Origin: Candidatus Nomurabacteria bacterium GW2011_GWE1_32_28
Lineage (GTDB): Bacteria; Patescibacteriota; Minisyncoccia; Phycocordibacterales; UBA9973
Length of the DNA stretch: 64,000 bases
NCBI GenBank assembly: GCA_000989515.1
Contig: LBOM01000005.1
Coordinates: 2,709-66,708 of the forward strand
Direction of reading: 5' to 3'
The position numbers were made by a program, and so were the translations under genes. This document shows positions 1 through 64,000 of the stretch, piece by piece. A model generated the notes under the pieces. The model did no database searches, had not been told where the DNA came from, and saw only the letters and a list, made by a program, of their open reading frames with translations. Within the stretch, counting starts at the first letter, position 1. Every line of letters begins with the position of its first letter.

Positions 1-865
1 TTCTTTAGAATCTTTAGGGTTTCACGGTGAAGGGCTAGAACGAATTCATGATTCTTTAAAACAAAGAATAGGAATGGTGTTGGCTACTGGACCTACTGGT
101 TCTGGAAAGACAACGACACTTTATACGATGCTTGATATTTTAAATAGGCCAGAAGTTAATATTTCTACAGTAGAAGATCCTATTGAATATCAAATACAAC
201 GTGTAAATCAGACTCAAGTAAAGCCAGAGATTGGTCTTACTTTTGCAAATGGGCTTCGTTCTCTTTTGCGACAAGACCCTGATATTCTAATGGTAGGAGA
301 GATTCGTGATAACGAGACAGCAGGACTTGCAATCAATGCTTCTCTCACAGGACATCTTGTTTTGTCTACAATACATACCAATTCTGCATCAGGAGCTATT
401 CCAAGATTGATAGATATAGGAGTCTTGCCCTTTTTAATAATTTCAACTGTTAAAACTATTATTGCACAAAGGTTGGTAAGAAAACTTGTAGATAGTAAAG
501 AAAAATATTTTTTATCTACTAATGAAATAAAAAATTTAGGTAAGCTTGTTGATTTAGATCGCATGCTTTTAATACTTAAAAATGAAAAAATAATAGGACC
601 TGAGGATGAATGGAAAGAAGTTCCATTTTATAAACCAGTAAAAAATAATGAATCTGTAGATGGATATGCAGGTCGTATTGGAATACACGAAGTATTAAAA
701 GTTTCTTCTTCTATAAAAGAATTAATTATACGTGGAAGTTCTCAGGACGAGATAGAAGAACAAGCAAAAAAAGAGGGCATGATAACCATTTTAGAAGATG
801 GTGTTTTTAATGCTGTTTTGGGTCAAACAAGTCTAGAGGAAGTGTTTAGGGTTGTTAGTGAATAG
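1..865 (+). CDS. pilB: Type IV pilus/T2SS assembly ATPase (GspE/PilB family), C-terminal part; 5' end lies outside the window (frame is open from position 2)
   Basis: Walker [11 protein letters not shown] and GspE-type conserved boxes; the reading frame continues without a stop to the window edge upstream of the annotated M at 74. Confidence 0.85.
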
Positions 866-882
866 TTGATCAGAATATATCT

Positions 883-2100
883 ATGCTTTTTACTTATAAA
901 GCAAAATTAAAAAATGGAGAAATTTTTGAAGGGATGATGGAAGCGACAGACCGTCTTTCTCTTTCTCGTGAGTTAAAATCTCGTGGAAATATTCCAATAT
1001 CTATATCAGAACATGACAATAATTCCTCTTATTTTTTGTCTTTATTTCAGCGTTTATTTTCAAGAATAAAAAATGAAGAATTAATTATTTTTACTAAAAA
1101 TTTGAGTGGGATGCTTAAAGCAGGACTTTCCTTGTTTAGAGCATTATCAGTTCTAAAAAAACAAACAAAAAATACTGAGTTAAATAAAATATTAACATCA
1201 TTGAGTGAGGAAATAAATGCTGGTGGAACTCTTTCTTCTGGTCTTGTAAAATTCCCTAATGTTTTTTCTAAACTTTTTATATCTATGACACGTGCAGGGG
1301 AAGAATCTGGTGATCTTGCTGGTGCTCTGACCGAAGTCGGTATGAATTTAGAAAAAGCACAGTCTTTGAGTAAAAAAGTTAAAGGTGCTCTTATTTACCC
1401 TGGTGTTATTTTATCTGCTATGATTTTGATAGGTGTATTAATGTTTGCTTTTGTTGTACCTACTCTTGCTAGAACATTTCAAGAGCTTGGTGTAGAGTTG
1501 CCCACATCTACAAAATTTATAATTTTGTTAGGTAATTTTTTCTCTGAATATTTATTATTATCATTTGTTTTAATAATAGGATCTGTCTTTAGTATTGTCT
1601 CTTTTTTGCGTGCTCCGTTTATGACTAAGTATGTTGATTTTGTGATTTTAAGGCTTCCTTTTGTTGGTAATTTATCGAAAGAATTAAATACTGCACGTAC
1701 TACGCGTACAATGTCTTCCCTTTTATTATCAGGAGTTTCTATTATTAGGGCATTAGATATAACAAAAGATGTTGTTCAAAATGTTTATTATAAAAAAGTG
1801 TTAATGCAAGCCAAGGAGGAAATAGAAAAAGGTGCTCCATTTTCAAAAGCTTTTGAAGAAAACTTAGATCTTTATCCAGTTATGATGACAGAAATGATAG
1901 AAGTAGGAGAGGAGACTGGTAAGTTGTCGGATATGTTGCTTCAGGTTTCTTCTTTTTATGAAGCAGAGATAGAAAATAAAACTAAAAATCTTTCTGTGGT
2001 TATTGAGCCTCTACTTATGATTTTTATTGGTGCTGCTGTCGGATTCTTTGCTATATCTATGATTTCACCTTTGTATTCAGTGCTGGACAATATTCAATAA
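883..2100 (+). CDS. pilC: Type IV pilus assembly platform protein (GspF/PilC family)
   Basis: 405 aa, three TM segments, duplicated GspF-like domains, sits directly after pilB. Confidence 0.8.
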   Translation: MLFTYKAKLKNGEIFEGMMEATDRLSLSRELKSRGNIPISISEHDNNSSYFLSLFQRLFSRIKNEELIIFTKNLSGMLKAGLSLFRALSVLKKQTKNTELNKILTSLSEEINAGGTLSSGLVKFPNVFSKLFISMTRAGEESGDLAGALTEVGMNLEKAQSLSKKVKGALIYPGVILSAMILIGVLMFAFVVPTLARTFQELGVELPTSTKFIILLGNFFSEYLLLSFVLIIGSVFSIVSFLRAPFMTKYVDFVILRLPFVGNLSKELNTARTTRTMSSLLLSGVSIIRALDITKDVVQNVYYKKVLMQAKEEIEKGAPFSKAFEENLDLYPVMMTEMIEVGEETGKLSDMLLQVSSFYEAEIENKTKNLSVVIEPLLMIFIGAAVGFFAISMISPLYSVLDNIQ

Positions 2101-2105
2101 AAAAT

Positions 2106-2573
2106 ATGAAAAAATTTTATCAAAAAGGAATAAGTGTTATAGAAATATTATTAGTTGTAGCGATAATAGGTATTTTATCTTTGATTGTATTTCCTCAATT
2201 TTCAAAAATAAAAGAAAATCAAATATTTAAAAATACAATAGAAGATGTCGTGTCTACTTTGCATAGTGCCCAGTCTCAAAGTTTGGCATCTGTTGATTCC
2301 TTCGAGTATGGTGTACATTTTGAATCTGATGAAATAATAATTTTTAAAGGAAATATTTTTTCTGAAAGTGCTTTAGATAATAAAATTATAAAAATAATTT
2401 CTCCAGCCAATATTTCTAATGTTACATTGGGAGGTGTCAGTTCTAGTTCTGGGGATGTTTATTTTGAACGTCTTTCTGGTGTGCCAAACAAGGTAGGCAC
2501 CATAACTGTTTCTGTTCCTTCTACCTCGAAGATTATTACGATTTATTCCACTGGAGCAGTTGGTGTAGATTAA
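2106..2573 (+). CDS. Type IV pilin (prepilin with class III signal peptide)
   Basis: N-terminus KG|ISVIEILLVVAIIGIL: Gly cleavage site, Glu at +5, hydrophobic helix. Confidence 0.7.
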   Translation: MKKFYQKGISVIEILLVVAIIGILSLIVFPQFSKIKENQIFKNTIEDVVSTLHSAQSQSLASVDSFEYGVHFESDEIIIFKGNIFSESALDNKIIKIISPANISNVTLGGVSSSSGDVYFERLSGVPNKVGTITVSVPSTSKIITIYSTGAVGVD

Positions 2574-2642
2574 AGTCAATTACGAATCAACAATTACGAA
2601 TTACGAATGAAAAAATTAGATTAGAAAATACGAAATAAAAAA

Positions 2643-3125
2643 ATGAAGAATTTTAAAAAAATTTCAGGCGGATTTATGATGGTAGAAGTAATAGTGGCAA
2701 TATCTATTATTGTTGTTTCTGTTTTGGCTGCAATGTCTGTTACCCAAAAATCTATTTTTGTTTCTCGTCAAGCACTTCATGTAAAAGAGGCTTCATTCTT
2801 ACTAGAAGAGGGTGCTGAGTCAATGCGGATTATTCGGGATAATTCATGGAATAATATTTCTACATTAAATATTGGTACTGATTATTATTTTACTTTTTCA
2901 GGTGGAACATGGACATTATCTAATATACCGTCTACTACTGGGATCTTTGTTAGAAAAGTAAATATATCAAATGTTAATCGTAATGTGTCTACCGATGATA
3001 TAGAAAGCCTGGGTATAGACGATCCTGGAACTAAATTAATTACTATTACTGTATCTTGGATTGATGGAGGAGAAACACTAAGTAAGACTTTATCTTTTTA
3101 TATTATGGATATTTTTTCAGAATAA
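2643..3125 (+). CDS. Pseudopilin / minor pilin
   Basis: GG|FMMVEVIVAISIIVV prepilin-type N-terminus with Glu at +5. Confidence 0.6.
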   Translation: MKNFKKISGGFMMVEVIVAISIIVVSVLAAMSVTQKSIFVSRQALHVKEASFLLEEGAESMRIIRDNSWNNISTLNIGTDYYFTFSGGTWTLSNIPSTTGIFVRKVNISNVNRNVSTDDIESLGIDDPGTKLITITVSWIDGGETLSKTLSFYIMDIFSE

Positions 3126-3131
3126 AATCTT

Positions 3132-3668
3132 ATGAAAAATTTTTATACAACAAAAAAAGTAAATAAATCATTCTGTTTTAAGAGTAAACGAAATAGCGGA
3201 TATGCTCTTTTGGAAACTATTTTTTATATTCTTCTTTTTGCTATTCTTTCTATTGCTGTGATTAACTCTATGATTACTATGACAAAAGCTTTTAGTGAAA
3301 CCACAATACAAGCAGAATTAATGCAGGGAGGTAGTACACTAGAAAGAATCTCTCGAGAAATAAGAGGTGCTTATAGTATAAATTCAATAACTTCAAACAG
3401 TTTAAAACTTAATACAAAAGATGCAGAAGGGGTAAATAAAACCATAGAATTTTCATTGCTTGATTCTAATATTAGGCTGTTGGAGAATGATATATTTATT
3501 GGAAATTTGAATACATCAAATATTGTAGTAAACAACATTGTCTTTACACAAATAAATACAACTAAAAGTACGGCGATAAAAATAGTTTTAACTGTCAAGT
3601 CTGGTCATGATTTACAAGATCGTACTGAAGATTTTTATAATACAGTAGTTCTTCGTGGTGATTATTAA
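3132..3668 (+). CDS. Pseudopilin / minor pilin
   Basis: SG|YALLETIFYILLF prepilin-like N-terminus with Glu at +5. Confidence 0.55.
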   Translation: MKNFYTTKKVNKSFCFKSKRNSGYALLETIFYILLFAILSIAVINSMITMTKAFSETTIQAELMQGGSTLERISREIRGAYSINSITSNSLKLNTKDAEGVNKTIEFSLLDSNIRLLENDIFIGNLNTSNIVVNNIVFTQINTTKSTAIKIVLTVKSGHDLQDRTEDFYNTVVLRGDY

Positions 3669-3695
3669 GCAAATCACGAATTATAAATTTTAAAA

Positions 3696-5456
3696 ATGCA
3701 AAAACAAAAACAAAAAAAAGTTAATAATCAGTCAGGTGCTGCAATGTTGGTGTCTATTGTTTTTTTTCTTTTTATTTCTCTTGCTATAATTTCTGGTCTT
3801 GTTTCACCATCTATTCGTGAATTTAAAAATGCTAATGTTGATTTAAGTTCAAAGAGATCATTTTTCTTAGCTGAATCAGGTATTGAAGATGCATTTTATA
3901 GAATATTAAAAAATAAAATGATAGGAACAAATGAAAATATTACGCTCGATTCTAATTCGACCACGACTACTATTACAACTCTGGAAGGTGGTGAAAAGCA
4001 GATTATGTCACTTGGTGATGTTTCAAATTATGAAAGACAAATAGGTTTAAAACTTTCTACTGGCAGTGGTGTTTCTTTCAATTATGGAGTACAGGTAGGA
4101 CAAGGTGGTATTAATTTAGTTGGTAGTGGTACCGTAAACGGAAATATATATGCAAATGGTCCAATTACTGGAGATGGTTCTGCTATCATCACTGGTACAG
4201 CAATTTCAGCTAATAGTCCTGCTCTAGCTGCAGACCAAGAAAATGGAGTTGGAATTCCAGACTACAATGTTACATTTGGAAATACAAATAGTACTCAAGA
4301 TATTGCTCAAAGTTTTAAAGTTGGAACAGAAAGTCCATTAAATAAAATTCAAATTTATGTTAAAAAAGTTGGTAATCCAAGTAATGCTACTGTTAAGATA
4401 GTCAATGATGTAAATGGAAATCCTGGTACTACAATATATGCTAGTGGAACACTTTCTGCTTCTGCTGTTACTACTTCATATGGATGGTTAAATATTACTT
4501 TCTCGTCTAACCCGTTACTTGATGTTGCCACGACTTATTGGTTAATTCTTGATGCAAGTACTTCTAGTAGTAAATATTATGTTATTGGTGCATCAAATAA
4601 TGGATATTTAAATGGTGTTGGAAAGATTGGTCAATCAAGTGGGATCTGGAACAATACAACACCAGAAGGACTTGATTATTATTTTGGTATTTACCTTGGT
4701 GGTTTTAATGGACTTATACAAGGTAATTCTCTTAGTCAGTGGAATCAGCTTCATGTTGGTACTATATCTGGTTCTGCTCAGGCTCATACTGTAAATTATA
4801 CGAACGCTACTGGAAATATATATTGTCAAACAGGGACTGGTAACAACAAGCCTTGTATCTTGCAGACTGATCCGACTTATATAGATTTTCCTGTTTCAGA
4901 AGCAAATATTTTACAATGGAAAACAGAAGCAGAGGCAGGTGGAGTTTATAATGGTAATTATTCGGTGGGTTGGGCTGGTGCAACCCTGGGTCCTAAAAAG
5001 ATAATTGGAAATTTGACAGTCTCAGGTGGAGGTATCTTAAATGTTACTGGTAGACTATGGGTTACAGGAGAGATTACTCTTAATGGTGGTGGAACGATTA
5101 AACTTGATTCAAGTTATGGCTCAAATGATGAGGTAATTATTTCTGATGATGAAGTTTCTATTTCTGGAGGAGGTCATGCAAGCGGATCTGGTACTGAAGG
5201 AAGTTATATTATGATGTTTTCTACTTCTACTGAGAGTGATGCAATGTTGATTTCTGGTGGAGCTGGTGCTGTTATTGCATACGCTCCTTTTGGCACTATC
5301 ACTATCTCTGGTGGTGCTTCTCTAAAAGAAGCTACAGGATATAGAATAATTGTCTCTGGTGGATCTAGTATTACTTATGAATCTGGTTTGACTAATAATA
5401 ATTTTTCTAGTGGACCTTCTGGTTCATGGGTAGTAGAAGAATGGATGGAGAAATAA
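3696..5456 (+). CDS. Large (586 aa) pilin-like / PilX-type minor pilin with Gly/Ser/Thr-rich beta-rich C-terminal region
   Basis: N-terminal SG|AAMLVSIVFFLFISLAII hydrophobic prepilin-like helix without Glu+5; last gene of the pilus cluster. Confidence 0.45.
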   Translation: MQKQKQKKVNNQSGAAMLVSIVFFLFISLAIISGLVSPSIREFKNANVDLSSKRSFFLAESGIEDAFYRILKNKMIGTNENITLDSNSTTTTITTLEGGEKQIMSLGDVSNYERQIGLKLSTGSGVSFNYGVQVGQGGINLVGSGTVNGNIYANGPITGDGSAIITGTAISANSPALAADQENGVGIPDYNVTFGNTNSTQDIAQSFKVGTESPLNKIQIYVKKVGNPSNATVKIVNDVNGNPGTTIYASGTLSASAVTTSYGWLNITFSSNPLLDVATTYWLILDASTSSSKYYVIGASNNGYLNGVGKIGQSSGIWNNTTPEGLDYYFGIYLGGFNGLIQGNSLSQWNQLHVGTISGSAQAHTVNYTNATGNIYCQTGTGNNKPCILQTDPTYIDFPVSEANILQWKTEAEAGGVYNGNYSVGWAGATLGPKKIIGNLTVSGGGILNVTGRLWVTGEITLNGGGTIKLDSSYGSNDEVIISDDEVSISGGGHASGSGTEGSYIMMFSTSTESDAMLISGGAGAVIAYAPFGTITISGGASLKEATGYRIIVSGGSSITYESGLTNNNFSSGPSGSWVVEEWMEK

Positions 5457-5484
5457 AATCTATATAATATGATACAATTGTTTT

Positions 5485-6270
5485 ATGTCTAAAAATACTG
5501 TAAATAAAATTACAAAAAAAATAGTATGTGGTAATTGGAAGATGAATCCGCGTTCTTCAGTAGAAGCAGAGAAATTATTTCTTGAAATCATAAAAGAACT
5601 TCCAAGTATTAAAAAAACTGATGTAGTTATTTGTCCTCCTTTTTTATATTTAGAAAAATTTAGAAAAATTTCTAAAAAGATAACATTGGGTGCACAAGAT
5701 GCCTTTATTGGAAATATTGGTGCTTATACTGGAGAGATCTCACCTGAAATGCTTTGTAGTATTGGTTGTAAATATGTTATTTTGGGTCACTCAGAAAGAC
5801 GCACATTAGGAGAAAATAATAATGATATAAATAAAAAAATAAAATCCACGCTTTCTTCTGGACTTGTTCCTGTTGTTTGTGTTGGAGAAAATATGAGAGA
5901 TGAAAATCATGAATATTTAAATTTTATAAAGACACAGATAGAAGAGTCTCTGGATAAAGTTTCCAGAAATTCTATCTCGAAGATTGTTATTGCTTATGAG
6001 CCAGTTTGGGCTATAGGCAAAGGGGCATTACCTGCAACCCCAGAAGAGTTTAGAGAAATGAATATTTTTATTAGGAAAGTTTTAAGTGATAAATTTGGAG
6101 TTAAGGATATTAAAAATATTAGGATTATTTACGGAGGATCAGTTGACGAAAAAAATACTGAAGAATTTATTAAAAATGGTCATGCAGATGGCTTTCTTCT
6201 AGGAAGAGCAAGCCTAGATCCAAAAAAGTTTTCTAAAATTATAAAAATATGCGAAGCATTAAACAAATAA
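5485..6270 (+). CDS. tpiA: Triosephosphate isomerase
   Basis: CGNWKMN N-terminal motif, AYEPVWAIG(K)G active-site region, GGS...LVGGASL C-terminus. Confidence 0.85.
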   Translation: MSKNTVNKITKKIVCGNWKMNPRSSVEAEKLFLEIIKELPSIKKTDVVICPPFLYLEKFRKISKKITLGAQDAFIGNIGAYTGEISPEMLCSIGCKYVILGHSERRTLGENNNDINKKIKSTLSSGLVPVVCVGENMRDENHEYLNFIKTQIEESLDKVSRNSISKIVIAYEPVWAIGKGALPATPEEFREMNIFIRKVLSDKFGVKDIKNIRIIYGGSVDEKNTEEFIKNGHADGFLLGRASLDPKKFSKIIKICEALNK

Positions 6271-7313
6271 AAAATTTAAAAAATAAAAAAGTATTAGTTC
6301 GTGTAGATTTTAATGTACCTATAAAAAATGGGATCATTTTAGATGATTTTAGAATCAAAAAATCTTTACCGACTATTAAATTCTTAATAAATAAAGGTGC
6401 AAACGTCTTACTCATGACACATTTAGGCAAGGATGGTAGTGAAAGTTTAGAGCCAATAATAAAACATTTTTTTAAAATTTCAAAAATCTCTAAAAATAGA
6501 GTTTCTTTTTTTGAAAACATAAGAAAATTTGAAGGAGAAACAAAAAATGATAAAAATTTTGCAAAAGAGATTTCAAAATTAGGAGATATATATGTAAATG
6601 ATGCTTTTTCTGTTTCTCATAGAAATCATGCATCTATATTATCTTTGCCGAAGTATTTACCAAGCTACGCTGGTTTTCAATTGGAAGAAGAAGTAAAAAG
6701 CTTATCAAGAGTTATAAAAAACATAAAACATCCATTTCTTTATATAACAGGTGGGGCCAAATTTTCAACGAAATTACCTTTGATAAAAAGATATATTAAA
6801 ACAGCAGATTATGTATTTGTAGGTGGTGCATTAGGGAATACTCTTTTGAAAAAGAAAGGATGCGAGACTGGAATTTCGTTAGTAGATTCTGAAAATTATG
6901 ATTTTAAAAATATTTTAAAAAGTAAAAAGATAATCTTACCTAAGGATGTTTTAGTAAGTTCAAATAATAAATTGATTGAGAAAAATTTAGAAAAAATAGA
7001 AAAAGGAGACAATATAATAGATATTGGAGAAAATACAGTTAAAGATTTAACTAGTTTAATTAAGAAATCTAAATTAATTCTTTGGAATGGACCATTGGGT
7101 GAATATGAGAAAGATGGGGGAGAGGCAACAAAAAAGATATTGAAAATAATTTCAAAAACTAATACAGAAAGTATAATAGGGGGAGGAGATATCGTCTCTT
7201 TGATTTCTAAATTAAAATTGGAAAAGAAGTTCACTTTTGTTTCTACAGGAGGAGGAGCTACCTTAGATTTTTTGTCTAATGGAACCCTCCCGGGAATAAA
7301 AGCACTTAAATAA
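6249..7313 (+). CDS. pgk: Phosphoglycerate kinase
   Basis: KKVLVRVDFNVP N-terminal signature, 354 aa, overlaps tpiA by 22 nt. Confidence 0.85.
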   Translation: MRSIKQIKNLKNKKVLVRVDFNVPIKNGIILDDFRIKKSLPTIKFLINKGANVLLMTHLGKDGSESLEPIIKHFFKISKISKNRVSFFENIRKFEGETKNDKNFAKEISKLGDIYVNDAFSVSHRNHASILSLPKYLPSYAGFQLEEEVKSLSRVIKNIKHPFLYITGGAKFSTKLPLIKRYIKTADYVFVGGALGNTLLKKKGCETGISLVDSENYDFKNILKSKKIILPKDVLVSSNNKLIEKNLEKIEKGDNIIDIGENTVKDLTSLIKKSKLILWNGPLGEYEKDGGEATKKILKIISKTNTESIIGGGDIVSLISKLKLEKKFTFVSTGGGATLDFLSNGTLPGIKALK

Positions 7314-7701
7314 TTTCTTTTATTATTTTTTTTGTTACTTCTTCTATTTTTATTTCATTATATTTTTTTGTTGGCCAGTTTGAAAGTCCATCGTTAAAAT
7401 AACGTGGTATTAGATGTATATGAAAATGTGGTATATCTTTTCCACTTATTGCGAGCTGTACATAGTCGCAGTTGAAAGCTTTCTTTATAGCCAGCATTAG
7501 CTTCTTAGACAATTTGAATATTCCAGATATTGTATTATCATCAGCATCTTGCATCCAAATGATATGTTTTTTGGGGATTACTAAGATATGACCAAATGCT
7601 ACTGGTTCAATATCTACAAAAGATAAAAATTCTTCATCTTCATAAATCTTTTCACATGATATTTCTTTTTTAATTATTTTACAGAAGATACAATTTACCA
7701 T
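7306..7701 (-). CDS. HIT (histidine triad) family nucleotide hydrolase
   Basis: HxHxHxx motif HFHIHLIP, 131 aa, N-terminal Cys pair. Confidence 0.75.
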   Translation of the reverse strand: MVNCIFCKIIKKEISCEKIYEDEEFLSFVDIEPVAFGHILVIPKKHIIWMQDADDNTISGIFKLSKKLMLAIKKAFNCDYVQLAISGKDIPHFHIHLIPRYFNDGLSNWPTKKYNEIKIEEVTKKIIKEII

Positions 7702-7737
7702 GCGATTATTATATCAAATTATGTTAAAATTGCATTT

Positions 7738-9390
7738 ATGCAGAAATATTCTGAATTATTAAGGACAATTTTACAAAAAAGGGGAATAAAAGATCAAGCT
7801 TTAGCTGAAATTTTTTTAAATCCAGACTATGAAAGAGATTTACATGATCCATTTAAAATGAAAGATATGGAAAAAGCTTGTGTTAAACTTTTTGAGGTAA
7901 TAGAAAATAAAGAAAAAACTATTATTTATGCTGATTATGATTGTGACGGTATTCCTGGGGCAGTCGTTTTAGAGGATTTATTTAAAAAAATAGGTTATGA
8001 GAATTATAAGGTTTATATTCCTGGTAGAAATTCTGAAGGTTATGGTTTGAATTCTTCTGCCATAGAACAATTTGTCGAAAAAAAAGTGAAACTTTTAATT
8101 ACTATTGATCTTGGAATTACTGCAGTTTCTGAAATTGCTCAAGCAGAAGTACAAGGGATTGATGTCATTGTGACAGATCATCATTTACCACACACTACTT
8201 TGCCTCGCGCGTATGCCATATTAAATCCAAAAGTAGATGATTATCCAGAAAAAACATTGTGTGGAGCTGGAGTTGTTTTTAAATTAGTACAAGGATTTGT
8301 AAAAAAGTATGGTGAATTTTATAAGATAAATACTGGTTGGGAAAAATGGTTATTAGATATGGTTGGTATTGCTACACTTTCAGACCTCGTTCCTCTTTTA
8401 GGAGAGAATAGAGCTTTATCATATTTTGGAATGAAGGTTCTTAAAAAATCACCTCGTGTTGGTTTACAAAAACTTCTTTCTAAAATGAAAATTGACCAGA
8501 AATATTTAAATGAAGATGATGTTGGTTTTATGATAGCACCAAGACTAAATGCAGCATCACGAATGGATGATCCGATGAGAGCTTACGAAATTCTTTCTAC
8601 GGAGGATGAAGTTAATGCTGGTATTCTCGCAGATCATTTATCAAAAATTAATGATGATAGAAAAACAATGGTTGCGAGCATAATGCGTGAAGTAAATAAG
8701 AAATTTGAAAAACGCGAGATTAGAGAAGTTATAGTTGTAGGTAATCCTAAATGGCGCGTCGGTGTCCTTGGACTTGTGGCTAGTAAGATTGTAGATCAAT
8801 ACAAAAGACCTGTTTTTGTTTGGGGTAAAGATGAAAATGATTTAATAAAAGGATCTTGTAGGTCAGATGGTTCAGTATCTCTTGTTGAACTTATGACAGA
8901 AGCTAATGAATCTTTCTTGGAATTTGGTGGACATGAATTTGCTGGTGGTTTTACTGTTGATAATGAAAAGATTCACTCTTTAGAGGATGTTCTTTCTTTG
9001 TCTTTTGTTAAGGTTGCTCGTGATAAGATAGAAGAAAAATTAATCTATGATGTTGAATCTGATTTGAGTATTGTAAACATGAAAAGCTGGCGTGAACTAG
9101 AAAAACTTGCTCCATTTGGTTTTGATAATCCAAAACCTATTTTTTTATTTAAAAATATAAATATAGAAAATATAAAAAAGTTTGGAAAGAATGGTTCTCT
9201 AGAACATTTAGAAATTACTTTTTCTAATATTGGTAAAAATAAGATTAAAGCAATTTCTTTTTTTTCAGATAATGATTCTTTTAAAAAGACCATCAATGAA
9301 GGTGACAAAGCTGATTTATTGGCAACCTTTGATCTTTCTAGGTTTAGAGGAAGAGAAGAGCTAAGATTAAGAATAATTGATATAATATAA
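7738..9390 (+). CDS. recJ: Single-stranded-DNA-specific exonuclease RecJ (DHH/DHHA1)
   Basis: DHH motif VTDHHLP, DHHA1 GGHxxAGG motif EFGGHEFAGGF, 550 aa. Confidence 0.8.
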   Translation: MQKYSELLRTILQKRGIKDQALAEIFLNPDYERDLHDPFKMKDMEKACVKLFEVIENKEKTIIYADYDCDGIPGAVVLEDLFKKIGYENYKVYIPGRNSEGYGLNSSAIEQFVEKKVKLLITIDLGITAVSEIAQAEVQGIDVIVTDHHLPHTTLPRAYAILNPKVDDYPEKTLCGAGVVFKLVQGFVKKYGEFYKINTGWEKWLLDMVGIATLSDLVPLLGENRALSYFGMKVLKKSPRVGLQKLLSKMKIDQKYLNEDDVGFMIAPRLNAASRMDDPMRAYEILSTEDEVNAGILADHLSKINDDRKTMVASIMREVNKKFEKREIREVIVVGNPKWRVGVLGLVASKIVDQYKRPVFVWGKDENDLIKGSCRSDGSVSLVELMTEANESFLEFGGHEFAGGFTVDNEKIHSLEDVLSLSFVKVARDKIEEKLIYDVESDLSIVNMKSWRELEKLAPFGFDNPKPIFLFKNINIENIKKFGKNGSLEHLEITFSNIGKNKIKAISFFSDNDSFKKTINEGDKADLLATFDLSRFRGREELRLRIIDII

Positions 9391-9393
9391 AAA

Positions 9394-9894
9394 ATGAAAA
9401 AAGATAAAATAATAATTTATACAGATGGTGCTGCGAGAGGAAACCCAGGTAAGGCTGGATGGGCAGCTATTATAATCAATTACGAATTACGAATTACGAA
9501 TCCAAAAATAATAGAGCTTGGTGGTTCATCTAGTTATGCCACAAATAACCAAATGGAGCTTTCTGGGCCAATAGGAGCATTAAAATATCTACATTTAAAT
9601 TCCGCTAGGCAAGGCCTAGCGCATGATGTAGAAATTTTTTCTGATTCAAAATACGTTATATTGGGTATTACAGAATGGATTTTTAATTGGCAGAAGAATA
9701 ATTGGAGAAATGCAGCCAAAAAATCAGTTTTGAATAAAGAGCTTTGGGTGGAGCTTTATGAGCTTTCTAGAGAATTTAAGATTAAATGGACTTATGTAGA
9801 AGGTCATAGTGGTGATAAATATAATGAAAGAGCAGATGAAATAGCTACAAATTTTGCTGATGGCAATAAAATAGAATTAAAAAACGAAAGATAA
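9394..9894 (+). CDS. rnhA: Ribonuclease HI
   Basis: IYTDGAARGNPGKAGWAAI N-terminus, TNNQMEL and HSGDKYNERADEIA catalytic regions; carries an in-frame (AATTACGA)3 repeat at 9477-9503. Confidence 0.8.
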   Translation: MKKDKIIIYTDGAARGNPGKAGWAAIIINYELRITNPKIIELGGSSSYATNNQMELSGPIGALKYLHLNSARQGLAHDVEIFSDSKYVILGITEWIFNWQKNNWRNAAKKSVLNKELWVELYELSREFKIKWTYVEGHSGDKYNERADEIATNFADGNKIELKNER

Positions 9895-9923
9895 TTTTTT
9901 ATAATTTTAACCTTAAAATATAA

Positions 9924-11402
9924 ATGCAAGATAAAGTTTTTTATGCATCTTGTTTTGGTTTTATATTTGGAGTGCTGTTGCGCTCTTTTGTTTTTGTAGA
10001 TTTATATTTAGTTATTTTATTTATGTTAATTGCTTTGGCAATTATTTTGTTTTATTCCTTAATTTCAAAAAATAAATGGGGAATATTTGTAGGAATTTTT
10101 ATTTTAGTTTTCTCTTTAGGGATTTTTAGATTTAATATGGTTGATGTTTCTGCTCCTGCAGTTTTTGAATCAAGTCTTGGACAAAAAGCATTTTTCTCTG
10201 GAGAAATAATAGACGAACCGAGTATAGGAGATACTAATCAGAAATTTAGTGTAGAAATTAAGAATAATAAAGATAAAACAAAAGTTTTGTTGTCTGTAAA
10301 TTTAAATGAATATTTAAAATATGGTGATGAAATAAATTTTGAAGGAACACTAGAGAAACCAGAAAATTTTATCACAGATCAAGGAAAAGAATTTGACTAT
10401 ATAAATTATTTACGGAAAGATGGCATATTTTATGTTATGAGATATCCTACGATTGAAATTGTATCTCATGGGAATGGTAATTTTATAAAAAATGCTCTTT
10501 TTTATGTTAAAGAAATGTTTTTAAATAAAATGAATTTGGCTATAAGAGAACCAGAATCATTGCTCATGGGTGGACTTATTTTAGGAGAGAAAGCTTCATT
10601 TGATGAAAGTTTAAGGCAAAGTTTTGTAGATACTGGTACGATACATATTGTTGCACTTTCTGGGTACAATGTGACTATCGTTGCTGAGTGGATAATGAAA
10701 ATATTTTCTTCATTTCCTAAAAACATAGGTCTTGGTGCTGGTATATTTTCTATTCTTCTTTTTGTTTTGATGACTGGTGGGTCTTCTACTGCAGTACGAG
10801 CTGGAATAATGGCGAGTCTTGCACTTTTTGCACGTCTTATAGGAAGAAATTATGATGTTGCACGGGCACTAATACTTGCTGGTATTGTAATGGTTTTAAT
10901 AAATCCATTTGTTCTCGTTTTCGATGTTTCTTTTCAACTTTCTTTCATAGCGACTGTCGCTGTGATATTCTTTGCACCTAAAATTGAGAAATATTTTTTA
11001 TGGGTCACTACTCGTTTTGAATTACGAGATATTATTTCTGTAACATGTGCAGCTTATATTTTTGTTTTACCTTTTATACTTTATAAGATGGGCAATCTTT
11101 CATTGGTGGCATTGCCTGCGAATGTTTTGATATTACCATTTATTCCTTTTACTATGATTTTAGGTTTTCTGACTGGTTTTACAGGAATTATTTGGTATGT
11201 TTTTGCAATTCCTTTTGGTTCACTTTCTTTTGTTCTTCTTCATTATGAACTCTCTGTAATAAGTTTCTTTTCAAATTTGCCATTTGCTGCATTGTCTGTG
11301 CCAAATTTTCCATTTATTCTTACACTTTTAATTTATATCTATTTTATTTATAGACTTTTTGGAAGGAGCATCAAAAGTTTTTTTAAAGAAGCTTTAGAAT
11401 AG
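9924..11402 (+). CDS. comEC: ComEC/Rec2-family DNA internalisation channel, membrane (DUF4131 + competence) part only
   Basis: 492 aa polytopic membrane protein with ComEC-like N-terminal OB/DUF4131 region and competence-domain TM core; no metallo-beta-lactamase domain in this ORF. Confidence 0.6.
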   Translation: MQDKVFYASCFGFIFGVLLRSFVFVDLYLVILFMLIALAIILFYSLISKNKWGIFVGIFILVFSLGIFRFNMVDVSAPAVFESSLGQKAFFSGEIIDEPSIGDTNQKFSVEIKNNKDKTKVLLSVNLNEYLKYGDEINFEGTLEKPENFITDQGKEFDYINYLRKDGIFYVMRYPTIEIVSHGNGNFIKNALFYVKEMFLNKMNLAIREPESLLMGGLILGEKASFDESLRQSFVDTGTIHIVALSGYNVTIVAEWIMKIFSSFPKNIGLGAGIFSILLFVLMTGGSSTAVRAGIMASLALFARLIGRNYDVARALILAGIVMVLINPFVLVFDVSFQLSFIATVAVIFFAPKIEKYFLWVTTRFELRDIISVTCAAYIFVLPFILYKMGNLSLVALPANVLILPFIPFTMILGFLTGFTGIIWYVFAIPFGSLSFVLLHYELSVISFFSNLPFAALSVPNFPFILTLLIYIYFIYRLFGRSIKSFFKEALE

Positions 11403-11493
11403 CTGCCTTTTCACAGCCCGCACTCGAACCTGAATGTGGTTTACGAATCTAATATTGCGTATGCTGAAAAAGGCACCATTCTAAAGCTTCTTT

Positions 11494-12087
11494 TTATTTT
11501 ACCTTTTTGAAGTTTTCTTCTATCACTTCCCAATTTAGATTTTCAAAATAAGCATCAACGTATTTTTTCTTTTCTGAAGTTGCATAGTCGTATATAAAAG
11601 AATGTTCCCACATATCAATACACAAGATCCATTCAAAACCATTTAATTGTCCTATGTGTTGTTCATCTATCCAAATATTTAAGAGTTGTTTTGTTTGTTT
11701 GTCATAGCCTAACACAGCCCAACCTATTCCTCGTGTCATGGCGAGAGTTTTAAAATTAGATAGCCATACATCAAAAGAAGATATTTGTTTTTCTATTTCT
11801 TCTTTTAGTTTAGAATTTTCTGGAAGAGGTTTTGCTCCACCTTCTAAAGATTGAAAATAATACTCATGATTTCTTACACCATTAAATTCAAAACCCAACC
11901 TTCTTCGTAATTCACTTATTATGTATGTGTTCTTCTCAGGATCACTCATATATTCTTCTATCTTTTCTAAAATAAGATTTGTGTGTTTTACATATCCTGA
12001 ATAGAGTTTTAAATGCTCTTCTACGTTTTTAGTTGAGAGATCTTTTAATGGAGGTATATTAAATTTTAGTTCTTCGAATTTTTTCAT
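11494..12087 (-). CDS. sodA: Fe/Mn superoxide dismutase
   Basis: C-terminal DMWEHSFIYDY (DxWEHAYY) signature, 197 aa. Confidence 0.8.
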   Translation of the reverse strand: MKKFEELKFNIPPLKDLSTKNVEEHLKLYSGYVKHTNLILEKIEEYMSDPEKNTYIISELRRRLGFEFNGVRNHEYYFQSLEGGAKPLPENSKLKEEIEKQISSFDVWLSNFKTLAMTRGIGWAVLGYDKQTKQLLNIWIDEQHIGQLNGFEWILCIDMWEHSFIYDYATSEKKKYVDAYFENLNWEVIEENFKKVK

Positions 12088-12196
12088 TTTGTTTTTAAAT
12101 TATATTTCTTTAGATCTTGTTTGAGATGAAAAGAAGTATAATTTTATATTAAATTAATAATTATCTAAGAGAGGTTTATCGTGTTAATATTATAAC

Positions 12197-13063
12197 ATGC
12201 TTTTGGACTACAAGAAATATTGGTTATTTTTACTTACATTTTTACTTTTAATAGCTAATATTTTTATTTTTTATTTTGATTGGAAAAGTTCTCATAAAAG
12301 TTTTATATTTGCGATGTTAGATGTAGGACAAGGAGATGCACTTTTTATAGAATCTCCAACTGGTACACAAATGTTAATAGATGGAGGTCCTCCAAAAAAG
12401 ATACTGAGTCAGCTTTCTAGCATAATGTCTCCATTTGATAGAAGTATAGATGCTATTTTTGTAACTAACCCAGACCAAGATCATATTGCTGGTTTTTTAG
12501 ATGTTTTAAAAGTTTATAAAGTAGATAAAATGTTTGAACCAGGTACGTTGACTGATTCTAAGGTCTATCAAAATTTAAAAGATGAAATAAAAAAAGATGG
12601 TATTCAGAATATTTTAGCAAAAAAGGGAATGAGATTAAACATGGGTGCTGGTGTGTTTGTTGATATTTTATTTCCAGATCGTGATGTATCCTCTTGGTCT
12701 ACAAATGATGGATCTTTGGTAGCTAGACTCACTTATGGAAATAACAAAATAATGCTTACTGGAGATGCATCAGTAAAGACAGAAAAAATAATTCTTGAAG
12801 AAAATCCTCAAGAACAATTAGAAAGTAATATTTTAAAGATTGGACACCACGGTTCACGTACTTCTACGTCCACTGAATTTTTAAAAGCTATAAATCCATC
12901 TTATGCATTTATTTCAGATGGAAAAGACAACAAATATGGTCATCCACACAAAGAAATATTAGACGAATTGAGTCAATTTGGTACTAAAATACTACGCACT
13001 GATATACTTGGAACAATAATTATGAAATGTGCTAAAATAGACAAATGCGAGATAAACAAATAG
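12197..13063 (+). CDS. ComEC-type metallo-beta-lactamase-fold domain protein (stand-alone; N-terminal TM anchor)
   Basis: LDVGQGDALFIESPTGTQMLIDGG and HHGSRTS motifs typical of the ComEC C-terminal MBL domain. Confidence 0.65.
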   Translation: MLLDYKKYWLFLLTFLLLIANIFIFYFDWKSSHKSFIFAMLDVGQGDALFIESPTGTQMLIDGGPPKKILSQLSSIMSPFDRSIDAIFVTNPDQDHIAGFLDVLKVYKVDKMFEPGTLTDSKVYQNLKDEIKKDGIQNILAKKGMRLNMGAGVFVDILFPDRDVSSWSTNDGSLVARLTYGNNKIMLTGDASVKTEKIILEENPQEQLESNILKIGHHGSRTSTSTEFLKAINPSYAFISDGKDNKYGHPHKEILDELSQFGTKILRTDILGTIIMKCAKIDKCEINK

Positions 13064-14289
13064 AAAAATTAATAAATTTAGAAAAGAAAAGACAAGCTGA
13101 AGGCTTGGAGCTTATTCCATCCGAAAATTATGTCTCAGAAGATGTTTTAAAGGCAAATGGCTCTATTTTTACTAATAAATATTCTGAAGGATACCCAGGA
13201 CGTAGATATTATGGTGGACAGGAATTTACTGATAAAGTAGAGCTTTTGGCGATAGAACGTGTGTGTAAATTGTTTAATTGTAAGTTTGCAAATGTTCAAC
13301 CACATTCTGGCGCTCCTGCAAATCTGGCCGTTTATGCTGCACTTTTGAATCCTGGAGATACTGTCCTTGGTATGGATTTGTCTCATGGTGGACATTTAAC
13401 CCATGGTCATCCAATGACTCTTCCTGCGAAGATTTATAAGTTTGTTACTTATAAAATGAAAGATCCTGAAACAGGAGAGATTGATTATGAAGACTTAAGA
13501 AGGCAAGCCATAGAATTTAAACCTAAAATAATTCTTGCTGGATTTTCTGCATATTCACGAACTCTTGATTATAAAAAATTTGTGGAAATTGCAAAGGAAG
13601 TTGGTGCTGTTACTATGGCAGACATGGCACATATTGCTGGAATGATAGCTGGTGGCGCACTTCGAAATCCTTTTGATGATGGTTTTGATATTATAACTTC
13701 CACTACTCACAAAACTCTACGAGGACCTAGGGGTGGAATAATCTTAACTCGTGAAAATGAAGAAATAGCAAAGAAGATTGATAAAGCAATTTTTCCAGGG
13801 ATACAAGGTGGTCCTCATATGCATACTATCGCTGCTAAAGCAGTGGCTTTTGGTGAAGCAATGACTCCAAAATATAAAAGATATGTTAAACAAATTTTAA
13901 AAAATGCAAAAGCTATGGAAAAAGTTTTACATAAAAATAATATTCGTATGATAGGTGGTGGTACAGACAATCATCTTATTTTGGCTGATGTTTTTGGTTC
14001 TTTGGGTGTGACAGGCAAAGAAGCTCAGACTGTACTCGATGAAGTAGGTATTACTTTAAATATGAATTCTATTGCAGGAGATACAAGGAAGCCATTAGAC
14101 CCTTCTGGTATAAGGTTTGGCACTCCAGCTATCACTACACGTGGTTTTAAGGAAAAAGAATGTGCTTATGTGGCAGGACTTATTATAAAAGTTTTAAAAA
14201 ATAAAGATGATAAGAAGTTAAAAGAATCGGTACATAAAGAAATTAAAAAATTAGCAAAAAAGTTTCCAATACCCAAAAGTTTTGTTTAA
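13045..14289 (+). CDS. glyA: Serine hydroxymethyltransferase
   Basis: LELIPSENYVS, YSEGYPGRRYYGG, THKTLRGPRGG (PLP-Lys) motifs; 414 aa. Confidence 0.9.
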   Translation: MRDKQIEKLINLEKKRQAEGLELIPSENYVSEDVLKANGSIFTNKYSEGYPGRRYYGGQEFTDKVELLAIERVCKLFNCKFANVQPHSGAPANLAVYAALLNPGDTVLGMDLSHGGHLTHGHPMTLPAKIYKFVTYKMKDPETGEIDYEDLRRQAIEFKPKIILAGFSAYSRTLDYKKFVEIAKEVGAVTMADMAHIAGMIAGGALRNPFDDGFDIITSTTHKTLRGPRGGIILTRENEEIAKKIDKAIFPGIQGGPHMHTIAAKAVAFGEAMTPKYKRYVKQILKNAKAMEKVLHKNNIRMIGGGTDNHLILADVFGSLGVTGKEAQTVLDEVGITLNMNSIAGDTRKPLDPSGIRFGTPAITTRGFKEKECAYVAGLIIKVLKNKDDKKLKESVHKEIKKLAKKFPIPKSFV

Positions 14290-14398
14290 AAATTAAATAA
14301 TTCTATGGACGAAAAAGATAAGATGAAAAAAGATTTTAGTAGTAGAATAAACATGAAATAGATTTTCAATTTGTGGCTTTTTTTGCTATATTTTCTAT

Positions 14399-15091
14399 AT
14401 GTCTAAAAAAGGAAAACTAATAGTAATAGATGGAACAGACGGAAGTGGAAAAGCAACACAGGTTGAGCTTTTAGCTAAAAGATTAAAAAAAGAAGGCAAG
14501 ACAGTTAAAATAATAGATTTTCCTGATTATTATTCTAATTTCTTTGGTAAATTTATTGGGCATTGTCTAACAGAACAATATTATAATTTTGTTAAAGTTC
14601 ATCCTAAAATAGCTTCAGTCTTGTATGCAGCAGATAGATTTGAATCAAAAATAAAAACAGAAGATTGGCTTAAGAGAGGGTATATAGTAATAGCAAATAG
14701 ATATGTTTCTGCAAACCAGATTCATCAAGGTGGTAAGATAGCTAATATAAAAAAAAGACAAGCTTTTATTAAATGGCTAGATGAAATGGAATATAAAGTT
14801 TTTAAAATTCCAAGGCCAAATGTTGTAATTTATCTAAATCTTTCTATCCCTTTTATATTAAGTCTTATAAAAGAAAGAAATAAAAAGAGTAATCGTTCTT
14901 ATGTTGGTAAAAAGAAAGATATTGTAGAAGGTGATATAAAATATCTTACAAATTCTCAAAAGAGCGCTGTTTGGTTAGCAAAAACACAATCAGAATTCGT
15001 GCAAATAAAATGTGTAAATAAAAATATATTACGAACTAGAGAAGATATTCATGAAGAAGTTTATGAAAAAGTTAAAAAAATTACTAGATAA
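14399..15091 (+). CDS. tmk: Thymidylate kinase
   Basis: P-loop IVIDGTDGSGKATQ, DRF motif YAADRFES, NRY motif. Confidence 0.75.
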   Translation: MSKKGKLIVIDGTDGSGKATQVELLAKRLKKEGKTVKIIDFPDYYSNFFGKFIGHCLTEQYYNFVKVHPKIASVLYAADRFESKIKTEDWLKRGYIVIANRYVSANQIHQGGKIANIKKRQAFIKWLDEMEYKVFKIPRPNVVIYLNLSIPFILSLIKERNKKSNRSYVGKKKDIVEGDIKYLTNSQKSAVWLAKTQSEFVQIKCVNKNILRTREDIHEEVYEKVKKITR

Positions 15092-15103
15092 TTTAATAAA
15101 TAT

Positions 15104-15436
15104 ATGGAATTAAAAGAATATCAAAAAAAAGCATTATTAACAGCATTTCATCCAGAAAAATATAAAATTATTTATCCAGCCTTAGGGCTTGGCAACGAAT
15201 CTGGAGAAGTAATGGGGAAGATAAAAAAATGGTTGCGTGGTGATGATAATGGAGAGACCATGAGCGAAGACAGGAAAGAAGCAATAAAAGGAGAATTGGG
15301 TGATGTGTTGTGGTATTTAGCAGTATTGGCTCACGATTTAGATCTATCTCTTGAAGATATTGCTAAATATAATTTAGATAAATTGCAATTGAGAAAAGAA
15401 AGAGGAACGTTAAAAGGCGATGGAGATACAAGATAG
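15104..15436 (+). CDS. MazG-like nucleoside triphosphate pyrophosphohydrolase (small single-domain form)
   Basis: E-x2-E-x12-LGDVLWYLAxLA pattern typical of MazG/HisE-fold NTP-PPases, 110 aa. Confidence 0.5.
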   Translation: MELKEYQKKALLTAFHPEKYKIIYPALGLGNESGEVMGKIKKWLRGDDNGETMSEDRKEAIKGELGDVLWYLAVLAHDLDLSLEDIAKYNLDKLQLRKERGTLKGDGDTR

Positions 15437-17198
15437 AATAATTATGAAAGAGAAAATAGAAAATTTAATAAAAAATTCTTTAAAAGAATTTGATATAGAG
15501 ACTAACAATATTTTTTTAGAACATCCTGCAGATATAAAGATGGGAGATTATTCTACGAATGTAGCGATGGTTCTTGCTAAAGAAAATAAAACTAGTCCTA
15601 AAGAATTGGCGGAAAAGATAGCTGGAGAAATAAATAAAATGATCGCTATTTCTCTAGATTTAAGGTTGGATGTTGATAGAGTAGAGGCAAAAAATGGATT
15701 TATTAATTTTTATTTGTCTAAGAATTTTTTGATTGATTCTATTAAAGAAATTTTAGAAAATAAAAATTTTGGGAAAAATAATTATTTTGATGGTAAGAAG
15801 GTAATGATTGAATACACAGATCCAAATCCTTTTAAGCCTTTTCATATTGGACATTTGATGAGTAATGCAATAGGAGAATCTATTTCTCGTATTTTTGAAT
15901 TTTCTGGAGCAAAGGTAGTTCGTGCAAATTATCAAGGAGATGTCGGTCCTCATGTAGCAAAAGCTGTTTATCAAATGTTGGAAAATATAGATGATACAAA
16001 ATCTCTAATGATGGATAATGTTTCTTTGACTGAAAAGATTAATTATATTGGAAGTTCTTATTCAAAAGGAAATGATGTTTATGAAAATAAAGAAGAGTGT
16101 AAAAAAGAAATTGATGAAATAAATAAAAAAATTTACGAAAGAAGTGATAAAAAAATAAATGAGATTTATGATTGGGGAAGAGTTCTTACACTGGAAGCAT
16201 TTGAAGAGATTTATAAAAAATTAGGTACTAATTTTAATTATTATTTTTTTGAAAGTATAGTAGCGCCTATCGGTCTTAAGATAGTACACGAAAATTGTGA
16301 TGAAAATAAGTCTGATAATATTTTTGAGAAGAGTGATGGAGCAATAGTTTTTCATGCAGAAAAATATGATTCAAGGCTTCACACAAGAGTTTTTATTAAT
16401 TCTAAGGGTTTGCCTACATATGAGACTAAGGAGCTGGGGCTTACTCAAATGAAATTTGAAAAAGAAAAATTAGATTTATCTGTTGTAATAACAGCAAATG
16501 AACAAGAAGAATATATGAAAGTTGTCAGTAAGGCATTAGAAATAATAAATCCAGGTATTGTTCATAAGATGAAACATATAGTGCATGGCATGATGCGTCT
16601 TTCTTCTGGAAAGATGTCTTCTCGAAAGGGTAATGTTATAACAGGAGAGTCTCTGATAATAGAATCTTGTGATAAAATTTTAGAAAAAATAAAAGATAGA
16701 GATTTTACAGATGAAGAAAAAAAACAAATAAGTAATGATGTCGGTGTGGCCGCGCTTAAATATTCTATTTTAAGACAAGATATTAGTGGAAATATTATTT
16801 ATGACGCAGATAAATCTATTTCATTTGAAGGAGATTCTGGGCCATATTTACAATATTCATATGCTAGAGCTTTCTCTATTTTAGAAAAAGCTAAAGTAGA
16901 AAATATTTTACCAAGTTTTGTATTTTCAGAGATTGATGTTAATGTTTTTGAAATAGAAAAATTATTATATAGGTTTCCTGAAATAGTATTACGTGGAGCA
17001 CAAGAATTTGAGCCACATTATATTGCAAATTATTTAGTAGATATTGCTCGTGCGTTTAATGCTTTTTATGGGAATAATAAAATTATAGACAAAGATGATT
17101 CAATGTCGTCTTATAAAGTAGCTCTTACATTAGCTTTTTCTTATGTTATTAAAAATGGACTTTATCTATTGGGAATTAAGTCCCCCGAAAGAATGTAG
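15420..17198 (+). CDS. argS: Arginyl-tRNA synthetase
   Basis: Class I HIGH motif PFHIGHLMS, ArgRS N-terminal add-1-like domain, C-terminal DALR anticodon-binding region, 592 aa. Confidence 0.85.
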   Translation: MEIQDRIIMKEKIENLIKNSLKEFDIETNNIFLEHPADIKMGDYSTNVAMVLAKENKTSPKELAEKIAGEINKMIAISLDLRLDVDRVEAKNGFINFYLSKNFLIDSIKEILENKNFGKNNYFDGKKVMIEYTDPNPFKPFHIGHLMSNAIGESISRIFEFSGAKVVRANYQGDVGPHVAKAVYQMLENIDDTKSLMMDNVSLTEKINYIGSSYSKGNDVYENKEECKKEIDEINKKIYERSDKKINEIYDWGRVLTLEAFEEIYKKLGTNFNYYFFESIVAPIGLKIVHENCDENKSDNIFEKSDGAIVFHAEKYDSRLHTRVFINSKGLPTYETKELGLTQMKFEKEKLDLSVVITANEQEEYMKVVSKALEIINPGIVHKMKHIVHGMMRLSSGKMSSRKGNVITGESLIIESCDKILEKIKDRDFTDEEKKQISNDVGVAALKYSILRQDISGNIIYDADKSISFEGDSGPYLQYSYARAFSILEKAKVENILPSFVFSEIDVNVFEIEKLLYRFPEIVLRGAQEFEPHYIANYLVDIARAFNAFYGNNKIIDKDDSMSSYKVALTLAFSYVIKNGLYLLGIKSPERM

Positions 17199-17233
17199 GA
17201 AAAAAGTAAATTTTTTGATAATATAGTCTCTAT

Positions 17234-20200
17234 ATGGATAAAGATATAAGTAAATCAGAAGCAGCGCTTCGAGAAGAGGCTGTTTTAGAATTTTGGAAAG
17301 AAAGTAAGATTTTTCAAAAGTCTCTAGAAAAAGAAGCACCAAAAGGTGAATTTATTTTTTATGAAGGTCCACCAACTGCAAATGGTAAACCTGGAATTCA
17401 TCATCTTGAAGCAAGAGCATTTAAAGATGCGATACCTAGATATAAAACAATGCGAGGGTATCATGTTCGCAGAAAAGGCGGATGGGATACACATGGTTTG
17501 CCTGTGGAGCTTCAGGTAGAAAAGAAACTAAATTTAGATTCAAAAATTGCAATTGAAAAATATGGAATTGCAAAGTTTAATCAAGGTTGCAAAGAAAGTG
17601 TTTGGGAATATACAGATCTTTGGAGTAAATTTACAGAACGTATTGGTTATTTTGTTGATCAAGAAAATGCTTATGTAACATATCATAATTCTTATATCGA
17701 GTCTGTCTGGGGTGTTCTTAAAAAAATAGATGAACAAAATTTACTTTATAAAGATTATAAAGTCGTACCTTGGTGTCCAAGATGTGGTACAGTTCTTTCT
17801 TCTCATGAGCTTGCTCAAGGATATGAAGATGTAAAAGATTTATCAGTGACAGTAAAATTTAAAATAAAAGGACAAGAAAATACTTATATTCTCGCTTGGA
17901 CGACGACACCTTGGACATTGCCTGGAAATGTTGCTTTGGCAGTAGGAGAGAAGATTGATTATGTAAAAGTTAGTTTAAATGGAGTTTTTTTAATTTTAGC
18001 AAAAGCACGTTTATCTATAATAGAAGGAGAATTTAAAATAATAGAAGAGATTAAAGGTAAAGACTTAATTGGATTAGAATATGAACCACTCTATCCTTTT
18101 TTAAAAGATACAATTTCTGAGAGCGAAAAACCTAAATTAAATAAAGCTTTTAAGATTTATGGAGCAGATTTTGTGACGACAGAAGATGGTACAGGTGTAG
18201 TACACACTGCTGTCATGTATGGACAAGATGATTTTGTATTGGGTACAGAGATTGGGTTACCAAAACATCATTTAGTTGGTCTTGATGGTGTCTTTTTAAA
18301 GGGTACAGGATTTCTAGAAGGTAGATTTGTTAAAGACGAAGAAGTTGCTATTGATATTATTAAAGATTTGGCGAATCGTTCAACTGATCCACTTTTATTT
18401 AAAAAAGAAAAATATGAGCACTCGTATCCTCATTGTTGGCGTTGTAAAACAGCTCTTATATATTATGCTCGTGACTCTTGGTATATCAAAATGTCTGATA
18501 AAAAAATAAAGGATAAAATGATACAAGAAAATAAAAGTATAAATTGGGAACCATCTCATATTCGTGATGGACGTTTTGGTGAATGGTTAAAAGATATTAA
18601 AGATTGGGCAATTTCTCGTGAACGTTATTGGGGGACACCTCTTCCTGTTTGGGAATGTGTTTCTTGTAAAAAAAGAGAAGTTCTTGGAAGTTTAGACGAA
18701 ATAAAAGAAAGAACAAAAAAATCTGGAAATAAATATTTTGTAATGAGACACGGTCAAGCAGAAAGTAATTTAAAAAATACAATAAGTTCTAAAGTTGAAG
18801 ATGTTGATCATTTAACTGAAAAAGGGAAAAAACAAGTTTTTGATTCTTTGTCTGAGTTAAAAAATAAAAAAATTGATTTTATAATCTCTTCTGATTTTAT
18901 GAGAACAAAAGAAACAGCAGAGATTATAAAAAAAGGACTAGGGATTTCTAATAATAATTTAATTTTTGATAAAAGAATTTGGGAATTATCTGCTGGGATA
19001 TTTGATGGTAATACATGGGATAATTTTTGGGAAGTCCGTGAGAACGGAGAAGGTTATTTTTACAAACCAGAGGGTGGTGAATCACACAAAGATCTCAAGT
19101 TGAGAGTTATTAGTTTTTTATATGATTTAGAAAAAAAATACAAAGATAAGAATATTTTAATCATAACTCATGAAGGACCAGCACGTCTTCTTATTGCTGG
19201 GTTAAAAGGTTTTAATGATATTAATACTATAGAATATTTAAAAGATAATATTGTAAAATTTGATAATGCTGAAATTAAAGAACTAGACTTTGTTTCTATT
19301 CCACATAATGAGAGTTATGAGCTTGATTTACATAGACCATATATTGATGATATAGAAATTGAATGTGAATGTGGTGGAGATCTAATAAGAACAAAAGAAG
19401 TCATGGATGTTTGGTTTGATTCTGGTGCGATGCCTTTTGCTCAAGATCATTATCCGTTTGAAAACAAAGAATGGGTAGATAAAAAAGGTTATCCTGCAGA
19501 TTTTATCTCTGAGGCAATAGATCAGACTCGTGGATGGTTTTATACATTACACGCTGTTGGTGTATTGATGGGACGTGGTAAGGCCTATAAAAACGTTATA
19601 TGTTTAGGTCATTTACTTGATTCAAAGGGTAAAAAGATGTCTAAATCTCTTGGTAACATTGTAGATCCTTGGTCTATGATCGAAAAATATGGAGTAGATA
19701 CATTGCGACTTTGGATGTATTCTGTAAATCAGCCTGGTGAATCAAAGAATTTTGATGAAAAAACCGTTATAGAACTTCATAGACAAGTTTTTGGTTTACT
19801 TTATAATGTTTTAGCTTTTTACGAACTTTATAGAGATATACAACTAGAAACTATTGAGTATAAAAAGTCAGAAAATATTTTAGATAAATGGATTTTAGCT
19901 AGACTTGATGAGTTAATAGATTTTACGACTAAACATCTAGATGATTATAAATTACTTGAACCGACTAGGGCGATAAGAGATTTTATTGGAGATCTTTCTA
20001 CCTGGTATTTGCGTCGCTCAAGAGATAGGATAAAAGATGGAGACAAAGAAGCAAAGCAGACCTTATATTTTGTTTTAAAAAATCTTTCAAAGATAATGGC
20101 ACCATTTACACCTTTTGCCGCTGATGATATATGGTTAAAACTTAAAAATGAAAAAGACATAGAAAGTATTCATTTAGCAGAATGGCCCAAATCATCAAAA

Positions 20201-20716
20201 ACAGTTTTTGATATTTTTAGTAATGGTAAAAATAAAATTTTAGAAGAAATGAAAAAAGTTCGTGAGATTGTTACATTAGGATTTGAAGCTCGACAAAAAG
20301 CAGGTATAAAGGTTCGTCAACCATTAGCGAAGATTCAAATCAAAAATCATACTCTTGATAAAGAGTATGATGAATTAATAAAAGATGAATTAAATATAAA
20401 AGAAATAAAAGAAAATAAAAATATTGAAAGAGGTGTTCTGCTTGATATAGAGATTACAGAAGAATTAAAAGAAGAAGGATGCTATCGTGAATTTGTAAGA
20501 AGCGTGCAGGATATGCGAAAAAATATTGGTCTTACTCCCAGCGATGTTATCTCTCTTTTTATTGAAACGAATGATAAAGGTAAAAAATTAATTCAAAAGT
20601 TTGAGATTGATTTACTTAAAGTAGTTCTAGCCTTAAAAGTAGAATTTAAAGAAAATGAAGGGGAATCTTTAGAGATTGATGAGTTAGTGTTTAAAATTCA
20701 AATAGAAAAAAGATAA
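17234..20716 (+). CDS. ileS: Isoleucyl-tRNA synthetase with an inserted ~195-aa histidine-phosphatase (PGAM/SixA-like) domain
   Basis: PTANGKPGIHHL (HIGH), WISRERYWGTPLP, KMSKS (KMSKSLGN), Zn-knuckle ECECGG; the insertion carries the RHGQAESN and ITHEGPARLL motifs. Confidence 0.9.
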   Translation: MDKDISKSEAALREEAVLEFWKESKIFQKSLEKEAPKGEFIFYEGPPTANGKPGIHHLEARAFKDAIPRYKTMRGYHVRRKGGWDTHGLPVELQVEKKLNLDSKIAIEKYGIAKFNQGCKESVWEYTDLWSKFTERIGYFVDQENAYVTYHNSYIESVWGVLKKIDEQNLLYKDYKVVPWCPRCGTVLSSHELAQGYEDVKDLSVTVKFKIKGQENTYILAWTTTPWTLPGNVALAVGEKIDYVKVSLNGVFLILAKARLSIIEGEFKIIEEIKGKDLIGLEYEPLYPFLKDTISESEKPKLNKAFKIYGADFVTTEDGTGVVHTAVMYGQDDFVLGTEIGLPKHHLVGLDGVFLKGTGFLEGRFVKDEEVAIDIIKDLANRSTDPLLFKKEKYEHSYPHCWRCKTALIYYARDSWYIKMSDKKIKDKMIQENKSINWEPSHIRDGRFGEWLKDIKDWAISRERYWGTPLPVWECVSCKKREVLGSLDEIKERTKKSGNKYFVMRHGQAESNLKNTISSKVEDVDHLTEKGKKQVFDSLSELKNKKIDFIISSDFMRTKETAEIIKKGLGISNNNLIFDKRIWELSAGIFDGNTWDNFWEVRENGEGYFYKPEGGESHKDLKLRVISFLYDLEKKYKDKNILIITHEGPARLLIAGLKGFNDINTIEYLKDNIVKFDNAEIKELDFVSIPHNESYELDLHRPYIDDIEIECECGGDLIRTKEVMDVWFDSGAMPFAQDHYPFENKEWVDKKGYPADFISEAIDQTRGWFYTLHAVGVLMGRGKAYKNVICLGHLLDSKGKKMSKSLGNIVDPWSMIEKYGVDTLRLWMYSVNQPGESKNFDEKTVIELHRQVFGLLYNVLAFYELYRDIQLETIEYKKSENILDKWILARLDELIDFTTKHLDDYKLLEPTRAIRDFIGDLSTWYLRRSRDRIKDGDKEAKQTLYFVLKNLSKIMAPFTPFAADDIWLKLKNEKDIESIHLAEWPKSSKTVFDIFSNGKNKILEEMKKVREIVTLGFEARQKAGIKVRQPLAKIQIKNHTLDKEYDELIKDELNIKEIKENKNIERGVLLDIEITEELKEEGCYREFVRSVQDMRKNIGLTPSDVISLFIETNDKGKKLIQKFEIDLLKVVLALKVEFKENEGESLEIDELVFKIQIEKR

Positions 20717-20739
20717 TACGATATAAGTATTTTAATAAA

Positions 20740-20777
20740 GGTAGCAAACTCTGCTATAGCAGAGTTTGCTACCTTTT
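20740..20777 (+). terminator. Rho-independent terminator hairpin after ileS
   Basis: GGTAGCAAACTCTGC-TATA-GCAGAGTTTGCTACC perfect 15-bp stem followed by TTTT. Confidence 0.7.
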
Positions 20778-20800
20778 GTCTTTTTCTATACAATAGACCT

Positions 20801-21277
20801 ATGTCCATTGTATTTGATATTTTAAAGGAATTAAACAATACGACGATTAATTATAAAGGAGGATGTGTTAGTTTGCTTGGGATACCAAAATTTTCTCATT
20901 ATAAATATGGTTCTCTTAAATCTGGGGTTAGTAAATTAAAGAAGAGACAATTAATTATAAAAGATGAATCCGGTTGGTTGTTAACCTCAAAGGGTAAAGA
21001 ATATATTTCCAAGAAACATGATTCTTTGGTTCAATTTGAGTCTCCGTTCAAAAAAAATGATTCTAAAAATTTACTTGTGATGTTTGATATTCCAGAAAAT
21101 AAAAAAGCAGAAAGGGAATGGCTTCGTTGGCATTTAAAGAAATTTAATTATGAAATGATTCAAAAAAGTGTTTGGCGGGGTCCTTCTCCTTTACCTAAAG
21201 AGTTTTTAAATTACATCAAAAAAATAAAAATTTATGATAATTTAAAAATGTTGAAAATATCAAAAATTATTAAATAA
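20801..21277 (+). CDS. Small winged-helix protein with C-terminal Cas2-like/PaaX-C-like fold (tentative PaaX-family-like regulator)
   Basis: N-terminal wHTH-like segment; C-terminal LLVMFDIPENKKAEREWLRWHLKKFNYEMIQKSVW follows the LxVxYD...R..L...L...G...QxSV pattern of Cas2/PaaX_C. Confidence 0.35.
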   Translation: MSIVFDILKELNNTTINYKGGCVSLLGIPKFSHYKYGSLKSGVSKLKKRQLIIKDESGWLLTSKGKEYISKKHDSLVQFESPFKKNDSKNLLVMFDIPENKKAEREWLRWHLKKFNYEMIQKSVWRGPSPLPKEFLNYIKKIKIYDNLKMLKISKIIK

Positions 21278-21282
21278 AAAAG

Positions 21283-21325
21283 GTACCTATTTCTGCTATC
21301 GCAGAAAGTGGTACTTTTTTTTTAA
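21283..21325 (+). terminator. Terminator hairpin
   Basis: GGTACCTATTTCTGC..GCAGAAAGTGGTAC followed by T9. Confidence 0.6.
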
Positions 21326-21351
21326 TTAAAATTGTATAGTATAATTAAATT

Positions 21352-21495
21352 ATGAAGAAAGTATTTATTATTTATGGATCAGATGATCAAATAGTTTCTT
21401 CAGGGAAATTAAGAGAGATTTCGAAAAATTTAAATTGTGAATTGGTATTTGTTCCTGGAGGAAAATATTTAAATGGTTCTAGTCGTTTTTATTAA
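21352..21495 (+). pseudogene. 48-codon remnant resembling the C-terminus of an alpha/beta-hydrolase (esterase)
   Basis: MKKVFIIYGSDDQIVSSGKLREISKNLNCELVFVPGGKY: resembles esterase C-terminal strand and catalytic-His region, but with Tyr in place of His and no N-terminal domain. Confidence 0.3.
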
Positions 21496-21538
21496 GCTCC
21501 ACAGATTTTAGATTCTTTATAAAAAATTATTTTTTAAA

Positions 21539-22117
21539 ATGCACCATATTTATCACACAGAGGGAATAATATTGAGTAGTGGAGACCTCAAGGAAACAGC
21601 TAAATATTATTCTATTTTTACTCGTGATTTGGGAGTTATTTTTGCTTCTGCTCAAGGTGTACGAAAAATGTCTTCAAAATTACGTTTTGTTTTACAAGAT
21701 TTTTCTTATATAAAAATTGATTTAGTAAAAGGGAAAGATTTTTGGAGAGTTACAAGTGCTTCAAAGACAAATAAGCTTGAAGAATTATCTAAACCAGAAA
21801 TTTTTCAAGTTTTTGTAAATATTTTAAGACTTTTGAAACGTTTGCTTGCTGGAGAAGATCCAAATGAGGGTTTGTTTGTTGATTTGTTGAATGGATTGTA
21901 TATTTTAGAAAAATCTAAAACAGAAGAAGAATTACGAAACATCGAAGCTGTTATTGTTTTACGTATCCTTAATAATTTAGGATATATTGGTGGTAATGAA
22001 ATTTTGAAAGATTTTATTAAGTCACCATTTGAAGAAGATTTGATATTTAAAATTTCTAAAAATAGAGTAAAAATATTACATCAGATAAATAAGGCAATAA
22101 AAGAGACAGATTTATAA
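21539..22117 (+). CDS. recO: DNA repair protein RecO (short form)
   Basis: N-terminal OB-fold pattern EGIILSSGDLKETAKYYSIFTRDLGVIFASAQGVRK...RFVLQDFSYIKIDL typical of RecO. Confidence 0.55.
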   Translation: MHHIYHTEGIILSSGDLKETAKYYSIFTRDLGVIFASAQGVRKMSSKLRFVLQDFSYIKIDLVKGKDFWRVTSASKTNKLEELSKPEIFQVFVNILRLLKRLLAGEDPNEGLFVDLLNGLYILEKSKTEEELRNIEAVIVLRILNNLGYIGGNEILKDFIKSPFEEDLIFKISKNRVKILHQINKAIKETDL

Positions 22118-22174
22118 TAAATTCTATTTTAGCGAGAGATTCCTAAATTTTGTTTGGAATGTTATAATTAAAAG

Positions 22175-24106
22175 ATGGGACTTGATGATAAAGATAAACT
22201 AAATAGGATAGAAGAATTAAAAAGTAAACTTTTTAATAAAAATTATAAAATAAGAGTTGAACACCATGAGAGCTTCCCACATTTCCAACAAAGAGATGTA
22301 GTAGATTCTTGGGAAAACAAAGAAGAAAAAGAACATAATTCTAGTAATAAATTTTCTATGGAAACATCTTTTTTTAAAAAATTTTTTATATTTTCAATAA
22401 TCTTTTTTGTTTTATCTTTAGGTTATGCTTCTTACATTTACTTTGTTAAAGGTAATACTGTTTCTAATGATAATATAGATATTTCTTTGCTCAGTAATGC
22501 TTTTACTGCTGGTGGAGAGGAATATCCTCTTTTACTTGAAATAGTTAATAGAAATAATCTACCACTTGAATTAGTTGATCTTATAGTAGAATATCCAAAA
22601 AGTTCTCAAGACAGTTTGTCACAAGACAATGAACATATTCGTATATCACTTGGCACTATTCCTGCTGGTGGAATAAAAAATGAAAATATAAAAATTGTAT
22701 TGTTTGGAGAACAAGGAAGTACTCGTCAAATAAAAATTTCTCTTGAATATAGAGTAGAGGGATCAAATGCTATCTTTATAAAAGATAAATTAAGTGAAGT
22801 TTATATTAATTCTACTCCAATAGATCTTTCTATAAATGCCCCTGTAGAAATAAGTCAAAATCAGGATATTACTCTTGATGTAAAGGCGATATTGAATTCT
22901 ACTAAATCAGTTTCAAAGATGCTCATCAAGGTTGATTATCCGATTGGTTTTCAATTCATAAAAGCGACACCAGCACCATCTTCTGGTAATAATGTTTGGG
23001 ATATTGGGGATATTGCCCCCGGTGCAGAACGTAATATTTCCATATTTGGTAAAATGCTGGACGTTTATGATGGTGAAGAAAAGATATTCAGAGTGTGGAG
23101 CGGTTCTCAGTCTACTACAGATAAAACTGTGATAGGAGTTATCTTTAATTCCTCAGAACATCTTGTTTTAATAAAGAAGTCTTCTATTCAAGCCAAGCTT
23201 TTGATAAATGGTGTGTATGAAAGAGAATTTGCTGTAGACACCAAGACATCTATTCAAGGAGAAATACAATGGGTAAACAATCTAGACACAAAAATAAATG
23301 ATTTGGAAGTTCGTGCAAAAATTTCTGGTAATGCCGTTAATCGTAAAACAATATCAAGTAGTAAGGGTTTTTATGATTCAGCACAAGATTTAATTATTTG
23401 GAATAAAAATTCAGATCAAAAATTTTTAGAGATTAATCCTGGTGACTCTGGTTCTTTGTCTTTTTCGCTTTCTCCGCTTTCTCTGTTTTCTGCTTCATCT
23501 GGAATAATAATTTCTCCTACTATCAATGTAGATGTTTATATTTCAGGAAGACAAATACAAAATGGATCTGCTATTTTAGAATTAAGTAACTCAGAATCTA
23601 AAACTATAAAAATTATTTCTGATGTAGGGTTTCTTGCTAAAGGTTTCTATAGTTCTGGTCATTTTACAAATACTGGACCGATACCACCAAAAGTAGGACA
23701 AAAGACAACCTATACTATTGTTTGGTCTCTTTCTAATACATCAAACAATATTTCAAAAACAAAGATAAGTTCTATTTTACCAGATTGGGTTAAATTTGTT
23801 GGTACTTCGTATCCAGACACTGAAGATTTGGTTTATAATACCAACACTAGAGAAGTGACTTGGGATATTGGTACTCTTCCAAAAGGTGCTGGAATTACTG
23901 GTGAAGATAAAGAAGTTTCTTTTCAAATAGAATTTATTCCTTCACTTTCTCAGATTAACACGACACCTATTATCATAAATAGTGCAATTTTGACTGGACA
24001 TGATGATTTTGCTAATGTAGACATAAGAGTTACCAAGCCAGCATTAGGTACTCATCTTTTGAGTGATACTGGTTTTTCTTACTCTATGGGTAGGGTTATA
24101 GAGTAA
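22175..24106 (+). CDS. Hypothetical membrane-anchored protein with large extracytoplasmic beta-rich region (643 aa)
   Basis: Single TM helix at roughly aa 70-90, no recognisable catalytic motifs. Confidence 0.4.
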   Translation: MGLDDKDKLNRIEELKSKLFNKNYKIRVEHHESFPHFQQRDVVDSWENKEEKEHNSSNKFSMETSFFKKFFIFSIIFFVLSLGYASYIYFVKGNTVSNDNIDISLLSNAFTAGGEEYPLLLEIVNRNNLPLELVDLIVEYPKSSQDSLSQDNEHIRISLGTIPAGGIKNENIKIVLFGEQGSTRQIKISLEYRVEGSNAIFIKDKLSEVYINSTPIDLSINAPVEISQNQDITLDVKAILNSTKSVSKMLIKVDYPIGFQFIKATPAPSSGNNVWDIGDIAPGAERNISIFGKMLDVYDGEEKIFRVWSGSQSTTDKTVIGVIFNSSEHLVLIKKSSIQAKLLINGVYEREFAVDTKTSIQGEIQWVNNLDTKINDLEVRAKISGNAVNRKTISSSKGFYDSAQDLIIWNKNSDQKFLEINPGDSGSLSFSLSPLSLFSASSGIIISPTINVDVYISGRQIQNGSAILELSNSESKTIKIISDVGFLAKGFYSSGHFTNTGPIPPKVGQKTTYTIVWSLSNTSNNISKTKISSILPDWVKFVGTSYPDTEDLVYNTNTREVTWDIGTLPKGAGITGEDKEVSFQIEFIPSLSQINTTPIIINSAILTGHDDFANVDIRVTKPALGTHLLSDTGFSYSMGRVIE

Positions 24107-24136
24107 TTAATTATAAATTTAAGCAAAAGAATAAAA

Positions 24137-25429
24137 ATGCAGAAAAAAGAAGATAATTTAATGGAAAAGATAGTTTCACTTTGCAAAAGAAGAGGTTTTA
24201 TATTTCAAGGTTCAGAAATTTATGGCGGACTTGCTGGTACTTATGATTATGGCCATTTTGGTTTAGCTCTTAAAAATAATATTAAGCAAAATTGGTGGAA
24301 GAAATTTGTAGACAATAGACATGATATGTATGGCATAGATGCTGCTATCTTGATGCGTCAAGAAGTTTGGCAAAATGCAGGACACGTAGCAAATTTTGCA
24401 GATCCCATGGTTGAATGTGAGAAATGTAAAGAAAAGTTTCGTACTGATCAGATTGAAGATAAAAATAAATGTTCTGTATGTTGTGGAAGGTTAGGTGAGG
24501 CAAAACAATTTAATATGATGTTTCAAACAAAAGTTGGAGCATCTGACGATTCTTCCGCTATATCATATCTACGCCCAGAAACAGCGCAAGGAATGTTTGT
24601 AAATTTTAAAAATACAGTAGACGCTTTTCACCCAAAGCTTCCTTTTGGTATGGCTCAGATAGGTAAAGCTTTTAGGAATGAGATTACTCCTAGAGATTTT
24701 ATTTTTCGTGTTCGTGAATTTGAACAGATGGAGATAGAATATTTTGTTAGAGAAGGAGATTGGGAAAAATATTTCAAATATTGGAAAGATGAAATGATTG
24801 AATGGATGGAAAGTATTGGTCTCGATATGAGCAAAGTTCATGAGCTTGAAGTAGAAGATGGAGATCGTGCACATTATTCTAAAAGAACAGTAGATTTTGA
24901 ATTTGATTATCCTTTTGGCAGGAAAGAACTTTTTGGTTTAGCTTATAGAACAGATTTTGATTTAAAGAACCATAAGCTGGATTACATTGATGAGGAAAAA
25001 GGAGAAAAAATAGTTCCACATGTCATAGAGCCTACATTTGGTGTTGATCGTGCAGTTCTTTCTTTGTTGCTTTCTGCTTATAATGAAGACGACATAGAAC
25101 GTCCATTTTTTAAATTTAATCCAAGTATTGCTCCAGTTATTTGTGCAGTTTCACCATTGCTTAAGAATAAACCAGAACTTGTAGAATATGCGAATACAAA
25201 AGTATTTGCTCCATTAAAAGCAGAGTTTGGGCGTGTAATTTGGGATGACAATGGTAACATAGGTAAGCGTTATCGTCGTCAGGACGAGATAGGTACACCA
25301 TATTGCATCGTAATAGATTTTGATACTTTGACAGACGATACTGTCACAGTACGAGATAGAGATACAGGAGAGCAGGAGAGAGTAAAAGTTGAAAATTTAA
25401 AAGAATATATACAAGAAAAAATTAATTAA
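24137..25429 (+). CDS. glyQS: Glycyl-tRNA synthetase (alpha2 dimeric type)
   Basis: GFIFQGSEIYGGLAGTYDYGHFG N-terminus, class II motifs FRNEITPRDFIFRVREFEQMEIE and EPTFGVDR. Confidence 0.85.
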   Translation: MQKKEDNLMEKIVSLCKRRGFIFQGSEIYGGLAGTYDYGHFGLALKNNIKQNWWKKFVDNRHDMYGIDAAILMRQEVWQNAGHVANFADPMVECEKCKEKFRTDQIEDKNKCSVCCGRLGEAKQFNMMFQTKVGASDDSSAISYLRPETAQGMFVNFKNTVDAFHPKLPFGMAQIGKAFRNEITPRDFIFRVREFEQMEIEYFVREGDWEKYFKYWKDEMIEWMESIGLDMSKVHELEVEDGDRAHYSKRTVDFEFDYPFGRKELFGLAYRTDFDLKNHKLDYIDEEKGEKIVPHVIEPTFGVDRAVLSLLLSAYNEDDIERPFFKFNPSIAPVICAVSPLLKNKPELVEYANTKVFAPLKAEFGRVIWDDNGNIGKRYRRQDEIGTPYCIVIDFDTLTDDTVTVRDRDTGEQERVKVENLKEYIQEKIN

Positions 25430-25435
25430 ATATAA

Positions 25436-26704
25436 ATGAAATTTACAAAAAAAGTTTTAGAGAATGGTTTACGTGTTATTACAGTACCCATGAAAGATAA
25501 TCCTACGGTTACTGTTTTAGTATTAGTAGAAGCTGGTTCTAAATATGAAACGAAGGATATAAATGGTCTATCTCATTTTTTAGAGCATATGTGTTTTAAA
25601 GGAACAACAAAAAGACCTAAAGCTATTGATATTTCGAAAGAATTAGACGCTATTGGTTCTCAATATAATGCTTTTACTGGGCAAGAATATACAGGATATT
25701 ATGCAAAGTCAGGTGCTAAGCATTTTAAAAAGATTTTTGATGTTGTATCAGATATTTATTTGAATTCTACTTTTCCTGAAATTGAAATGCACAGAGAAAA
25801 AGGTGTGATAATAGAAGAAATAAATATGTATGAAGACATGCCAAATAGGCATGTTCAAGATTTGATGATGGAGCTTTTATACGGCGATCAACCTGCGGGA
25901 TGGAATATCGCTGGTCAAAAGAAAAATATTTTAAACATGAAACGTGATGATTTTATAAAATATAAAAAAGCGCATTATCTACCAGAGGCTACTACTCTTG
26001 TTGTTTCAGGAAAAATAAATGAAAAAGATGTGATGAAAGAAGTTAATAAAATTTTTGGAAAAGTTTTATCTGGTAAAAAAGAAAAAAAGTTGAAAGTAAA
26101 AGAAGTACAAACAAAACCAGAAATATTAGTTAAGTTTAAAAAGACAGATCAGACACATTTTGTTTTAGGCATGCGTAGCTTCGATTTATTTAATAAAAAG
26201 AGTTCCATACTTGCTGTTTTAGGAGGAGTTTTAGGTGGGGGAATGAGCTCGAGACTTTTTCAAAAATTACGTGAAGAGATGGGTGTTGGATATTATGTCC
26301 GTGCTTATAATGACACATTTACAGATCATGGATTTTTTCAAGTTTCAGCTGGTGTTGATAATAAAAGAATAGATGAAGTTATTGTTGCTGTACTAGAAGA
26401 GTGTAAAAAGTTAAAAGAGAATTTAGTTGAAGAAGATGAATTAAATAAAGTAAAAGAATGTTTGATAGGGAATATGAAGCTTTCTTTAGAACCTAGTGAT
26501 GATATTGCTAATTTCTATGGTGGACAGGAACTTCTAAAACGTGAAATGAAAAGTGCAGAAGAGAAAGCTAGTGAAATACGCAAAGTCACAGCAAAACAAA
26601 TTAAAGATGTAGCAAATATTATTTTTACAAATGATAAACTTAACTTAGCACTTATTGGACCCTTTAAAGATAAGTCTAAATTTTCTAAAATATTAAAATT
26701 TTAA
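25436..26704 (+). CDS. M16-family (pitrilysin/insulinase-like) zinc peptidase
   Basis: Inverted zinc motif HFLEHMCFKGT (HxxEH), 422 aa. Confidence 0.75.
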   Translation: MKFTKKVLENGLRVITVPMKDNPTVTVLVLVEAGSKYETKDINGLSHFLEHMCFKGTTKRPKAIDISKELDAIGSQYNAFTGQEYTGYYAKSGAKHFKKIFDVVSDIYLNSTFPEIEMHREKGVIIEEINMYEDMPNRHVQDLMMELLYGDQPAGWNIAGQKKNILNMKRDDFIKYKKAHYLPEATTLVVSGKINEKDVMKEVNKIFGKVLSGKKEKKLKVKEVQTKPEILVKFKKTDQTHFVLGMRSFDLFNKKSSILAVLGGVLGGGMSSRLFQKLREEMGVGYYVRAYNDTFTDHGFFQVSAGVDNKRIDEVIVAVLEECKKLKENLVEEDELNKVKECLIGNMKLSLEPSDDIANFYGGQELLKREMKSAEEKASEIRKVTAKQIKDVANIIFTNDKLNLALIGPFKDKSKFSKILKF

Positions 26705-26725
26705 GTATTTTAAAAGTTTGGTGCT

Positions 26726-27817
26726 TTGTGCTATTATATCTATATGTTAGAGAAAAATAATATTTCTTCTATCTATATATCAACTGGGACAATAATCCGG
26801 TTTTTCTTAGTTGCGTTAGGATTTTTTTTGGTCTGGTTTTTGAGGGATATACTTCTAGTTTTATTGACTGCTATCATTCTTGCTTCTTTTGTAGAATCAG
26901 CTATTCCTTATTTTAAAAAGTTTAAAATTAATCGAGTTTTTGGAGTAGTTATTATATATTTTTTTTCAATATCATCTTTGGCTCTTTTATTTTATCTTTT
27001 CGCACCACTTTTAATAACTGAACTTTATAATTTCTCTGTATTCTTGTCTACATATATGCCAGATTCTTCAATCGTGAATTATTTTAAAAATGATGCTTTT
27101 TCTGGTGCTAAAGATATTTTAGGAAATCTTTCTCATAGTTTATCACTGACGACTCTTTTGTCTTCATCTAGTGCTTTTATTACAAATCTTTCAGGTGGTT
27201 TCTTTCAGGTACTTTCTGTGGCATTTGGAAGTATTTTTAACGTTATTCTTATTGTTCTTATTTCTTTTTATCTTTCAATACAAGAAAAAGGGATTGAGAA
27301 TTTCTTGAGAATTATTTTACCAATAGAACACGAAGAGTATGCAGTAGATTTGTGGGTACGTTCACAAAGGAAAATAGCTCTGTGGATGAAAGGACAAATG
27401 CTTTTGGGTATTTTGATTGGTATTTTGACTTATCTTTTATTATCCCTTTTGGGAATTCAATACGCTCTTCTTTTGGCAATAATTGCAGGAATAATGGAAC
27501 TTGTTCCATATGGTATTCTTGTTGCTCTTATTCCCGCTATATCTTTTTCTTATATGTCTGGTGGGCTTTCAAGTGCTTTGATGGTTACTGGAGCTTATAC
27601 AATATTACATCAATTTGAGGTTTTTCTTTTTGCTCCTCTCATTATAAAAAGTGTTGTGGGTCTTTCACCTCTTGTGGTGATACTTGCTGCAGTGGTGGGT
27701 TTTGAATTAGGTGGATTTTGGGGATTAGTTTTAGCTATTCCAGTTGCTGTCTTTATTATGGAATTAATGAGTGATCTTGAGAAAAAAAAGATTTCTTTTA
27801 GGATAAATAAACAATAA
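26726..27817 (+). CDS. Polytopic membrane protein, AI-2E/PerM-like permease (tentative)
   Basis: 363 aa, about 8 TM helices, size and topology like the AI-2E family; no diagnostic motif confirmed. Confidence 0.4.
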   Translation: MCYYIYMLEKNNISSIYISTGTIIRFFLVALGFFLVWFLRDILLVLLTAIILASFVESAIPYFKKFKINRVFGVVIIYFFSISSLALLFYLFAPLLITELYNFSVFLSTYMPDSSIVNYFKNDAFSGAKDILGNLSHSLSLTTLLSSSSAFITNLSGGFFQVLSVAFGSIFNVILIVLISFYLSIQEKGIENFLRIILPIEHEEYAVDLWVRSQRKIALWMKGQMLLGILIGILTYLLLSLLGIQYALLLAIIAGIMELVPYGILVALIPAISFSYMSGGLSSALMVTGAYTILHQFEVFLFAPLIIKSVVGLSPLVVILAAVVGFELGGFWGLVLAIPVAVFIMELMSDLEKKKISFRINKQ

Positions 27818-27820
27818 ACG

Positions 27821-29302
27821 ATGAAAAAAGAAAGTTTTTATATTACGACCACGCTACCTTATGTAAATGCACCTCTTCATATGGGGCATGCTCTTGAGCT
27901 CGTTCGTGCAGATGCTATCGCACGTTACAAGAAACTTATTGGATATGATGTATTTTTTAATACTGGTACAGATGAACATGGTATTAAAATATATCAAAAA
28001 GCTAAAGAAAATGAGATAGAAATACAAGATTTTGTTGACCAAGGTTTTGATACATTCAAAAAACAATTAAAAATGTTTGGAATGAGTGATGATATTCATT
28101 TTGTCCGTACTACAGACAAACACCACGAAGCTGCTGCACAAGAATTTTGGAAAAAAGTAAATGATAATGGCTATATTTATAAGAAAAATTATGAGACAAA
28201 ATACTGTATTGGTTGTGAAAGCGAAAAGACTGATTCTGAGCTAGAAGATGATGAATGTAGAGACCATCCTGGTATAAAAGTTTCTATAATTAATGAAGAG
28301 AATTATTTCTTCAAATACTCAGCATTTGGAGATAAGCTTTTAGGTTTTTATGAAAAGAATCCAGATTTTATAGTTCCAGATTTTCGTTTTAATGAAATAA
28401 AGGCTTTTGTAAAAAAAGGATTACAAGATTTTTCTATTTCAAGATTAAAATCAAAAATGCCTTGGGGTATAGCAGTACCAGGGGATGAAGATCATGTTAT
28501 GTATGTTTGGTTTGATGCACTAACAAACTATATTTCTACATTAGGTTGGCCAGAAGATACAGAACAATTTAAAAAATATTGGGAAAATGGAAACCCTACA
28601 CAATATTGCGGGAAAGATAACACACGTTTTCAGGGGGCGATGTGGCAAGCTATGCTCATAGCAGCAGATTTGCCGAATTCTCATCAAGTAGTAGTCGATG
28701 GGTTTATCACCGGGGAAGGAGGTGTAAGAATGTCAAAAACATTGGGTAATGTCGTTGATCCTAGAGAAATCGTATCTGAATATGGTACAGACGCATTACG
28801 ATATTTTCTTTTGAGAGAAGTTGGTAGTTTTGAAGATAGTCCATTTACTTTAGAGAGATTTAAAGATGCATATAATTCTGGTCTAGCAAATGGTTTAGGT
28901 AATTTATCTTCTAGAATAATGACTATGGCTGTTTCTAACAATATCACTATTAGTGAATTTCCTTCATTTGAAGATGTTTTAGAAATTTTTTCAGAAGATG
29001 AAGAAATTCAATTTCATAAATATATAGAAAAATTTGATATAAAAAAAGCAATTGATTTAGTTTGGTTTCAGGTTCAGTTACTTGATGGAATTATACAAAA
29101 ATCTCAGCCTTTTAAGTTAGTCAAAAGTGAGAATCTAGAAGACAGTGAAAAGGGTAAAAAACAAATTGAAGAATTAATTTTAGGTTTATATTATATAGCT
29201 AAACTTCTTGAGCCGATATTACCTGAAACTTCAAAAAAGATTCAACAACTAATTAAAGAAAATAAAAAGCCAGACGCACCTTTATTTTTAAGAAAAGAAT
29301 AA
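27821..29302 (+). CDS. metG: Methionyl-tRNA synthetase (short form without C-terminal tRNA-binding domain)
   Basis: HIGH-type motif PLHMGHALE, KMSKS motif RMSKTLGN, Cys knuckle CIGCESEK. Confidence 0.9.
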   Translation: MKKESFYITTTLPYVNAPLHMGHALELVRADAIARYKKLIGYDVFFNTGTDEHGIKIYQKAKENEIEIQDFVDQGFDTFKKQLKMFGMSDDIHFVRTTDKHHEAAAQEFWKKVNDNGYIYKKNYETKYCIGCESEKTDSELEDDECRDHPGIKVSIINEENYFFKYSAFGDKLLGFYEKNPDFIVPDFRFNEIKAFVKKGLQDFSISRLKSKMPWGIAVPGDEDHVMYVWFDALTNYISTLGWPEDTEQFKKYWENGNPTQYCGKDNTRFQGAMWQAMLIAADLPNSHQVVVDGFITGEGGVRMSKTLGNVVDPREIVSEYGTDALRYFLLREVGSFEDSPFTLERFKDAYNSGLANGLGNLSSRIMTMAVSNNITISEFPSFEDVLEIFSEDEEIQFHKYIEKFDIKKAIDLVWFQVQLLDGIIQKSQPFKLVKSENLEDSEKGKKQIEELILGLYYIAKLLEPILPETSKKIQQLIKENKKPDAPLFLRKE

Positions 29303-29306
29303 CAAA

Positions 29307-30164
29307 ATGAGACCAAAATATATAGACATACATGCTCATGTAAATTTTAAAATCTTTGATAGAGATCATAATGCTGTCATTCGTAGAGCACTTGATAATG
29401 ATACTTGGTTTTTTAATGTTGGTACTCAGTTAGATACCTCTCGTGCTGCGATTAAATTAGCCCATAGATATCAAGAGGGAGTTTTTGCTGTTATTGGTTT
29501 GCATCCTATTCATACGAGCTCTTCACCACATGATGAAGATGAATTAGGGGAAGGTGTAAAAGAATTTATTTCTCGTGAAGAAATTTTTGATAAAAATGTT
29601 TATAGAAAACTTTTGAAAGACCCAAAAGTTGTAGCCATAGGTGAATGTGGTTTGGATTATTATCATCTAAATGTTGAATCTATAGAAAAACAAAAGAAAG
29701 CATTTATTGAACAGATTGAACTTGCAGATGAAGTAGGGAAACCATTAATGCTTCATATTCGTAATAATCCGCAAGATAAAACACATAATGCATATTTTGA
29801 TACTTGCGAATTATTAAAGAAATTTCCAAAAGTTAGAGGTGTTTCTCATTTCTTTGCAGGCAACGTGGAAGACATGAAAAGGTTTGTAAATCAAGGTATT
29901 TATATTTCTTTTGCAGGACCTATCACCTATAAACCCAAACCAGAGATTTGTGATTATGAGGCCGTAATACTAGAAACTCCACTTAATATGATATTGACAG
30001 ACACAGATAGCCCTTATGTGGCCCCAGTTCCTTATCGTGGTAAACGCAATGAGCCATCTTATGTAAAAGAAATTGTTAAAAAAATAGCTTTAATTAAAAA
30101 TTTACAAGAAGTAGAAGTAGCAAAAGCTATTGTAGAAAATACTGAAAGACTTTTTGACATTTAG
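29307..30164 (+). CDS. tatD: TatD-family metal-dependent hydrolase/DNase
   Basis: IDIHAHVNF N-terminal HxH, GECGLDY, HIRN, conserved His/Asp pattern of TatD. Confidence 0.8.
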   Translation: MRPKYIDIHAHVNFKIFDRDHNAVIRRALDNDTWFFNVGTQLDTSRAAIKLAHRYQEGVFAVIGLHPIHTSSSPHDEDELGEGVKEFISREEIFDKNVYRKLLKDPKVVAIGECGLDYYHLNVESIEKQKKAFIEQIELADEVGKPLMLHIRNNPQDKTHNAYFDTCELLKKFPKVRGVSHFFAGNVEDMKRFVNQGIYISFAGPITYKPKPEICDYEAVILETPLNMILTDTDSPYVAPVPYRGKRNEPSYVKEIVKKIALIKNLQEVEVAKAIVENTERLFDI

Positions 30165-30271
30165 AGATATAATTGCTATTGTGTATACATCTCATTTATT
30201 ACGACTATGAATTCGTAATACAAAGGTCCATAGTGAGATTTATTAAAAATAATTAATATATAGTTAGATAA

Positions 30272-30781
30272 ATGGAAAATACTAATGAAGAGGTAGAAGT
30301 GGCTCCTGGTGAAGAATCAGAAGTGAATTTAAGGGTTTATGAGCTTGGTTATCTTTTGATACCTACTATTTCAGAAGAGAATATACCAGTTGTTTATGGT
30401 AATTTAAAAGAGCTTGTTTCTAATTTGGGTGGAGAAATAATTTCAGATGAAATGCCTAAGATGATTTCTCTTGCTTATCAAATGCTTAAAGTTACACAAA
30501 ATGTACGAAGTAAGTTTAATACAGCTTATTTTGGTTGGATAAAGTTTGAAATGGGTTCGGATAAAATTTTAGAGTTGAAGAAAAAAGTAGATCTAGATCC
30601 AAATTTTATTAGATTCTTGATACTAAAAACAGTTAAAGAAAACACCATTGCCGCTAAAAGATTTACACGTAAAGATTTTAAGAGAAAAACTTCTACTAAA
30701 AAAGATGGTGAAAACGAAGAAGCTCTTCCAATCGATAAAGAGGAAATAGATAAAGAGATAGAAGCTATGATCGCAGATTAA
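30272..30781 (+). CDS. rpsF: 30S ribosomal protein S6 with acidic C-terminal extension
   Basis: S6-like core (YELGYLLIP...), position in the conserved rpsF-ssb-rpsR arrangement. Confidence 0.7.
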   Translation: MENTNEEVEVAPGEESEVNLRVYELGYLLIPTISEENIPVVYGNLKELVSNLGGEIISDEMPKMISLAYQMLKVTQNVRSKFNTAYFGWIKFEMGSDKILELKKKVDLDPNFIRFLILKTVKENTIAAKRFTRKDFKRKTSTKKDGENEEALPIDKEEIDKEIEAMIAD

Positions 30782-30842
30782 ATTAGTTATAGAGTTTATA
30801 AAGTCGAAAAGTTTATAAAGTTAAATAATAGATAAAAAAACT

Positions 30843-31292
30843 ATGTACCTAAATAAAGCAATTGTAATAGGAAATCTTACTCGTGATCCAGAAATACGCT
30901 CTCTTCCTTCTGGAATAAAAGTTTGTTCATTTTCTTTGGCCACAAATCGTGTCTGGAAAGATAAAAATAATGCACGACAAGAATCTACAGACTATCACAA
31001 TGTTGTAGTCTTTGGACGACAAGCAGAAACAGTAGCACAATATATGAAGAAAGGTAGTTCTATTTTAATTGAAGGTAGAATGCAAACAAGAAGTTGGGAA
31101 GATAAAACAAGTGGAGAGAAAAAATATCGTACAGAAATAGTCGCAGATCGTACGCAATTTGGTCCTAAGGGTGGAAGTTCTGGAGCATCTACACCAAGTG
31201 CGGATTCTGAAAAAGTATCAGGCACAAAAGAAGAAATAGATACTATAGAATATCCAGAAGAGGATATTAATCCAGAAGATATTCCATTTTAA
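30843..31292 (+). CDS. ssb: Single-stranded DNA-binding protein
   Basis: OB-fold NKAIVIGNLTRDPEIR...YHNVVVFGRQAE, C-terminal acidic tail ending DIPF. Confidence 0.85.
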   Translation: MYLNKAIVIGNLTRDPEIRSLPSGIKVCSFSLATNRVWKDKNNARQESTDYHNVVVFGRQAETVAQYMKKGSSILIEGRMQTRSWEDKTSGEKKYRTEIVADRTQFGPKGGSSGASTPSADSEKVSGTKEEIDTIEYPEEDINPEDIPF

Positions 31293-31294
31293 TT

Positions 31295-31402
31295 CAATTA
31301 CGAATTATAAATTACGAATTACGAATTAAAATACAAAAGAAGGGAGAATCAATTATGAATTAACAATTACCTGCCTACCGGTAGGCAGGCGAATTACGAA
31401 TT
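31295..31402. repeat. Intergenic cluster of (AATTACGA)n octamer repeats around a perfect 20-bp palindrome CCTGCCTACCGGTAGGCAGG (31370-31389)
   Basis: Direct reading: caattacgaattataaattacgaattacgaatt ... cctgcctaccggtaggcagg ... gaattacgaatt. Confidence 0.8.
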
Positions 31403-31409
31403 AATAAAC

Positions 31410-31610
31410 ATGAAACAAGATTATTTTTCAGCAAACAATATAAAACATATCGACTATAAGGATGTTGAAATTCTAAGGAAATTCTTAAATCCTAATGGCA
31501 AGATTATGAATCATAAACGTACTGGAGTAACAGCAAAGAATCAACGCGCCTTAGCTGGTGCAGTTAAGAATGCTAGATTCTTAGGATTACTTCCTTTTGT
31601 AGCTAAATAA
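31410..31610 (+). CDS. rpsR: 30S ribosomal protein S18
   Basis: [30 protein letters not shown] signature, 66 aa. Confidence 0.85.
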
Positions 31611-31645
31611 AATTAAATATTAAAGTTAAATTAAAAAACAAAAAA

Positions 31646-31685
31646 GGTAGCAAACTCAGCGATAGCAGAGTTTGCTACCTTTTTT
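31646..31685. terminator. Bidirectional terminator hairpin between rpsR (+) and efp (-); same stem sequence as the ileS terminator
   Basis: GGTAGCAAACTCAGC-GATA-GCAGAGTTTGCTACC followed by T6; A-rich on the other side. Confidence 0.7.
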
Positions 31686-32262
31686 ATACTCTTTCTACAT
31701 ACAATCCAGTTTCAGTATTTACACGTATTATATCTCCCTCTTCTATAAACATAGGAGTAGTTAATGTTGTTCCATTTTCTAATGTAATTATTTTATTTCC
31801 ACCTTGTGCTGTATTTCCTTTTACTGCAGGAGGAGCTTCTTTTACCTTGAATTCCATTTTTATTGGAAGAGTTATTTTAATTATCTTTTCTTCATCGTCG
31901 TCATCCCAGACTAGGGCAGTGACAAGACCATTTTCTTTAAAGAATTTACCAGAATCACCTACAAGAGATGAATTTAATTCAAATCTATTTTTGGGATCTT
32001 CGGGATCACAAAACCAATATTCTCCTTTATTTTGATAAAGAAATTTTATATCTTTTTTTTCTATATCTGCCTCCATCGCAGAGTCAGAAACATGAAAAGT
32101 CGCAGAGATTGTCTTACCAGAAATCAAACTTCTTAATTTTACTTGATTTTGAGGTTTTCTTTGTTGTGTACGTGCTACATGAGAATCTATTACTTCACAA
32201 GGTTCACCACTATAAATGATTATTTTCTTTTCTCTTATTTCGCTATATTGTAATTGTGACAT
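31684..32262 (-). CDS. efp: Translation elongation factor P
   Basis: 192 aa, three-domain EF-P pattern (KLRSLISGKTISATF..., C-terminal OB domains). Confidence 0.85.
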   Translation of the reverse strand: MSQLQYSEIREKKIIIYSGEPCEVIDSHVARTQQRKPQNQVKLRSLISGKTISATFHVSDSAMEADIEKKDIKFLYQNKGEYWFCDPEDPKNRFELNSSLVGDSGKFFKENGLVTALVWDDDDEEKIIKITLPIKMEFKVKEAPPAVKGNTAQGGNKIITLENGTTLTTPMFIEEGDIIRVNTETGLYVERV

Positions 32263-32357
32263 ATATTCTTATCTTACAGATTTTTAATAATATTTCTATA
32301 TTGACTTATTTATAATTTGTGATATTGTTTGGCTGGAATATTCTTTAATAAAAAAAG

Positions 32358-33770
32358 GTGGAAGAAATGAAAAAATTACTTGTTTTGTTTGTTTTGTTAG
32401 CTATTCCTATATCTGCACAGTTTCTTTATAATTTTGGACCTGATAGTCCAAACGTTTTGAAAAAAACAACAGGATTTGGTGGATCTCTTGCATGTGAAAT
32501 CAATATTACATGTGATAATGGTTTCCTTCCTGTTTCAGATGGGGTCTTCTGGTTTAATGGATGTACGGCTTTCTTTTTAGCAAACACATCAGGTGATGGG
32601 CGTTTGTTGTTTATGACAGTCAATCACGTTTTCCCATCGAATGTAGCAATAGGGGGGACGACAACAATAGCTATAAAATTTAATTATCAATCTTCTTCAT
32701 GTTCAAACCCAATAATTGAACCATCTGATGGAGTTTTTTCATTAAATTTAACAGTTAGATTGCTTGTAAGAACTTCTTATGATCAAGTTCTCTGTGAGAT
32801 TGTTGATGATGGGTCTTTGCCTCCAATGAATATTACATTACTTGGTTGGGATACTCGCTATACAAGAACATCGTCTATTGAGATGGCTTTTATGGGTCAC
32901 CCTCAAGCAGATATCAAGAAAATTGCATACCCGACAGTTACGGGGAGTAACTCTTGGAATACTTGGACTAAAGTAATAAAAGGCAATGGTACTGTTGAAG
33001 TAGGATATTCTGGGGCTCCATTGTTGGGAAAAGATGACGATGGGATTCGTGTATATGGATTAGCAAGTGCTGGTTCAGTATATGGATGTAATAGTGATGT
33101 ACAATCATATATTACAGCTAAAAATATAGGAGCTGATTGGAATTTATTAGCTCCTTATTTAGATCCATTAAATTCTAATGCATTGTTTTGTAGTGGGGAA
33201 CCAGCAGCTCTTCCAGTTGAATTGATATTTTTCTCAGCTTTTGTTGATGAAAATTTTGTTGAGTTAAATTGGAAAACAGCAACAGAAGTAAACAATTATG
33301 GATTTGAAGTAGAAAGAAAAACTTTAGATTCTGGTTGGGAGACTATTGGTTTTGTTGAAGGACATGGTAATAGTAATTCGCCCAAAGAATATTTATTTTT
33401 TGATGCAGATGTAACTAATGGTGTCTATTCATATAGATTAAAGCAAATTGATAACAATGGTAAATTTGAATATTCTTCTATCTTAGAAGTAATTATAAAA
33501 ATACCAATTAATTTTGTTTTTTCCCAAAACTATCCAAATCCTTTTAATCCAGAAACTGTAATTAGTTATCAACTTCCCATAGATGATTTTGTAAACTTAA
33601 AAATTTACGATATTGTCGGTAGGGAAGTTTCAGAATTAGTTAACGAAGAAAAAAAAGCTGGGATTTATCAAATTAGATTTGATGGTTCCAATTTGTCTAG
33701 TGGGGTTTATTTTTATAGAATTACCACTGGTGATTTTTCTAAAATTAAAAAAATGATTCTTATAAAATAA
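32358..33770 (+). CDS. Secreted trypsin-like (S1) serine protease with C-terminal T9SS-type (Por_Secre_tail) sorting domain
   Basis: Signal peptide MEEMKKLLVLFVLLAIPISAQF; His region TVNHVF, Ser region GYSGAPLLG; C-terminal NYPNPFNPETVISYQL...LKIYDIVGREV...GVYFYRITTGDFSKIKKMILIK is a textbook T9SS CTD. Confidence 0.55.
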   Translation: MEEMKKLLVLFVLLAIPISAQFLYNFGPDSPNVLKKTTGFGGSLACEINITCDNGFLPVSDGVFWFNGCTAFFLANTSGDGRLLFMTVNHVFPSNVAIGGTTTIAIKFNYQSSSCSNPIIEPSDGVFSLNLTVRLLVRTSYDQVLCEIVDDGSLPPMNITLLGWDTRYTRTSSIEMAFMGHPQADIKKIAYPTVTGSNSWNTWTKVIKGNGTVEVGYSGAPLLGKDDDGIRVYGLASAGSVYGCNSDVQSYITAKNIGADWNLLAPYLDPLNSNALFCSGEPAALPVELIFFSAFVDENFVELNWKTATEVNNYGFEVERKTLDSGWETIGFVEGHGNSNSPKEYLFFDADVTNGVYSYRLKQIDNNGKFEYSSILEVIIKIPINFVFSQNYPNPFNPETVISYQLPIDDFVNLKIYDIVGREVSELVNEEKKAGIYQIRFDGSNLSSGVYFYRITTGDFSKIKKMILIK

Positions 33771-33776
33771 TAAAAA

Positions 33777-33800
33777 CCCCCTTCGGAGGAAGGGGGTTTT
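33777..33800. terminator. Bidirectional terminator hairpin between the protease gene and recA
   Basis: CCCCCTTC-GGAG-GAAGGGGG followed by TTTT. Confidence 0.7.
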
Positions 33801-33810
33801 CTTATACCTT

Positions 33811-34851
33811 TTAAACTTCTTCTGTAAACTTTTTACGGATTTCTTTTAGTATCTGTTCAGCTATTTTTTTATTTTCCTTCAAGAATGTTCGAGTAGAATC
33901 ATAACCCACACCTAATTTCATCTTTTCTGCACCTGCGACACCCGATGTATAAAAATAAGAGTTACCAGCCTTTTCTACAATTTTAAATTTCTCGCCTAAT
34001 GCTATTATTTCACCTTCTTTAGATATTCCTTCATTGTAAATAATATCAAATTCTGTTTGTTTAAATGGTGCAGCGACTTTATTCTTTACTACTTTTACAC
34101 GAGTACGAGAGCCGACTATGTCTTCTCCTTTTTTAATCTGTGCTATTTTTCTTATATCAAGTCTTACAGAAGTATAGAATTTGAGTGCTTTTCCTCCTGT
34201 GGTTGTCTCAGGATTACCAAACATCACACCTATCTGCATTCTGATTTGATTTATGAATATTACGACAGTCTTACTTCTTGCTACGATGGCTGTGAGTTTA
34301 CGGAGTGCTTGAGACATTAGTCTTGCTTGTTTTCCTACATGATAAGCTCCCATGTCTCCCTCTATTTCATCTTTTGGTGTGAGTGCTGCTACAGAATCTA
34401 TCACTATCACATCGATTTTACCAGTTCGCACAAGACTCTCGACTATTTCAAGTGCTTGTTCTCCAGTGTCTGGTTGAGAGATGAGTAAGTTGTCGATATT
34501 TACTCCGAGTTTTTTAGTATAGTCAGGGTCCATCGCATGTTCAGCATCTATATATGCACATACTCCTCCGAGTTTTTGTGCTTCTGCTACTATATGTAAC
34601 GAGAGGGTAGTCTTTCCAGAAGATTCTGGTCCAAATATCTCAATGATTCTTCCACGAGGTATTCCTCCTACACCGAGTGCCATGTCGAGCCCGATAGATC
34701 CTGTTGGTATTGTGTTTACATCTACCTTTGGGGAGTCTCCTAGTTTCATGATAGATCCTTCTCCAAATTTTGCTTGGATGGCTTTTACTGTATCATTGAG
34801 TAACGATATTCCCATTGTTTTGTCTTCTTTTTTAATTTTTTTCTTTTGCAT
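33811..34851 (-). CDS. recA: Recombinase A
   Basis: GPESSGKTT Walker [23 protein letters not shown], 346 aa. Confidence 0.9.
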
Positions 34852-35025
34852 AAATTTTCTTTAAAAAAATAAGAATAATGTTTTTAAGGGATTTTGAGGC
34901 TTTTATTCTTAGTTTTTTAAGTTTTTTTTAAAGAACTTATAAATAAAAATTTCAAGAGTCGTGTTGGTTCCCTGTCCTTATGTCTCCGATGGCGAAGGCT
35001 CAGAAATTTTTGATTTTTAAGTTCT

Positions 35026-35394
35026 TTAATACATTAATTTATAAATTTTCTCATCAGCATTTCCAAATTCATCTTTAGCTTCTATATTGATTGTATTATA
35101 TCCTGGTAGCAAAGCTATCGTTTCATTAAAATTTCCTTTTTGGTCTACTGATATTTCACGATTATTTAATATTAAGTTAATAGCATTTCTAGCATTTCCT
35201 GTTATTTTTATGATGTTGTTTACGACCTTTGTACCTTCTTGGATTGGCAATCCATCTACCGACATATTTACATCTTTTATTTTAACACCGAATATTACAT
35301 CTTTAGATGTAAAAAATCCAAAAACAATTATAAAAAGTAAAAGAAAAATAATAGAACCCATTTTTACTATTTTTTTTGCATCTGTGTTTGTCAT
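35026..35394 (-). CDS. Small membrane-anchored/secreted hypothetical protein
   Basis: N-terminal hydrophobic anchor IIFLLLFIIVFGFF followed by about 90 aa beta-rich domain. Confidence 0.35.
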   Translation of the reverse strand: MTNTDAKKIVKMGSIIFLLLFIIVFGFFTSKDVIFGVKIKDVNMSVDGLPIQEGTKVVNNIIKITGNARNAINLILNNREISVDQKGNFNETIALLPGYNTINIEAKDEFGNADEKIYKLMY

Positions 35395-35513
35395 AGTTTA
35401 TTAAAATATTATATAGTTTGCTTTTTTGAGCTGGTCTGGCTGGGGGTCGGGGCCCCAGGGAACCGAGGACCCGAGAAAAAGTGAACTATGTCATATTTTT
35501 ATTTTTTAAATTG

Positions 35514-37775
35514 TTAATTGACTATGTTCTCTCCACTCTCTGTATGTTCTATTTTCTCCAAAACTTCTCTTGGTTTTGCACCATCACCAGCACTTATGAC
35601 TCCACGTTCTTGTAATGTATCCATCAGTCGTGCTGCACGAGCATATCCGAGTTTTAATTTTCTTTGAAGATATGACGTTGAAGCTTTTCCTGCTTCTATC
35701 ACACATTGTCTTGCTTCTTCATACATTTCATCTTCATCATCGTCTTTATCATCCAATGTACTTTCAAATATGCTTTTATCTGCAGAGATTGAACCACTAG
35801 TTAGTGATATTTCATCGGTTAATTCATCTTTGTATGCATCTACTAAATATTTAACAACTTTTTTAACTTCTGTTTCTGAAATAAATGCACTCTGTAGACG
35901 TTCTGGCTGAGCTTCTCCTGAGGAATATAGCATATCACCAGCTCCTAAGAGTTTCTCTGCCCCACCTGCATCGAGGATAGTACGCGAATCTATTTGTGAA
36001 GATACTTTGAGTGCCACGCGAGCAGGAATATTTGCTTTGATAAGTCCAGTAATGACATTTACTTCAGGGCGTTGCGTGGACAATATCAAATGTATTCCGA
36101 CAGCTCTAGACATTTGAGCTAGGCGGACGATTGCAGATTCTAGTTCTCTAGGGTAAGAGCTCATGATATCTGCTAATTCGTCTATGATGATGACTATATA
36201 AGGTAGGCGATCAGCATCTACTTCTGTTTTTGTTCCATCTTCGCCTGTCTTTGTTTTCTTTGGATTTTTACCAAATACATTAGTGTGGTAAGACTCTATA
36301 TCTCTCACAGATTCTGCTTCGAGTATATCATAACGGCGATCCATTTCTTTTGCTGCCCATTTTAATGCTAATATTGTCTTTTTTGCTTCAGTTATGACAG
36401 GGGTAAGTAGGTGTGGAATGTTGTTATAAAGAGTTAGCTCTACGCGTTTTGGATCTATCAAGATAAGTTTTAAATCATCTGGTCCATTTCTATATAATAG
36501 GGAAGTGATAATAGAATGTATTGTCACAGATTTTCCAGAGCCTGTAGTACCTGCGACAAGTGCATGTGGCATTTTTGCTAAGTTTCCAAACATAGCTTTT
36601 CCTGATATTCCTCGTCCTAGAGCTATGGTGAGAGGTTTTGGAGAATTTTGGAACTTACTATCTGAGAGAAGTGTTGCGAGGCCTACTATTGATTTTGATT
36701 TATTTGGGATCTCAATACCTACGAGAGATTTACCTGGGATAGGAGCTTCTATACGGATAGGGTGTGCAGCTAGAGAAAGTGCGAGGTCGTTTTGTAGACC
36801 GACTATGCGTGAGAGTTTTACACCTTCGGCTGGCTTCAATGCATAACGTGTGACGGTAGGTCCGACTGTTATCTCATCCATTTCGACTTCAATGCCGAAG
36901 TTTGCAAGTGTGCGTTTGATTATATTTGCATTTGCTTTTATGTCTCCAGTATTTGGCTTACCTTGATCTTCTTCGAGCAATGAGAGTGGGGGAGGGACAT
37001 AAGTAGAGACGAGGCCACCTTTTCTTTTTCTAATAGGCATCTCTTCTTCCTCTTCTTGTCCGTGTTTTATATCTAGAGCTTTTTTAATTTTCTCTACAGT
37101 AGAACTTTGTTCTTCTACTTCCTTTGTTGCTTTTTCTGAGGCAGGATTTTTGTCTATCATGTTTTCTTCTTTTTCGTTCAATGTGGAGACTGGTTGTTCT
37201 TTTTTTCTTGAAATCGATGCCCATAAATTTTTGAAAGTTAAAATGATGTTTAGCTTCACGTCAAACATCACTACGATAGATATCAATAGTAATGCACCGA
37301 GGAATATTATACTGGCATAGACATCAAATAAAGATACGAGGGGAGTCGAAAGAATTCTTCCCAAGAACCCTCCTCTATGTTCGAGAGAGACGACGTCTAT
37401 GATGCCGAGACTAGAGAGCAAAAACATGGTTCCACTCAATGCACGAGTGAGTCCGACATTTGGAGTTTCTGATTTCAAAAATGATGAGCCGAGTAATATA
37501 AAAAGAAGAGGGAGAAGTATGTATCCTATACCGAGTAAATAATTTAAAATTTCATAAATAAATTGACCAGCTACTCCAGCAATATCAAATATAGACATCA
37601 AAAGAAAAAGCGCTAAAACAAAAAATAAGATTGCCCAGATGCTGTGTATCGTTTCTGTTTTTAATTTGCTCATGGAATAAGAATTATTGTTGGAAGATTC
37701 TCTGTTGTTTTTCTGTTTATTATTTTTTGCCATATAGTACATTTTATCACTTTTTTTCATTTTAGTTAAATCCAC
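35514..37775 (-). CDS. ftsK: DNA translocase FtsK/SpoIIIE
   Basis: N-terminal 4 to 5 TM segments, linker, motor domain with Walker A GTTGSGKS and Walker B DELAD, C-terminal gamma wHTH. Confidence 0.85.
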   Translation of the reverse strand: MDLTKMKKSDKMYYMAKNNKQKNNRESSNNNSYSMSKLKTETIHSIWAILFFVLALFLLMSIFDIAGVAGQFIYEILNYLLGIGYILLPLLFILLGSSFLKSETPNVGLTRALSGTMFLLSSLGIIDVVSLEHRGGFLGRILSTPLVSLFDVYASIIFLGALLLISIVVMFDVKLNIILTFKNLWASISRKKEQPVSTLNEKEENMIDKNPASEKATKEVEEQSSTVEKIKKALDIKHGQEEEEEMPIRKRKGGLVSTYVPPPLSLLEEDQGKPNTGDIKANANIIKRTLANFGIEVEMDEITVGPTVTRYALKPAEGVKLSRIVGLQNDLALSLAAHPIRIEAPIPGKSLVGIEIPNKSKSIVGLATLLSDSKFQNSPKPLTIALGRGISGKAMFGNLAKMPHALVAGTTGSGKSVTIHSIITSLLYRNGPDDLKLILIDPKRVELTLYNNIPHLLTPVITEAKKTILALKWAAKEMDRRYDILEAESVRDIESYHTNVFGKNPKKTKTGEDGTKTEVDADRLPYIVIIIDELADIMSSYPRELESAIVRLAQMSRAVGIHLILSTQRPEVNVITGLIKANIPARVALKVSSQIDSRTILDAGGAEKLLGAGDMLYSSGEAQPERLQSAFISETEVKKVVKYLVDAYKDELTDEISLTSGSISADKSIFESTLDDKDDDEDEMYEEARQCVIEAGKASTSYLQRKLKLGYARAARLMDTLQERGVISAGDGAKPREVLEKIEHTESGENIVN

Positions 37776-37829
37776 TTATTAAGGATTTTTATAGGAACAA
37801 TTTTTAAAAACTATATAGATAAAATCATA

Positions 37830-38134
37830 AATTAAAAGTCTCAAATTATCAAAAAGATTTTAGTAAGAATCAATTTTTATAAAGCAATCTATCTGGCGAA
37901 GCTTCGGGAGCGTTCTGCTCGTCACTCAAGAAAATAATAAATGGAATACCATTTTTATTTTCTAAGCTCCTGCGCAAGGCTTTCTAAAAACTATTCTTAC
38001 TAAAATCTTAAATTACTAAAGTCTTGAATTGTTGCTTTTAAAAAGCATTGCGCAGGCTGTCGAGCTGAGCATAGCAATTTTCTAGCAAGAAAATATGTGC
38101 GGTTTTTAAAAGTAATAATTTGAGACTTTTAATT
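37830..38134. mobile_element. MITE-like element / long inverted-repeat structure (about 305 bp) with 20-bp perfect terminal inverted repeats
   Basis: AATTAAAAGTCTCAAATTAT at 37830-37849 equals the reverse complement of 38115-38134; second IR pair GATTTTAGTAAGAAT 37856-37870 / 37994-38008; GC-rich internal patches. Confidence 0.4.
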
Positions 38135-38140
38135 TATCTT

Positions 38141-38174
38141 AATTCGTAATTCGTAATTGTTAATTCGTAATTGA
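38141..38174. repeat. (AATTCGTA)n octamer repeat array
   Basis: aattcgtaattcgtaattgttaattcgtaattgattcc. Confidence 0.8.
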
Positions 38175-38207
38175 TTCCCCCTTGCATTTTTCTCTGTCCT
38201 ATATATA

Positions 38208-39107
38208 ATGGACAACATGATCTTAGGTGAAAATAAAAACCTAAAAGACACCTCTAAGGATTCTTTTAAAGACACCTTTTCTGTTCCTATCTCAACATCT
38301 AATAAACAAGAGCAATCTGTCTCTTTGGTTTCTTCTTGGCAAAATTATTCTGGTTCATATACTAAAACAAATAAGTTGGTTACCGCTTTATATATGGTAA
38401 CGGACATAATGGAAAAAGGAGAACCTATTCGTTTAAAATTAAGAACTCTAGGAGTAGAAATTCTATCAGACATTGCATTTCTAGAAAAAGGGACTTTTGG
38501 TAATATAAAGGACAAGGTTATTTCAATTTTGTCCTTTTTAAATATTGCTTCTGATTTAGGAATGATATCAGGAATGAACAGTACTATTTTAAAGAAAGAG
38601 TTTACTGGACTTAAGCAATCAATAGAAGAATTTACAAATAAAAACAATCTTTGGTTTGAAGAATTTATGAGTGATAATTCAAAAGAAGAATTAAATGATT
38701 CTGTTTCAAGTCCTTTAGTTTCTAAGATAGATTTTTCTATCGGACACTCTAAATTAAATGATAAAAAAGATGTGTCTTTTGCTAAAGGACAAAGTGTGAG
38801 AATAGGAGTTCAAAAAGGAAGTACATTACTCAAGGCCTTGAGTAATGTTAAGGGAAATTCCATTAACAAAAATGCTAGTTCAGAGGGCTTTGAAATGCTT
38901 AAAAAAGACAGAAGAGAATCAATAATAAAAATTACAAAAAGTATACCAAATGGGGTGAGTATAAAGGACATTGTTACAAGATTAGATAACACTGGAAAAA
39001 AGTATGGAGAGAAGACAATACAAAGAGAATTGGTATCTATGGTAAAGGACAATGTCCTTAAGAAAACTGGAGAGAAGAGATGGAGTAAATACTCAATTAA
39101 CAATTAG
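38208..39107 (+). CDS. Hypothetical protein (299 aa) with possible C-terminal winged-helix; bracketed by octamer repeat arrays
   Basis: No catalytic motifs; C-terminal segment IKDIVTRLDNTGKKYGEKTIQRELVSMVKDNVLKKTGEKRWSKYSI resembles a wHTH. Confidence 0.35.
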   Translation: MDNMILGENKNLKDTSKDSFKDTFSVPISTSNKQEQSVSLVSSWQNYSGSYTKTNKLVTALYMVTDIMEKGEPIRLKLRTLGVEILSDIAFLEKGTFGNIKDKVISILSFLNIASDLGMISGMNSTILKKEFTGLKQSIEEFTNKNNLWFEEFMSDNSKEELNDSVSSPLVSKIDFSIGHSKLNDKKDVSFAKGQSVRIGVQKGSTLLKALSNVKGNSINKNASSEGFEMLKKDRRESIIKITKSIPNGVSIKDIVTRLDNTGKKYGEKTIQRELVSMVKDNVLKKTGEKRWSKYSINN

Positions 39108-39311
39108 AAATTACGAATTACGAATTGGATTCAATTGACCTTTAAAAGGGCCCGCCTTCATAGTAATGAAAGTGGGCCCTTAATTTTTGTAATTCGTAAT
39201 TGATTAGTCTTCTTTTGAGCCTTTAAATTCGTAATTCATAATTGTTAATTCGTAATTGATTAGTCTTCTTTTGAGCCTTTAAATTCGTAATTCGTAATTC
39301 GTAATTTTTAA
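39102..39311. repeat. Octamer repeat arrays plus two copies of a 44-bp unit (TTCGTAATTGATTAGTCTTCTTTTGAGCCTTTAAATTCGTAATT) and a GGGCCC-centred hairpin
   Basis: The 44-bp unit is directly repeated at 39190-39233 and 39251-39294; hairpin aagggcccgcc...gtgggccctt at 39143-39182. Confidence 0.75.
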
Positions 39312-39854
39312 TTGATTCTATAGTTGCTTTTTACCCAAAAATATGCGAAAATAGAGTTGTGGATATTTGGCCTCAAAAGCTATTGTTCTTTTATTAGACG
39401 AGTTATCCACATAATATATTGCTCTATCTTATAGCTATATATTATACTATCTAAAGTGTTCAGAGATTGCGCTTTTATTGAGTGTGTTCTGTGTTCACAA
39501 TTTATATTTGTTTTTGTTCATAATTTCGTCGAAAAAATTTTGAATAAAGGCAAGCCCAACAAAGGTCAAAAATTTGTTTGGGTAAAAGAAAGGTCATTGA
39601 AAACTGAATAAAAAATATCTTATAAAAAGTAAATTTTTTGTAAGAGATTTTGTTCAAGTTTTTAATCTCAATTGAAAAATAAAAAATATTAAAAACATTT
39701 TTTATCATCAATTGATGTTTAAAGAAATCTGTTCATTATTAAATTTTTTCGTCGCATTATTAATTTTTATAAGTTATAGACGAAGAAAAAATAATGATAG
39801 AAAAAATACGCTTTTGGTTTTGTCGAAACTAACTTAATGGCGTAGAAAAAAATT

Positions 39855-42800
39855 ATGAGTAAATTATTAAAATCAAAATTTTTTCTTGGAGTAGCAGTGT
39901 TCGCACTTGCATTCGTTGTCACAGCTTCAGCTATGGCAGCAGATGGTGTTATCACAAAAACTCTTAAGAAGGGAATGAAAGATGTTCAAGTTCAATATCT
40001 TCAACAGACTCTTAACGAAAAAGGTTTTACAGTATCATCAACAGGTGCTGGTTCAGCTGGTTCTGAAACAACATACTTTGGTCCTGCTACTGTAAATGCA
40101 GTAAAAGCTTTTCAAGCTGCTAAGAGTTTAGTAGCTGATGGTATATTTGGTGCAAAGTCACGTGCAGCTTTAGATAGTTCATCTACAGTTGGTGATCTTT
40201 GTCCAAATGGCATGACAATGGCAAGTAACTGTACTACTCTACCAAGTAGTACAACAGAAACTCTTTGTCCAAATGGCATGACATTAGCAAGTAACTGTTC
40301 AGTTGCTCCAGCTGGAAATTCAACTTCAACTGGTCCTATCGCAGTTTCTCTTGCTTATACAAATCCAGCTCCTGGAACATTAGTTACAGGTCAAGCAACA
40401 GCTGACCTTGCACACTTTAATTTCACAGGAACAGGAACAGTCACAGCTCTTACATTACAAAGAATCGGAGTTTCCGCTGACACAACACCTTCAAATATCT
40501 ATCTTTTTGATGGAGCAACACGTCTTACAGACGCAGCTTCTGTCACAAATACTGGTTTAGTTACTTTTGCAAACCCAGCTGGTTTGTTTGTAGGTGGCAA
40601 GACCATTTCTGTAAAGTCAGATATCTTGACAAATACATCAGGTCAAACTCTTGGAATGAAATTAGTATCTTACACAGTAGATGGAGTAGCTACAGCTGCT
40701 AACATTTCAGGAAATATACACAATATTGCTTCTGCAACATTGGCTGCAGTTTCTGCAGGTACAGTTACACCATCAGGTGCAACTATCAACCCAGCTGCTG
40801 CTGTAACACTATGGCAATCAACATTAACAGTCTCACAAAGAGATGTGTTGATGAAAAGATTAGCTCTACGTCAAGTAGGTTCAGCTCCAGCTTCAGCTTT
40901 CCAAAACTTTAAGCTCTATGTAAATGGAGTACAAGTAGGAACAGCTACAGGTCTTGATATCAACGGATATGTCACATTTGATTTAACTTCTGCTCCAGCT
41001 ACATTAGTAGCAGGATCAAGAGTTGTTAGAGTAGATGCAGATGTTGTATCTGGTGCTTCACGCACAGTTCAACTTTCTCTACGTCAAGCAGCAGATGTTG
41101 ATTTCGTAGATTCAAGCTTCGGTGTAAACATTACCCCAACTTCAACTCCATGGACAGGATCAGCAAGTACAATTTCTGGTACTTCAGGTGGATCATTGAC
41201 AGTTGAAAAGGATGTTACATCTCCTTCAACAAACTTAACTTTGTCTGGAACTGATGTAAATCTTGGAACATTCAAATTAACAGCTTATGGTGAATCAATC
41301 AAGGTTGAAACACTTACAGCTGGATTTACCTATACAGATACTTCAGCTGGTGGTAACACAGCTACATTGAGAAACGGACGTCTTTTGATTAACGGTGTTC
41401 AATATGGCTCTACAGCTACAATATTAGCTGCTGGAACTTCATTTACAACAAACTACACAGTAGTTCCTGGTACACCAGTACTAGTAGAAGTACATGCAGA
41501 TGTTTATGACAATGATGGTACTCTAGCAATCGAAGCTGCAGATACAATTGTTGCAACACTTAAGACAGGTTCTTCAAATGCTACACGTGTAGATTCAATG
41601 GGTTCGTTCAATGTTCCTAGTGCAGATGTCTCAGGAAATACATTGACAGTAGCTACAACATCTATCACATTATCAAAGAATGGAACATATGCTAACCAAA
41701 CAACAGTTCTTCCAGCAACTAATTTCAAAATTGGTTCATGGAATTTGACTGGTAGTTCAGTAGAAGATGTTCTTTTGACAACATTGTCATTTGATGCTGA
41801 TGAGGTAGTTGGTACAGAATTTGACGAAGGTGATATGACAAATATGTATGTAGTAGTAAAGAGTGGTTCAACAACAGTTGCTCAACCTTCACCACTAGGT
41901 ACAGTGTCAGCAGCCGACAACAATTTCTCAATCAATTACACTCTTCCTAAAAATGGAAGTGTAACAATTGAATTGTTTGCTAATCTTTCTGATGATGGTC
42001 TTGATTCTGCTATTGATGCAGCTGATTCATTCAAAACAGATCTTACTATAACAGGTACTTCTCTTGTTTCTGGTCAATCTGTCACAGCTACTTCAGCTGA
42101 TACAGATGGTCAAACAATTGCTTATGGTTCAGCTTCAATCACTGTCACAAAAGATGCTTCAACACCAGTTGCAGCTATCGTTTATGACAACCAAGAAGTA
42201 ACAACAGCAGCATTGAAATTTGCAGCTGTCACTTCAGGTTACAACGTAACAGATCTTACATTTACAGTTGATTCTACAACAGTAGCTAATACAGTCAATC
42301 TTTATGATGGTTCTACTTTGTTAGCATCACAAGCAGGTGGAGTATCTCCATTGACTTTCTCAGGATTGGCATGGAACATTCCAGCTAATACAAATAAAGT
42401 CCTTACTGTTAAATTAGTATTAGGTGAAGTTTCTGATTCAGGTGCTGGTAGTACAAACGGTGCTGCATTGTTAACAACATTGACATCCTTTACTGCAACT
42501 TCAACATCAACAGGTGTTTCAGCAGCGGGTACTATCACAAGTGGAGCAGGAAATGTAGCATACGTTTATGCAGCAGTTCCTTCTCTTGAAAATGTATCTT
42601 TGTCTTCTACTAATGTTACTGCAGGTACAAATGTATTTGCTAAATACAAAGTTACTTCAAATGGAGGTCCTACAGCATGGGAAAAAACAATCTTTACTAT
42701 TGCTCGTGCAACAACAGGTGCAGCAGTTGCAAATACCTTTACTCTTTGGGATGAAAACAATACCCAAGTAGCAGGTACAGCAACTCTAACCGATGCAGGT

Positions 42801-43145
42801 ACAGCAGATAACGATTGTGCTGATGCTCTTGATACTTCATGTACAGTTACATTTGTTGCAACTACAGAACAGCAAGTAAGTACTTCAAAGACATACTCAT
42901 TAAAGGGTTCAGTCTCTGGTACACTTACTGATGGAGATTACTTCTCTACTTCTATAGCTCAACCTTCAAGTTTTGTAGCAGCTGATGATTACACAGCAGT
43001 TGCTGCAACAGCAGCTACATTTGTATGGTCAGATATGACTGGTATTGGTCATGACATTACAAGTGAGACTGTTCTTGATTGGAACAATGGATATCTTGTA
43101 AAAATTCTTCCTCTTGATGCACAAACTTTGACTAGATCACTCTAG
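39855..43145 (+). CDS. Large Thr/Ser/Ala/Gly-rich surface (S-layer-like) protein with N-terminal signal peptide and peptidoglycan-binding (PG_binding_1-like) domain
   Basis: Signal MSKLLKSKFFLGVAVFALAFVVTASAMA; motif VQVQYLQQTLNEKGF...GPATVNAVKAFQAAKSLVADGIFGAKSRAAL; 1096 aa low-complexity beta-rich; codon usage distinct from neighbours; about 540-bp AT-rich upstream region. Confidence 0.5.
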   Translation: MSKLLKSKFFLGVAVFALAFVVTASAMAADGVITKTLKKGMKDVQVQYLQQTLNEKGFTVSSTGAGSAGSETTYFGPATVNAVKAFQAAKSLVADGIFGAKSRAALDSSSTVGDLCPNGMTMASNCTTLPSSTTETLCPNGMTLASNCSVAPAGNSTSTGPIAVSLAYTNPAPGTLVTGQATADLAHFNFTGTGTVTALTLQRIGVSADTTPSNIYLFDGATRLTDAASVTNTGLVTFANPAGLFVGGKTISVKSDILTNTSGQTLGMKLVSYTVDGVATAANISGNIHNIASATLAAVSAGTVTPSGATINPAAAVTLWQSTLTVSQRDVLMKRLALRQVGSAPASAFQNFKLYVNGVQVGTATGLDINGYVTFDLTSAPATLVAGSRVVRVDADVVSGASRTVQLSLRQAADVDFVDSSFGVNITPTSTPWTGSASTISGTSGGSLTVEKDVTSPSTNLTLSGTDVNLGTFKLTAYGESIKVETLTAGFTYTDTSAGGNTATLRNGRLLINGVQYGSTATILAAGTSFTTNYTVVPGTPVLVEVHADVYDNDGTLAIEAADTIVATLKTGSSNATRVDSMGSFNVPSADVSGNTLTVATTSITLSKNGTYANQTTVLPATNFKIGSWNLTGSSVEDVLLTTLSFDADEVVGTEFDEGDMTNMYVVVKSGSTTVAQPSPLGTVSAADNNFSINYTLPKNGSVTIELFANLSDDGLDSAIDAADSFKTDLTITGTSLVSGQSVTATSADTDGQTIAYGSASITVTKDASTPVAAIVYDNQEVTTAALKFAAVTSGYNVTDLTFTVDSTTVANTVNLYDGSTLLASQAGGVSPLTFSGLAWNIPANTNKVLTVKLVLGEVSDSGAGSTNGAALLTTLTSFTATSTSTGVSAAGTITSGAGNVAYVYAAVPSLENVSLSSTNVTAGTNVFAKYKVTSNGGPTAWEKTIFTIARATTGAAVANTFTLWDENNTQVAGTATLTDAGTADNDCADALDTSCTVTFVATTEQQVSTSKTYSLKGSVSGTLTDGDYFSTSIAQPSSFVAADDYTAVAATAATFVWSDMTGIGHDITSETVLDWNNGYLVKILPLDAQTLTRSL

Positions 43146-43256
43146 TACTTAGTTTATGAAATCTAGTCGAGTCTTTTAAAAGATTAAACTAAAGTTTCAG
43201 TTAAGTAAGTTTTCCTAAACTATAAATTGGAAGTCTGATTGACTTAAATCATCAAC

Positions 43257-43288
43257 AAAAAACCACCCTTAATTGGGTGGTTTTTTGT
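43257..43288 (+). terminator. Rho-independent terminator after the surface-protein gene
   Basis: AACCACCCTTAATTGGGTGGTT followed by T6. Confidence 0.7.
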
Positions 43289-43354
43289 TTGCCAATTTTT
43301 TTATCCAAACCTAACCACCTCCAATTCTTCCACTTCACCTAATTTCCCACAAGT

Positions 43355-43375
43355 CCCACAAGTTGAACTTGTGGG
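43355..43375. repeat. Palindromic repeat CCCACAAGTTGAACTTGTGGG (family copy 1)
   Basis: Near-perfect 21-bp palindrome; same core at 44205-44225 and 51044-51064. Confidence 0.8.
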
Positions 43376-43494
43376 AAATTAAATCTTAATTAAATAAGGG
43401 CCTTCTTTTCATAGTTATCCACAATTAGCTTTCCCCGAAACCAGGTTTCGGGGAAGGAGAAGGTGGGTTTGTTTTTGTTGTTCATTATATTATA

Positions 43495-44199
43495 ATGAAC
43501 ATTATGATGAATATAGATAAAAAATATATAAAAGTTTGGGTTATTATAGCTGTTGTTGTTATTTTATTAGGATTAGGTTTTTATTTTAAAACTGACATAC
43601 AAAAGAAGTTTTCAACCCAAGAACCTATTGTTGAAGACAAGGTTTTATTAGAAGATGAAGAAAATAATAATACTGAAGCTCCTTCAGAAATAGAAGTAGG
43701 AGTAGAGGAGACAAAAGAAAATGTAGATTTGAAAGCTAAATTTAACGAAGCATTAAAAAATGCACGTGAAGCTTTTGTAAAAAAAGAATATCAAAAATCT
43801 TTAGATTATTATAACGAATCACTAAAATATAAAAATTCTGATATAAGTTATGCTGGAATGTTTTCAGTGTATTCTGCAAAGGGGGAGACAGCAAAAGCAG
43901 TGGAAATGTTAGATAAAGCTATCAAATTAAATCCTGCATATACTGAATATTGGAATTGGAAACTAATCATCTTAGAAGAAAAGACGAGTGCATCTTTTGC
44001 TGATTTAAAAAAGATTTATGAAGATGGTTTAACCAAAGTAGATTATAGAACTAAAGTAAATTTAGTCACTTTCTTTGCAAATATTACGGAGAGGTTTAAT
44101 CAAAAAGAGGAGGCCATATCACTTTGGACTTATGCACAAGAACTCTATCCAGAAAATAAAGAAATTTATCAGAAAGAGATAGATAGATTAACTGAATAA
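43495..44199 (+). CDS. Membrane-anchored TPR-repeat protein
   Basis: N-terminal TM (VWVIIAVVVILLGLGFYF), then TPR-like helical repeats (AKFNEALKNAREAFVKKEYQKSLDYYNESLKYK...). Confidence 0.45.
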   Translation: MNIMMNIDKKYIKVWVIIAVVVILLGLGFYFKTDIQKKFSTQEPIVEDKVLLEDEENNNTEAPSEIEVGVEETKENVDLKAKFNEALKNAREAFVKKEYQKSLDYYNESLKYKNSDISYAGMFSVYSAKGETAKAVEMLDKAIKLNPAYTEYWNWKLIILEEKTSASFADLKKIYEDGLTKVDYRTKVNLVTFFANITERFNQKEEAISLWTYAQELYPENKEIYQKEIDRLTE

Positions 44200-44204
44200 G
44201 TGGT

Positions 44205-44225
44205 CCCCACAAGTTCAACTTGTGG
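44205..44225. repeat. Palindromic repeat CCCCACAAGTTCAACTTGTGG (family copy 2), followed by a second hairpin AAAACCACCTGATGGTGGTTTT
   Basis: Direct reading; lies 6 bp after the stop of the TPR gene. Confidence 0.8.
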
Positions 44226-44301
44226 AAACACTAAAACCACCTGATGGTGGTTTTAGTGTTTATTTTATGGTATAATAACAATACGTAATATTTATACTCT
44301 T

Positions 44302-44877
44302 TTGGTCGATACAAAATCTCTTTTTATATTTATACGCATTATTATAATAATTTCTAAAAATTTTATGGAAAATGAAAATAAAAACAATAAGGTTGTCTAT
44401 TATGTTATAGGTGTAGTTATCGTTGTTGTTTTAATTCTTTTAGTTGTTTTGAATATGCAAACTTCTAATGAAACAATTACTCCAAATACAGATGATGAGA
44501 CGGCACTCGAGTCTGATCTAACGGCTGAGGATATCACAAAAATCTCAGAAGATACTAGTGAGGGGAGTATAAATGTTGGTGCTAGTGTTTCTACGATTTC
44601 TTATGCAGATGCATTGATAAAATATGCAGACAAAAGAATTCAATTTGATACAGCATGTCAGACATTTCCAAATACTGTCACATATAAAGATAATACTGGT
44701 ATCATGCTTGACAATCGTTCATCAATATCTAGAACTATTAAAGTAGGAACCAATTACACAGTTAAACCTTGGAGTTTTAAAATTGTTGTTCTACCAAATA
44801 TTTATCTTCAATCAAAAACTATCCTAGTAGATTGTGATAAATCTCAAAACGTAGCAACCATTCTAGTCCAAGAATAA
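44302..44877 (+). CDS. Hypothetical secreted/membrane-anchored protein (probable start at M 44365)
   Basis: TM anchor VVYYVIGVVIVVVLILLVVL then about 130 aa soluble domain. Confidence 0.35.
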   Translation: MVDTKSLFIFIRIIIIISKNFMENENKNNKVVYYVIGVVIVVVLILLVVLNMQTSNETITPNTDDETALESDLTAEDITKISEDTSEGSINVGASVSTISYADALIKYADKRIQFDTACQTFPNTVTYKDNTGIMLDNRSSISRTIKVGTNYTVKPWSFKIVVLPNIYLQSKTILVDCDKSQNVATILVQE

Positions 44878-44885
44878 AATTTAAT

Positions 44886-45000
44886 AAATCTTATCGGGTG
44901 TTGGACACCCGACAGAAAGAAAGTTTTTTCAAAACACTCACAAAATGTGGGTGTTTTTTATTATATTATGAGATAATGAGTAAGTTGTATTTTTATAATT
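44886..45000. repeat. About 115-bp repeat unit A containing the REP-like palindrome TCGGGTGTTGGACACCCGA (44894-44912)
   Basis: About 85% identical to 45786-45900 in direct orientation; the palindrome recurs at 45086-45106 (inverted core), 45789-45815, 46137-46167 and 46636-46654. Confidence 0.75.
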
Positions 45001-45177
45001 TAATTTAAATATTTTTTTATACATTAAGTGTAAGGGGAATATTTTTTTACTAATGACGTATAGAAAAGTTCCACTTATATCTTCCGTCGGGTGTCCAACA
45101 CCCGACAGTTGAATAAATTTGAAGATTTTTTGTTGGTCTGTATACTTTTTTACTTTTTAAAAGTATATAATTAGATA

Positions 45178-45774
45178 ATGGATCAAAAACAACCATGGTT
45201 TATAAATTTGTTTTTAAATTTTAAAGGAAGACTTTTAATTATAGTTTTTATTACGATCTTTGTTACGTTAATTACAGTTATTCATTCTTTTGTATTGAGA
45301 TTAAATCCTTATTTAATCATAGAGTTAGTAATCACTGTTTCTTTTTTTGGTATGTATTTTTCTATTCCTCAATTGATTGCTACTCAAAAAAGTGAAAAAT
45401 TTAGAAAAAGATTATATCTTAAAAGTGGTAAAAAAATATTATCATTATTATCTTCGATTTCTTTCTATTTTATTTTATGTATTTTAATTGTTTTTTTATT
45501 TGGTATGGTTCTTGCTACTATATTTACTTCATCTGACAATGGAGAAATTTGGGCTTATTCTCTTTTTGGTTCTGGTTTATATGTTTTTATCTTTTGGTTA
45601 GCTTCTTTCTTAGTTGGTGTAATTTCTTTATTATTAAATTCTAATAAATCGGAAATTGTAATAGTTCAGGAAAGAACTCCTGTTAAAGTTTATTTTTCAT
45701 CTATTATTTTTATTTTTTTATCCGTACTTGTATTATTCTTTGTATTTATATTTACTGTAGAAAATTATTTATAA
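45178..45774 (+). CDS. Hypothetical polytopic membrane protein (198 aa) lying between the two 115-bp direct repeats
   Basis: 4 to 5 predicted TM helices, no motifs. Confidence 0.35.
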   Translation: MDQKQPWFINLFLNFKGRLLIIVFITIFVTLITVIHSFVLRLNPYLIIELVITVSFFGMYFSIPQLIATQKSEKFRKRLYLKSGKKILSLLSSISFYFILCILIVFLFGMVLATIFTSSDNGEIWAYSLFGSGLYVFIFWLASFLVGVISLLLNSNKSEIVIVQERTPVKVYFSSIIFIFLSVLVLFFVFIFTVENYL

Positions 45775-45785
45775 TTTTACTTTAT

Positions 45786-45900
45786 TATCTTGTCGGGTGT
45801 TGGACACCCGACAAGATAAGGAGTTTTTATAAAACACTCATATTTTACGGGTGTTTTATTTTGTGTTATGAGATAATAGTTATGGTTGTATTTATAATTT
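45786..45900. repeat. About 115-bp repeat unit B containing the extended palindrome CTTGTCGGGTGTTGGACACCCGACAAG
   Basis: Direct repeat of unit A. Confidence 0.75.
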
Positions 45901-45962
45901 TATTTTAATAAAGATTTTTAAAAGATTTCCAGTTATTGGATTTCTGTAGATCTTAATTTTTT

Positions 45963-46622
45963 ATGAGAAAAAATCCTCTTGTAACTAATCAGTATTATCA
46001 TATTTATAATAGAGGAGTCGATAAAAGAGATATTTTTATGAATAAATCTGATTTAGATAGATTTATTTTGAGTGTAAAGGAATTTAATATAGTTAAACCT
46101 ATAGGTAGTATTAAAGAGCGATTAATAGAATTAAAAGCCCCGTCGGGTGTTGGACACCCGACGGGGCTTGTTTCTATTGTCTGTTATTGTTTTAATCCAA
46201 ATCATTTTCATTTTATTTTAAAACAAGAAGTAGATGGTGGAATTTCAGAATTTTTTAAGCGTTTACTTGGTGGATATACAAATTATTTTAATTTAATACA
46301 CAAGAGAAATGGGGCATTATTTCAAGGAAGATTTAAGTCTAATTTGGTTGACGATGAAGAATATTTTTTAAAAATTCGTCCTTATGTGCATTTAAATTAT
46401 TTAGTACATGATATTCCAAAAGAAAAAAAGTATTTAATATCATCAAGCAAGAAAGAATATGATACTAATAAATTTACTATTGTTTCAAAAAAAGAAGCAA
46501 AAGAACTTTTGGATTTTTATAATGGTAATCTAAATTATAAAAAAGAATGCTTAGATGTAATTTCTTTTATTCGAGAAGAAAGAGGATTAACTTCTTTGTT
46601 TGAAGAAGAATTATTACCATAA
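45963..46622 (+). CDS. HuH-family Y1 (IS200-like / REP-associated tyrosine transposase, RAYT-like) protein; possibly degenerate
   Basis: YYHIYNRGVDKRDIF N-terminal strand, HuH motif NPNHFHFIL, C-terminal GALFQGRFKS...DDEEY...YVHLNYLVHD resembling RAYT LWQRGFYDH...YIHFNPV; a 31-bp perfect palindrome (46137-46167) lies in frame inside the gene. Confidence 0.5.
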   Translation: MRKNPLVTNQYYHIYNRGVDKRDIFMNKSDLDRFILSVKEFNIVKPIGSIKERLIELKAPSGVGHPTGLVSIVCYCFNPNHFHFILKQEVDGGISEFFKRLLGGYTNYFNLIHKRNGALFQGRFKSNLVDDEEYFLKIRPYVHLNYLVHDIPKEKKYLISSSKKEYDTNKFTIVSKKEAKELLDFYNGNLNYKKECLDVISFIREERGLTSLFEEELLP

Positions 46623-46723
46623 AAATTATCCCTTATCGGGTGTTGGACACCCGAAATGGAAAGTTATACACCTTTTTGCTTTATTTTTGTTGTGTAATGT
46701 TTTCATTAGCATATACTTGAACA

Positions 46724-47374
46724 ATGGATAAAATAAAAATATTTTTTGGTGCTCACAAAATTTTGAAAATATTTATGTGGGCTTTTTTAATTCTACTTGG
46801 ATTGTATATTATTTTGGTTGCTTTTCGTGTTGTTAATCTTTTTAATTTAGATAAGACAAATGCACAAGTAGAAAAGATTCATAATACAAAACTTTCTATA
46901 GATGATGTGATGGGTGTAAATCTTCCTTCTGATCCTGGTGTTGAAGCTGATAAAACTGTGCAAGGTATCGATGCTAATGAAAATGGTATTCGTGATGATG
47001 TGGAGATAGCTATATTTAAAGAATATCCCAATTCTGCAAAAACTCGCGCAGTCCTTTTGCAGTATGCTTTAGCTTTGCAGATGGAAGTAATTCAACCTAT
47101 TGAGAATACAGTTACTGTGACAGAAATTATAACAGAACAAAGCAGGGCAGATACTTGTGTTGCCGATACTCTTGTACCCAGAGAAAGTCCTGAATCTTCA
47201 AGACATTATTCTGATGTGGAAAAAATTAACACTTTTATTAAATCTATTGAAGGTAAACAATTTAATACAGAGGTAAGAAAATCAAATCATCAAAATTTTA
47301 TGAAAAATCTTAGAAGTTTTGGAGAATCAACTAATGAAATTTGTGACATAGATATTTTGAAGTTAACAGATTAA
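46724..47374 (+). CDS. Hypothetical membrane-anchored protein (216 aa)
   Basis: N-terminal TM FMWAFLILLGLYIILVAF; acidic soluble domain. Confidence 0.3.
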   Translation: MDKIKIFFGAHKILKIFMWAFLILLGLYIILVAFRVVNLFNLDKTNAQVEKIHNTKLSIDDVMGVNLPSDPGVEADKTVQGIDANENGIRDDVEIAIFKEYPNSAKTRAVLLQYALALQMEVIQPIENTVTVTEIITEQSRADTCVADTLVPRESPESSRHYSDVEKINTFIKSIEGKQFNTEVRKSNHQNFMKNLRSFGESTNEICDIDILKLTD

Positions 47375-47391
47375 AGTTTTTAATTTTTTAT

Positions 47392-48030
47392 ATGAAAAAT
47401 AGAATATTGTTTATTTTTATCTTGATCTCATTATTTTCATTAAGTTCTAGGGTTTTTGCAAGTGGATTATGTTCTCAGAATGGCTACACTATCGCAACTA
47501 TTAATGGAATATTTACTAATGAAGATGGTGCAAAAGAAAATAGAAATAATTTAAAAAAAGGTTTACCTCTAACTTATAACAACCAACCACTTACAGTAGA
47601 CTATCTATATAACCCAACGCATCTTGCTGGGCTAGGTGATGTTTTTGATGCTATTGCACAGGGGGCTTTCTTTCAAAGATCGGACTATGACCTTACAGAA
47701 ATGCTAAATGATGCAAGTCAGAAGATTGGAACCCAGAAACTTCTTTTAGTGGGTCATTCTCAAGGTAATTTTTATACAAATAATTTTTATGACAAAGTTT
47801 CATCACGTCCTGGTGGGATTCCTGGGAGATCTATCAGTGTGTATGGTGTAGCAAGCCCAGCGGGTTATGTGGATGGTGGAGGAAAATATTTAACTTCAAA
47901 TACAGATGAGGTTATAAATTTTGTTAGAGAAAAAAATACAATTGATGTCTTATCACCCAATATTCATATACCGTTGCAAGCAAGTGATGGCAATGGGCAT
48001 AGTTTCTCAGATGTATATTTGAAATACTAG
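47392..48030 (+). CDS. Secreted alpha/beta-hydrolase (lipase/esterase-like) domain protein; probably the N-terminal part of a fusion with the downstream adhesin ORF
   Basis: Signal peptide MKNRILFIFILISLFSLSSRVFA; nucleophile elbow LLLVGHSQGNFY (GxSxG). Confidence 0.5.
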   Translation: MKNRILFIFILISLFSLSSRVFASGLCSQNGYTIATINGIFTNEDGAKENRNNLKKGLPLTYNNQPLTVDYLYNPTHLAGLGDVFDAIAQGAFFQRSDYDLTEMLNDASQKIGTQKLLLVGHSQGNFYTNNFYDKVSSRPGGIPGRSISVYGVASPAGYVDGGGKYLTSNTDEVINFVREKNTIDVLSPNIHIPLQASDGNGHSFSDVYLKY

Positions 48031-48060
48031 GGTGATAGAATTGTTTCTGATATTAAATCA

Positions 48061-51039
48061 TTGCTAAATAATTTAAAAGAAAATGATGAACAGGAAATAG
48101 GGGAGCCTTGTATTTCTCCACCAGAACTTTCTTTACTTCATAAAGTTCAGGGTGTTTTGTTTGCTGTAGCTGACCCGACTGCAGGAGTAGTGAAAGTCGG
48201 ATTAATTAGTTCTTATAATGCAGGTTCTTATATCGCTGATGGTGTGCATAATGCTGGATTAGCAGTAGGAAACGGGATACATGATACTAGCTTAAAAATA
48301 AATAATATGGTTTCAGGATTGTTGGCAAATGCTATTGGAAGTTTGCCTGATGCTGGTGTTATAGCTGCTGTTCCTTTTGGTGTATTAGATTCTGAAAATA
48401 TAGAAGCTGGGGCGGAGGAATTGCCTCCGCCTGCTTCGTCTGTAGAGAAAGAGACCGTCCTTCCACAAGAGATACCTGAGATAAAAGATGAAGTAACTAT
48501 TCCTACTGAACCTGAACCTATTTTAGTTGAGCCAGTTCCTGAAAAAGAAGAAGTTGTGGATGTTGTACCAGAGAAGATTGATCCTATCGTATCTAATACC
48601 ACATATTATGGTGGAGGTGGCGGAAGTAGTACACCTACAGATATAGTTGCTCCAGTTATTACAATTCTTGGAAATAATCCTGAGACAATTACAAAAGATT
48701 CTATTTATCTTGATGCAGGTGCGACAGCTTTGGACGATGTTGATGGTGTGATAGAAGTAGTTGTCACTGGTGTTGTGGATATTAGTGTCGTTGGTGTTTA
48801 TATTATTACTTATACTGCGACAGATCTTTCTAATAATATTGCGACAATGATACGTACTATCAACGTTGTTTTGCCTCCACCCCCACCACTTGCTACTTTT
48901 ACAATTGACTCTGATACTACATTAGTTGCTGGTGAATATAATTATGATAATTTAATTATTACAAATAATGCGGTACTTACCTTAGATAGCAATCGTGATT
49001 CACTAGACCCATTTAAGGGTGTAAAAATAAATGCAGTAAATATAACTATTGAAAATGGTTCATCTATTTCTGCTCAAAGTAAAGGATACGCGAATGGTCC
49101 AGGAACTTATGCAGAGAATAGTCCTGGTGCGAGTTATGGTGGAACAGGTGATAAAAATATTTCAACATCGATATATGGTAGTGCGACCAAGCCTATTGAT
49201 TTAGGTAGTGGGGGATATAATTATTTTCGTGATGGTGGAGCTATTCGTCTTGTCGTCACAGATACTCTCATAAATAATGGTATTGTTTCTTCGAATGGAG
49301 ATAGTACATCGAGTGGTGGAAGTATTTATGTAACAACAAAAAATTTGACTGGAAGTGGTTCATTTAGTGCAAATGGTGGAGGATTATACTCTACTTCCGT
49401 TATTCACGGTTCTGGTAGTGGAGGTAGAATTGCTATATATTATGAAGTTAATTCTTTTTCTGGAATAGTAGAAGCAAAAGGTGGATGTGGAAGTTATGAT
49501 GGATATTCTAGAACTTGTGCGATGGATGGAACAGTTGGATATTTTGATACAATAAATAATGATCTTTCTGTATATAATTCATGGCAATTTTTAAAAGTAG
49601 ATAGTCCATTTAATTATAATAAAATTATTTTAACAAATGGTTCGACAATAAGATCAGAAAAAGAAGTTAATATAACAGCAGACGATCTTCTTTTAGATAA
49701 GATTTCTAATTTTACATTAAACGAAGATCAGATTATAAATATTTCGTCAATTAGGTTAAATGAAAATTCTAGATTAACACTTTCTGGAAGTGAAATGATA
49801 ACTGCTGACAATTTAATTATTAGTGGCAATTCTGATGTCACTATAGTTATAGAGAAAATATTTTCTTTAACTATTCCGAACATTAATATTGAAAGTGGAT
49901 CTTCTATTTCAGCTGATACAAAAGGGTATTTTGGTGGTCCGGGTGCTCCTTTGGTATACAGGGCTGGTGCAAGCTATGGAGGAGCAGGCGAGGGAAGCGA
50001 TGATGCATTAACTTATGGTTCAGTTTTGGAACCTGTAGATTTTGGAAGTGGTGGAAATGGTGATCTACGTGGTGGTGGAGCTATTCGTCTTGTCGTCACA
50101 GATACTTTCATAAACAATGGTATTGTTTCTTCAAATGGAAACAGCACATCGAGTGGTGGAAGTATATATATAACAGTAAAGAATTTATCTGGAAGTGGAA
50201 AATTTAGTGCAAACGGAGGAGGGCTTTATTCTTCTTCTGTTATATTTGGTTCTGGTGGAGGTGGTAGAAATGCAATTTATTATGAGAGTAATCTTTTTAC
50301 TGGAACAGTGGAAGCAAAAGGTGGATGTGGAAGTTATGATGGATATTCTAGAGTCTGTGCAAAAGATGGAACAGTAAAAATGATTGATACTACAAAGAGT
50401 TCAGTAAAACAAATTACGACATTTGATTTTATGAGTTTGACACCAAACGTTGTTGGAATGATTGATGAAGTTAATCATGCTGTTTCTCTAACTGTTCCTT
50501 TTGGTACTGCTGTGACAGCTCTCGTCTCAACTATTACAATTTCAGAAAAAGCGATAATTAGTCCAGATACTAATGTAGCTCAAGATTTTACAAATGCTGT
50601 TACTTACACAGTGACTGCAGAGAATGGTTCTACTCAGGATTATATTGTCACAGTTTTGGTCGCTTCTGATCCAAATCCTCTACCTGATGATACGATACCT
50701 TCAATATTAAGCTCTTCATTAAATGGAATTGCTAGTGATGTGGCGACCAATCCTGTCGTAGACCTTGTTTCTATTGCTTTTATTGCAAATGAAAATGTAG
50801 ATTGGGTTTCTATAAAAATTGAGAAAGAAGACGATGAAACTGTTTACAAATATTTTTATCCAGGGATTGATTGTGATGGGCAGGATGCTTGTACTAAATC
50901 ATGGAATGGTTTATTAGCGGGAGATTCAATAGCACCAATCGGTGTATATAAGATAAGGGTTCGTATTCGAGATCTGATTAGCCTAGAAGAATATGATTTT
51001 TCCCATTTATATAAAATTACAGTAGATACTTCTCTATAA
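48061..51039 (+). CDS. Large surface adhesin-like protein with bacterial Ig-like (DUF5011-type) domain and tandemly duplicated beta-rich about 330-aa domains; same frame as the upstream lipase ORF, separated only by one TAG
   Basis: VITILGNNPETITKDSIYLDAGATALDDVDGVIEVVVTG...YIITYTATDLSNN Ig-like motif; internal duplication GGAIRLVVTDT(L/F)INNGIVSSNG...EAKGGCGSYDGYSR; no signal peptide, TTG start. Confidence 0.5.
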   Translation: MLNNLKENDEQEIGEPCISPPELSLLHKVQGVLFAVADPTAGVVKVGLISSYNAGSYIADGVHNAGLAVGNGIHDTSLKINNMVSGLLANAIGSLPDAGVIAAVPFGVLDSENIEAGAEELPPPASSVEKETVLPQEIPEIKDEVTIPTEPEPILVEPVPEKEEVVDVVPEKIDPIVSNTTYYGGGGGSSTPTDIVAPVITILGNNPETITKDSIYLDAGATALDDVDGVIEVVVTGVVDISVVGVYIITYTATDLSNNIATMIRTINVVLPPPPPLATFTIDSDTTLVAGEYNYDNLIITNNAVLTLDSNRDSLDPFKGVKINAVNITIENGSSISAQSKGYANGPGTYAENSPGASYGGTGDKNISTSIYGSATKPIDLGSGGYNYFRDGGAIRLVVTDTLINNGIVSSNGDSTSSGGSIYVTTKNLTGSGSFSANGGGLYSTSVIHGSGSGGRIAIYYEVNSFSGIVEAKGGCGSYDGYSRTCAMDGTVGYFDTINNDLSVYNSWQFLKVDSPFNYNKIILTNGSTIRSEKEVNITADDLLLDKISNFTLNEDQIINISSIRLNENSRLTLSGSEMITADNLIISGNSDVTIVIEKIFSLTIPNINIESGSSISADTKGYFGGPGAPLVYRAGASYGGAGEGSDDALTYGSVLEPVDFGSGGNGDLRGGGAIRLVVTDTFINNGIVSSNGNSTSSGGSIYITVKNLSGSGKFSANGGGLYSSSVIFGSGGGGRNAIYYESNLFTGTVEAKGGCGSYDGYSRVCAKDGTVKMIDTTKSSVKQITTFDFMSLTPNVVGMIDEVNHAVSLTVPFGTAVTALVSTITISEKAIISPDTNVAQDFTNAVTYTVTAENGSTQDYIVTVLVASDPNPLPDDTIPSILSSSLNGIASDVATNPVVDLVSIAFIANENVDWVSIKIEKEDDETVYKYFYPGIDCDGQDACTKSWNGLLAGDSIAPIGVYKIRVRIRDLISLEEYDFSHLYKITVDTSL

Positions 51040-51043
51040 TTTT

Positions 51044-51064
51044 CCACAAGTTCAACTTGTGGGG
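51044..51064. repeat. Palindromic repeat CCACAAGTTCAACTTGTGGGG (family copy 3), 5 bp after the adhesin stop
   Basis: Direct reading. Confidence 0.8.
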
Positions 51065-51091
51065 GAAGGGGGAGATTGAGTTGTTTGAAGG

Positions 51092-51370
51092 TTGTTATTA
51101 TTATTAGGAGTAGTATTATTAGTAAGGAATAATTCTTTAACAAATCTTAGAGGTATTGTTATGGAACAAAATTGTTGTGTTGCTTATTTGGGTCAATGTG
51201 ACTTTAAAATTCTTTCTCGTATAGACGGTCATTATAAAGAATTTTTTTATGTTTGTATGAACTGTGGAAGAGAAAAGATTTTAGATAGAATTTCTCTTAA
51301 TCATAAAAATCATAAGTATTCAGAAGGAGATCAAATAAAAATGGAAGAGCTATCTTTACAGGGCAAGTAG
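51092..51370 (+). CDS. Small Cys-rich (zinc-ribbon-like) protein; probable true start at M 51161
   Basis: MEQNCCVAYLGQCDF...YVCMNCGREKIL gives a CC-x6-C ... C-x2-C pattern. Confidence 0.3.
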   Translation: MLLLLGVVLLVRNNSLTNLRGIVMEQNCCVAYLGQCDFKILSRIDGHYKEFFYVCMNCGREKILDRISLNHKNHKYSEGDQIKMEELSLQGK

Positions 51371-51405
51371 ATTATTTATAAATAATCTACTTGCCTCTTT
51401 TTTTA
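51363..51405 (+). terminator. Rho-independent terminator
   Basis: GCAAGTAGATTATTTATAAATAATCTACTTGC perfect hairpin followed by CTCTTTTTTT. Confidence 0.75.
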
Positions 51406-51636
51406 TGTTATAATAAAATTATGGTGAAACATTTTTTAAAGACTTTATCTATTTTTATTTTTATGATAATTTTAGGACTCATAGGAGTTTATCTAGTAGG
51501 TTATTTTGATAATAATGAAGAATCAGCTAATGTTTTAAATAATCAAGCGGAAGTAGCAATATAAGGATATAAAATATATTGCTTTAGTTTAAAAGTTGTG
51601 ATATTATACAAATACCGCAAAGAAAATAGGCGTAAT

Positions 51637-51700
51637 CAATTAACAATTAAGAATTACGAGTTAACAATTTGAAATTCGTAATTAAAAATTCGTAATTGAA
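51637..51700. repeat. Octamer and related AT-rich repeat cluster (CAATTAACAATT, GAATTACGAG, AATTCGTAATT x2) upstream of rplJ
   Basis: gtaatcaattaacaattaagaattacgagttaacaatttgaaattcgtaattaaaaattcgtaattgaatg. Confidence 0.75.
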
Positions 51701-51795
51701 TGTAAGTCCTATTTAGTGGGTCGATATTTGCCAAACAGGCGAAAAAGATTTGCGGCGAAAGCCGTTTTTTTTGTTTTTAAAAAATAAAAAGGTAA
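51700..51795 (+). promoter_or_regulatory. Candidate rplJ (L10) leader with a terminator-like hairpin
   Basis: Structured GC-rich leader ...gccaaacaggcgaaaaagatttgcggcgaaagccgtttttttt directly upstream of the rplJ start; CGGC-GAAA-GCCG plus T8. Confidence 0.3.
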
Positions 51796-51802
51796 TAAAA
51801 TT

Positions 51803-52282
51803 ATGTTACAAAAATCAAAAAAAGAAGAAATAATAAAGAGTCTTGAAAAAGCAATCAAAGAATCTTTATCTGTTGTATTTGTTAATTTTCATGGTATGAA
51901 CGTTGGCGATGAGACTGTTCTTCGTAGAGAACTTAGAGACAAAGGAGTAGATTATAAAGTATCTAGAAAAACTTTATTAAAGAGAGCATTGACCAAAAAA
52001 GCAGAAGGGGATATTCCTGAGCTTTCAGGCGAAGTTGCTATAGCATATTCAAAAGATGAAGTTGCTTCTTCTCGTGAAATTTATAATTTTCAAAAAACCC
52101 ATAAAGGTGTCTTGAATATTTTAGGTGGAATTTTTGAAGGTAAATTTATAGGCAAGGAAAGAATGATGGAGATAGCTGTAATACCTTCTAGAGAGGTACT
52201 TCTCTCCAAAATTGCATTTTTGCTTAAATCTCCAATACAACGTTTGGCTATTACAGTCAATGAAGTTGCAAAAAAGAAATAA
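51803..52282 (+). CDS. rplJ: 50S ribosomal protein L10
   Basis: 159 aa, L10 fold pattern (SVVFVNFHGMNVGDETVLRRELRDKGVDYKVSRKTLLKRAL). Confidence 0.85.
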   Translation: MLQKSKKEEIIKSLEKAIKESLSVVFVNFHGMNVGDETVLRRELRDKGVDYKVSRKTLLKRALTKKAEGDIPELSGEVAIAYSKDEVASSREIYNFQKTHKGVLNILGGIFEGKFIGKERMMEIAVIPSREVLLSKIAFLLKSPIQRLAITVNEVAKKK

Positions 52283-52304
52283 TTATTAAATAATAAAAAA
52301 TATT

Positions 52305-52673
52305 ATGTCAAAATTTGATTCATTTATGAAAGACCTTGAGAGCGCATCAGTTTTAGAATTGAATGATCTCGTAAAGGCAATAGAAGAAAAGTTTGGAGTT
52401 TCCGCCGCCGCTGTCGCAGCTGCCGGTCCTGCTGCAGGTGCTGCAGAAGCCGCTGAAGAAAAAGATTCATTTACATTAGTACTTACATCTGCTGGTGAAC
52501 AAAAAATAGCTATCATGAAAGTTGTAAAAGAAGTTTTGAGTCTTGGACTTAAAGAGGCTAAAGATCTAGTCGATGCTGTCCCTTCTACATTAAAAGAAGG
52601 TATGAAGAAAGCTGAAGCTGATGAACTTAAGAAAAAGATTGAAGAAGCAGGTGGAAAAGTAGAATTAAAATAA
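52305..52673 (+). CDS. rplL: 50S ribosomal protein L7/L12
   Basis: N-terminal dimerisation helix, Ala/Pro-rich hinge [20 protein letters not shown]-terminal domain [24 protein letters not shown]... Confidence 0.9.
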
Positions 52674-52681
52674 TAGAAGAA

Positions 52682-52759
52682 AGAGCGAATACAAAAGTTT
52701 TCTGGCGGACAAAAGAACAAAGTGCCCGCAGGCGAAAACTTTTGTATTCGCTCTTTTTT
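52682..52759 (+). terminator. Long-stem terminator after rplL
   Basis: AGAGCGAATACAAAAGTTTT ... AAAACTTTTGTATTCGCTCT: 20-bp perfect stem with about 33-nt GC-rich loop, then T5. Confidence 0.7.
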
Positions 52760-52794
52760 ATTGTTTTTTATAAAAAGGGTGGTATTATATATAT

Positions 52795-53376
52795 ATGGAA
52801 ATTCTGGGAAAAATATTAGGGAGTGGAGCTCGGGTAAAAATAATGCGTCTTTTTTTGTTGAATTCTAAGAGTGGATTTAGTAAAAAAGATATAGTAAAAA
52901 GAAGTCGTGTAAGTTCTAGTATCGCAGGTAAAGAAATAAAACTTTTATCTTCTTTGGATTTTATTAAAAAACATAATATAAATTGGTTTTTTAATCCACT
53001 TTTTAAATACGGGAAAGAATTTGAGAGACTTTTAATAGGGTCTGAGACATTAGACAACAAGATAATTGCTGATACTTTTAAAAAAGTTGGACGAGTAAAA
53101 CTTCTATTAGTTTCTGGTATTTTTATTAAAAATAAAGACACTAGAATTGATCTTCTCATTGTTGGAGATAAAATGAAAAAAAATAAAATTGAAGAAGGGA
53201 TACATAAGTTAGAAGCTGAAATAGGTACTGAACTCGTTTATGCTATTTTTGATACAAAAGAGTTTATATATAGATTAAATATGTATGATAAACTCGTACG
53301 GGACATACTTGATTTTCCTCACAAGATTATTTTTCAAGCTAAAGAGTTATCCACACAAGCTTTAAAAAAATCCTAA
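52795..53376 (+). CDS. Hypothetical protein with N-terminal HTH-like segment and nucleotidyltransferase-like (GS...DIDLLIVGD) core
   Basis: ARVKIMRLFLL...SKKDIVKRSRVSSSIAGKEIKLL (HTH-like); RVKLLLVSGIFIKNKDTRIDLLIVGD. Confidence 0.3.
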   Translation: MEILGKILGSGARVKIMRLFLLNSKSGFSKKDIVKRSRVSSSIAGKEIKLLSSLDFIKKHNINWFFNPLFKYGKEFERLLIGSETLDNKIIADTFKKVGRVKLLLVSGIFIKNKDTRIDLLIVGDKMKKNKIEEGIHKLEAEIGTELVYAIFDTKEFIYRLNMYDKLVRDILDFPHKIIFQAKELSTQALKKS

Positions 53377-53485
53377 AAATTGTTATAATAAAATATAGAA
53401 CTTTACAAGGTCGAAACTTTATAAGTTTTTATTAGTTAATTTTTTAGCTTAATGCTGATCCGTTTTTAGCGGAAATTATAAATTT

Positions 53486-54181
53486 ATGAGTAATATTTGG
53501 ATGACATGGGGTGATGTTTTTAATGTTTCATTGCAAAGTTTGTGGTGGGCTTTTATTCAATTTGCTCCAAGACTTATTTTAGCGATTATTTTATTTGTTG
53601 TTGGTTGGGTATTGGGTTCTCTTGTTGCTAAAGCATTTGAACAAGTTTTTGGTACTTTAAAAATTGATAATATTTTTAAATCTATTGGTGTAGATGATTT
53701 TTTTAGAAAGGCAGGAATGAATCTTAATTCTGGTCATTTCGTTGGAGAAGTAATGAAATGGTTTATAATTATTATTTTCTTGCTCCCTTCACTTAATTTG
53801 ATTGGGTTGGATTCAATTGCATATTTCTTAAAAGATGATGTGCTTGGATTTTTGCCTAAGGTTATAATTGCTGCTTTTGTATTAATAATTGCGACAATCT
53901 TGGCAGAATTTCTTTCAAAAACAGCTTATGCTTCAGCTCGTGCAATGAATCTTAAATCTGCACATATGTTGAGTTCACTTGTAAAATATACAGTTTGGGC
54001 CTTTGCATTTATTATTGCATTAGGTCAGCTTGGAGTAGCAGAAGGGTATATGAATACTCTTTTCGCTGGAATAGTTGGAATGCTTGCTCTTGGTGGTGCT
54101 CTTGCTTTTGGCTTGGGTGCTAAAGATGCAGCAGGAAGATTGATTTCAAAACTTGGAGAAGAAATGTCTCACAAAGAATAA
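53486..54181 (+). CDS. Membrane protein with two tandem conserved-TM-helix repeats (MscS-N-terminal-like)
   Basis: Internal repeat of W..F..FAPRL.LAII.FVVGWVLG.LV.K / V.W.F.II.L..LG pattern; 231 aa. Confidence 0.35.
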   Translation: MSNIWMTWGDVFNVSLQSLWWAFIQFAPRLILAIILFVVGWVLGSLVAKAFEQVFGTLKIDNIFKSIGVDDFFRKAGMNLNSGHFVGEVMKWFIIIIFLLPSLNLIGLDSIAYFLKDDVLGFLPKVIIAAFVLIIATILAEFLSKTAYASARAMNLKSAHMLSSLVKYTVWAFAFIIALGQLGVAEGYMNTLFAGIVGMLALGGALAFGLGAKDAAGRLISKLGEEMSHKE

Positions 54182-55082
54182 TAAATACTTTATAGAAATA
54201 GAAAAAAGATGTCCACACTTTCCCCATTGGGGCTTAGGTTGACATCTTTTTTCGTTTAATATATACTCTTTCAATCAGTATGATTACATTAAGAAACAAG
54301 TTTAAAAGGCGGTTTTAAGCAGACTTTCTTTTGTCTGTTGACCGCTTAAAAAGCGGTTTTTTATTTGGTAAGTATGGCTTGAAAATTGACAACTTAAATC
54401 CTATCCTAGTATTCTTGGACAACTTGCAAAAGTGTGTCCGGCATGCAGCCTGTATGCTTAGGGTCTTTTCAAAGCTAGAGATAGGAAATTGTTTAAATAA
54501 TTTTGAATGCCGAGCGGTCGGACTAGATTTTATTATAAGCATTGTTTTATCCTTATGTAATGTAAGGATTGTGATTTATAAATTTCTTAACAGGAAATTT
54601 AAGGGCGTATGGTGGATGCCTTGACTTTAAGAGGCGATGAAGGACGTGGCGTTGCTGCGATAAGCTTCGGGGAGGTGCTTAGCTACCTTTGATCCGGAGA
54701 TTTCCGAATGGGGAAACCCTATCAAGTAAACCTTGATAACTTTTATCTTTATGATAAAAGAGCATACCCTGGGAAGTGAAACATCTCAGTACCAGGAGGA
54801 ATAGAGACAAATATGTATTTCCTTAGTAGCGGCGAGCGAAAAGGAAGAAGCCCAAACCGTTCTCGCAAGAGGGCGGGGTTGTAAGATGACAATGTAGTTT
54901 ACTAGGAGAGTTAAAAAATAAATTATTAGTTGAAGTTGCTGGAAAGCGACACCGTAGGGGGTGATAGTCCCGTAAACGAAAATAATTTATCTCTTTTATT
55001 GTTATTCTTGAGTACCCCAGGACATGAATGGCCGGGGGGAATCTAGCGGAACTAACCGCTAAGGCTAAATACTCTTAAAGAT

Positions 55083-55119
<37 letters not shown>

Positions 55120-56640
55120 CAGCCCGATTAGGGCGGTGAAATAGACCTGAAACCATATGTCTACAAGGAGTCGGAGCAGGTATTTATATCTGCAACGGCG
55201 TGCCTATTGAAGAATGAGCCAACGAGTTTATTCATACTGCAAGGCTAAGCTGGCTAAAACAGCAGAGCCGAAGGGAAACCGAGTGTTAATAGCGCGAATG
55301 AGTAGTATGCATAAGACCCGAAGCCAGGTGAGCTTGCCATGAGCAGGTTGAAGTTTGTCGAAAGACAAATGGAGGACCGAACCGGTAGATCGTACAACGT
55401 CTTCGGATGACTTGTGGTAAGGAGTGAAAAGCTAATCGAACCTGGTAATAGCTGGTTCTCTCCGAAATAGCTTTAGGGCTAGCGTCACTGGAAGGTTTCG
55501 ACAGGGAGCAATCTCGCGAAACCTATCAAACTCCGAATACCAGAAACCATAGCTTGGCAGTTAGGCCATGGGGGCGAAGCTCCATTGGCCAAAAGGGAAA
55601 CAGCCCAGATCTCAAAATAAGGTCCCTAAATTTATGCTAAGTGTAAGATAAGAAGGTGGAATTTCTCTGACAATGAGGAGGTTGGCTTAGAAGCAGCCAT
55701 CCTTTAAAGATAGCGTAACAGCTCACTCATCTAGAGATTTTGCGTCGACATAGTACCGAATTTGAGGATTTCGTTTTTCTTCGGAAGAACGGAGTGGTAG
55801 GAGAGTGTTCCAATCTGCTGTGAAGTAGGACTCGTGAGAGCCTATGGAGCGTTTGGAAGTAAGAATGTTGGCACAAGTAACCGCAATGAGGGTGAGATCC
55901 CCTCACGTCGAAAGATCAAGGTTTCCTTGGTAATGTCAATCAGCCAAGGGTTAGTCGGGCCTAAGGGAATGGAGAAATCCGTACTCGATGGACATAGGGT
56001 TAATATTCCCTGACTTCTGTATTTTGTGATGGGACGACGGAGTGTAGTATGTATTGCTCATTATTGGATTTGAAGTTTGTTTACTAAAGATGAGGTGTAG
56101 GAAAATCCGCACACTGCTTTCAATGGCAAATCTAAGGTAAATGAAAAGTCTTAAGCCTCGGTTTAGGACAATAATACAAAGCACGCTTCCAAGAAAAATC
56201 TCTAAACTTAAAAATATAGAATCCGTACCGCAAACCGACACAGGTGATCAGGTCGAGTAGACCAAGACGAACGAGTGAGTGGTCCCCAAGGAACTCGGCA
56301 AAAAAGCAGCCGTAACTTCGGGATAAGGCTTGCCCCCACCACTTTGGATATTTCTAAATATTTGAGAGTGTTGGGAGAGTAAGATTTAAGTATCGAGCAA
56401 AAAGAGACAATGAGGAATTAAATTAAAGCTCTTCATCATTTTTTATTTCACAGAATTTTTTTGTGAAGTATCTAAAGTGGTGGGGGCCGCAGCGAAAGTT
56501 TCTCTGGCAACTGTTTACCAAAAACACAGCTCCCTGCGAACTCGTAAGAGGATGTATAGGGGGTGACACCTGACCAATGCCAGAAGGTCAAATATCGGCG
56601 GTGTATGTCGCAAGATGTATGCAGACTGATATAAGCCCTG

Positions 56641-56683
<43 letters not shown>

Positions 56684-57707
56684 ACCTTGTCGGGTAAGTT
56701 CCGACGCGCACGAATGGTGTAATGACTGGAGAACTGTCTCGGGGACCAGCTCGGTGAAAATACAATGCCGGTGAAGATGCCGGCTAAGTGCAGTTAGACG
56801 AAAAGACCCTAGAAGCTTTACTATAACTTGATATTGAGCATGTTTTTAAACTGCGTAGAATAGATGGGAGAGGTTTGAAGTGTACGGTTTCGGCTGTATT
56901 CTACTCGTCAGTGAAATACCATTCTTTTTGAAGGCATGTTCTAACCAATACGGCAAAAACGTATTGAGACAGTATCTGGTGGATAGTTTTACTGGGGCTG
57001 TACCCTCCTAAAAAGTAAAGGAGGGGTTTAAAGGTTAGCTAGGCGCGAATGGAAACCGTGCCGATAGTGTAATGGCACAAGCTAGCTTGACTGTAAGAGG
57101 TACATCTCAAGCAGGTGGGAAACCAGAACATAGTGATCCGACCATACGCATTAGACGCGGTGGAAGCTCAACGGATAAAAGCTACTCTAGGGATAACAGG
57201 CTAGTTCCGCCTAAGAGTTCATATCGACGGCGGAGTTCGGCACCTCGATGTCGGCTCACCTTAGCGCGGCGGTGGAGAAGCTGCCAAGCGTTTCAGACCG
57301 TTCTTCAGTCAATTATTAAATTGACTTCAGAACAGTCTGGATCCTCAGAGGAATAGTGAACGAAAGTGAACTACTGTTTTAATCGAAATTAACCATATTG
57401 CTGTTTGCAATATCACGGCGGTCGCGTTAAATTTATATTAACAAATCACGCGATGAAGTCGGGGTTTTCGGTGGAATCCTATCACATTTATGTGAGGACA
57501 ATACCGAGAAGAAAATTTATTTTTTCTTTGTAGAGACTACAAACCGACCCCCTTAAATTGGGGAATGTATAGTCCAATCCCATAAGTAATTATGGAAATT
57601 GCTAAAGCCTAAGGCCTAATGCCTAAAGCCTAGCATGTAGATGCGTGAGACAGGTTGGTCTCCTATCTACTGCACTCGTTGATTCTTGAGAAGATTTGCT
57701 CCTAGTA

Positions 57708-58527
57708 GGCCCGGAAGGGCTTTGCTACTTCACGAAGAAATTTGTGATGAAAAAGTGGCTAATAACGGTGAAGTCTTCATTGATGTTTCTGATTTGAGAA
57801 AAATAATATCATTCGATCCTTGATATTATGATTCGCTTGAGGACCAGAAATATGATAAGATAATACCGTGGGAAGTCGATTTAAAATTATGAAAGAAATT
57901 GAGAAAGCTTATATTGCTGGTTTTCTTGATGGAGATGGTAGTCTAATGCTTCAAATTAAAAAAAGAAGTGATAGTAAACGAGGAATTCGTTTTATGACAA
58001 CCATTTGTTTCTATCAAGACACTAGACATGAAAAGACTTTATATTGGATGAAAAAGATTTTAGGTATTGGTTATATTTCCAGAAGAAATGATGGAATGAC
58101 TGAACTTAGAATAAATGGATATGTGCAGATTGCAAAAATTCTTAAAGATTTATTGCCTTTTGTAAAATTCAAAAAAATACAAGCTAATATTTTATACAAA
58201 GCTTGTAATCTTTTATCTAAAACAAAGTTTAGTAATCTCTCGGAAAAACAATTAATTAAGCTCGTTGATTTAATTTTAGTTATTCAAGGTGAAAACTATG
58301 TTACTAAAAAGAAAAAAACCAAAAATGAATTGTTTAAAATTTTAAATTTGACCCCGTAACGACTTGTTTCCGACTTTATGTCGGAACGGACTTACATAAC
58401 ACTGGAAAGTTCTAATATATTTAATATATGAGAACAGGTTTATGTTTGTAATACGCCAACGCCTTAACTTTAATTAAAGAAAGGCGAAGATATAGTCTGC
58501 ACTCCTAGAAATAGGGGAGATATGTGA
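57708..58527 (+). mobile_element. Intron (likely group I) in 23S rRNA, inserted inside the sarcin-ricin loop sequence, carrying a homing-endonuclease ORF
   Basis: Exon sequence CTCCTAGTA (ends 57707) resumes as CGAGAGGACCGGAG at 58528; the intervening about 820 nt contains ORF 57868-58359. Confidence 0.55.
57868..58359 (+). CDS. LAGLIDADG-family homing endonuclease (intron-encoded)
   Basis: YIAGFLDGDGSLML LAGLIDADG motif; 163 aa; located within 23S rRNA. Confidence 0.8.
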   Translation: MGSRFKIMKEIEKAYIAGFLDGDGSLMLQIKKRSDSKRGIRFMTTICFYQDTRHEKTLYWMKKILGIGYISRRNDGMTELRINGYVQIAKILKDLLPFVKFKKIQANILYKACNLLSKTKFSNLSEKQLIKLVDLILVIQGENYVTKKKKTKNELFKILNLTP

Positions 58528-58790
58528 CGAGAGGACCGGAGTGAACTGACCTCTGGTGTACGAGCTCTATTGCCAAATGGACTGCTCGGTAGCTATGTCG
58601 GGATTGGATAACCTCTGAAAGCATCTAAGAGGGAAGCCAGCTTCAAGATTAGGAATCGTTAAGAACCGTGAGAGATGATCACGTTGATAGGCTTTAAGTG
58701 TAAGCGAGAAGTACTAATGTTTCGATTCCTGTTAAGAAATTTGTAAATCACAATTAAAAAAATAAAAAAATTCATATTAATATTCATTAT

Positions 58791-58914
<124 letters not shown>

Positions 58915-59036
58915 TTTTTTATTTAAATTTGTCGCAGGATGCCCCGTCTTACAGGCACAGTACACCTTTTGGATTTTTTCATTCACGTTGTTCTGAAAAA
59001 TTCTCAAAAGCTCTTGCACTTGGGTCCCAAACCAAA

Positions 59037-59119
<83 letters not shown>

Positions 59120-59143
59120 CACTGAGTATTTGATTCTTTTAAA

Positions 59144-59222
59144 AACCTAATAAATTAATATTAGGTTTTTTATATATTTATTTGTTTAAAAAATAAAACC
59201 CTTGAATATTCAAGGGTTTTTT
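59144..59222 (+). terminator. Two tandem rho-independent terminators ending the rRNA transcription unit
   Basis: AACCTAATAAATTAATATTAGGTT+T5 (59144-59172) and CCCTTGAATATTCAAGGG+T6 (59199-59222). Confidence 0.7.
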
Positions 59223-59625
59223 GGGTTTTTAAAAGAGTTAAAAAAAAGATATTACTTACAATACATCATGCAATGGCTTTGGCCATTTGTTGCTGTTTTG
59301 CATTAATTATCAAATTTTTCAATTTGATTAATTCAGTCTTTTGACTGTTGATTCCAAGATTTTAAAGAACAATTTTGAAGCTTCTCGAATTTAAATTTAA
59401 GGGTGATGAATGGTTGCGAACCATCAGTGTTTCCATGCTAACCTCCAAATTAATTGATCATCTTTGAATTTATCTTTCCCTAAGAATTTAGGGGGAATAT
59501 ATCTTAAGAACAAACTAGATTCATATAAATGATACATCAAATTTTAGATTAATCAATAGGAAATGTGGAAAAACACAAAAGAAAGGATTTTATAGAAAAC
59601 GCTGTTTTATATATTATTTTGATAC

Positions 59626-59654
59626 TTGACATATTCATTTTTAACTTGTAGTAT
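59626..59654 (+). promoter_or_regulatory. Candidate sigma70-type promoter of the aspS-radical SAM operon
   Basis: TTGACA (59626-59631) - 17 bp - TAGTAT (59649-59654); strong SD AAAGGAGG 8 nt before the ATG at 59720. Confidence 0.4.
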
Positions 59655-59719
59655 CAAATTAAGTATGTGCGCCAAAATATTTTTGGCTTTGATAACTTAA
59701 TAAAAGGAGGTACCACGTT

Positions 59720-59989
59720 ATGGCTACAGAAAGATCAGTAGTTGAAGTCAAAGCACGGTGTAAACCACTCTTAGGTCAATTACCACTAGTTGAGTTTGTT
59801 CAACAAAGTGGTAGTCCTACAGCTGCTTATACTATTATTTTTTCTGAAACTAATAGTAAAGAATTAGCAAAGGCGGGACGATGGCTTGCTGTTTTAAAGC
59901 GAGACTTTCCGCAAGAGTATAATTCTGTCATTTTTTCACTTAAATTAAGCCATGCTAATGAAGCAAGGTTAAAAGGAGAATCATCATGA
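59720..59989 (+). CDS. Small hypothetical protein (89 aa), first gene of the coupled operon
   Basis: Strong SD; stop overlaps the aspS start (ATGA); no recognisable motifs. Confidence 0.4.
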   Translation: MATERSVVEVKARCKPLLGQLPLVEFVQQSGSPTAAYTIIFSETNSKELAKAGRWLAVLKRDFPQEYNSVIFSLKLSHANEARLKGESS

Positions 59990-61305
59990 AAACTGTTTCT
60001 GCAAATCAACATCTCAATGTCCATGCTTGTTCTTTAAATGAATACGATAGACAAAAAATAACCATAAGCGGAGCGATTTACAGAATTCGCAAGTTAGGAG
60101 GAGGGTTATTTTTTATCGTTATTCGCGACGGAGAATCTTTGATTCAATGTAAACTTGAATCAAACGAGAGTATAATTTCTATAGAAGAATATTCTGAAGG
60201 AGATTATGTTTCTATTACGGGTATTTGTCAAAAAGAAAATCGTGCTCCACATGGAGCTGAAATTAAAGTTCAAAGTATAGAAATTTTATCAAAATCAACA
60301 GAAGAGATGCCTTTTTCTATAAATCAAAAGCTCTTTGAAGTTGGTCTAGATAGTAATCTTAACTTTCGTCCAATTAGTTTACGACATCCAAAACAGCGTG
60401 CAATTTTTGCTATTCAATCAGCAATTTCAATGCTTTTCAGGCAGGGATTAAGCTTGATTGATTTTACAGAAATTCACACTCCAAAATTAGTTTTTGCTGG
60501 CGCCGAAGGTGGAGCCAATGTATTCAAGGTAAAATACTTTGAAAGAGAACTTTTTTTGGCCCAATCACCTCAGTTTTATAAACAAATGATGGTTGGAGTT
60601 TTTGGTAAGGTAATGGAGGTGGGTCCAGTATTTAGAGCGGAACCACATGAAACTTCTCGACACCTAAATGAATATACTTCAATGGATCTCGAGGTAGGAC
60701 CAATCAAAAGTTTCGAAGATATAATGGAAATTGAAACTTATCTTCTTAGATATATTTTTGAAGAACTTCCAAAATTCTGTTCAGCAGAATTAAAATTATT
60801 AGAGGTTTCCATGCCACAGATTAATAATATTCCTATTATTAAAATGTCTGAAGCATTGGAAATCATTAGTAAAAATCGTAAAATAAAAGATAGGAGTGAT
60901 CTTGATCCTCAAGGAGAACAGATTATTTGCCAATACATTTTTAAAGAAACTGGTAGCGAATTTGTTTTTGTTACTCACTATCCGACAATTAAACGTCCTG
61001 TATATGCAATGGAAGATCCTGAAAATAATGAAGTTACATTAAGCTTTGATCTACTTTTTCGTGGATTAGAAATCACGACTGGAGGGCAAAGAATCCATGA
61101 CTACAAGATGCAAGTTGAAAAAATGAAACGTCTTGGTTATAATCCAGATGATTTTGTATCTTATCTTCAAATCCATAAATATGGTATGCCACCTCACGGT
61201 GGATTTGGTTTGGGTTTAGAGAGACTAACAATGCAACTTCTTAATCTTTCAAGTATTAAAGAAGCTTGTCTATTTCCAAGAACTATAAATAGGATAACAC
61301 CATGA
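59986..61305 (+). CDS. aspS: Aspartyl-tRNA synthetase, archaeal/eukaryotic type (class IIb, about 439 aa, no GAD insertion)
   Basis: N-terminal OB anticodon-binding domain; FLAQSPQFYKQ Asp-recognition loop; motif 2 FRAEPHETSRHLNEYTSMDLE; motif 3 HGGFGLGLERL. Confidence 0.8.
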   Translation: MKTVSANQHLNVHACSLNEYDRQKITISGAIYRIRKLGGGLFFIVIRDGESLIQCKLESNESIISIEEYSEGDYVSITGICQKENRAPHGAEIKVQSIEILSKSTEEMPFSINQKLFEVGLDSNLNFRPISLRHPKQRAIFAIQSAISMLFRQGLSLIDFTEIHTPKLVFAGAEGGANVFKVKYFERELFLAQSPQFYKQMMVGVFGKVMEVGPVFRAEPHETSRHLNEYTSMDLEVGPIKSFEDIMEIETYLLRYIFEELPKFCSAELKLLEVSMPQINNIPIIKMSEALEIISKNRKIKDRSDLDPQGEQIICQYIFKETGSEFVFVTHYPTIKRPVYAMEDPENNEVTLSFDLLFRGLEITTGGQRIHDYKMQVEKMKRLGYNPDDFVSYLQIHKYGMPPHGGFGLGLERLTMQLLNLSSIKEACLFPRTINRITP

Positions 61306-62603
61306 AAAACTCAGAATATAAAACAAGGCTTTTCCATGGTTTGCCTGCAGTTTTTTGCAATAACCATTGGGTAGTAATATCTCCTTACGCTGGAGAACTG
61401 GTTCGTATTGATGATGATAAATTTGATAGTCAGGAAACAAAAATAGAGCTAGAAAAGAAAGGATTCTTTGGACATCCATCAGAAAAAGGACCTGGTGCTT
61501 TAAGTGATTACCTTCAGTTGACCTTAATTACAAACAGTGATTGCAATTTAAAATGTAGTTATTGTTTTGCTAACGCTGGAGAAACTAAGATTGTTATGGA
61601 AGAGAATGTGGCTTTTGCTGCGGTTCGTTATTCTGTTAAAAAAGCAAAAAGCAGAGATTTATTAATTTCATTCTTTGGTGGTGAACCTTCTTTAACCCAG
61701 TCATTGATTAAAAAAGTTGTTGCTTATGCAAAGCAATCAATAATCGGTACTGAAGTTAAAAAAGTACGTTTTAATATTACCACTAATGGAGTAATGAGTA
61801 AGTCTTTCTTAAACTTTTTAATTGATAATGATTTTTTTCTTACAATTTCAATGGATGGATTACCTATTGTTCAAAACCATCAAAGACCACTAAGATATCC
61901 ATCAAAAGGAAGCTTTGACTCTTCTCCAATTTTGGAAAGAACAGTTAAAACGTTAGTTGCTAAAAAGCATGAATTTATGATCAGAGCTACAGTTACTGAT
62001 TTTTCTGTAAAATATCTTGTGCAAACAATTCAGTATTTAGATAATCTTGGAGTGACTCAATTTCACTGTGAAGTTATAAATCTTGCTGGTAGAGCCATAA
62101 TTAAAACTAAAGGACAACCAATGAAACGTCCGGCAGTAGATGATTTTATAGAAAATCTTAAAGCTTCTATCTTAGAAGCTGGTAAACTAGGAATGGGAAT
62201 TTTAAACTCATCTTACATGAATCTTCTTCAACCATCAGTGCATTTCTGTGATGGTGTGGGAGGAAATAGAATTTCTGTTTCTTATACCGGTGAAGTAACT
62301 ACTTGTCTTGAAGTACAAGGTGGTTGTCATCCAACAGCTGATAATTTTATTATCGGTGCTTATAATAAAGAAACAGGTGATATAGATATTAGTTCTTTAA
62401 AGCAGCTAAAAATTTGCAGTAATCCAATTACTAGTCAAAATTCTTGCTGTAAGGATTGTTTCGCTATTTACATTTGTGGTGGCGGATGTCCAATTCGTAA
62501 CTATCACATGACAGGTGATCAAAATAAAGTAGATCTTTTTCGTTGTCAGGTTATTAAATCAATTTTACCATTTATCTTTGATCTTTTTGACCAAAGCAGT
62601 TAA
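61302..62603 (+). CDS. Radical SAM enzyme with C-terminal SPASM/twitch Cys cluster and about 85-aa N-terminal extension (peptide-maturase-like)
   Basis: CNLKCSYCF (CxxxCxxC) at about aa 81-89; C-terminal ...CSNPITSQNSCCKDCFAIYICGGGCPIRNY; start overlaps the aspS stop (ATGA). Confidence 0.75.
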   Translation: MKNSEYKTRLFHGLPAVFCNNHWVVISPYAGELVRIDDDKFDSQETKIELEKKGFFGHPSEKGPGALSDYLQLTLITNSDCNLKCSYCFANAGETKIVMEENVAFAAVRYSVKKAKSRDLLISFFGGEPSLTQSLIKKVVAYAKQSIIGTEVKKVRFNITTNGVMSKSFLNFLIDNDFFLTISMDGLPIVQNHQRPLRYPSKGSFDSSPILERTVKTLVAKKHEFMIRATVTDFSVKYLVQTIQYLDNLGVTQFHCEVINLAGRAIIKTKGQPMKRPAVDDFIENLKASILEAGKLGMGILNSSYMNLLQPSVHFCDGVGGNRISVSYTGEVTTCLEVQGGCHPTADNFIIGAYNKETGDIDISSLKQLKICSNPITSQNSCCKDCFAIYICGGGCPIRNYHMTGDQNKVDLFRCQVIKSILPFIFDLFDQSS

Positions 62604-62638
62604 ATAGATTAAAATGAATAAGAAGGAGGTGATAAAAG

Positions 62639-62713
62639 ATGAAGACTTATAAACTTATAATTCCAAAAGGAATTATCGTTAAACAAGGTCGCGTTGCTTC
62701 TTGTGACGATTAA
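62639..62713 (+). CDS. 24-codon ORF MKTYKLIIPKGIIVKQGRVASCDD with strong SD (candidate precursor peptide; speculative)
   Basis: AAGGAGGTG 7 nt upstream of the ATG; followed at 62742-62773 by a perfect terminator hairpin; not in the supplied ORF track because it is too short. Confidence 0.3.
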   Translation: MKTYKLIIPKGIIVKQGRVASCDD

Positions 62714-62741
62714 ATTCAAGCCAGTTATTCTGGCACATCAA

Positions 62742-62773
62742 GGGATAGAAAAATTAATTTTTCTATCCCTTTT
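62742..62773 (+). terminator. Rho-independent terminator
   Basis: GGGATAGAAAAATT-AATTTTTCTATCCC followed by TTTT. Confidence 0.75.
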
Positions 62774-62841
62774 ATTATTTTACATCATTGTAAATTTATT
62801 TTAATAATTGTAATATAAATGAGTTCCCTAGTTAAATATTT

Positions 62842-63243
62842 ATGTATAAAAAAGAACAAGAAATAGAAATTAAAAACTTATCACTTTTACCTAAGAATAT
62901 TTTTCATTTAGTTCCTGAAGAACTATTTAATAAGTTTATTAATAAAAATGGTGATTATGATTGTAGATATAAAAAAGTATGGGGAAATAATTCTCCTTTT
63001 ATACATACTACACCCACAAAAAAGCAATTAAAAAAAAGAGTCGCTGATGTTAATTGGTCAAAATATCCAATAAAAAAGAATTTTTTATTATTAAAAATAG
63101 ACACAAGAAAAATTAACAGCAAGGTGACCTATTCAATCTTTGAAAATAATATTTACCACCACATCTGGGGAAAATTACTAAAAGAATCTTTTCAGATAAT
63201 AGATGTCGTTCGTGACAAAAATGGTAAATTTTTATTTTTATAA
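62842..63243 (+). CDS. Hypothetical protein (133 aa)
   Basis: ORF only; Lys-rich; no motifs recognised. Confidence 0.3.
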   Translation: MYKKEQEIEIKNLSLLPKNIFHLVPEELFNKFINKNGDYDCRYKKVWGNNSPFIHTTPTKKQLKKRVADVNWSKYPIKKNFLLLKIDTRKINSKVTYSIFENNIYHHIWGKLLKESFQIIDVVRDKNGKFLFL

Positions 63244-63342
63244 GTTTTTTAAGACGATAAGTAGTTTTGTGTAAATATTATTTTGTAATTTATTAAATAA
63301 AAAGAGTATTCACTACATTGAAGTTGTAAATACTCTTTTGGA

Positions 63343-64000
63343 TTAAAATTTAAAAAATGTTTTAGCATTTTTATAAAAAACTTTCTCTTTTATTCTTTCT
63401 CTCTCTGGAGCTGTAAATGTATTTATGGCTGATCTAATAGCATTCATTGATAACCAATGAGAATGTATTACCCCACTAGCTAAATGAGAATATAAACGAT
63501 GATTTTCTTCGTCAACCCAGTGGTATAAATATTCTGTAATAAGCCATTGACCTTTTTTAGGATGTATAAATACTTGAGACCTAATAAGATATAATGGTTC
63601 ATCACTACCAAACATTATTCTATCTTCACCAAATATATCTAGTGCTAGTTTAACTATTTCTGGAGACGGATTAAGGGCGGTATCTAAAAAAATATTTTCA
63701 TACGTTGTAAACTCTTTAAAGACACTTTTGAGTTGAGGAATCAAAACTTTTAAAGATCCGAGGTGTGCAATTGAAATTTTCAAGTTTGGAAAATCTTTTA
63801 AAACTTGTTTTAAGTCTCCCTTACTTTCGGTTATAATTTTTGGTAAATGAAGAATAATTGGAATACCAAGTGTTTGAGCTTCTTCTAATATTTTTGGTTT
63901 GAAAAACTCATAGATTTTTGTAGCTGTAGGTTCTACATAAGAGTAATACATTTTCAAAGCTGAAACTCTTGGATTACTTAACATTGATATTGTATATTCT
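63343..64000 (-). CDS. Amidohydrolase-2-family (TIM-barrel metal-dependent hydrolase)-like protein, N-terminus probably beyond the window edge
   Basis: C-terminal-half motifs (IAHLGS, FGSDEP); no N-terminal HxH within the window. Confidence 0.45.
   Translation of the reverse strand, partial: EYTISMLSNPRVSALKMYYSYVEPTATKIYEFFKPKILEEAQTLGIPIILHLPKIITESKGDLKQVLKDFPNLKISIAHLGSLKVLIPQLKSVFKEFTTYENIFLDTALNPSPEIVKLALDIFGEDRIMFGSDEPLYLIRSQVFIHPKKGQWLITEYLYHWVDEENHRLYSHLASGVIHSHWLSMNAIRSAINTFTAPERERIKEKVFYKNAKTFFKF

Follow-up and report, generated by a model that had tools for sequence, protein, structure and literature searches.

A probable REPtron in the candidate phyla radiation carries its palindrome in frame inside the RAYT-like gene

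The 64-kb stretch of DNA analysed here (the window) contains a RAYT-like HuH/Y1 enzyme gene that has a palindrome before its start, past its stop and, in frame, within its own coding sequence. We conclude that this locus is probably a REPtron, comprising a vertically inherited RAYT-like HuH/Y1 gene, of which the window has one copy and whose clade is confined to the candidate phyla radiation (CPR), together with its cognate palindrome. In 2018 Quentin, Siguier, Chandler and Fichant reported REPs lying in frame inside tnpA_REP of subclass 2.4 (PMC6006769), and with this precedent the arrangement is of an already known kind, conserved here across a large gene family in CPR bacteria. The initial annotation called the internal palindrome unusual; that it would be a peculiarity of this one gene is not supported, given that precedent and its conservation as a feature of the family. 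A literature search on RAYTs in CPR/Patescibacteria returned nothing relevant.

Results

Palindrome copies at the locus

The palindrome CGGGTGT-TGG-ACACCCG occurs at five sites in the 64 kb, against 0.01 expected. These are the five copies first annotated, all of them between 44.9 and 46.7 kb, and they consist of the exact 17-mer CGGGTGTTGGACACCCG at 44895, 45794, 46144 and 46637 and a version with the loop flipped (CCA) at 45088. When the whole window was searched, the 17-mer was absent outside 44.9-46.7 kb. The spacings between REPs of 193, 706, 350 and 493 nt rule out a CRISPR-like or tandem arrangement. The features of the cluster are as follows.

44894..44912, + strand: REP copy 1 (TCGGGTGT-TGG-ACACCCGA), 8-bp stem, ssDNA dG -9.1 kcal/mol, z -3.9
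44922..45008, + strand: 87-nt repeat D2a, after REP copy 1
45086..45106, + strand: REP copy 2, loop flipped (GTCGGGTGT-CCA-ACACCCGAC), 9-bp stem, dG -10.2
45178..45774, + strand: hydrophobic 198-aa ORF, between REP copies 2 and 3
45785..45819, + strand: REP copy 3, the upstream REP of the RAYT gene, dG -17.6, z -9.6
45822..45908, + strand: 87-nt repeat D2b, 70% identity to D2a
45963..46622, + strand: RAYT-like HuH/Y1 enzyme gene, 219 aa, supported by profile, alignment and structure model
46135..46169, + strand: REP copy 4, internal and in frame, dG -22.1, z -8.5
46636..46654, + strand: REP copy 5, the downstream REP of the RAYT gene, 14 nt past the stop codon

REP copy 1 starts 17 nt past the stop of ORF 44302-44877 and is followed by D2a, in which a terminator-like hairpin (44931-44957, 12 pairs then a T-run) has arms that look like half a REP (ACACTC/GGGTGT). 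REP copy 2 sits upstream of the small membrane ORF 45178..45774, which has no Pfam match and lies within the segment directly upstream of the RAYT gene, a segment whose content varies among syntenic relatives. REP copies 3 and 5 match the conserved upstream and downstream hairpin positions of the family and, in the window, share the same loop orientation; the stem of copy 3 is a perfect 16 bp (TTATCTTGTCGGGTGT / ACACCCGACAAGATAA). D2b, with a TGAGATAAT -10-like box and a hairpin that is again terminator-like but weaker, probably provides both the upstream ORF's terminator and the RAYT gene's 5' region; no strong + strand site was listed in 45822..45908, and the promoter role of the box is putative.

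REP copy 4 is a perfect 35-bp palindrome and forms the most stable hairpin of the five, with arms at 46135-46150 and 46154-46169 that make a 16-bp stem around a 3-nt TGG loop. It spans codons 58-69 of ORF 45963-46622 (KAPSGVGHPTGL) and is translated as ..LKAPSGVGHPTGLV... Its in-frame position was correctly recognised at the outset; the length of 31 bp given for it was slightly too short. The window-type palindrome contains no stop codon in any of the six frames, and a T-run is missing from most copies. Pfam gave no function for the small ORFs adjoining the RAYT gene and, in the part of the nearby ORFs that was scanned, found no transposase or TnpB-type match.

Fold and catalytic residues of the enzyme

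Because a search with the single ORF sequence against PDB sequences returned nothing relevant and the family profile gave only weak PDB matches (E 0.57 for 4ER8), a fold comparison was required. The AF2 model of the enzyme (pLDDT 92) had its best PDB match in 4ER8, TnpA_REP with a bound REP hairpin (Foldseek, E 2.8e-5, rmsd 3.1 A), followed by IS608 and ISDra2 TnpA, with 2A6M, 2VJV and 2XM3 among the matches. The HuH motif noted earlier in this ORF is confirmed as H81-F-H83 (46203-46211) within NPNHFHF; it lies on strand 81-88 of the model, an RRM-like sheet strand in the HuH superfamily, and the candidate catalytic tyrosine, Y141 (codon 46383-46385), lies where expected on helix 132-143. The segment encoded by the internal palindrome is modelled as low-confidence coil between helix 50-56 and strand 70-77.

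The window protein matched Pfam PF01797 (Y1_Tnp) marginally, at 23.3 bits against a cutoff of 23, and the same model matched 45/45 diverse family members at E<=1e-3, with a best value of 2.8e-11. For NCBIfam NF047646 (REP_Tyr_transpos, an equivalog model of the E. coli type) it scored 23.9 bits, under the curated cutoff of 80, and 41/45 members matched, only at E<=1e-3. With 4ER8 as the best structural match and Y1_Tnp in every member examined, the profile, alignment and model support the original proposal that ORF 45963-46622 encodes a RAYT-like HuH/Y1 enzyme with its own palindromes, in a REPtron-like locus.

None of H81, H83 and Y141 varies among 45 members with identities of 33-68%, and in the profile alignment to 4ER8, Y141 pairs with Y115 and FQGRF with WQPRF. 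The window protein reads Y141-V-H-L-N145, in which N145 is invariant; the next residue, which is P in the Y-x3-N-P motif of RAYT class 2, is Y here and is variable in the family. By inspection, S161-S162 corresponds to the conserved SS of the C-terminal extension. By these residues (H81-F-H83, Y141) the enzyme appears catalytically intact.

The in-frame hairpin across the family

A perfect stem of >=7 bp was found in the segment preceding the HuH codons in 76% of 75 genes, as compared to 9.7% of 724 control windows. Hairpins of related loci fall at four fixed offsets; in most loci the core specific to that lineage is repeated near the gene's two ends, about -220 and +490 nt, and palindromes flank the gene in most of the 80 related loci. 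From the internal REP it is about 50-60 nt to the HuH codons downstream, and some lineages have a second internal site about 210-240 nt past those codons, beyond the Y motif. More than 20 distinct palindrome cores occur across related loci at positions that are fixed relative to the gene, while loop orientation varies freely among copies and loci. Stems have been lengthened far past the shared core separately in each locus, reaching 20-23 bp at most within coding sequence. In about 16/79 related loci the flanking hairpins are present and the internal one is missing, so the internal copy is dispensable. Homologs of 194 aa, considered as possible examples without the insert, were rejected: they are shorter at the N-terminus (start M26) and retain it.

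Covariation was assessed on a structure-blind MAFFT alignment. In it the core helix shows 94.9% pairing, four pairs have changed on both sides, and the observed score was reached by 0/500 shuffles. At the protein level, 91/102 close homologs encode GVGH, GVQH, DVGR or DVQR, with no mixed forms. As read from the aligned sequences, the changes in the stem are compensatory, and the internal copy is a resident REP whose hairpin and identity with the flanking copies have been maintained over evolutionary time, not a product of gene decay. Seventy-nine copies, once oriented, give a symmetric consensus (c-T-G-T-CGGGTGT..ACACCCG-A-C-A/G); its foot reads GTCG/TGTC and is paired to its complement, and the asymmetric GT[AG]G guide foot is absent. 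Because the palindromes are fully symmetric save for the loop and have no GT[AG]G foot, no cleavage site can be proposed.

Inheritance of the gene and dispersal of the palindrome

The RAYT gene is present once in the 64-kb window, and the gene order around it is kept in the window and in loci L001, L003, L005 and L008, the relatives having proteins 67-85% identical. One copy in the window and conserved synteny mean that the gene is not a hopping IS.

Palindrome copy number outside the window was taken from related CPR genomes as a proxy, and in several of these the 17-mer was found on >=3 to >=8 contigs among the matches listed. The palindrome therefore does extend to many contigs of related genomes, as a genome-wide REP should, but at low copy only; it is a low-copy REP with far fewer copies than classical REPs. 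About 40/68 copies lie within long ORFs, including MurE, MurD, PurH, GatB, LepA, MnmA and TopA, many of them in frame within housekeeping genes, and most extragenic copies lie directly past stop codons. The dispersed copies are bare palindromes without a RAYT gene. Density reaches 3.05 copies per locus within 2 kb of the gene; farther out, 402 kb of flank contained 4 copies, about 1 per 100 kb, which puts the local density more than 100-fold above that of the distant flanks. From one genome to another, copies recur at the same host sites (MurE, MurD, GatB, LepA); in the GatB loop about 20% carry any insertion, versus 76% occupancy of the internal site of the RAYT gene (91/102 close homologs).

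Palindromic elements of Rickettsia are reportedly also found in frame in housekeeping genes, RPE-1 being a longer element. These and intragenic REPs are likewise short palindromic repeats in frame in housekeeping genes, in surface loops that tolerate them, whereas the palindrome described here is tied to one specific RAYT-like gene. For the CGTC families of intragenic REPs, no dedicated transposase has been identified (Di Nocera et al. 2013, PMC3733652).

Residue 107 and stem type

Residue 107 (N107 in the window protein, encoded at 46281-46283) follows the stem, being N with GGTGT, K/R with GACGT and W with GGCGGT, and is S or Y in the ATAG clade. Residue and stem are concordant in 82/85 sequences, with about 17 parsimony switches for each character. 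In E. coli TnpA_REP, the hairpin-binding alphaB/alphaC surface aligns with the helix bearing residue 107, which corresponds to H86. A tentative reading, which we regard as possible though on balance doubtful, is that the clade forms a RAYT-REP system with a hairpin in its own CDS in which the x of G-Y-T-x-Y-F-N (N107) reads the loop-proximal stem pairs, and that the palindrome may suit life in protein-coding genes, settling in the same essential-protein loops across genomes and CPR classes. The covariation of residue 107 could reflect linkage in a recombining block, residues 52-107, rather than recognition. If the reading is true, any metagenomic contig with the gene, were it only 1 kb long, would reveal both an enzyme and its DNA target, and from the thousands of such pairs in nature one could read a specificity code for a hairpin-recognising HuH enzyme.

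Discussion

Proposed explanation and its rivals

In the REPtron explanation that we favour, the enzyme is a predicted single-strand DNA endonuclease/transferase that, by analogy with E. coli TnpA_REP, would bind the palindrome hairpin in single-stranded DNA through its alphaB/alphaC surface, residue 107 included, and would cut and rejoin DNA beside the hairpin. This activity would seed and maintain the palindrome copies, the enzyme generating or homogenising them. The copies lie mainly at the gene, with one before the start, one past the stop and one inside a disordered, permissive surface loop, where it is translated. The internal copy would persist through preferential action in cis together with the tolerance of the loop, the reason that we prefer, with a possible extra role in limiting expression of its own gene.

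That last point shades into a different account, in which the internal hairpin, and perhaps all three, is mainly cis-regulatory: a stem in mRNA or ssDNA that attenuates the RAYT gene, or a site of autorepression, kept by regulatory selection. This can be compatible with the REPtron explanation, the issue between them being why the internal copy persists, and we judge it rather unlikely as the principal reason. Of the five hairpins the internal one has the greatest stability (-22.1 kcal/mol), it scores as terminator-like on the + strand with GTTTCTATTG right after it, its stem is extended beyond the core locus by locus to as much as 20-23 bp, and its site is occupied at 76% (91/102 close homologs), far above the about 20% of the GatB loop. 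Stem extension is, however, possible without selection, through templated correction of quasi-palindromes, and about 16 loci have flanking hairpins without an internal one. A conserved intrinsic terminator in particular is unlikely because the spacing from the hairpin to the T-rich LVSIV codons differs among lineages, and it was set aside as the principal explanation on this ground and on the lack of the internal hairpin in some lineages. A looser connection still is that the palindromes are generic elements (terminators, mRNA stabilisers, or sites for uptake or host proteins) unconnected with the enzyme, the gene merely lying among them. CPR bacteria presumably rely on taking up DNA, extragenic copies do lie mostly right after stop codons, and a second, unrelated palindrome family in the window acts alike in this. 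Against this account, palindrome sequence shifts with RAYT lineage while positions relative to the gene stay constant, density is more than 100-fold higher at the gene than in the distant flanks, the stem covaries with a residue on the helix predicted to bind the hairpin, and most copies are without a T-run, leaving generic elements improbable.

It is also very improbable that the whole unit, from upstream to downstream hairpin, is a mobile, autonomous IS of IS200/IS605 type with identical subterminal hairpins. Such an element would fit the hairpins at fixed short distances from both gene ends, their shared loop orientation in the window and the fold in common with IS608 and ISDra2 TnpA, but not the conserved gene order among relatives with 67-85% identical proteins, the one copy in 64 kb, the freedom of loop orientation between copies and loci, or the dispersed copies that are bare, gene-less palindromes; and the Y motif resembles that of class 2 (Y141-x3-N145), not the Y-x3-Q of IS200 (PMC6006769). 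Least credible of all is an inactivated or domesticated enzyme, suggested by the initial annotation on the basis that a lysine (GRFKS) appears to replace the catalytic tyrosine. K125 (46335-46337), in the FQGRFK motif, is nearly invariant in the family, and a gene that is syntenic and present once in the window fits 'domesticated' as the word is used in Bertels et al. 2017. The lysine was nonetheless misassigned: GRFKS aligns with 'PRFWE' of E. coli TnpA_REP, placing K125 opposite W99 in the WQPRFW motif, and Y115 aligns with Y141, invariant in 45 diverse members and located on helix 132-143. This refutes the proposal at the level of the alignment, and inactivation through the lysine falls with it.

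Comparison with known systems

Subclass 2.4 (Bertels Group 4 RAYTs) is likewise REP-flanked with frame-preserving internal REPs, the encoded segment being a peripheral variable loop. The clade described here differs in the placement of its main site, which is upstream of the HuH between the post-alphaA helix and beta2, in the second site of some lineages past the Y motif, and in its FQ and YVHLN motifs, its symmetric (T/C)GTC..GAC(A/G) foot and its CPR hosts; the positions of the internal REPs and the FQ and YVHLN motifs place it outside that subclass. By inspection only, NH[YF]H (NHFH), FQ, Y[IV]HLN and the C-terminal SS agree with TnpA_Y1 subclass 2.1 / Bertels Group 1, which has a similar length of about 220-240 aa and whose repeats are also low-copy (flanking 16-mers at about 12 per replicon). 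Subclass 2.1 was reported to be without REP-like sequences, with only TIRs in some members (PMC6006769), whereas in the present clade hairpin REPs are plainly seen both beside the gene and within it.

The best structural match, E. coli TnpA_REP (subclass 2.2; 4ER8; Messing et al. 2012, PMC3479197), has its HuH and Tyr on equivalent elements, at an identity of about 14%. E. coli REPs are imperfect, bulged hairpins with a 5' GTAG guide and hundreds of extragenic copies, in contrast to the perfect palindromes here, which have no GTAG, occur at about 1 per 100 kb and are in many cases intragenic. From RAYT / TnpA_REP class 2 more broadly, the locus has the REPtron flanks, low gene copy number and vertical inheritance; the 5' GT[AG]G guide and high-copy REP dispersal (tens to hundreds per genome) are absent. 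The traits of IS200/IS605 TnpA (subclass 1.1), namely Y-x3-Q, several near-identical copies and often tnpB, are replaced here by Y-x3-N and a single syntenic copy. The (C/T)GTC starts of the palindromes led us to consider the CGTC-tagged REP superfamily, which has an unpaired CGTC/TGTC head, an 8-9 bp stem that begins with A/T pairs, a 4-5 nt loop and a CCA tail (PMC3733652); it was rejected, as the palindromes here have a paired (T/C)GTC head, a stem that opens with G-C pairs, a 3-nt loop and no CCA tail.

Significance

Ideas on how RAYTs recognise, spread and co-evolve with REPs still come mostly by inference from a single crystal structure and a handful of proteobacterial systems. More than 3,000 homologs of this gene are public, and each would offer a matched enzyme-target pair with the hairpin at a fixed place in the gene; a simple comparison already picks out one residue on the expected DNA-binding helix, which makes the question of specificity testable. 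With this family, the range of REPtrons widens to include the candidate phyla radiation and a 2.1-like RAYT group once thought to be REP-less. It also bears on how repeats survive where intergenic space is scarce, as in compact CPR genomes, in which many copies of a REP family lie in frame inside essential genes. For annotation, such in-frame REP segments resemble odd insertions.

A REP-flanked locus of a CPR clade

This RAYT-like enzyme belongs to a clade from CPR bacteria, and its locus is a REPtron: the palindrome, probably cognate to the enzyme, flanks the gene and also lies in frame in a permissive loop. We found the 17-mer CGGGTGT-TGG-ACACCCG at 44895, 45794, 46144 and 46637 and a loop-flipped (CCA) form at 45088, five sites versus 0.01 expected by chance in this 64 kb window of 32% G+C, and none in the remainder of the 64 kb. 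The copy inside the gene, a perfect palindrome of 35 bp, is translated in frame as ..LKAPSGVGHPTGLV.., which bears out the initial annotation's claim of five palindromes with one inside the coding sequence.

44894-44912, REP copy 1
45086-45106, REP copy 2
45785-45819, REP copy 3 (upstream)
45963-46622, + strand, RAYT-like gene
46135-46169, REP copy 4 (internal), arms 46135-46150 and 46154-46169
46636-46654, REP copy 5 (downstream)
44922-45008 and 45822-45908, 87-nt direct repeat (70% identity), after REP copies 1 and 3
43356-43374, 44207-44225 and 51044-51062, second, unrelated palindrome family, CCACAAGTT-(C/G)-AACTTGTGG

As single-stranded DNA the internal copy forms the most stable hairpin of the five (−22.1 kcal/mol, z −8.5), followed by the upstream copy (−17.6) and the remaining three (about −9 to −10). 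All six frames of the 21-mer palindrome are free of stop codons. The sequence flanking it is symmetric and lacks a GTAG-like foot.

The RAYT gene is present once in the window, and the order of neighbour genes (g04 - RAYT - g06 - g07 - g08 - g09 - g10) is kept in loci with 67-85% identical proteins; on these two grounds we rejected a hopping IS. The sole variable stretch of the neighbourhood lies just upstream of the RAYT gene, where the window has a TPR ORF, a 191-aa ORF, a lineage-specific 198-aa hydrophobic ORF and the 87-nt repeat, with two additional palindromes (44894, 45086) at ORF boundaries. The repeat pair flanks the 198-aa ORF, carries a TGAGATAAT box and a terminator-like hairpin with arms similar to one half of a REP (AAAACACTC..GGGTGTTTT), and suggests that REPs mediated a duplication or insertion here long ago. 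The second palindrome family has three exact copies in the window versus 0 expected, two of them a few nt past the stops of the ORFs that end at 44199 and 51039, the third some 200 nt past the ORF ending at 43145; the window holds no second RAYT-like gene to go with it.

The enzyme resembles TnpA_REP

The ORF product is 100% identical to hypothetical protein UR25_C0005G0044 of a Candidatus Nomurabacteria MAG, which places the source of the window among the Paceibacterota of the candidate phyla radiation (CPR). As a single sequence it is marginal, scoring 23.3 bits against Pfam Y1_Tnp (cutoff 23) and 23.9 bits against NCBIfam REP_Tyr_transpos (cutoff 80). Its family is large, numbering 3,052 proteins by word-indexed search and, at E≤0.001, 13,632 cluster representatives. 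Diverse members match Y1_Tnp (45/45) and REP_Tyr_transpos (41/45 at E≤1e-3), supporting the RAYT-like HuH identity first proposed from sequence. Residues H13, H81, H83, N110, R115, G117, L119, Y141 and N145 are invariant in 45 members 33-68% identical to the query. Several homologs of 194-196 aa (P0079, P0100, P0111, P0118, P0119 and P0120) start at the equivalent of M26 and lack the first beta strand (YYHIYNRG), including H13; the start was probably miscalled or the gene truncated.

From the 45-member alignment AlphaFold2 gave a confident model (pLDDT 92, pTM 0.87), in which strand 81-88 carries the HuH motif and helix 132-143 carries Y141. The closest solved structure is 4ER8, E. coli TnpA_REP with a REP hairpin (E 2.8e-5, rmsd 3.1 Å over 156 columns), followed by IS608 TnpA and ISDra2 TnpA. 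The family profile matches 4ER8 weakly on its own (E 0.57) but in agreement with the fold match: the family's FQGRFK falls on WQPRFW and its 'aYvnlN' on 'DYIYIN'. The residue numbering derived from this alignment reproduces the literature-named E68, S74, W94, Q95, R97 and E100, which supports the register. Y141 thus corresponds to the catalytic Y115 and K125 to W99, so that the earlier reading of a catalytic Tyr replaced by Lys was an alignment error. The accompanying idea of an inactivated enzyme falls with the invariance of Y141; judged by its residues, the enzyme's catalytic machinery seems intact.

The in-frame hairpin is maintained across the family

The insert is present in 24/24 aligned close homologs, encoding SGVGHP, SGVQHP, SDVGRP, SDVQRP and similar peptides. 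In a wider sample of 80 metagenomic loci (proteins 40-85% identical), most carry an in-frame perfect palindrome about 50-60 nt 5' of the HuH codons, with lineage-specific sequence (e.g. CGGACGT-TGG-ACGTCCG, AGATAGCGCC-TAA-GGCGCTATCT, GGCGGTT-T-AACCGCC or AGACGTC-G-GACGTCT). In the segment before HuH, 76% of 75 complete genes had a perfect stem of 7 bp or more, versus 9.7% of 724 control windows drawn from those same genes. Measured from the HuH codons, GC-containing hairpins cluster at four positions (about −300 to −270, −60, +210, and +420 to +450), and within most loci the same core repeats immediately 5' of the start codon and 3' of the stop. Hairpins were scored upstream, internally and downstream as YYY (40), YYn (9), YnY (9), nnY (7) and nnn (5), indicating that the internal copy can be missing while the flanking copies stay.

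At three relatives' loci (L069:10201-10244, L071:2471-2518 and L077:~2291) the internal site is a 44-48-nt in-frame double palindrome of two inverted REPs, REPIN-like; the upstream flanks of L069 and L071 carry a similar double palindrome. About 10 loci have a second in-frame core copy after the Y motif, past the catalytic-Tyr helix, such that the same peptide (e.g. LGGLTAK, GGSTAT) appears twice per protein:

L049, L053, L054, L055, L059, L064, L065, L075, L079 and L080, second copy about +276-282 nt relative to the first

Separately, L054 has extra RAYT-like ORFs (14532-14828 and 15428-17218) about 8 kb downstream of its main gene, with two further copies of its palindrome (14673 and 14819), perhaps a paralogous gene or a second REPtron in decay.

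To assess covariation, we aligned 14 close relatives with MAFFT, using only the conserved coding flanks as anchors. Pairing in the core helix (9 bp) was 94.9%, with four pairs changed on both sides; 0/500 shuffles reached its covariation score, and pairing collapsed when the partners were shifted by 1-3 columns. Exactly GVGH (13), GVQH (24), DVGR (31) or DVQR (23) is encoded by 91 of 102 close homologs, and mixed forms are absent; these represent two stem types, two compensatory base pairs apart (GGT/CAC versus GAC/CGT), each found with both loop orientations (GGA, CAA). These patterns argue that the hairpin is under structural constraint. The residues it encodes (~58-69) are modelled as a lower-confidence coil between helix 50-56 and strand 70-77, a predicted permissive surface loop. 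The in-frame palindrome is genuine and has been kept over evolution.

Comparison with known systems

An in-frame palindrome within a RAYT-type gene already has published precedent: TnpA_REP subclass 2.4 genes, from Cyanobacteria and Bacteroidetes with GT[AG]G-footed REPs, often carry in-frame REP insertions, termed unique to that subclass, that are highly variable and sit in the stretch from HuH to Y (Quentin et al., 2018, PMC6006769). In the CPR clade, by contrast, the main insertion site is 5' of HuH and positionally conserved. By inspection the clade's motif set (NH[YF]H, FQ, Y[IV]HLN, C-terminal SS) matches that of subclass 2.1, but the clade has REPs, whereas none were found in subclass 2.1 (PMC6006769); the corresponding Group 1 of Bertels et al., 2017 has low-copy flanking 16-mers only. 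The Quentin et al. survey does not mention CPR genomes, and our literature searches found nothing relevant on RAYTs in CPR.

Residue 107 covaries with the stem

Residue 107 (N107, window 46281-46283), which lies outside the hairpin-encoded segment, occupies the one variable position, x, of an otherwise conserved G-Y-T-x-Y-F-N. G..H-type proteins have N there (30/32) and D..R-type proteins have K (52/53), and the runner-up position outside residues 43-67 carries less than one-third of its information on stem type. In distant loci N accompanies ..GGTGT (13/13), W accompanies ..GGCGGT (12/12) and K or R accompanies ..GAC(G/A)T, while in the AGATAG-type clade ATAG[C/G] comes with S and ATAG[A/T] with Y. 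In a tree from which these columns were excluded, residue 107 and stem type each require about 17 changes and are concordant in 82/85 sequences. By profile alignment residue 107 corresponds to H86 of 4ER8 and R123 to R97; in E. coli TnpA_REP, H86 is among the alphaB/alphaC residues of the hairpin-binding surface and R97 makes a base-specific contact (PMC3479197). A block recombining over residues 52-107 would give the same pattern as recognition, and we therefore regard the covariation as a lead, not proof, for a protein-DNA link beyond adjacency. It is the most useful new element here, as it opens RAYT-REP specificity to experiment.

Dispersal of the palindrome into other genes

We scanned one genome per species (596 Gb) for the exact 17-mer, the matches listed being a lower bound. 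Among those listed, unrelated high-GC genomes have single matches, approximately the chance level we estimate for a 17-mer in 596 Gb, and several CPR genomes carry the palindrome on 3 to at least 8 contigs. Counted over 56 loci, the locus-specific core averages 3.05 copies per locus within 2 kb of the gene, versus 4 copies in total in 402 kb of farther flank. The proposal of a genome-wide REP therefore holds weakly: the palindrome is multi-contig in several related CPR genomes, but beyond 2 kb its density is only about 1 per 100 kb.

The identical 17-mer also occurs in MAGs labelled Saccharibacteria (L180, L184, L094-L096, L134, L145, L166, L170 and L182), and the sampled stretch of the L180 and L184 RAYT gene (PIGSIK..LVSIVCYCFNPNHFHF) closely resembles Nomurabacteria genes; either these sequences were transferred horizontally or strongly conserved, or the bins are mislabelled or contaminated.

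Intragenic REPs in housekeeping genes have been catalogued (Di Nocera et al., 2013, PMC3733652). In CPR loci about 40/68 palindrome copies lie inside long open frames, 26/40 of them in phase reading S-G-V-G/Q-H-P. The host genes are essential, their copies chiefly read SGVGHP or SGVQHP, and Pfam confirmed Mur ligases, PurH, GatB, LepA, MnmA, topoisomerase I and class-V aminotransferase:

MurE-like: L083:1627-2883, L107:407-1675, L118:3017-4276 (three genomes)
MurD-like: L114, L153 (two genomes)
GatB: L137:4189-5700, L172 (a Nomurabacteria MAG and a MAG labelled Saccharibacteria)
LepA: L140, L170 (two genomes)
Single hosts: L120 (PurH), L141 (MnmA), L145 (TopA), L157 (class-V aminotransferase)

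Identical host sites are filled across genomes, including MAGs labelled as different CPR classes, and some hold back-to-back palindrome doublets. In GatB, the loop that joins HLEED to FNRAG is a hot spot for insertions (120 orthologs, P0271-P0390): about 80% of close orthologs have no insertion, and the others have diverse segments, including peptides like those of other REP types (P0390 SDVGRPKFGRPTS; P0322 DADVGRQ..TSDVG; P0273 LSGIQVSNTRQ).

Follow-up and report, generated by a model that had tools for sequence, protein, structure and literature searches.

An in-frame TAG codon divides a conserved gene for a predicted secreted lipase-like surface protein in a groundwater population of Nomurabacteria

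In the 64-kb stretch of Nomurabacteria DNA analyzed here (the window), a single TAG codon at positions 48028–48030 splits one long reading frame on the forward strand. The stop is absent from the orthologues of 80 species, lies inside the N-terminal hydrolase domain and recurs across assemblies of the same strain. We consider it likely that an ordinary nonsense mutation, and a young one, has inactivated a conserved gene of about 1215 residues that combined a secreted lipase-like domain with a surface protein. The pattern is that of a nonsense-mutation pseudogene: one in-frame stop in a conserved domain, intact orthologues and a remaining frame that is still open.

One reading frame annotated as two genes

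Translation of the window placed the two ORFs (47392–48030 and 48061–51039) in frame 1, and the TAG was the sole internal stop in the 1215 codons of 47392–51039, in agreement with the preliminary description of this DNA. The 5' fragment of the ancestral gene (47392–48030, forward strand) begins with ATG and runs for 212 codons to the premature TAG, which is codon 213 and is followed by a G. The rest of the gene (48031–51039, forward strand) comprises 1002 codons. The other frames across the region held no ORF longer than 124 aa, and the shared frame of the two ORFs is therefore not a matter of chance. Public records list the halves as neighbouring hypothetical proteins, UR10_C0003G0244 and UR10_C0003G0245, as happens with young pseudogenes; the two entries should be combined or marked as a pseudogene.

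The 992-codon ORF at 48061–51039 was called from a TTG at 48061–48063 (forward strand), which corresponds to residue 224 of the ancestral frame. Most orthologues have Ser at the aligned position and a few have Leu, and the TTG reads as an ordinary internal codon rather than an evolved start. The ten codons from the TAG to the TTG encode GDRIVSDIKS, which is conserved in homologues. The N-terminus of the upstream ORF, MKNRILFIFILISLFSLSSRVFA|SG, has the character of a classic Sec-type signal peptide (residues 1–23, judged by reading the sequence), while that of the 992-codon ORF (LLNNLKENDEQEIGEP...) is hydrophilic and carries no signal peptide. These results bear out the earlier observations that the downstream ORF has neither a signal peptide nor an ATG start, and that the upstream ORF supplies a signal peptide together with a GHSQG motif. 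A scan for promoters and terminators picked out nothing specific near the junction; it returned 27 promoter-like sites where 25 were expected.

Domain organization and the position of the stop

The upstream segment (47392–48030) encodes, after the signal peptide, most of a minimal domain that we assign to the lipase/cutinase-like alpha/beta hydrolases on the basis of its motif, its invariant Ser, Asp and His and its predicted fold. GHSQG at residues 121–125 fits the nucleophile elbow G-x-S-x-G, and S123, D172 and H203 were invariant, in the order Ser-Asp-His, in an alignment of 25 sequences. The AF2 model of the hydrolase had a pTM of 0.71, with pLDDT of 89–98 at residues 31–70 and 101–230 and lower values between. 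The best PDB matches in Foldseek were cutinases, B. subtilis LipA and acetyl-xylan esterase (probability 0.99–1.0, E 3e-4 to 1e-3). The predicted fold and the order of the catalytic residues resemble those of fungal cutinases, Bacillus subtilis lipase A and acetyl-xylan esterase, as do the G-H-S-Q-G elbow and a C-terminal helix after the catalytic His. The similarity is nevertheless weak (Foldseek E ~3e-4, 12–19% identity), and here the putative enzyme forms the N-terminal part of a ~1200-aa protein rather than a minimal secreted hydrolase. No Pfam or NCBIfam family matched the domain above threshold (the best was Abhydrolase_10, E 0.24), and a profile search of PDB sequences with the domain found nothing. 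The lipase domain proposed earlier thus stands on motif, triad and fold but has no curated sequence-family match behind it.

The TAG at codon 213 falls within this domain, 10 residues past the catalytic His, and cuts the C-terminal helix (codons 215–226, 48034–48069, forward strand; AF2 pLDDT 96–98) off from the rest of the hydrolase core. Invariant residues flank codon 213 on both sides in the 25-sequence alignment; downstream of the stop, I217, L225 and L228 were invariant and C240 nearly so. A conserved motif, SDVYLKY[Q]GDRIVSDIKSSL, spans the stop position.

The remaining domains lie downstream on the forward strand. A Pro/Glu-rich disordered linker is followed by the Ig-like domain PF16403 (Bact_surface_Ig-like, formerly DUF5011; ~48658–48867; Pfam E 3.8e-13), a long two-repeat beta-solenoid predicted by AF2 (~48898–50400), the DUF5018 Ig-like domain PF16410 (~50386–50661; Pfam E 4.4e-14) and a C-terminal beta-sandwich, also from AF2 (~50698–51030). 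Both Pfam scores exceeded their gathering cut-offs (49.7 bits against 27 for PF16403; 52.5 bits against 38.2 for PF16410), and the AF2 model of the downstream part had a mean pLDDT of 80.5; from residue 205 on, most values exceeded 90. Within this part, 49192–49491 and 50032–50331 form an internal 300-nt repeat with 82% identity. Foldseek matched the downstream model to Bacteroides surface glycan-binding and DUF5018 proteins and to RbmA, and weakly to tapirin. The layout of beta-solenoid and Ig-like domains is a high-confidence prediction. The combination of PF16403, PF16410 and a beta-solenoid recalls Bacteroides surface glycan-binding proteins and tapirin-type beta-helix adhesins; however, the matches cover single Ig-like domains only, with query-normalised TM of at most 0.11. 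The Ig-like/DUF5011 and beta-rich domains of extracellular type that had been described downstream of the stop were thus recovered by Pfam and AF2, and the label ‘adhesin’ given to this part is a putative one suggested by its extracellular, beta-rich, Ig-domain architecture.

The position of the stop bears on the possibility that the gene has undergone a viable fission, in which the upstream ORF would yield a short secreted hydrolase and termination-reinitiation at TTG 48061 a separate 992-aa protein. An in-frame TTG does lie 10 codons past the stop, public annotations list two genes and the whole Ser-Asp-His triad is encoded before the stop. In addition, the genome shows no Shine-Dalgarno usage able to mark starts, which makes an internal start possible. 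However, the hydrolase fold itself is broken by the stop, which does not coincide with a domain boundary, and the second product would lack a signal peptide although all of its domains are of extracellular types. The TTG, mostly Ser in orthologues, also argues against it, as does the fact that none of the orthologues in 80 species is laid out as two genes split at this site. We regard a functional fission as very unlikely.

Orthologues, the TAG allele and the genetic code

We compared 80 species-representative loci, drawn from 290 genome hits. The codon aligned with TAG 48028–48030 was a sense codon in 80/80, and the residue varied: Gln in 32 (CAA 27, CAG 5), Arg in 22, Glu in 11 and Lys in 8, the full range among relatives being Q, R, K, E, A, S, N and G. 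Where the contig permitted, the ORF ran on for 460–1460 codons past the aligned site. Dozens of homologues are single proteins of 1190–1270 residues with the domain order found here, and 43 homologues of 1150–1300 aa fuse the N-terminal HSQG domain to matching C-terminal domains. The suggestion that the two ORFs represent one secreted fusion of roughly 1200 aa broken by a nonsense codon is thus borne out by continuous homologues. The contrary arrangement, in which orthologues would consistently form two genes and the second would have its own start and signal peptide, is not what the 80 loci show. Among short N-terminal homologues (P0018, P0027, P0031 and others), none ends at the site of codon 213. 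An in-frame TGA in locus L015 was considered as a further lesion and rejected, being the natural C-terminus of the L015 protein.

Most of these loci share the gene order of the window and we therefore regard them as orthologues. In 75/80 loci the gene immediately before the lipase gene encodes a homologue of the 216-aa protein found at 46724–47374 (forward strand), and rplJ and rplL are downstream neighbours in 44/80 and 41/80, respectively. The 216-aa protein has an N-terminal transmembrane segment and no Pfam or NCBIfam match; it is likely a functional partner of the lipase gene. A stop in the match to this protein in locus L040 was dismissed as a lesion since it sits upstream of the true start. 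Both the lipase-like fusion and its placement, with the 216-aa membrane protein on one side and rplJ-rplL on the other, are specific to these Patescibacteria and mark a locus that is widespread but uncharacterised in Paceibacteria. Patescibacteria are thought to be unable to make their own lipids. A role of the ~1200-aa lipase-like/Ig-like/beta-solenoid protein in contacting other cells or scavenging lipids is plausible.

A sequencing error, one of the options raised in the preliminary description, was ruled out by the recurrence of the TAG in copies of the strain from different ENA and NCBI assemblies. All five fetched copies carried the TAG, with 0/3648 bases differing across the gene; among them were two NCBI MAGs, a 410-kb scaffold and ENA contigs of metaSPAdes or MEGAHIT style. 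In total, 19 contigs carry the 992-codon downstream ORF. We searched JGI metagenome contigs for a sense allele of the strain (e.g. CAG) using the exact junction pattern and obtained no match, and a protein scan of the same contigs returned only relatives at no more than 64% identity and none that was close. The TAG is the only allele in every examined assembly of this clonal groundwater Nomurabacteria population, and because all copies of the strain are identical across the gene they give no population signal that would date the mutation or point to relaxed selection. The one oddity, compared with ordinary nonsense pseudogenes, is this presence as sole allele of a clonal, uncultivated population in many assemblies. 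It could still be argued that the T at 48028 arose in consensus calling or assembly, or that it is one of two alleles and many cells carry an intact gene, given that the assemblies are nearly identical and may share a site and, in part, read sets. The same base in five copies from different assemblers and projects, a gene identical throughout, the 19 contigs, and a site free of any homopolymer or repeat that could cause systematic error make such an artefact or minority allele very unlikely.

We also examined whether TAG might be a sense codon in this organism, through a change of genetic code or pyrrolysine. It is a member of the Candidate Phyla Radiation, some of whose other lineages have alternative codes (UGA in Gracilibacteria and Absconditabacteria), and TGA is nearly absent as a stop in the window, ending 1/52 ORFs. 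TAG, on the other hand, ends 9/52 ORFs, the stop of the split gene included, and none of the other eight has a same-frame continuation. Standard-code ORFs of at least 100 aa total ~83% of the window (a simple sum, overlaps included), the 64-kb window contains no tRNA genes, and the orthologues have ordinary Gln, Arg, Glu and Lys codons at the site. No other split gene occurs in the window, where other same-frame neighbour pairs are unrelated genes. A literature search covering stop codons or readthrough in Nomurabacteria and Patescibacteria, the name of the MAG and surface proteins with a lipase returned nothing relevant. Reassignment of TAG was rejected on the window-wide stop usage, and we consider this explanation extremely improbable.

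Fate of the interrupted gene and lesions in other lineages

The ancestral protein would have comprised, in order, the Sec signal, the alpha/beta hydrolase, the flexible linker, the Ig-like domain, the beta-solenoid, DUF5018 and the beta-sandwich. The most parsimonious path to the present allele is a C-to-T transition in one clonal population, turning CAG (Gln) at codon 213 into TAG, and we infer CAG as the ancestral codon. Ribosomes stopping at the TAG would make a 212-residue pre-protein (about 189 residues once the signal peptide is removed), which would keep Ser123, Asp172 and His203 but lack the core helix (215–226) and the Cys240 region. Judging from the model, this short product is probably unstable or inactive, and the truncated hydrolase would have lost its function. 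The 1002 codons downstream would be untranslated, or translated weakly, either by reinitiation at TTG 48061 or because a near-cognate tRNA occasionally reads the stop; a protein begun at the TTG would be devoid of a signal peptide and could not reach the cell surface.

The downstream 1002 codons contain no further lesion, although a random substitution would introduce a stop in 4% of cases. Among columns conserved in at least 90% of sequences, 1/63 upstream and 5/158 downstream of the TAG had a private change, values typical of intact orthologues. The intact frame and the lack of excess odd substitutions at conserved sites suggest that the mutation is young, and recent pseudogenization is the best fit among the options first listed for this locus.

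The same intactness would be expected if selection acted on a read-through product, and this counts against the young-pseudogene reading. With a functional leaky stop, a near-cognate or suppressor tRNA would decode UAG-213 rarely but often enough to be useful; the short product would predominate, a little full-length protein would still be secreted and selection on the gene would continue. The arrangement is reminiscent of programmed readthrough and recoding (phage Q-beta A1, selenocysteine, pyrrolysine), with two same-frame ORFs, one stop between them and an imaginable pair of short and long products. Beyond the open frame and its normal conservation, this explanation draws on the variability of codon 213, a position that should tolerate any residue, on the TAG being found alone in every assembly, and on single in-frame stops with otherwise intact frames in three other lineages. 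Unlike in the programmed systems, however, the stop is conserved in none of the 80 related species, no RNA element follows it (the 48020–48140 fold was no better than shuffles, z = -0.27), and the window offers neither a dedicated tRNA nor a second example. The stops of the other lineages are TAA at other positions, sharing neither site nor codon, and TAG is the normal end of eight other genes. The context here is TAG-G; in E. coli, a G after the stop codon is reported to favour efficient termination. A young mutation predicts the intact frame equally well, and we consider a functional leaky stop unlikely.

Phase variation, proposed earlier alongside readthrough, found no support. There are no tandem repeats near 48028 (the nearest are at 47766–47796 and 50043–50062) and no close-set inverted-repeat pair brackets the TAG as in an invertible switch. 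A phase-variable locus was rejected on the lack of repeats at the site, and the local context likewise yielded no repeat or RNA structure that might signal readthrough of a stop that is itself not conserved. A few long-range inverted pairs (e.g. I1 and I8) span the TAG; these are weak and AT-rich.

The gene carries private lesions in other lineages as well: TAA at codon 190 (L003), codon 115 (L014) and codon 390 (L093), and a 41-nt duplication in L090. Such scattered lesions match the pattern that would be expected of sporadic inactivation. The gene is knocked out occasionally in nature and is therefore dispensable or costly under some conditions; the split in itself matters little, being an ordinary and probably recent inactivation. 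A more speculative reading sees the N-terminal hydrolase module as a place where leaky nonsense codons arise repeatedly and can revert, and where they dim or switch off a patescibacterial surface protein that is costly or exposed; residual readthrough might then still yield some of the full-length secreted protein. We hold this to be very doubtful. Its sole hint is the N-terminal clustering of three nonsense codons: TAG213, TAA190 and TAA115 all fall within the first 230 of ~1215 codons (P ~0.01, calculated post hoc with n=3).

Reading frame and homologues of the split gene

We translated frame 1 of 47392-51039 (+) and obtained 1215 codons with TAG at 48028-48030 (codon 213) as the sole internal stop, in agreement with the preliminary description of two same-frame ORFs parted by one nonsense codon. 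An ORF scan of the window placed an ATG-initiated ORF of 212 codons at 47392-48030 and a TTG-initiated ORF of 992 codons at 48061-51039, both in frame 1. By reading of its sequence, the first ORF begins with a textbook Sec signal peptide (MKNR-ILFIFILISLFSL-SSRVFA/SG) and its product carries GHSQG at residues 121-125, while the 992-aa product has a hydrophilic N-terminus and no signal peptide; the signal peptide and GHSQG of the first ORF and the lack of a signal peptide in the second agree with the first description. The Ig-like domain named for the second ORF was also recovered (PF16403, Bact_surface_Ig-like, formerly DUF5011), together with PF16410 (DUF5018), both exceeding the Pfam cut-offs. 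Since no ORF longer than 124 aa occurs in any other frame over this region, the long frame 3' of the TAG is not open by chance. The TTG at 48061 is residue 224 of the ancestral protein, a Ser in most orthologues and a Leu in a few; it is not assessable by its ribosome-binding site because genes in the window, throughout its length, lack a Shine-Dalgarno motif. Many starts in the window are directly preceded by a TATAAT-like A/T-rich sequence, which at the sequence level suggests leaderless or non-SD initiation in this genome.

A query spanning the junction retrieved many proteins that cover 90-100% of its length without interruption, and the downstream part retrieved dozens of 1190-1270-aa proteins (for example P0063, 1237 aa; P0064, 1231 aa; P0072, 1238 aa; P0087, 1262 aa) with a signal peptide and HSQG domain at the start and the same C-terminal domains at the end. 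There were 43 full-length homologues of this kind. The surroundings of the TAG are among the best-conserved parts of the protein (GHSFSDVYLKY-[Q]-GDRIVSDIKSSLxxLKxNDEQxxxxPCISPPEL); 3' of the stop, I217, L225 and L228 are invariant and C240 nearly so. At the DNA level, we compared 80 species-representative Paceibacteria genomes (Nomurabacteria, Yonathbacteria, Harrisonbacteria and others). The codon aligned with the TAG was a sense codon in every locus, encoding Gln in 32 (CAA 27, CAG 5), Arg in 22, Glu in 11, Lys in 8 and other residues in 7, and the ORF continued for 460-1460 codons past it where the contig permitted. Immediately upstream, 75 of the 80 loci have the gene for a 216-aa membrane protein (46724-47374 in the window), and 43 have an IS200/Y1-like ORF farther upstream; rplJ lies downstream in 44 and rplL in 41. 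By this shared gene order, the loci are orthologues of the split gene. The 43 full-length homologues and the 80 sense codons support the proposal of one fusion protein interrupted by a nonsense codon, and the orthologue comparison that had been recommended yielded an uninterrupted frame at the aligned codon in 80/80 loci, not two separate genes. As a by-product, the comparison defines a conserved, uncharacterised Paceibacteria locus in which the gene for a membrane protein precedes that for a giant lipase-like and beta-solenoid protein.

Position of the stop in the predicted protein

We modelled residues 1-343 with AlphaFold2 (X at 213, 25-sequence alignment), and the model reached a pTM of 0.71, with pLDDT 94-98 over residues 200-230. 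The catalytic candidates Ser123, Asp172 and His203, invariant in the alignment, are all upstream of the stop, and the model places a helix at 215-226 downstream of it, as minimal alpha/beta hydrolases likewise have a helix after the catalytic His. Because the catalytic residues and this core helix lie on opposite sides, the stop cuts within the hydrolase domain and not between two domains. The best Foldseek matches in the PDB were cutinases, B. subtilis lipase A and acetyl-xylan esterase (E 3e-4 to 1e-3, probability at least 0.99); no curated sequence family matched the domain. A viable fission into two genes is quite unlikely, given a TAG inside the hydrolase domain and a 992-aa product without a signal peptide.

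The model of the 1002 residues after the TAG has mostly pLDDT >90 and, numbered from the TAG, comprises a disordered linker (43-200), an Ig-like domain (~205-285), a beta-solenoid of roughly 500 residues in two repeats (~290-790), a DUF5018 Ig-like domain (~795-880) and a C-terminal beta-sandwich (~890-1000). The nearest solved structures were Bacteroides surface glycan-binding and DUF5018 proteins and RbmA, with tapirins matching weakly. As modelled, this part is a predicted extracellular architecture dependent on the N-terminal signal peptide; the size and extracellular character of the '992-aa adhesin' stand, and the word adhesin is interpretation only. Two direct repeats of 300 nt (49192-49491 and 50032-50331; 840-nt spacing, 82% DNA identity) mirror the duplicated beta-solenoid module (GGGAIRL...GGCGSYDGYSR.CA.DGTV). 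Orthologues share ~55% identity at the protein level, and the repeats exceed the DNA identity expected from this; gene conversion may therefore be keeping them alike.

Origin and age of the TAG

The window (G+C ~31%) contains rplJ, rplL, 23S rRNA and 5S rRNA, and both ORF products recur with identical sequence in the annotation of several Candidatus Nomurabacteria MAGs (GW2011_GWF1_31_48 UR10_C0003G0244/0245; UR25 contig G0046/47; four more NCBI protein records). Its 52 long ORFs end in TAA (42), TAG (9) or TGA (1). The other eight ORFs that end in TAG show no in-frame continuation past the stop, the remaining same-frame neighbour pairs are unrelated genes (RecJ/RNase H, thymidylate kinase/MazG, class I aminoacyl-tRNA synthetase/PaaX-like protein), and the 64-kb window has no tRNA gene. 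TAG thus acts as a normal stop codon in this genome, and its reassignment is extremely improbable.

Fourteen contigs carry the 202- or 212-aa product and 19 carry the 992-aa product. We fetched five copies of the strain's locus (L001, identical to the window, and L082-L085), with three ENA assemblies and two NCBI MAGs named as sources. All carried the TAG, with 0 differences over the 3648 nt of the gene, and deviated from the window only in the 23S rRNA region. Random sequencing error, one option raised initially, is excluded by this identity, which also makes a consensus artefact or minority allele very unlikely. The population is essentially clonal, so the copies are uninformative on age or selection.

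Two of the 80 representatives carry a single in-frame TAA in an otherwise open frame: L003 (PMIU01000042.1; codon 190, nt 3896) and L014 (JBAZOQ010000016.1; codon 115, the Gln of a conserved T-Q-K motif, nt 2563). Further lesions were found in L090-L094, drawn from N-terminal fragments in the protein search and outside the 80-representative set. The JGI contig L093, which encodes an N-terminal product (P0005) shared by 4 contigs, carries a TAA in frame at linker codon 390 (nt 6168-6170); L090 has a frame-shifting 41-nt tandem duplication with palindromes (GGCGGAGGCTACGCCTCCGCC..., about 6050-6135); L092 has a frameshift in the linker (5903-6236); and L094 and L091 are fragmented, with a broken rplJ in L091 as well, which makes that assembly look to be of low quality. 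Across 39,530 aligned codons of neighbouring genes in the same loci there was no genuine in-frame stop, against 2 in ~18,400 hydrolase-domain codons, a difference that is not significant. The three nonsense codons of the unbiased set and the window all fall within the first 230 codons, the N-terminal hydrolase module (P ~0.011-0.014 by nonsense-target size; post hoc, n=3). We read the lesions as sporadic inactivations that arose independently in a long surface-protein gene that seems to be dispensable.

In the downstream 3006 nt, a further stop would arise from about 4.0% of all possible single-base substitutions, and for an unselected frame of this length the computed chance of remaining open is 54% at 0.5% divergence and 9% at 2%; the downstream frame contains no second stop. 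Private changes at conserved columns (at least 90% agreement among 23 orthologues) numbered 1/63 upstream and 5/158 downstream of the stop, within the range of intact orthologues. Therefore, either the lesion is recent or the downstream part is still selected, and the open frame fits both equally. Functional low-level readthrough would account for such continuing selection, but it is unlikely: the private stops elsewhere differ in codon and position, which disfavours a conserved recoding site, predicted folding of the 121-nt segment that covers and follows the stop is no more stable than that of shuffled controls (z = -0.27), and the base after the TAG is G. In E. coli studies, a G after the stop codon favours efficient termination. 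The TAG site lacks tandem repeats, homopolymers and close-set inverted-repeat pairs, and promoter-like matches were at background level. Nothing at the site points to readthrough, phase variation or inversion, and the suggested readthrough or phase-variable site was not upheld.

Recent pseudogenisation, also among the initial options, fits best: a young, lineage-specific nonsense mutation probably explains the split gene, and a nonsense-split gene is a well-known phenomenon. The simplest route would be CAG to TAG. This would truncate the secreted hydrolase 10 residues past the catalytic His and leave the 1002-residue extracellular part without its signal peptide, making the gene a newly arisen pseudogene that is annotated as two hypothetical proteins.

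Neighbouring genes and other features

The product of 46724-47374 (216 aa) matches no family and has a transmembrane segment at its N-terminus; its pairing in 75/80 loci suggests a dedicated partner (anchor, foldase or export helper) of the lipase-like protein. The IS200/Y1-transposase-like ORF at 45963-46622 matches Pfam Y1_Tnp and the NCBIfam REP-associated tyrosine transposase weakly, and with its position constant in 43/80 loci it behaves like a resident gene, possibly domesticated, and not like a mobile element. The class I aminoacyl-tRNA synthetase at 17234-20716 (1160 aa, tRNA-synt_1 and Anticodon_1) carries an unusual His_Phos_1 histidine-phosphatase insertion at residues 502-661 (E 1.2e-26). 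The 23S (54589-57407) and 5S (58796-58901) rRNA genes are ~1.4 kb apart, and their spacer contains an ORF (57868-58359) annotated LAGLIDADG_1 in the identical contig L082. Within 54589-58901, further assemblies of this strain show insertions of 24, 17, 37 and 18 nt relative to the window, plus a few substitutions; these could represent insertions in the rRNA or assembly variants. A small Cys-rich ORF (51092-51396; CC...C and CxxC motifs; 69 aa when read from the ATG) is located between the surface-protein gene and rplJ, and its 3' end overlaps a strong 16-bp hairpin with a T-tract at 51361-51396.

Follow-up and report, generated by a model that had tools for sequence, protein, structure and literature searches.

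A candidate RiPP cluster for a peptide-borne aspartyl-tRNA synthetase inhibitor in Candidatus Nomurabacteria

Introduction

Within a 64,000-nucleotide stretch of DNA from a member of the CPR, Candidatus Nomurabacteria (the window), an aspartyl-tRNA synthetase (AspRS) gene overlaps a radical SAM (rSAM) gene that is followed by an open reading frame of only 24 codons. This arrangement raises the question of what an aminoacyl-tRNA synthetase (aaRS), a radical SAM enzyme and a minute peptide might accomplish together. The answer that we consider rather probable, from comparison of related loci, is that the region is a RiPP cluster for a peptide-borne AspRS inhibitor of the Trojan-horse kind, accompanied by self-protection genes that include a resistant copy of the target. 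No earlier description of the AspRS-rSAM-small ORF arrangement was found, in agreement with the first-pass annotation of this DNA, which had regarded it as undescribed.

Gene organization of the locus

The locus and its flanks contain the following features (positions within the window):

59195-59220, terminator-like hairpin closing the rRNA unit
59626-59654, + strand, promoter-like TTGACA-17-TAGTAT 5' of the operon, 10/12 consensus matches
59720-59989, + strand, p89, an 89 aa ORF for a small, predicted all-helical protein
59986-61305, + strand, AspRS, a 439 aa ORF of archaeal (non-discriminating) type, belonging to the 'type A' cluster-linked clade
61302-62603, + strand, radical SAM/SPASM peptide maturase, a 433 aa ORF with an N-terminal RRE-like extension
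62623-62629, + strand, Shine-Dalgarno AAGGAGG of the p24 ORF, read from the sequence, 9 nt before the ATG
62639-62713, + strand, p24 precursor peptide, a 24 aa ORF, MKTYKLIIPKGIIVKQGRVASCDD
62740-62781, + strand, intrinsic terminator closing the operon; its 14-bp stem, 4-nt loop and T-run occupy 62740-62771
62842-63243, + strand, p133, DUF952 family, fold of the ADP-ribosyltransferase / Tpt1-like kind, putative accessory enzyme of the cluster
63343-64000, - strand, Amidohydro_2 metal-dependent hydrolase/decarboxylase family gene (Pfam PF04909 match), cut by the window end; its full product is 342 aa

The four ORFs of the first-pass annotation were all recovered where it had placed them, as were its ATGA overlaps between p89 and AspRS (59986-59989) and between AspRS and rSAM (61302-61305), the near-consensus Shine-Dalgarno sequence of the 24-codon ORF and the terminator behind it; comparable hairpins lie 3' of the precursor ORF at the other loci. 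The near-consensus promoter that it had proposed is present as a site, but this 32% GC DNA shows no enrichment of promoter-like sites relative to shuffled sequence (26 observed against 22.1 +/- 4.3); the match therefore carries no weight, and the site is only a plausible operon start. At 31.7% GC the cluster has the composition of the window as a whole (32.1%) and thus gives no sign of recent transfer.

A conserved precursor and its maturase

The rSAM protein matches the Radical_SAM and Fer4_12 Pfam families and bears the expected CX3CX2C motif (C81/C85/C88). The SPASM-type auxiliary cysteines and N-terminal extension previously ascribed to it are likewise present, as seven further invariant cysteines in a SPASM pattern (C316, C335, C383, C386, C392, C396 and C415) and a conserved extension of ~72 aa before the core. 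The protein scores below the cutoff of every NCBIfam model that it matches, the best matches being peptide maturases: PapB (156 bits, cutoff 340), SCIFF (129, cutoff 425), nif11 maturase (122) and QhpD-type (98, cutoff 453). Its best relative of solved structure is CteB (5WGG, 1e-43), in an alignment starting at residue 39. No housekeeping family was matched; the anaerobic sulfatase maturase model, at 80 bits against a cutoff of 349, was rejected. The family comprises ~45 close members, and distant members are spread across many phyla. PapB, CteB and QhpD form cysteine thioethers, two of them joining Cys to Asp or Glu. As in the chemistry of PapB and QhpD, the substrates of the present family have an essential Cys with, in most cases, an Asp acceptor close by.

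Judged by its conservation, the 24-aa ORF is a precursor under coding constraint. Whether it is kept elsewhere had been in question since the first-pass annotation; it lies directly 3' of the rSAM gene, with the same stop position, in ~20 related loci, and at nearly all of them a strong Shine-Dalgarno sequence precedes it. Its leader holds a conserved K-L-x-I-P-K-G-I-I-V motif and its core ends in Cys-Asp-Asp (C-D-D), as do the precursors of all these loci except two with C-F-D. Comparison of the window ORF with that of locus L085 gives 8 synonymous against 3 non-synonymous codon changes. These short ORFs were left out of the gene calls in the source assemblies. In Alphaproteobacteria, Lachnospiraceae, Nitrospirae and archaea, more remote relatives of the rSAM adjoin short ORFs ending in C-X-D or C-X-G-C, and by these patterns the rSAM-precursor pair of the window belongs to a family that extends across bacteria and archaea.

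Correspondence of precursor and synthetase

The residue after the cysteine (X) matches the synthetase of the cluster in six specificities (D/AspRS, H/HisRS, F/PheRS, V/ValRS, W/TrpRS and Y/TyrRS). More specifically, C-H-D occurs with HisRS at three loci, C-F-D with PheS and PheT, C-V-D with ValRS, C-W-GC with TrpRS and C-Y-GC with TyrRS, the peptides of these last two otherwise differing at two positions only. By our own count X equals the aaRS specificity in 7/9 independent adjacencies (binomial P = 2.6e-8). The clear mismatch is L018, where TrpRS adjoins a precursor ending EC-G-NDD; at L163 an AlaRS lies 740 bp upstream of a C-D-D locus whose contig stops 1 kb past the rSAM gene. No matching aaRS occurs within the available sequence of three C-F-D loci (L103, L164 and L169, the last with incidental LeuRS and GlyRS neighbours) or of the C-E-D and C-N-D loci, and many loci of the family have no aaRS nearby. 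One clear mismatch aside, a single precursor residue is, across the sequences compared, predictive of which tRNA synthetase sits in the cluster. The family is widespread, and no earlier description of it was found.

Evolutionary history of the AspRS

The AspRS of the window matches NF003483 (aspartate--tRNA(Asn) ligase; 523 bits, NCBIfam cutoff 353) and TIGR00458 (386 bits, cutoff 368); it has an OB anticodon-binding domain, a class II core and intact QSPQ, FRAE and GLERL motifs, and looks fully functional. It may be the only AspRS of its genome. Its clade contains only ~45 clusters at identities of at least 59%, the next relatives being Firmicutes at 50-56%, and for at least 14 of the ~45 the longest contig is equal in size to that of rSAM matches. 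From this distribution the clade is small, tied to such loci and distinct from the general CPR AspRS. Its members also adjoin S66 peptidases, a ThiF-like enzyme or a second AspRS, which is bona fide in L174; L007 carries AspRS genes in tandem, and L173 has an extra AspRS-like gene below the model cutoff.

The rSAM homologues do co-occur with both aspS and the small ORF. The coupling that had been called obligate is not: relatives place AspRS divergent from, downstream of or on the other strand from rSAM, and the C-D-D loci use two AspRS types, just 35% identical, in five gene orders. The p89 protein, by its occurrence, goes with AspRS and not with rSAM. The gene immediately 5' of the cluster-linked AspRS encodes a p89 homologue in L013, L083, L085, L086/L168, L171 and L172, the last without a SPASM rSAM, and a set of 1.84 billion proteins contains just 30 representative clusters of p89. 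There was no Pfam, NCBIfam or PDB match, and a single-sequence AF2 model (pLDDT 64) has five helices.

Putative protection genes and other neighbours

Peptidase S51, Acetyltransf_3 GNAT or S66 genes are found in 16/18 C-D-D loci. S51, S66 and RimL-type GNAT are the three enzyme families for which protection from processed microcin C, itself an inhibitor of AspRS, has been shown (PMC9239234). At the present locus a Peptidase_S51 gene lies just past the window (L001 13185-13964; PF03575, 4e-49). The two C-F-D loci of the CPR lack the Asp-specific S51. The p133 protein may be an accessory enzyme, biosynthetic or protective, and the Amidohydro_2 gene is a possible cluster member, with a homologue in L085 and other such genes adjoining rSAM in archaeal loci L009, L018 and L092. 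A DUF2156/LPG_synthase_C gene resembling aminoacyl-tRNA transferases lies 2.8 kb downstream in L001 and is not conserved among the other loci compared. Across the related loci no exporter or leader peptidase is conserved; some loci of the family in free-living bacteria and archaea encode additional rSAM or B12-rSAM enzymes for tailoring, as is typical of secreted natural products.

Proposed function and alternatives

The first-pass proposal of a RiPP-type maturase and a tiny Cys/Asp-terminated precursor tied to an AspRS is supported, and none of the contrary observations that it had named was encountered. We suggest that the RRE-like domain of the rSAM enzyme would bind the p24 leader and that the enzyme, like PapB, CteB and QhpD, would form a thioether, here from the invariant Cys to the C-terminal residue, locking X, here Asp, inside a small C-terminal warhead that p133 may decorate or detoxify. 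Target cells would import the mature peptide and peptidases would trim it, after which the Asp-bearing warhead could fill the AspRS active site and stop translation. The producer may be protected by its co-transcribed AspRS and the partner p89, as a resistant or surplus target, and by the S51 peptidase, a role that a RimL-type GNAT or S66 peptidase would take at sister loci.

Several lines of evidence converge on such an inhibitor. A precursor under coding constraint beside a peptide-maturase-type rSAM argues for a peptide product; the match of X to the cluster aaRS in six specificities, and protection genes of the microcin C families at the C-D-D loci, point to AspRS as its target; and the small cluster-linked clade, the second AspRS in L174 and the tandem genes in L007 suggest a target copy. 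Tiarins are a direct precedent for the aaRS-matching logic. Against the inhibitor, there is no clear chemical route from Cys-X-Asp to an aminoacyl-adenylate mimic, and a cross-linked Cys N-terminal to X leaves no obvious free alpha-amine or N-terminal Asp, one of which GNAT- or S51-type detoxification would need. The missing conserved exporter or leader peptidase, the L018 TrpRS mismatch, the L163 AlaRS neighbour and the C-F-D, C-E-D and C-N-D loci without a matching aaRS in the available sequence also weigh against it, as do the chance that this AspRS is the only one of its genome and the lack of a compositional trace of recent transfer.

Alternatively, though we think it unlikely, the synthetase may be a biosynthetic partner, either supplying aminoacyl-tRNA for a tRNA-dependent step (a pearlin/PEARL scaffold-peptide or Fem/MprF-type transfer) or presenting X to the rSAM enzyme, with an amino-acid-derived small molecule or cofactor excised from the C-terminus by S51. 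The translational coupling of the first three genes and the DUF2156 gene of L001 would suit this, a residue-matched aaRS could be a sign of substrate recognition no less than of inhibition, and, according to the tiarin authors, an aaRS gene in a cluster can serve in tRNA-dependent biosynthesis, e.g. of valanimycin (bioRxiv 10.64898/2025.12.02.691738). However, X is already encoded in the precursor, so that tRNA-dependent addition is not needed, and a housekeeping aaRS would do for the supply of aminoacyl-tRNA. PEARL/LanB-like enzymes are absent, the DUF2156 gene is restricted to one locus of those compared, many loci lack a nearby aaRS, and S51, S66 and GNAT, the families found alongside, are known to detoxify an AspRS inhibitor.

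It is also improbable that the modified peptide is an internal regulator, braking the cell's own AspRS in the manner of a toxin-antitoxin system (growth arrest or persistence) until peptidase or acetyltransferase releases it. The lack of a conserved exporter, the tiny CPR genomes with perhaps a single AspRS, the co-transcription of inhibitor precursor and target, and a composition without signs of cluster mobility are consistent with such a brake, but the same architecture recurs with six synthetases in free-living bacteria and archaea, where additional rSAM or B12-rSAM tailoring genes accompany it at some loci. In addition, the duplicated AspRS of L007 and L174 fits target-copy resistance, and microcin C and tiarins, the analogues already known, are antibiotics that cells export.

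That the AspRS is a housekeeping gene, set by inherited gene order beside an unrelated RiPP cassette (e.g. a ranthipeptide-like signal), is already disfavoured and very improbable: the enzyme looks functional, incidental aaRS neighbours exist (L163, L169) and some shared synteny is expected because all C-D-D loci come from one superphylum, yet the adjacency outlasts rearrangement, inversion and the swap for a 35%-identical AspRS type, the similarity patterns of rSAM and AspRS are incongruent, five other synthetases match X in unrelated phyla, and the small AspRS clade nearly coincides with such clusters.

Relationship to known systems

The analogies first offered for the locus, PqqA/PqqE, MftA/MftC and EpmA/EpmB, give way to others: the closest enzymes are PapB, SCIFF/CteB and QhpD, maturases that form thioethers, and among whole systems the closest are tiarins and microcin C, both Trojan-horse aaRS inhibitors. 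PqqA/PqqE and MftA/MftC share with the window a small precursor, a SPASM rSAM and, as proposed for p24, modification near the peptide C-terminus, and PqqD and MftB are partner proteins of ~90 aa acting as stand-alone RREs. In contrast, the window peptide has neither an E-X3-Y nor a G-V-Y motif, none of the other pathway genes is present, p89 is linked to AspRS rather than rSAM and has no PqqD match, and the PqqE and MftC models are absent from the best 25 of 67 NCBIfam matches to the rSAM protein. PapB, CteB and QhpD share with it a SPASM domain and an N-terminal RRE-like domain and are its best HMM and structure-sequence matches, but its scores fall far below their cutoffs, and the only Cys of its precursor lies at the extreme C-terminus, without the repeated CX3D, six Cys or QhpC-like subunit of the ranthipeptide, SCIFF and QhpD substrates. 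We know of no aaRS linkage in the PapB, SCIFF or QhpD families.

Microcin C-like peptidyl-nucleotides (MccA/MccB) resemble the window system in a presumed AspRS target, in an active residue at the C-terminus of a short ribosomal peptide and, through MccE, MccF and MccG, in the RimL-type GNAT, S66 LD-carboxypeptidase and S51 peptidase genes nearby. They differ in the MccB-type ThiF adenylyltransferase, which the rSAM clusters lack (only in L172, a locus without rSAM, is a type A AspRS followed by a ThiF/MoeB-like gene), and in an Asn-ending peptide as opposed to 24 aa ending in Asp-Asp with no nucleotide attachment evident, unless the ART-fold p133 supplies one. The self-immunity strategies that PMC9239234 gives for microcin C do not include a cluster-encoded AspRS.

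Tiarins, trifolitoxin-like RiPP inhibitors of aminoacyl-tRNA synthetases, likewise have a ribosomal precursor in which a variable residue next to a conserved core position matches the cluster aaRS. In tiarins this residue precedes a conserved Gln, the aaRS encoded in the cluster is a duplicate with resistance, and the processed warhead is acetylated by a GNAT (bioRxiv 10.64898/2025.12.02.691738). Both families use one scaffold for several aaRS specificities, frequently have GNATs nearby and occur in bacteria and archaea. [quoted passage not shown] If the proposed function is correct, the locus would encode a Trojan-horse AspRS inhibitor parallel to tiarins and microcin C, built by different enzymes.

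Operon organization and upstream region

The window derives from Candidatus Nomurabacteria GW2011_GWE1_32_28, a CPR/Patescibacteria bacterium, its DNA has a GC content of 32%, and the same proteins are also encoded on a 410-kb contig. Four open reading frames (ORFs), all with coordinates that agree exactly with those of the first-pass annotation, make up the operon.

Genes of the operon (ORF calls; window coordinates, strand, product)
59720-59989, +, p89, an 89-aa helical protein
59986-61305, +, AspRS, an aspartyl-tRNA synthetase (one of the aminoacyl-tRNA synthetases, aaRS) of 439 aa
61302-62603, +, rSAM, a radical SAM/SPASM enzyme of 433 aa
62639-62713, +, p24, a 24-codon ORF

The ATGA overlaps described at both junctions between p89, AspRS and rSAM are present, as are the Shine-Dalgarno (SD) sequence of the 24-codon ORF (AAGGAGG, 9 nt 5' of the start) and the terminator on its 3' side (62740-62771, 14-bp stem). 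The promoter proposed for the operon (TTGACA-17-TAGTAT, 59626-59654) can be located in the sequence, but similar matches are no commoner there than in shuffled sequence. A search of the region 5' of the operon for a riboswitch, a T-box or another RNA found none.

The 23S rRNA gene (54589-58737), which precedes the operon, is interrupted: its main match stops at 57407, positions 2653-2912 of the 23S model lie beyond the interruption at 58508-58737, and a LAGLIDADG homing-endonuclease ORF (57868-58359) lies within the insert of approximately 1.1 kb. The 5S gene (58796-58901) is followed after about 120 nt by a degenerate second 5S-like sequence (59019-59121; 37.2 bits, just below the gathering score of 38). 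Neither a 16S rRNA gene nor any tRNA gene occurs within the 64-kb window (1-64000), and the 23S-5S unit is therefore unlinked from 16S.

The radical SAM enzyme

The assignment of the third gene to the radical SAM enzymes with a SPASM-type auxiliary Cys cluster is borne out by its cysteines. The CX3CX2C motif (C81, C85, C88) is invariant among 23 family members, and the Pfam Radical_SAM model scores 36.3 bits against a gathering threshold of 29.5. The C-terminal part aligns over its whole length with SPASM maturases and contains seven invariant cysteines (C316, C335, C383, C386, C392, C396 and C415) that include a CX2CX5CX3C pattern, the number expected for two auxiliary Fe-S clusters; the enzyme has no match to the Pfam SPASM model (PF13186). 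The N-terminal extension (about 72 aa), a candidate RiPP recognition element (RRE) for binding the leader, is conserved, and the alignment with the thioether synthase CteB, the closest solved relative, begins at rSAM residue 39 (CteB chain residue 67). The best matches are all peptide maturases (PapB, SCIFF, nif11 maturase and QhpD-type), each below its family cutoff. Because of the homology to PapB, CteB and QhpD, the enzyme most likely joins Cys22 of the 24-aa peptide to the C-terminal Asp by a thioether that spans Asp23.

The precursor peptide

Homologues of rSAM were gathered from a protein database, a genome collection and a metagenome collection. The close clade (at least 42% identity) consists entirely of CPR bacteria, and wherever downstream sequence exists a short ORF with a strong SD and a terminator lies directly 3' of rSAM. 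In total, about 20 loci of the CPR clade and some 25 more distant loci have such a precursor ORF next to rSAM. Within the CPR clade the precursor has exactly 24 codons in thirteen loci and 26-35 in the others; its leader carries the motif K-L-x-I-P-K-G-I-I-V, followed by G-R-[LV]-[GA]-[NS]-C-D-D and the stop codon. Synonymous changes are frequent among the codon differences, with eight synonymous and three non-synonymous differences between the precursors of the window and of locus L085. Judged by this pattern of conservation, the 24-aa ORF, which is without a gene call in the source assemblies, is a real, conserved precursor; the earlier suggestion that it encodes a precursor peptide is upheld by its retention directly after rSAM in the related CPR loci. 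Three related loci show possible decay or assembly faults: an rSAM split into two ORFs (L085, 4963-6253), a stop codon inside the precursor (L092, ~1536-1640) and a run of N within the precursor ORF (L004, 6558-6626).

The distant relatives of rSAM (30-39% identity) come from Nitrospirae, Alphaproteobacteria, Chlorobiales, Lachnospiraceae, Aenigmatarchaeota and other MAGs. The short ORFs beside them have one invariant Cys among their last residues, with the endings ...EEMCED, ...ANERCHD, ...E[KS]CFD, ...LECVD, ...LEC[AG]QD, ...EQICND and ...LEC[WY]GC. A separate sub-family (L014, L098, L102, L105 and L107; rSAM identity 32-35%) has precursors of 52-60 aa that end in ...R-S-E-[SA]-C-[I/F/G], so that the Cys is penultimate. 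All of these clusters except L107 adjoin Liv-type amino-acid ABC transporter genes, and no synthetase was seen in the sequence available for the five, L107 being a contig of only 1.8 kb.

Correspondence between precursor and synthetase

For six amino acids (D, H, F, V, W and Y), the residue X that follows the conserved Cys of the precursor is the one for which the cluster's aaRS is specific.

Precursor ending, loci and cluster synthetase
C-D-D; CPR loci; AspRS
C-H-D; three loci; HisRS directly downstream (TIGR00442, 415 bits, cutoff 287)
C-F-D; L012; PheS and PheT
C-V-D; L095; ValRS
C-W-GC; L111/L112; TrpRS immediately 3' of rSAM
C-Y-GC; L110; TyrRS immediately 3' of rSAM

The Trp and Tyr clusters (L111 and L110) are near-isogenic, and their peptides differ at only two other positions. 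Seven of nine independent adjacencies match X (P ~3e-8, at a chance of 1/20 per event and with the two non-orthologous AspRS types, A and B, as separate events). The single clear exception is the archaeal locus L018 (4738-7242), in which a bona fide TrpRS lies directly upstream of a precursor ending in ...IECGNDD; another precursor that would remove this mismatch was sought in L018 and none was found. Another exception is an AlaRS 740 bp upstream of the C-D-D locus L163, for which the contig stops 1 kb after rSAM. Several loci contain no synthetase in the sequence available.

The AspRS and its upstream partner

The description of the window's synthetase as an archaeal-type AspRS proved correct, as it passes the curated aspartate--tRNA(Asn) ligase models (NF003483, 523 bits, cutoff 353; TIGR00458, 386 bits, cutoff 368). 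It also matches PF01336 (OB anticodon-binding) and PF00152 (class II core) and has the QSPQ, FRAE and GLERL motifs. The AspRS genes of the clusters are of two types with a mutual identity of only ~35%, the window's being type A. The pattern of rSAM similarity does not track AspRS type; thus the pairing arose or re-formed more than once. Among 5.8 billion proteins, type A accounts for only ~45 sequence clusters with an identity of at least 59%, and in at least 14 of these the longest contig is equal in size to that of the rSAM matches. Its next-best relatives are Firmicutes sequences (50-56%), with no broad swarm of CPR sequences. In these comparisons the window's AspRS is special.

Three loci with a type A or type-A-like AspRS and no such contig agreement with rSAM matches (L172, L173 and L174) were inspected for their neighbours. 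In L172 (7732-10088) a homologue of p89 is followed by a type A AspRS and then by a ThiF/MoeB-like adenylyltransferase of 252 aa, and the vicinity has no SPASM rSAM. In L174 an S66 peptidase lies near the AspRS and a second bona fide AspRS is found 4.5 kb off; L007 likewise has a second AspRS, in a tandem pair of which both members score above the curated cutoff. L173 encodes an AsnA-like ligase, an S66 peptidase, a SAM decarboxylase, a methyltransferase and, in addition, an AspRS-like gene that does not reach the model cutoff. Much of this recurs beside AspRS-type genes in CPR contigs (L173, 9409-12733; L169, 2785-5815) as a module in which an AsnA-like ligase of ~370 aa, consisting of nothing but the AsnRS catalytic domain, accompanies a Peptidase_S66 and a SAM-dependent methyltransferase, joined in L173 by the decarboxylase. 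This module may be a separate Asp/Asn-adenylate-related cluster.

When type A is set against 71 non-clade relatives, 12 conserved columns differ. At P220 (~60643-60645), just after FRAE, type A has Pro where 96% of the 71 relatives have Lys, and at T433 (~61282-61284) the Asp that is invariant in the C-terminal FPRD motif is replaced by Thr. As resistance changes, the type A substitutions are not clean in type B or in the second copies of L174 and L007; the P220/T433 pattern is a lead for possible resistance determinants, not evidence of them. The p89 protein is rare, helical and always directly upstream of AspRS. Its single-sequence AF2 model (pLDDT 64) is too weak for use, and searches of p89 and 28 homologues gave no Pfam, NCBIfam or PDB signal for a GatC, a PqqD-like RRE or an HTH regulator.

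Gene neighbourhoods and protective-type genes

Clustering of the flanking ORFs of the CPR loci yielded two modules, the second of which consists of p89 and AspRS. The two are adjacent in most loci, in five different arrangements, among them a GNAT gene separating the modules (L013), a divergent AspRS (L005), two AspRS genes on the opposite strand (L007) and an AspRS downstream on the other strand (L171). Nearly every C-D-D locus has an S51, Acetyltransf_3 GNAT or S66 gene: Peptidase_S51 occurs in nine loci, including the window's own contig, L001 (13185-13964, 1.3 kb past the window end), the Acetyltransf_3 (RimJ/RimL-type) GNAT in seven, and the S66 peptidase in L004. A 133-aa protein encoded at 62842-63243 (+), p133, matches the DUF952 sequence model and has an ADP-ribosyltransferase (ART)-like fold. 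Further along L001 (14099-15001, ~1.4 kb past the window end) and 2.8 kb downstream of AspRS is a stand-alone LPG_synthase_C/DUF2156 protein. This is a family of aminoacyl-tRNA-dependent transferases, and the gene recalls AspRS-DUF2156 fusions; it is not conserved in sister loci.

Interpretation

The correspondence between X and synthetase, together with three microcin-type protective families at C-D-D loci, leads to a reading of the window as a putative cluster for a Trojan-horse AspRS inhibitor, with a maturase and core motif unrelated to those of tiarins and microcin C. The AspRS, with p89, would be a protected or surplus copy of the target and the S51 peptidase downstream a detoxifier; uptake, processing and inhibition by the peptide, and a role for the ART fold of p133, are presumed, as is the Cys22 cross-link. 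Two points weigh against this reading: there is no clear chemical route from Cys-X-Asp to a mimic of the aminoacyl intermediate, and access of S51 or GNAT enzymes to X is unexplained if the preceding Cys is cross-linked.

The modified peptide could instead act within the producing cell to regulate that cell's AspRS, with which the lack of a conserved exporter in the cluster is consistent. The cluster aaRS could also be a biosynthetic partner; however, X is already encoded genetically and no tRNA-dependent transferase is conserved. Mere synteny of AspRS and rSAM is very unlikely because of the rearranged neighbourhoods, the matches between X and synthetase and the special AspRS clade.

Extended from a Trojan-horse inhibitor of AspRS to all of the loci, the reading is that of an undescribed RiPP class in bacteria and archaea, with the window as a founding member, for which, with all parts taken jointly, the chances appear evenly balanced. 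A SPASM rSAM would make a Cys-X-Asp or Cys-X-Gly-Cys C-terminus into an aaRS warhead aimed by X, against the Asp, His, Phe, Val, Trp and Tyr enzymes at least, which span both aaRS classes. After the tiarins, of which it would be independent, the class would be the second 'one scaffold, many synthetases' system in nature. It would also provide CPR bacteria and DPANN-type archaea with their first natural-product cluster built on target-resistance logic, and the addition of a nucleotide-like group via NAD+ might be the task of the DUF952/ART-fold enzyme in the CPR branch.

If this is true, the target synthetase can be read from the residue that follows the Cys, which constitutes a specificity code. 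The family would then be the second natural scaffold open to re-aiming between tRNA synthetases, which are validated antibiotic targets, and the chemistry, an rSAM reaction on a minimal C-terminal tripeptide that gives a mimic of an aminoacyl intermediate, would be new. CPR bacteria and small-genome archaea are usually seen as metabolically stripped. Investment by such ultra-small organisms in targeted translation inhibitors and matching immunity would be relevant to the ways in which these episymbionts control their hosts or compete with them. The rSAM family, the C-X-D/C-X-GC terminus, the type A AspRS clade and the p89 partner offer handles for mining.

Comparison with known systems

The likeness to PqqA/PqqE and MftA/MftC suggested by the first-pass annotation was dropped, as HMM matches and motifs give it no support. 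Its analogy with EpmA/EpmB fails as well: that system pairs a truncated LysRS paralogue with a lysine 2,3-aminomutase-type rSAM, whereas here the genX model gives 57.7 bits (cutoff 287) and the rSAM belongs with the SPASM enzymes and not with the KamA-like aminomutases. Among peptide maturases, the PapB family of ranthipeptide enzymes (NF047865) gives 155.6 bits against a cutoff of 340, and its precursors have repeated Cys-X3-Asp in contrast to the single Cys and C-terminal C-D-D of the window. The SCIFF model (TIGR03974) gives 128.7 bits against 425, with six Cys in a precursor of 45 aa as opposed to one.

Microcin C is a ribosomally made peptide that inhibits AspRS once it has been processed, and its producers are protected by MccE (a GNAT), MccF (an S66 peptidase) or MccG (an S51 peptidase) (PMC9239234). 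These three families are present in the C-D-D loci, where the match is one of family membership; neither the window nor the rSAM loci contain a ThiF adenylyltransferase of the MccB type or a short precursor with a terminal Asn. L172 was considered as a microcin C cluster and rejected, its ThiF-like protein being short, generic and below all cutoffs, with no MccA-like ORF found.

Tiarins are RiPPs made by FMN-dependent dehydrogenases, in which the residue before a conserved Gln gives the specificity of the cluster aaRS, this aaRS is a resistant duplicate and the processed warhead is acetylated by a GNAT; one scaffold for several synthetases is considered by the authors unique to tiarins (bioRxiv 10.64898/2025.12.02.691738). 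A like rule for X holds here, with Cys as the conserved residue in place of Gln, and the TfxB/TfxC dehydrogenase pair with RRE domains is absent from the window and related loci. In the full-text literature searched, outside which most subscription journals lie, no rSAM/SPASM family tied to synthetases and no such RiPP clusters in CPR were found; the matches were the tiarin and microcin C work only, PMC13149037 being unrelated. As a kind of system, RiPP inhibitors of an aaRS that come with a matched resistance synthetase are known already; the novelty here lies in the enzyme family, core motif and host range.
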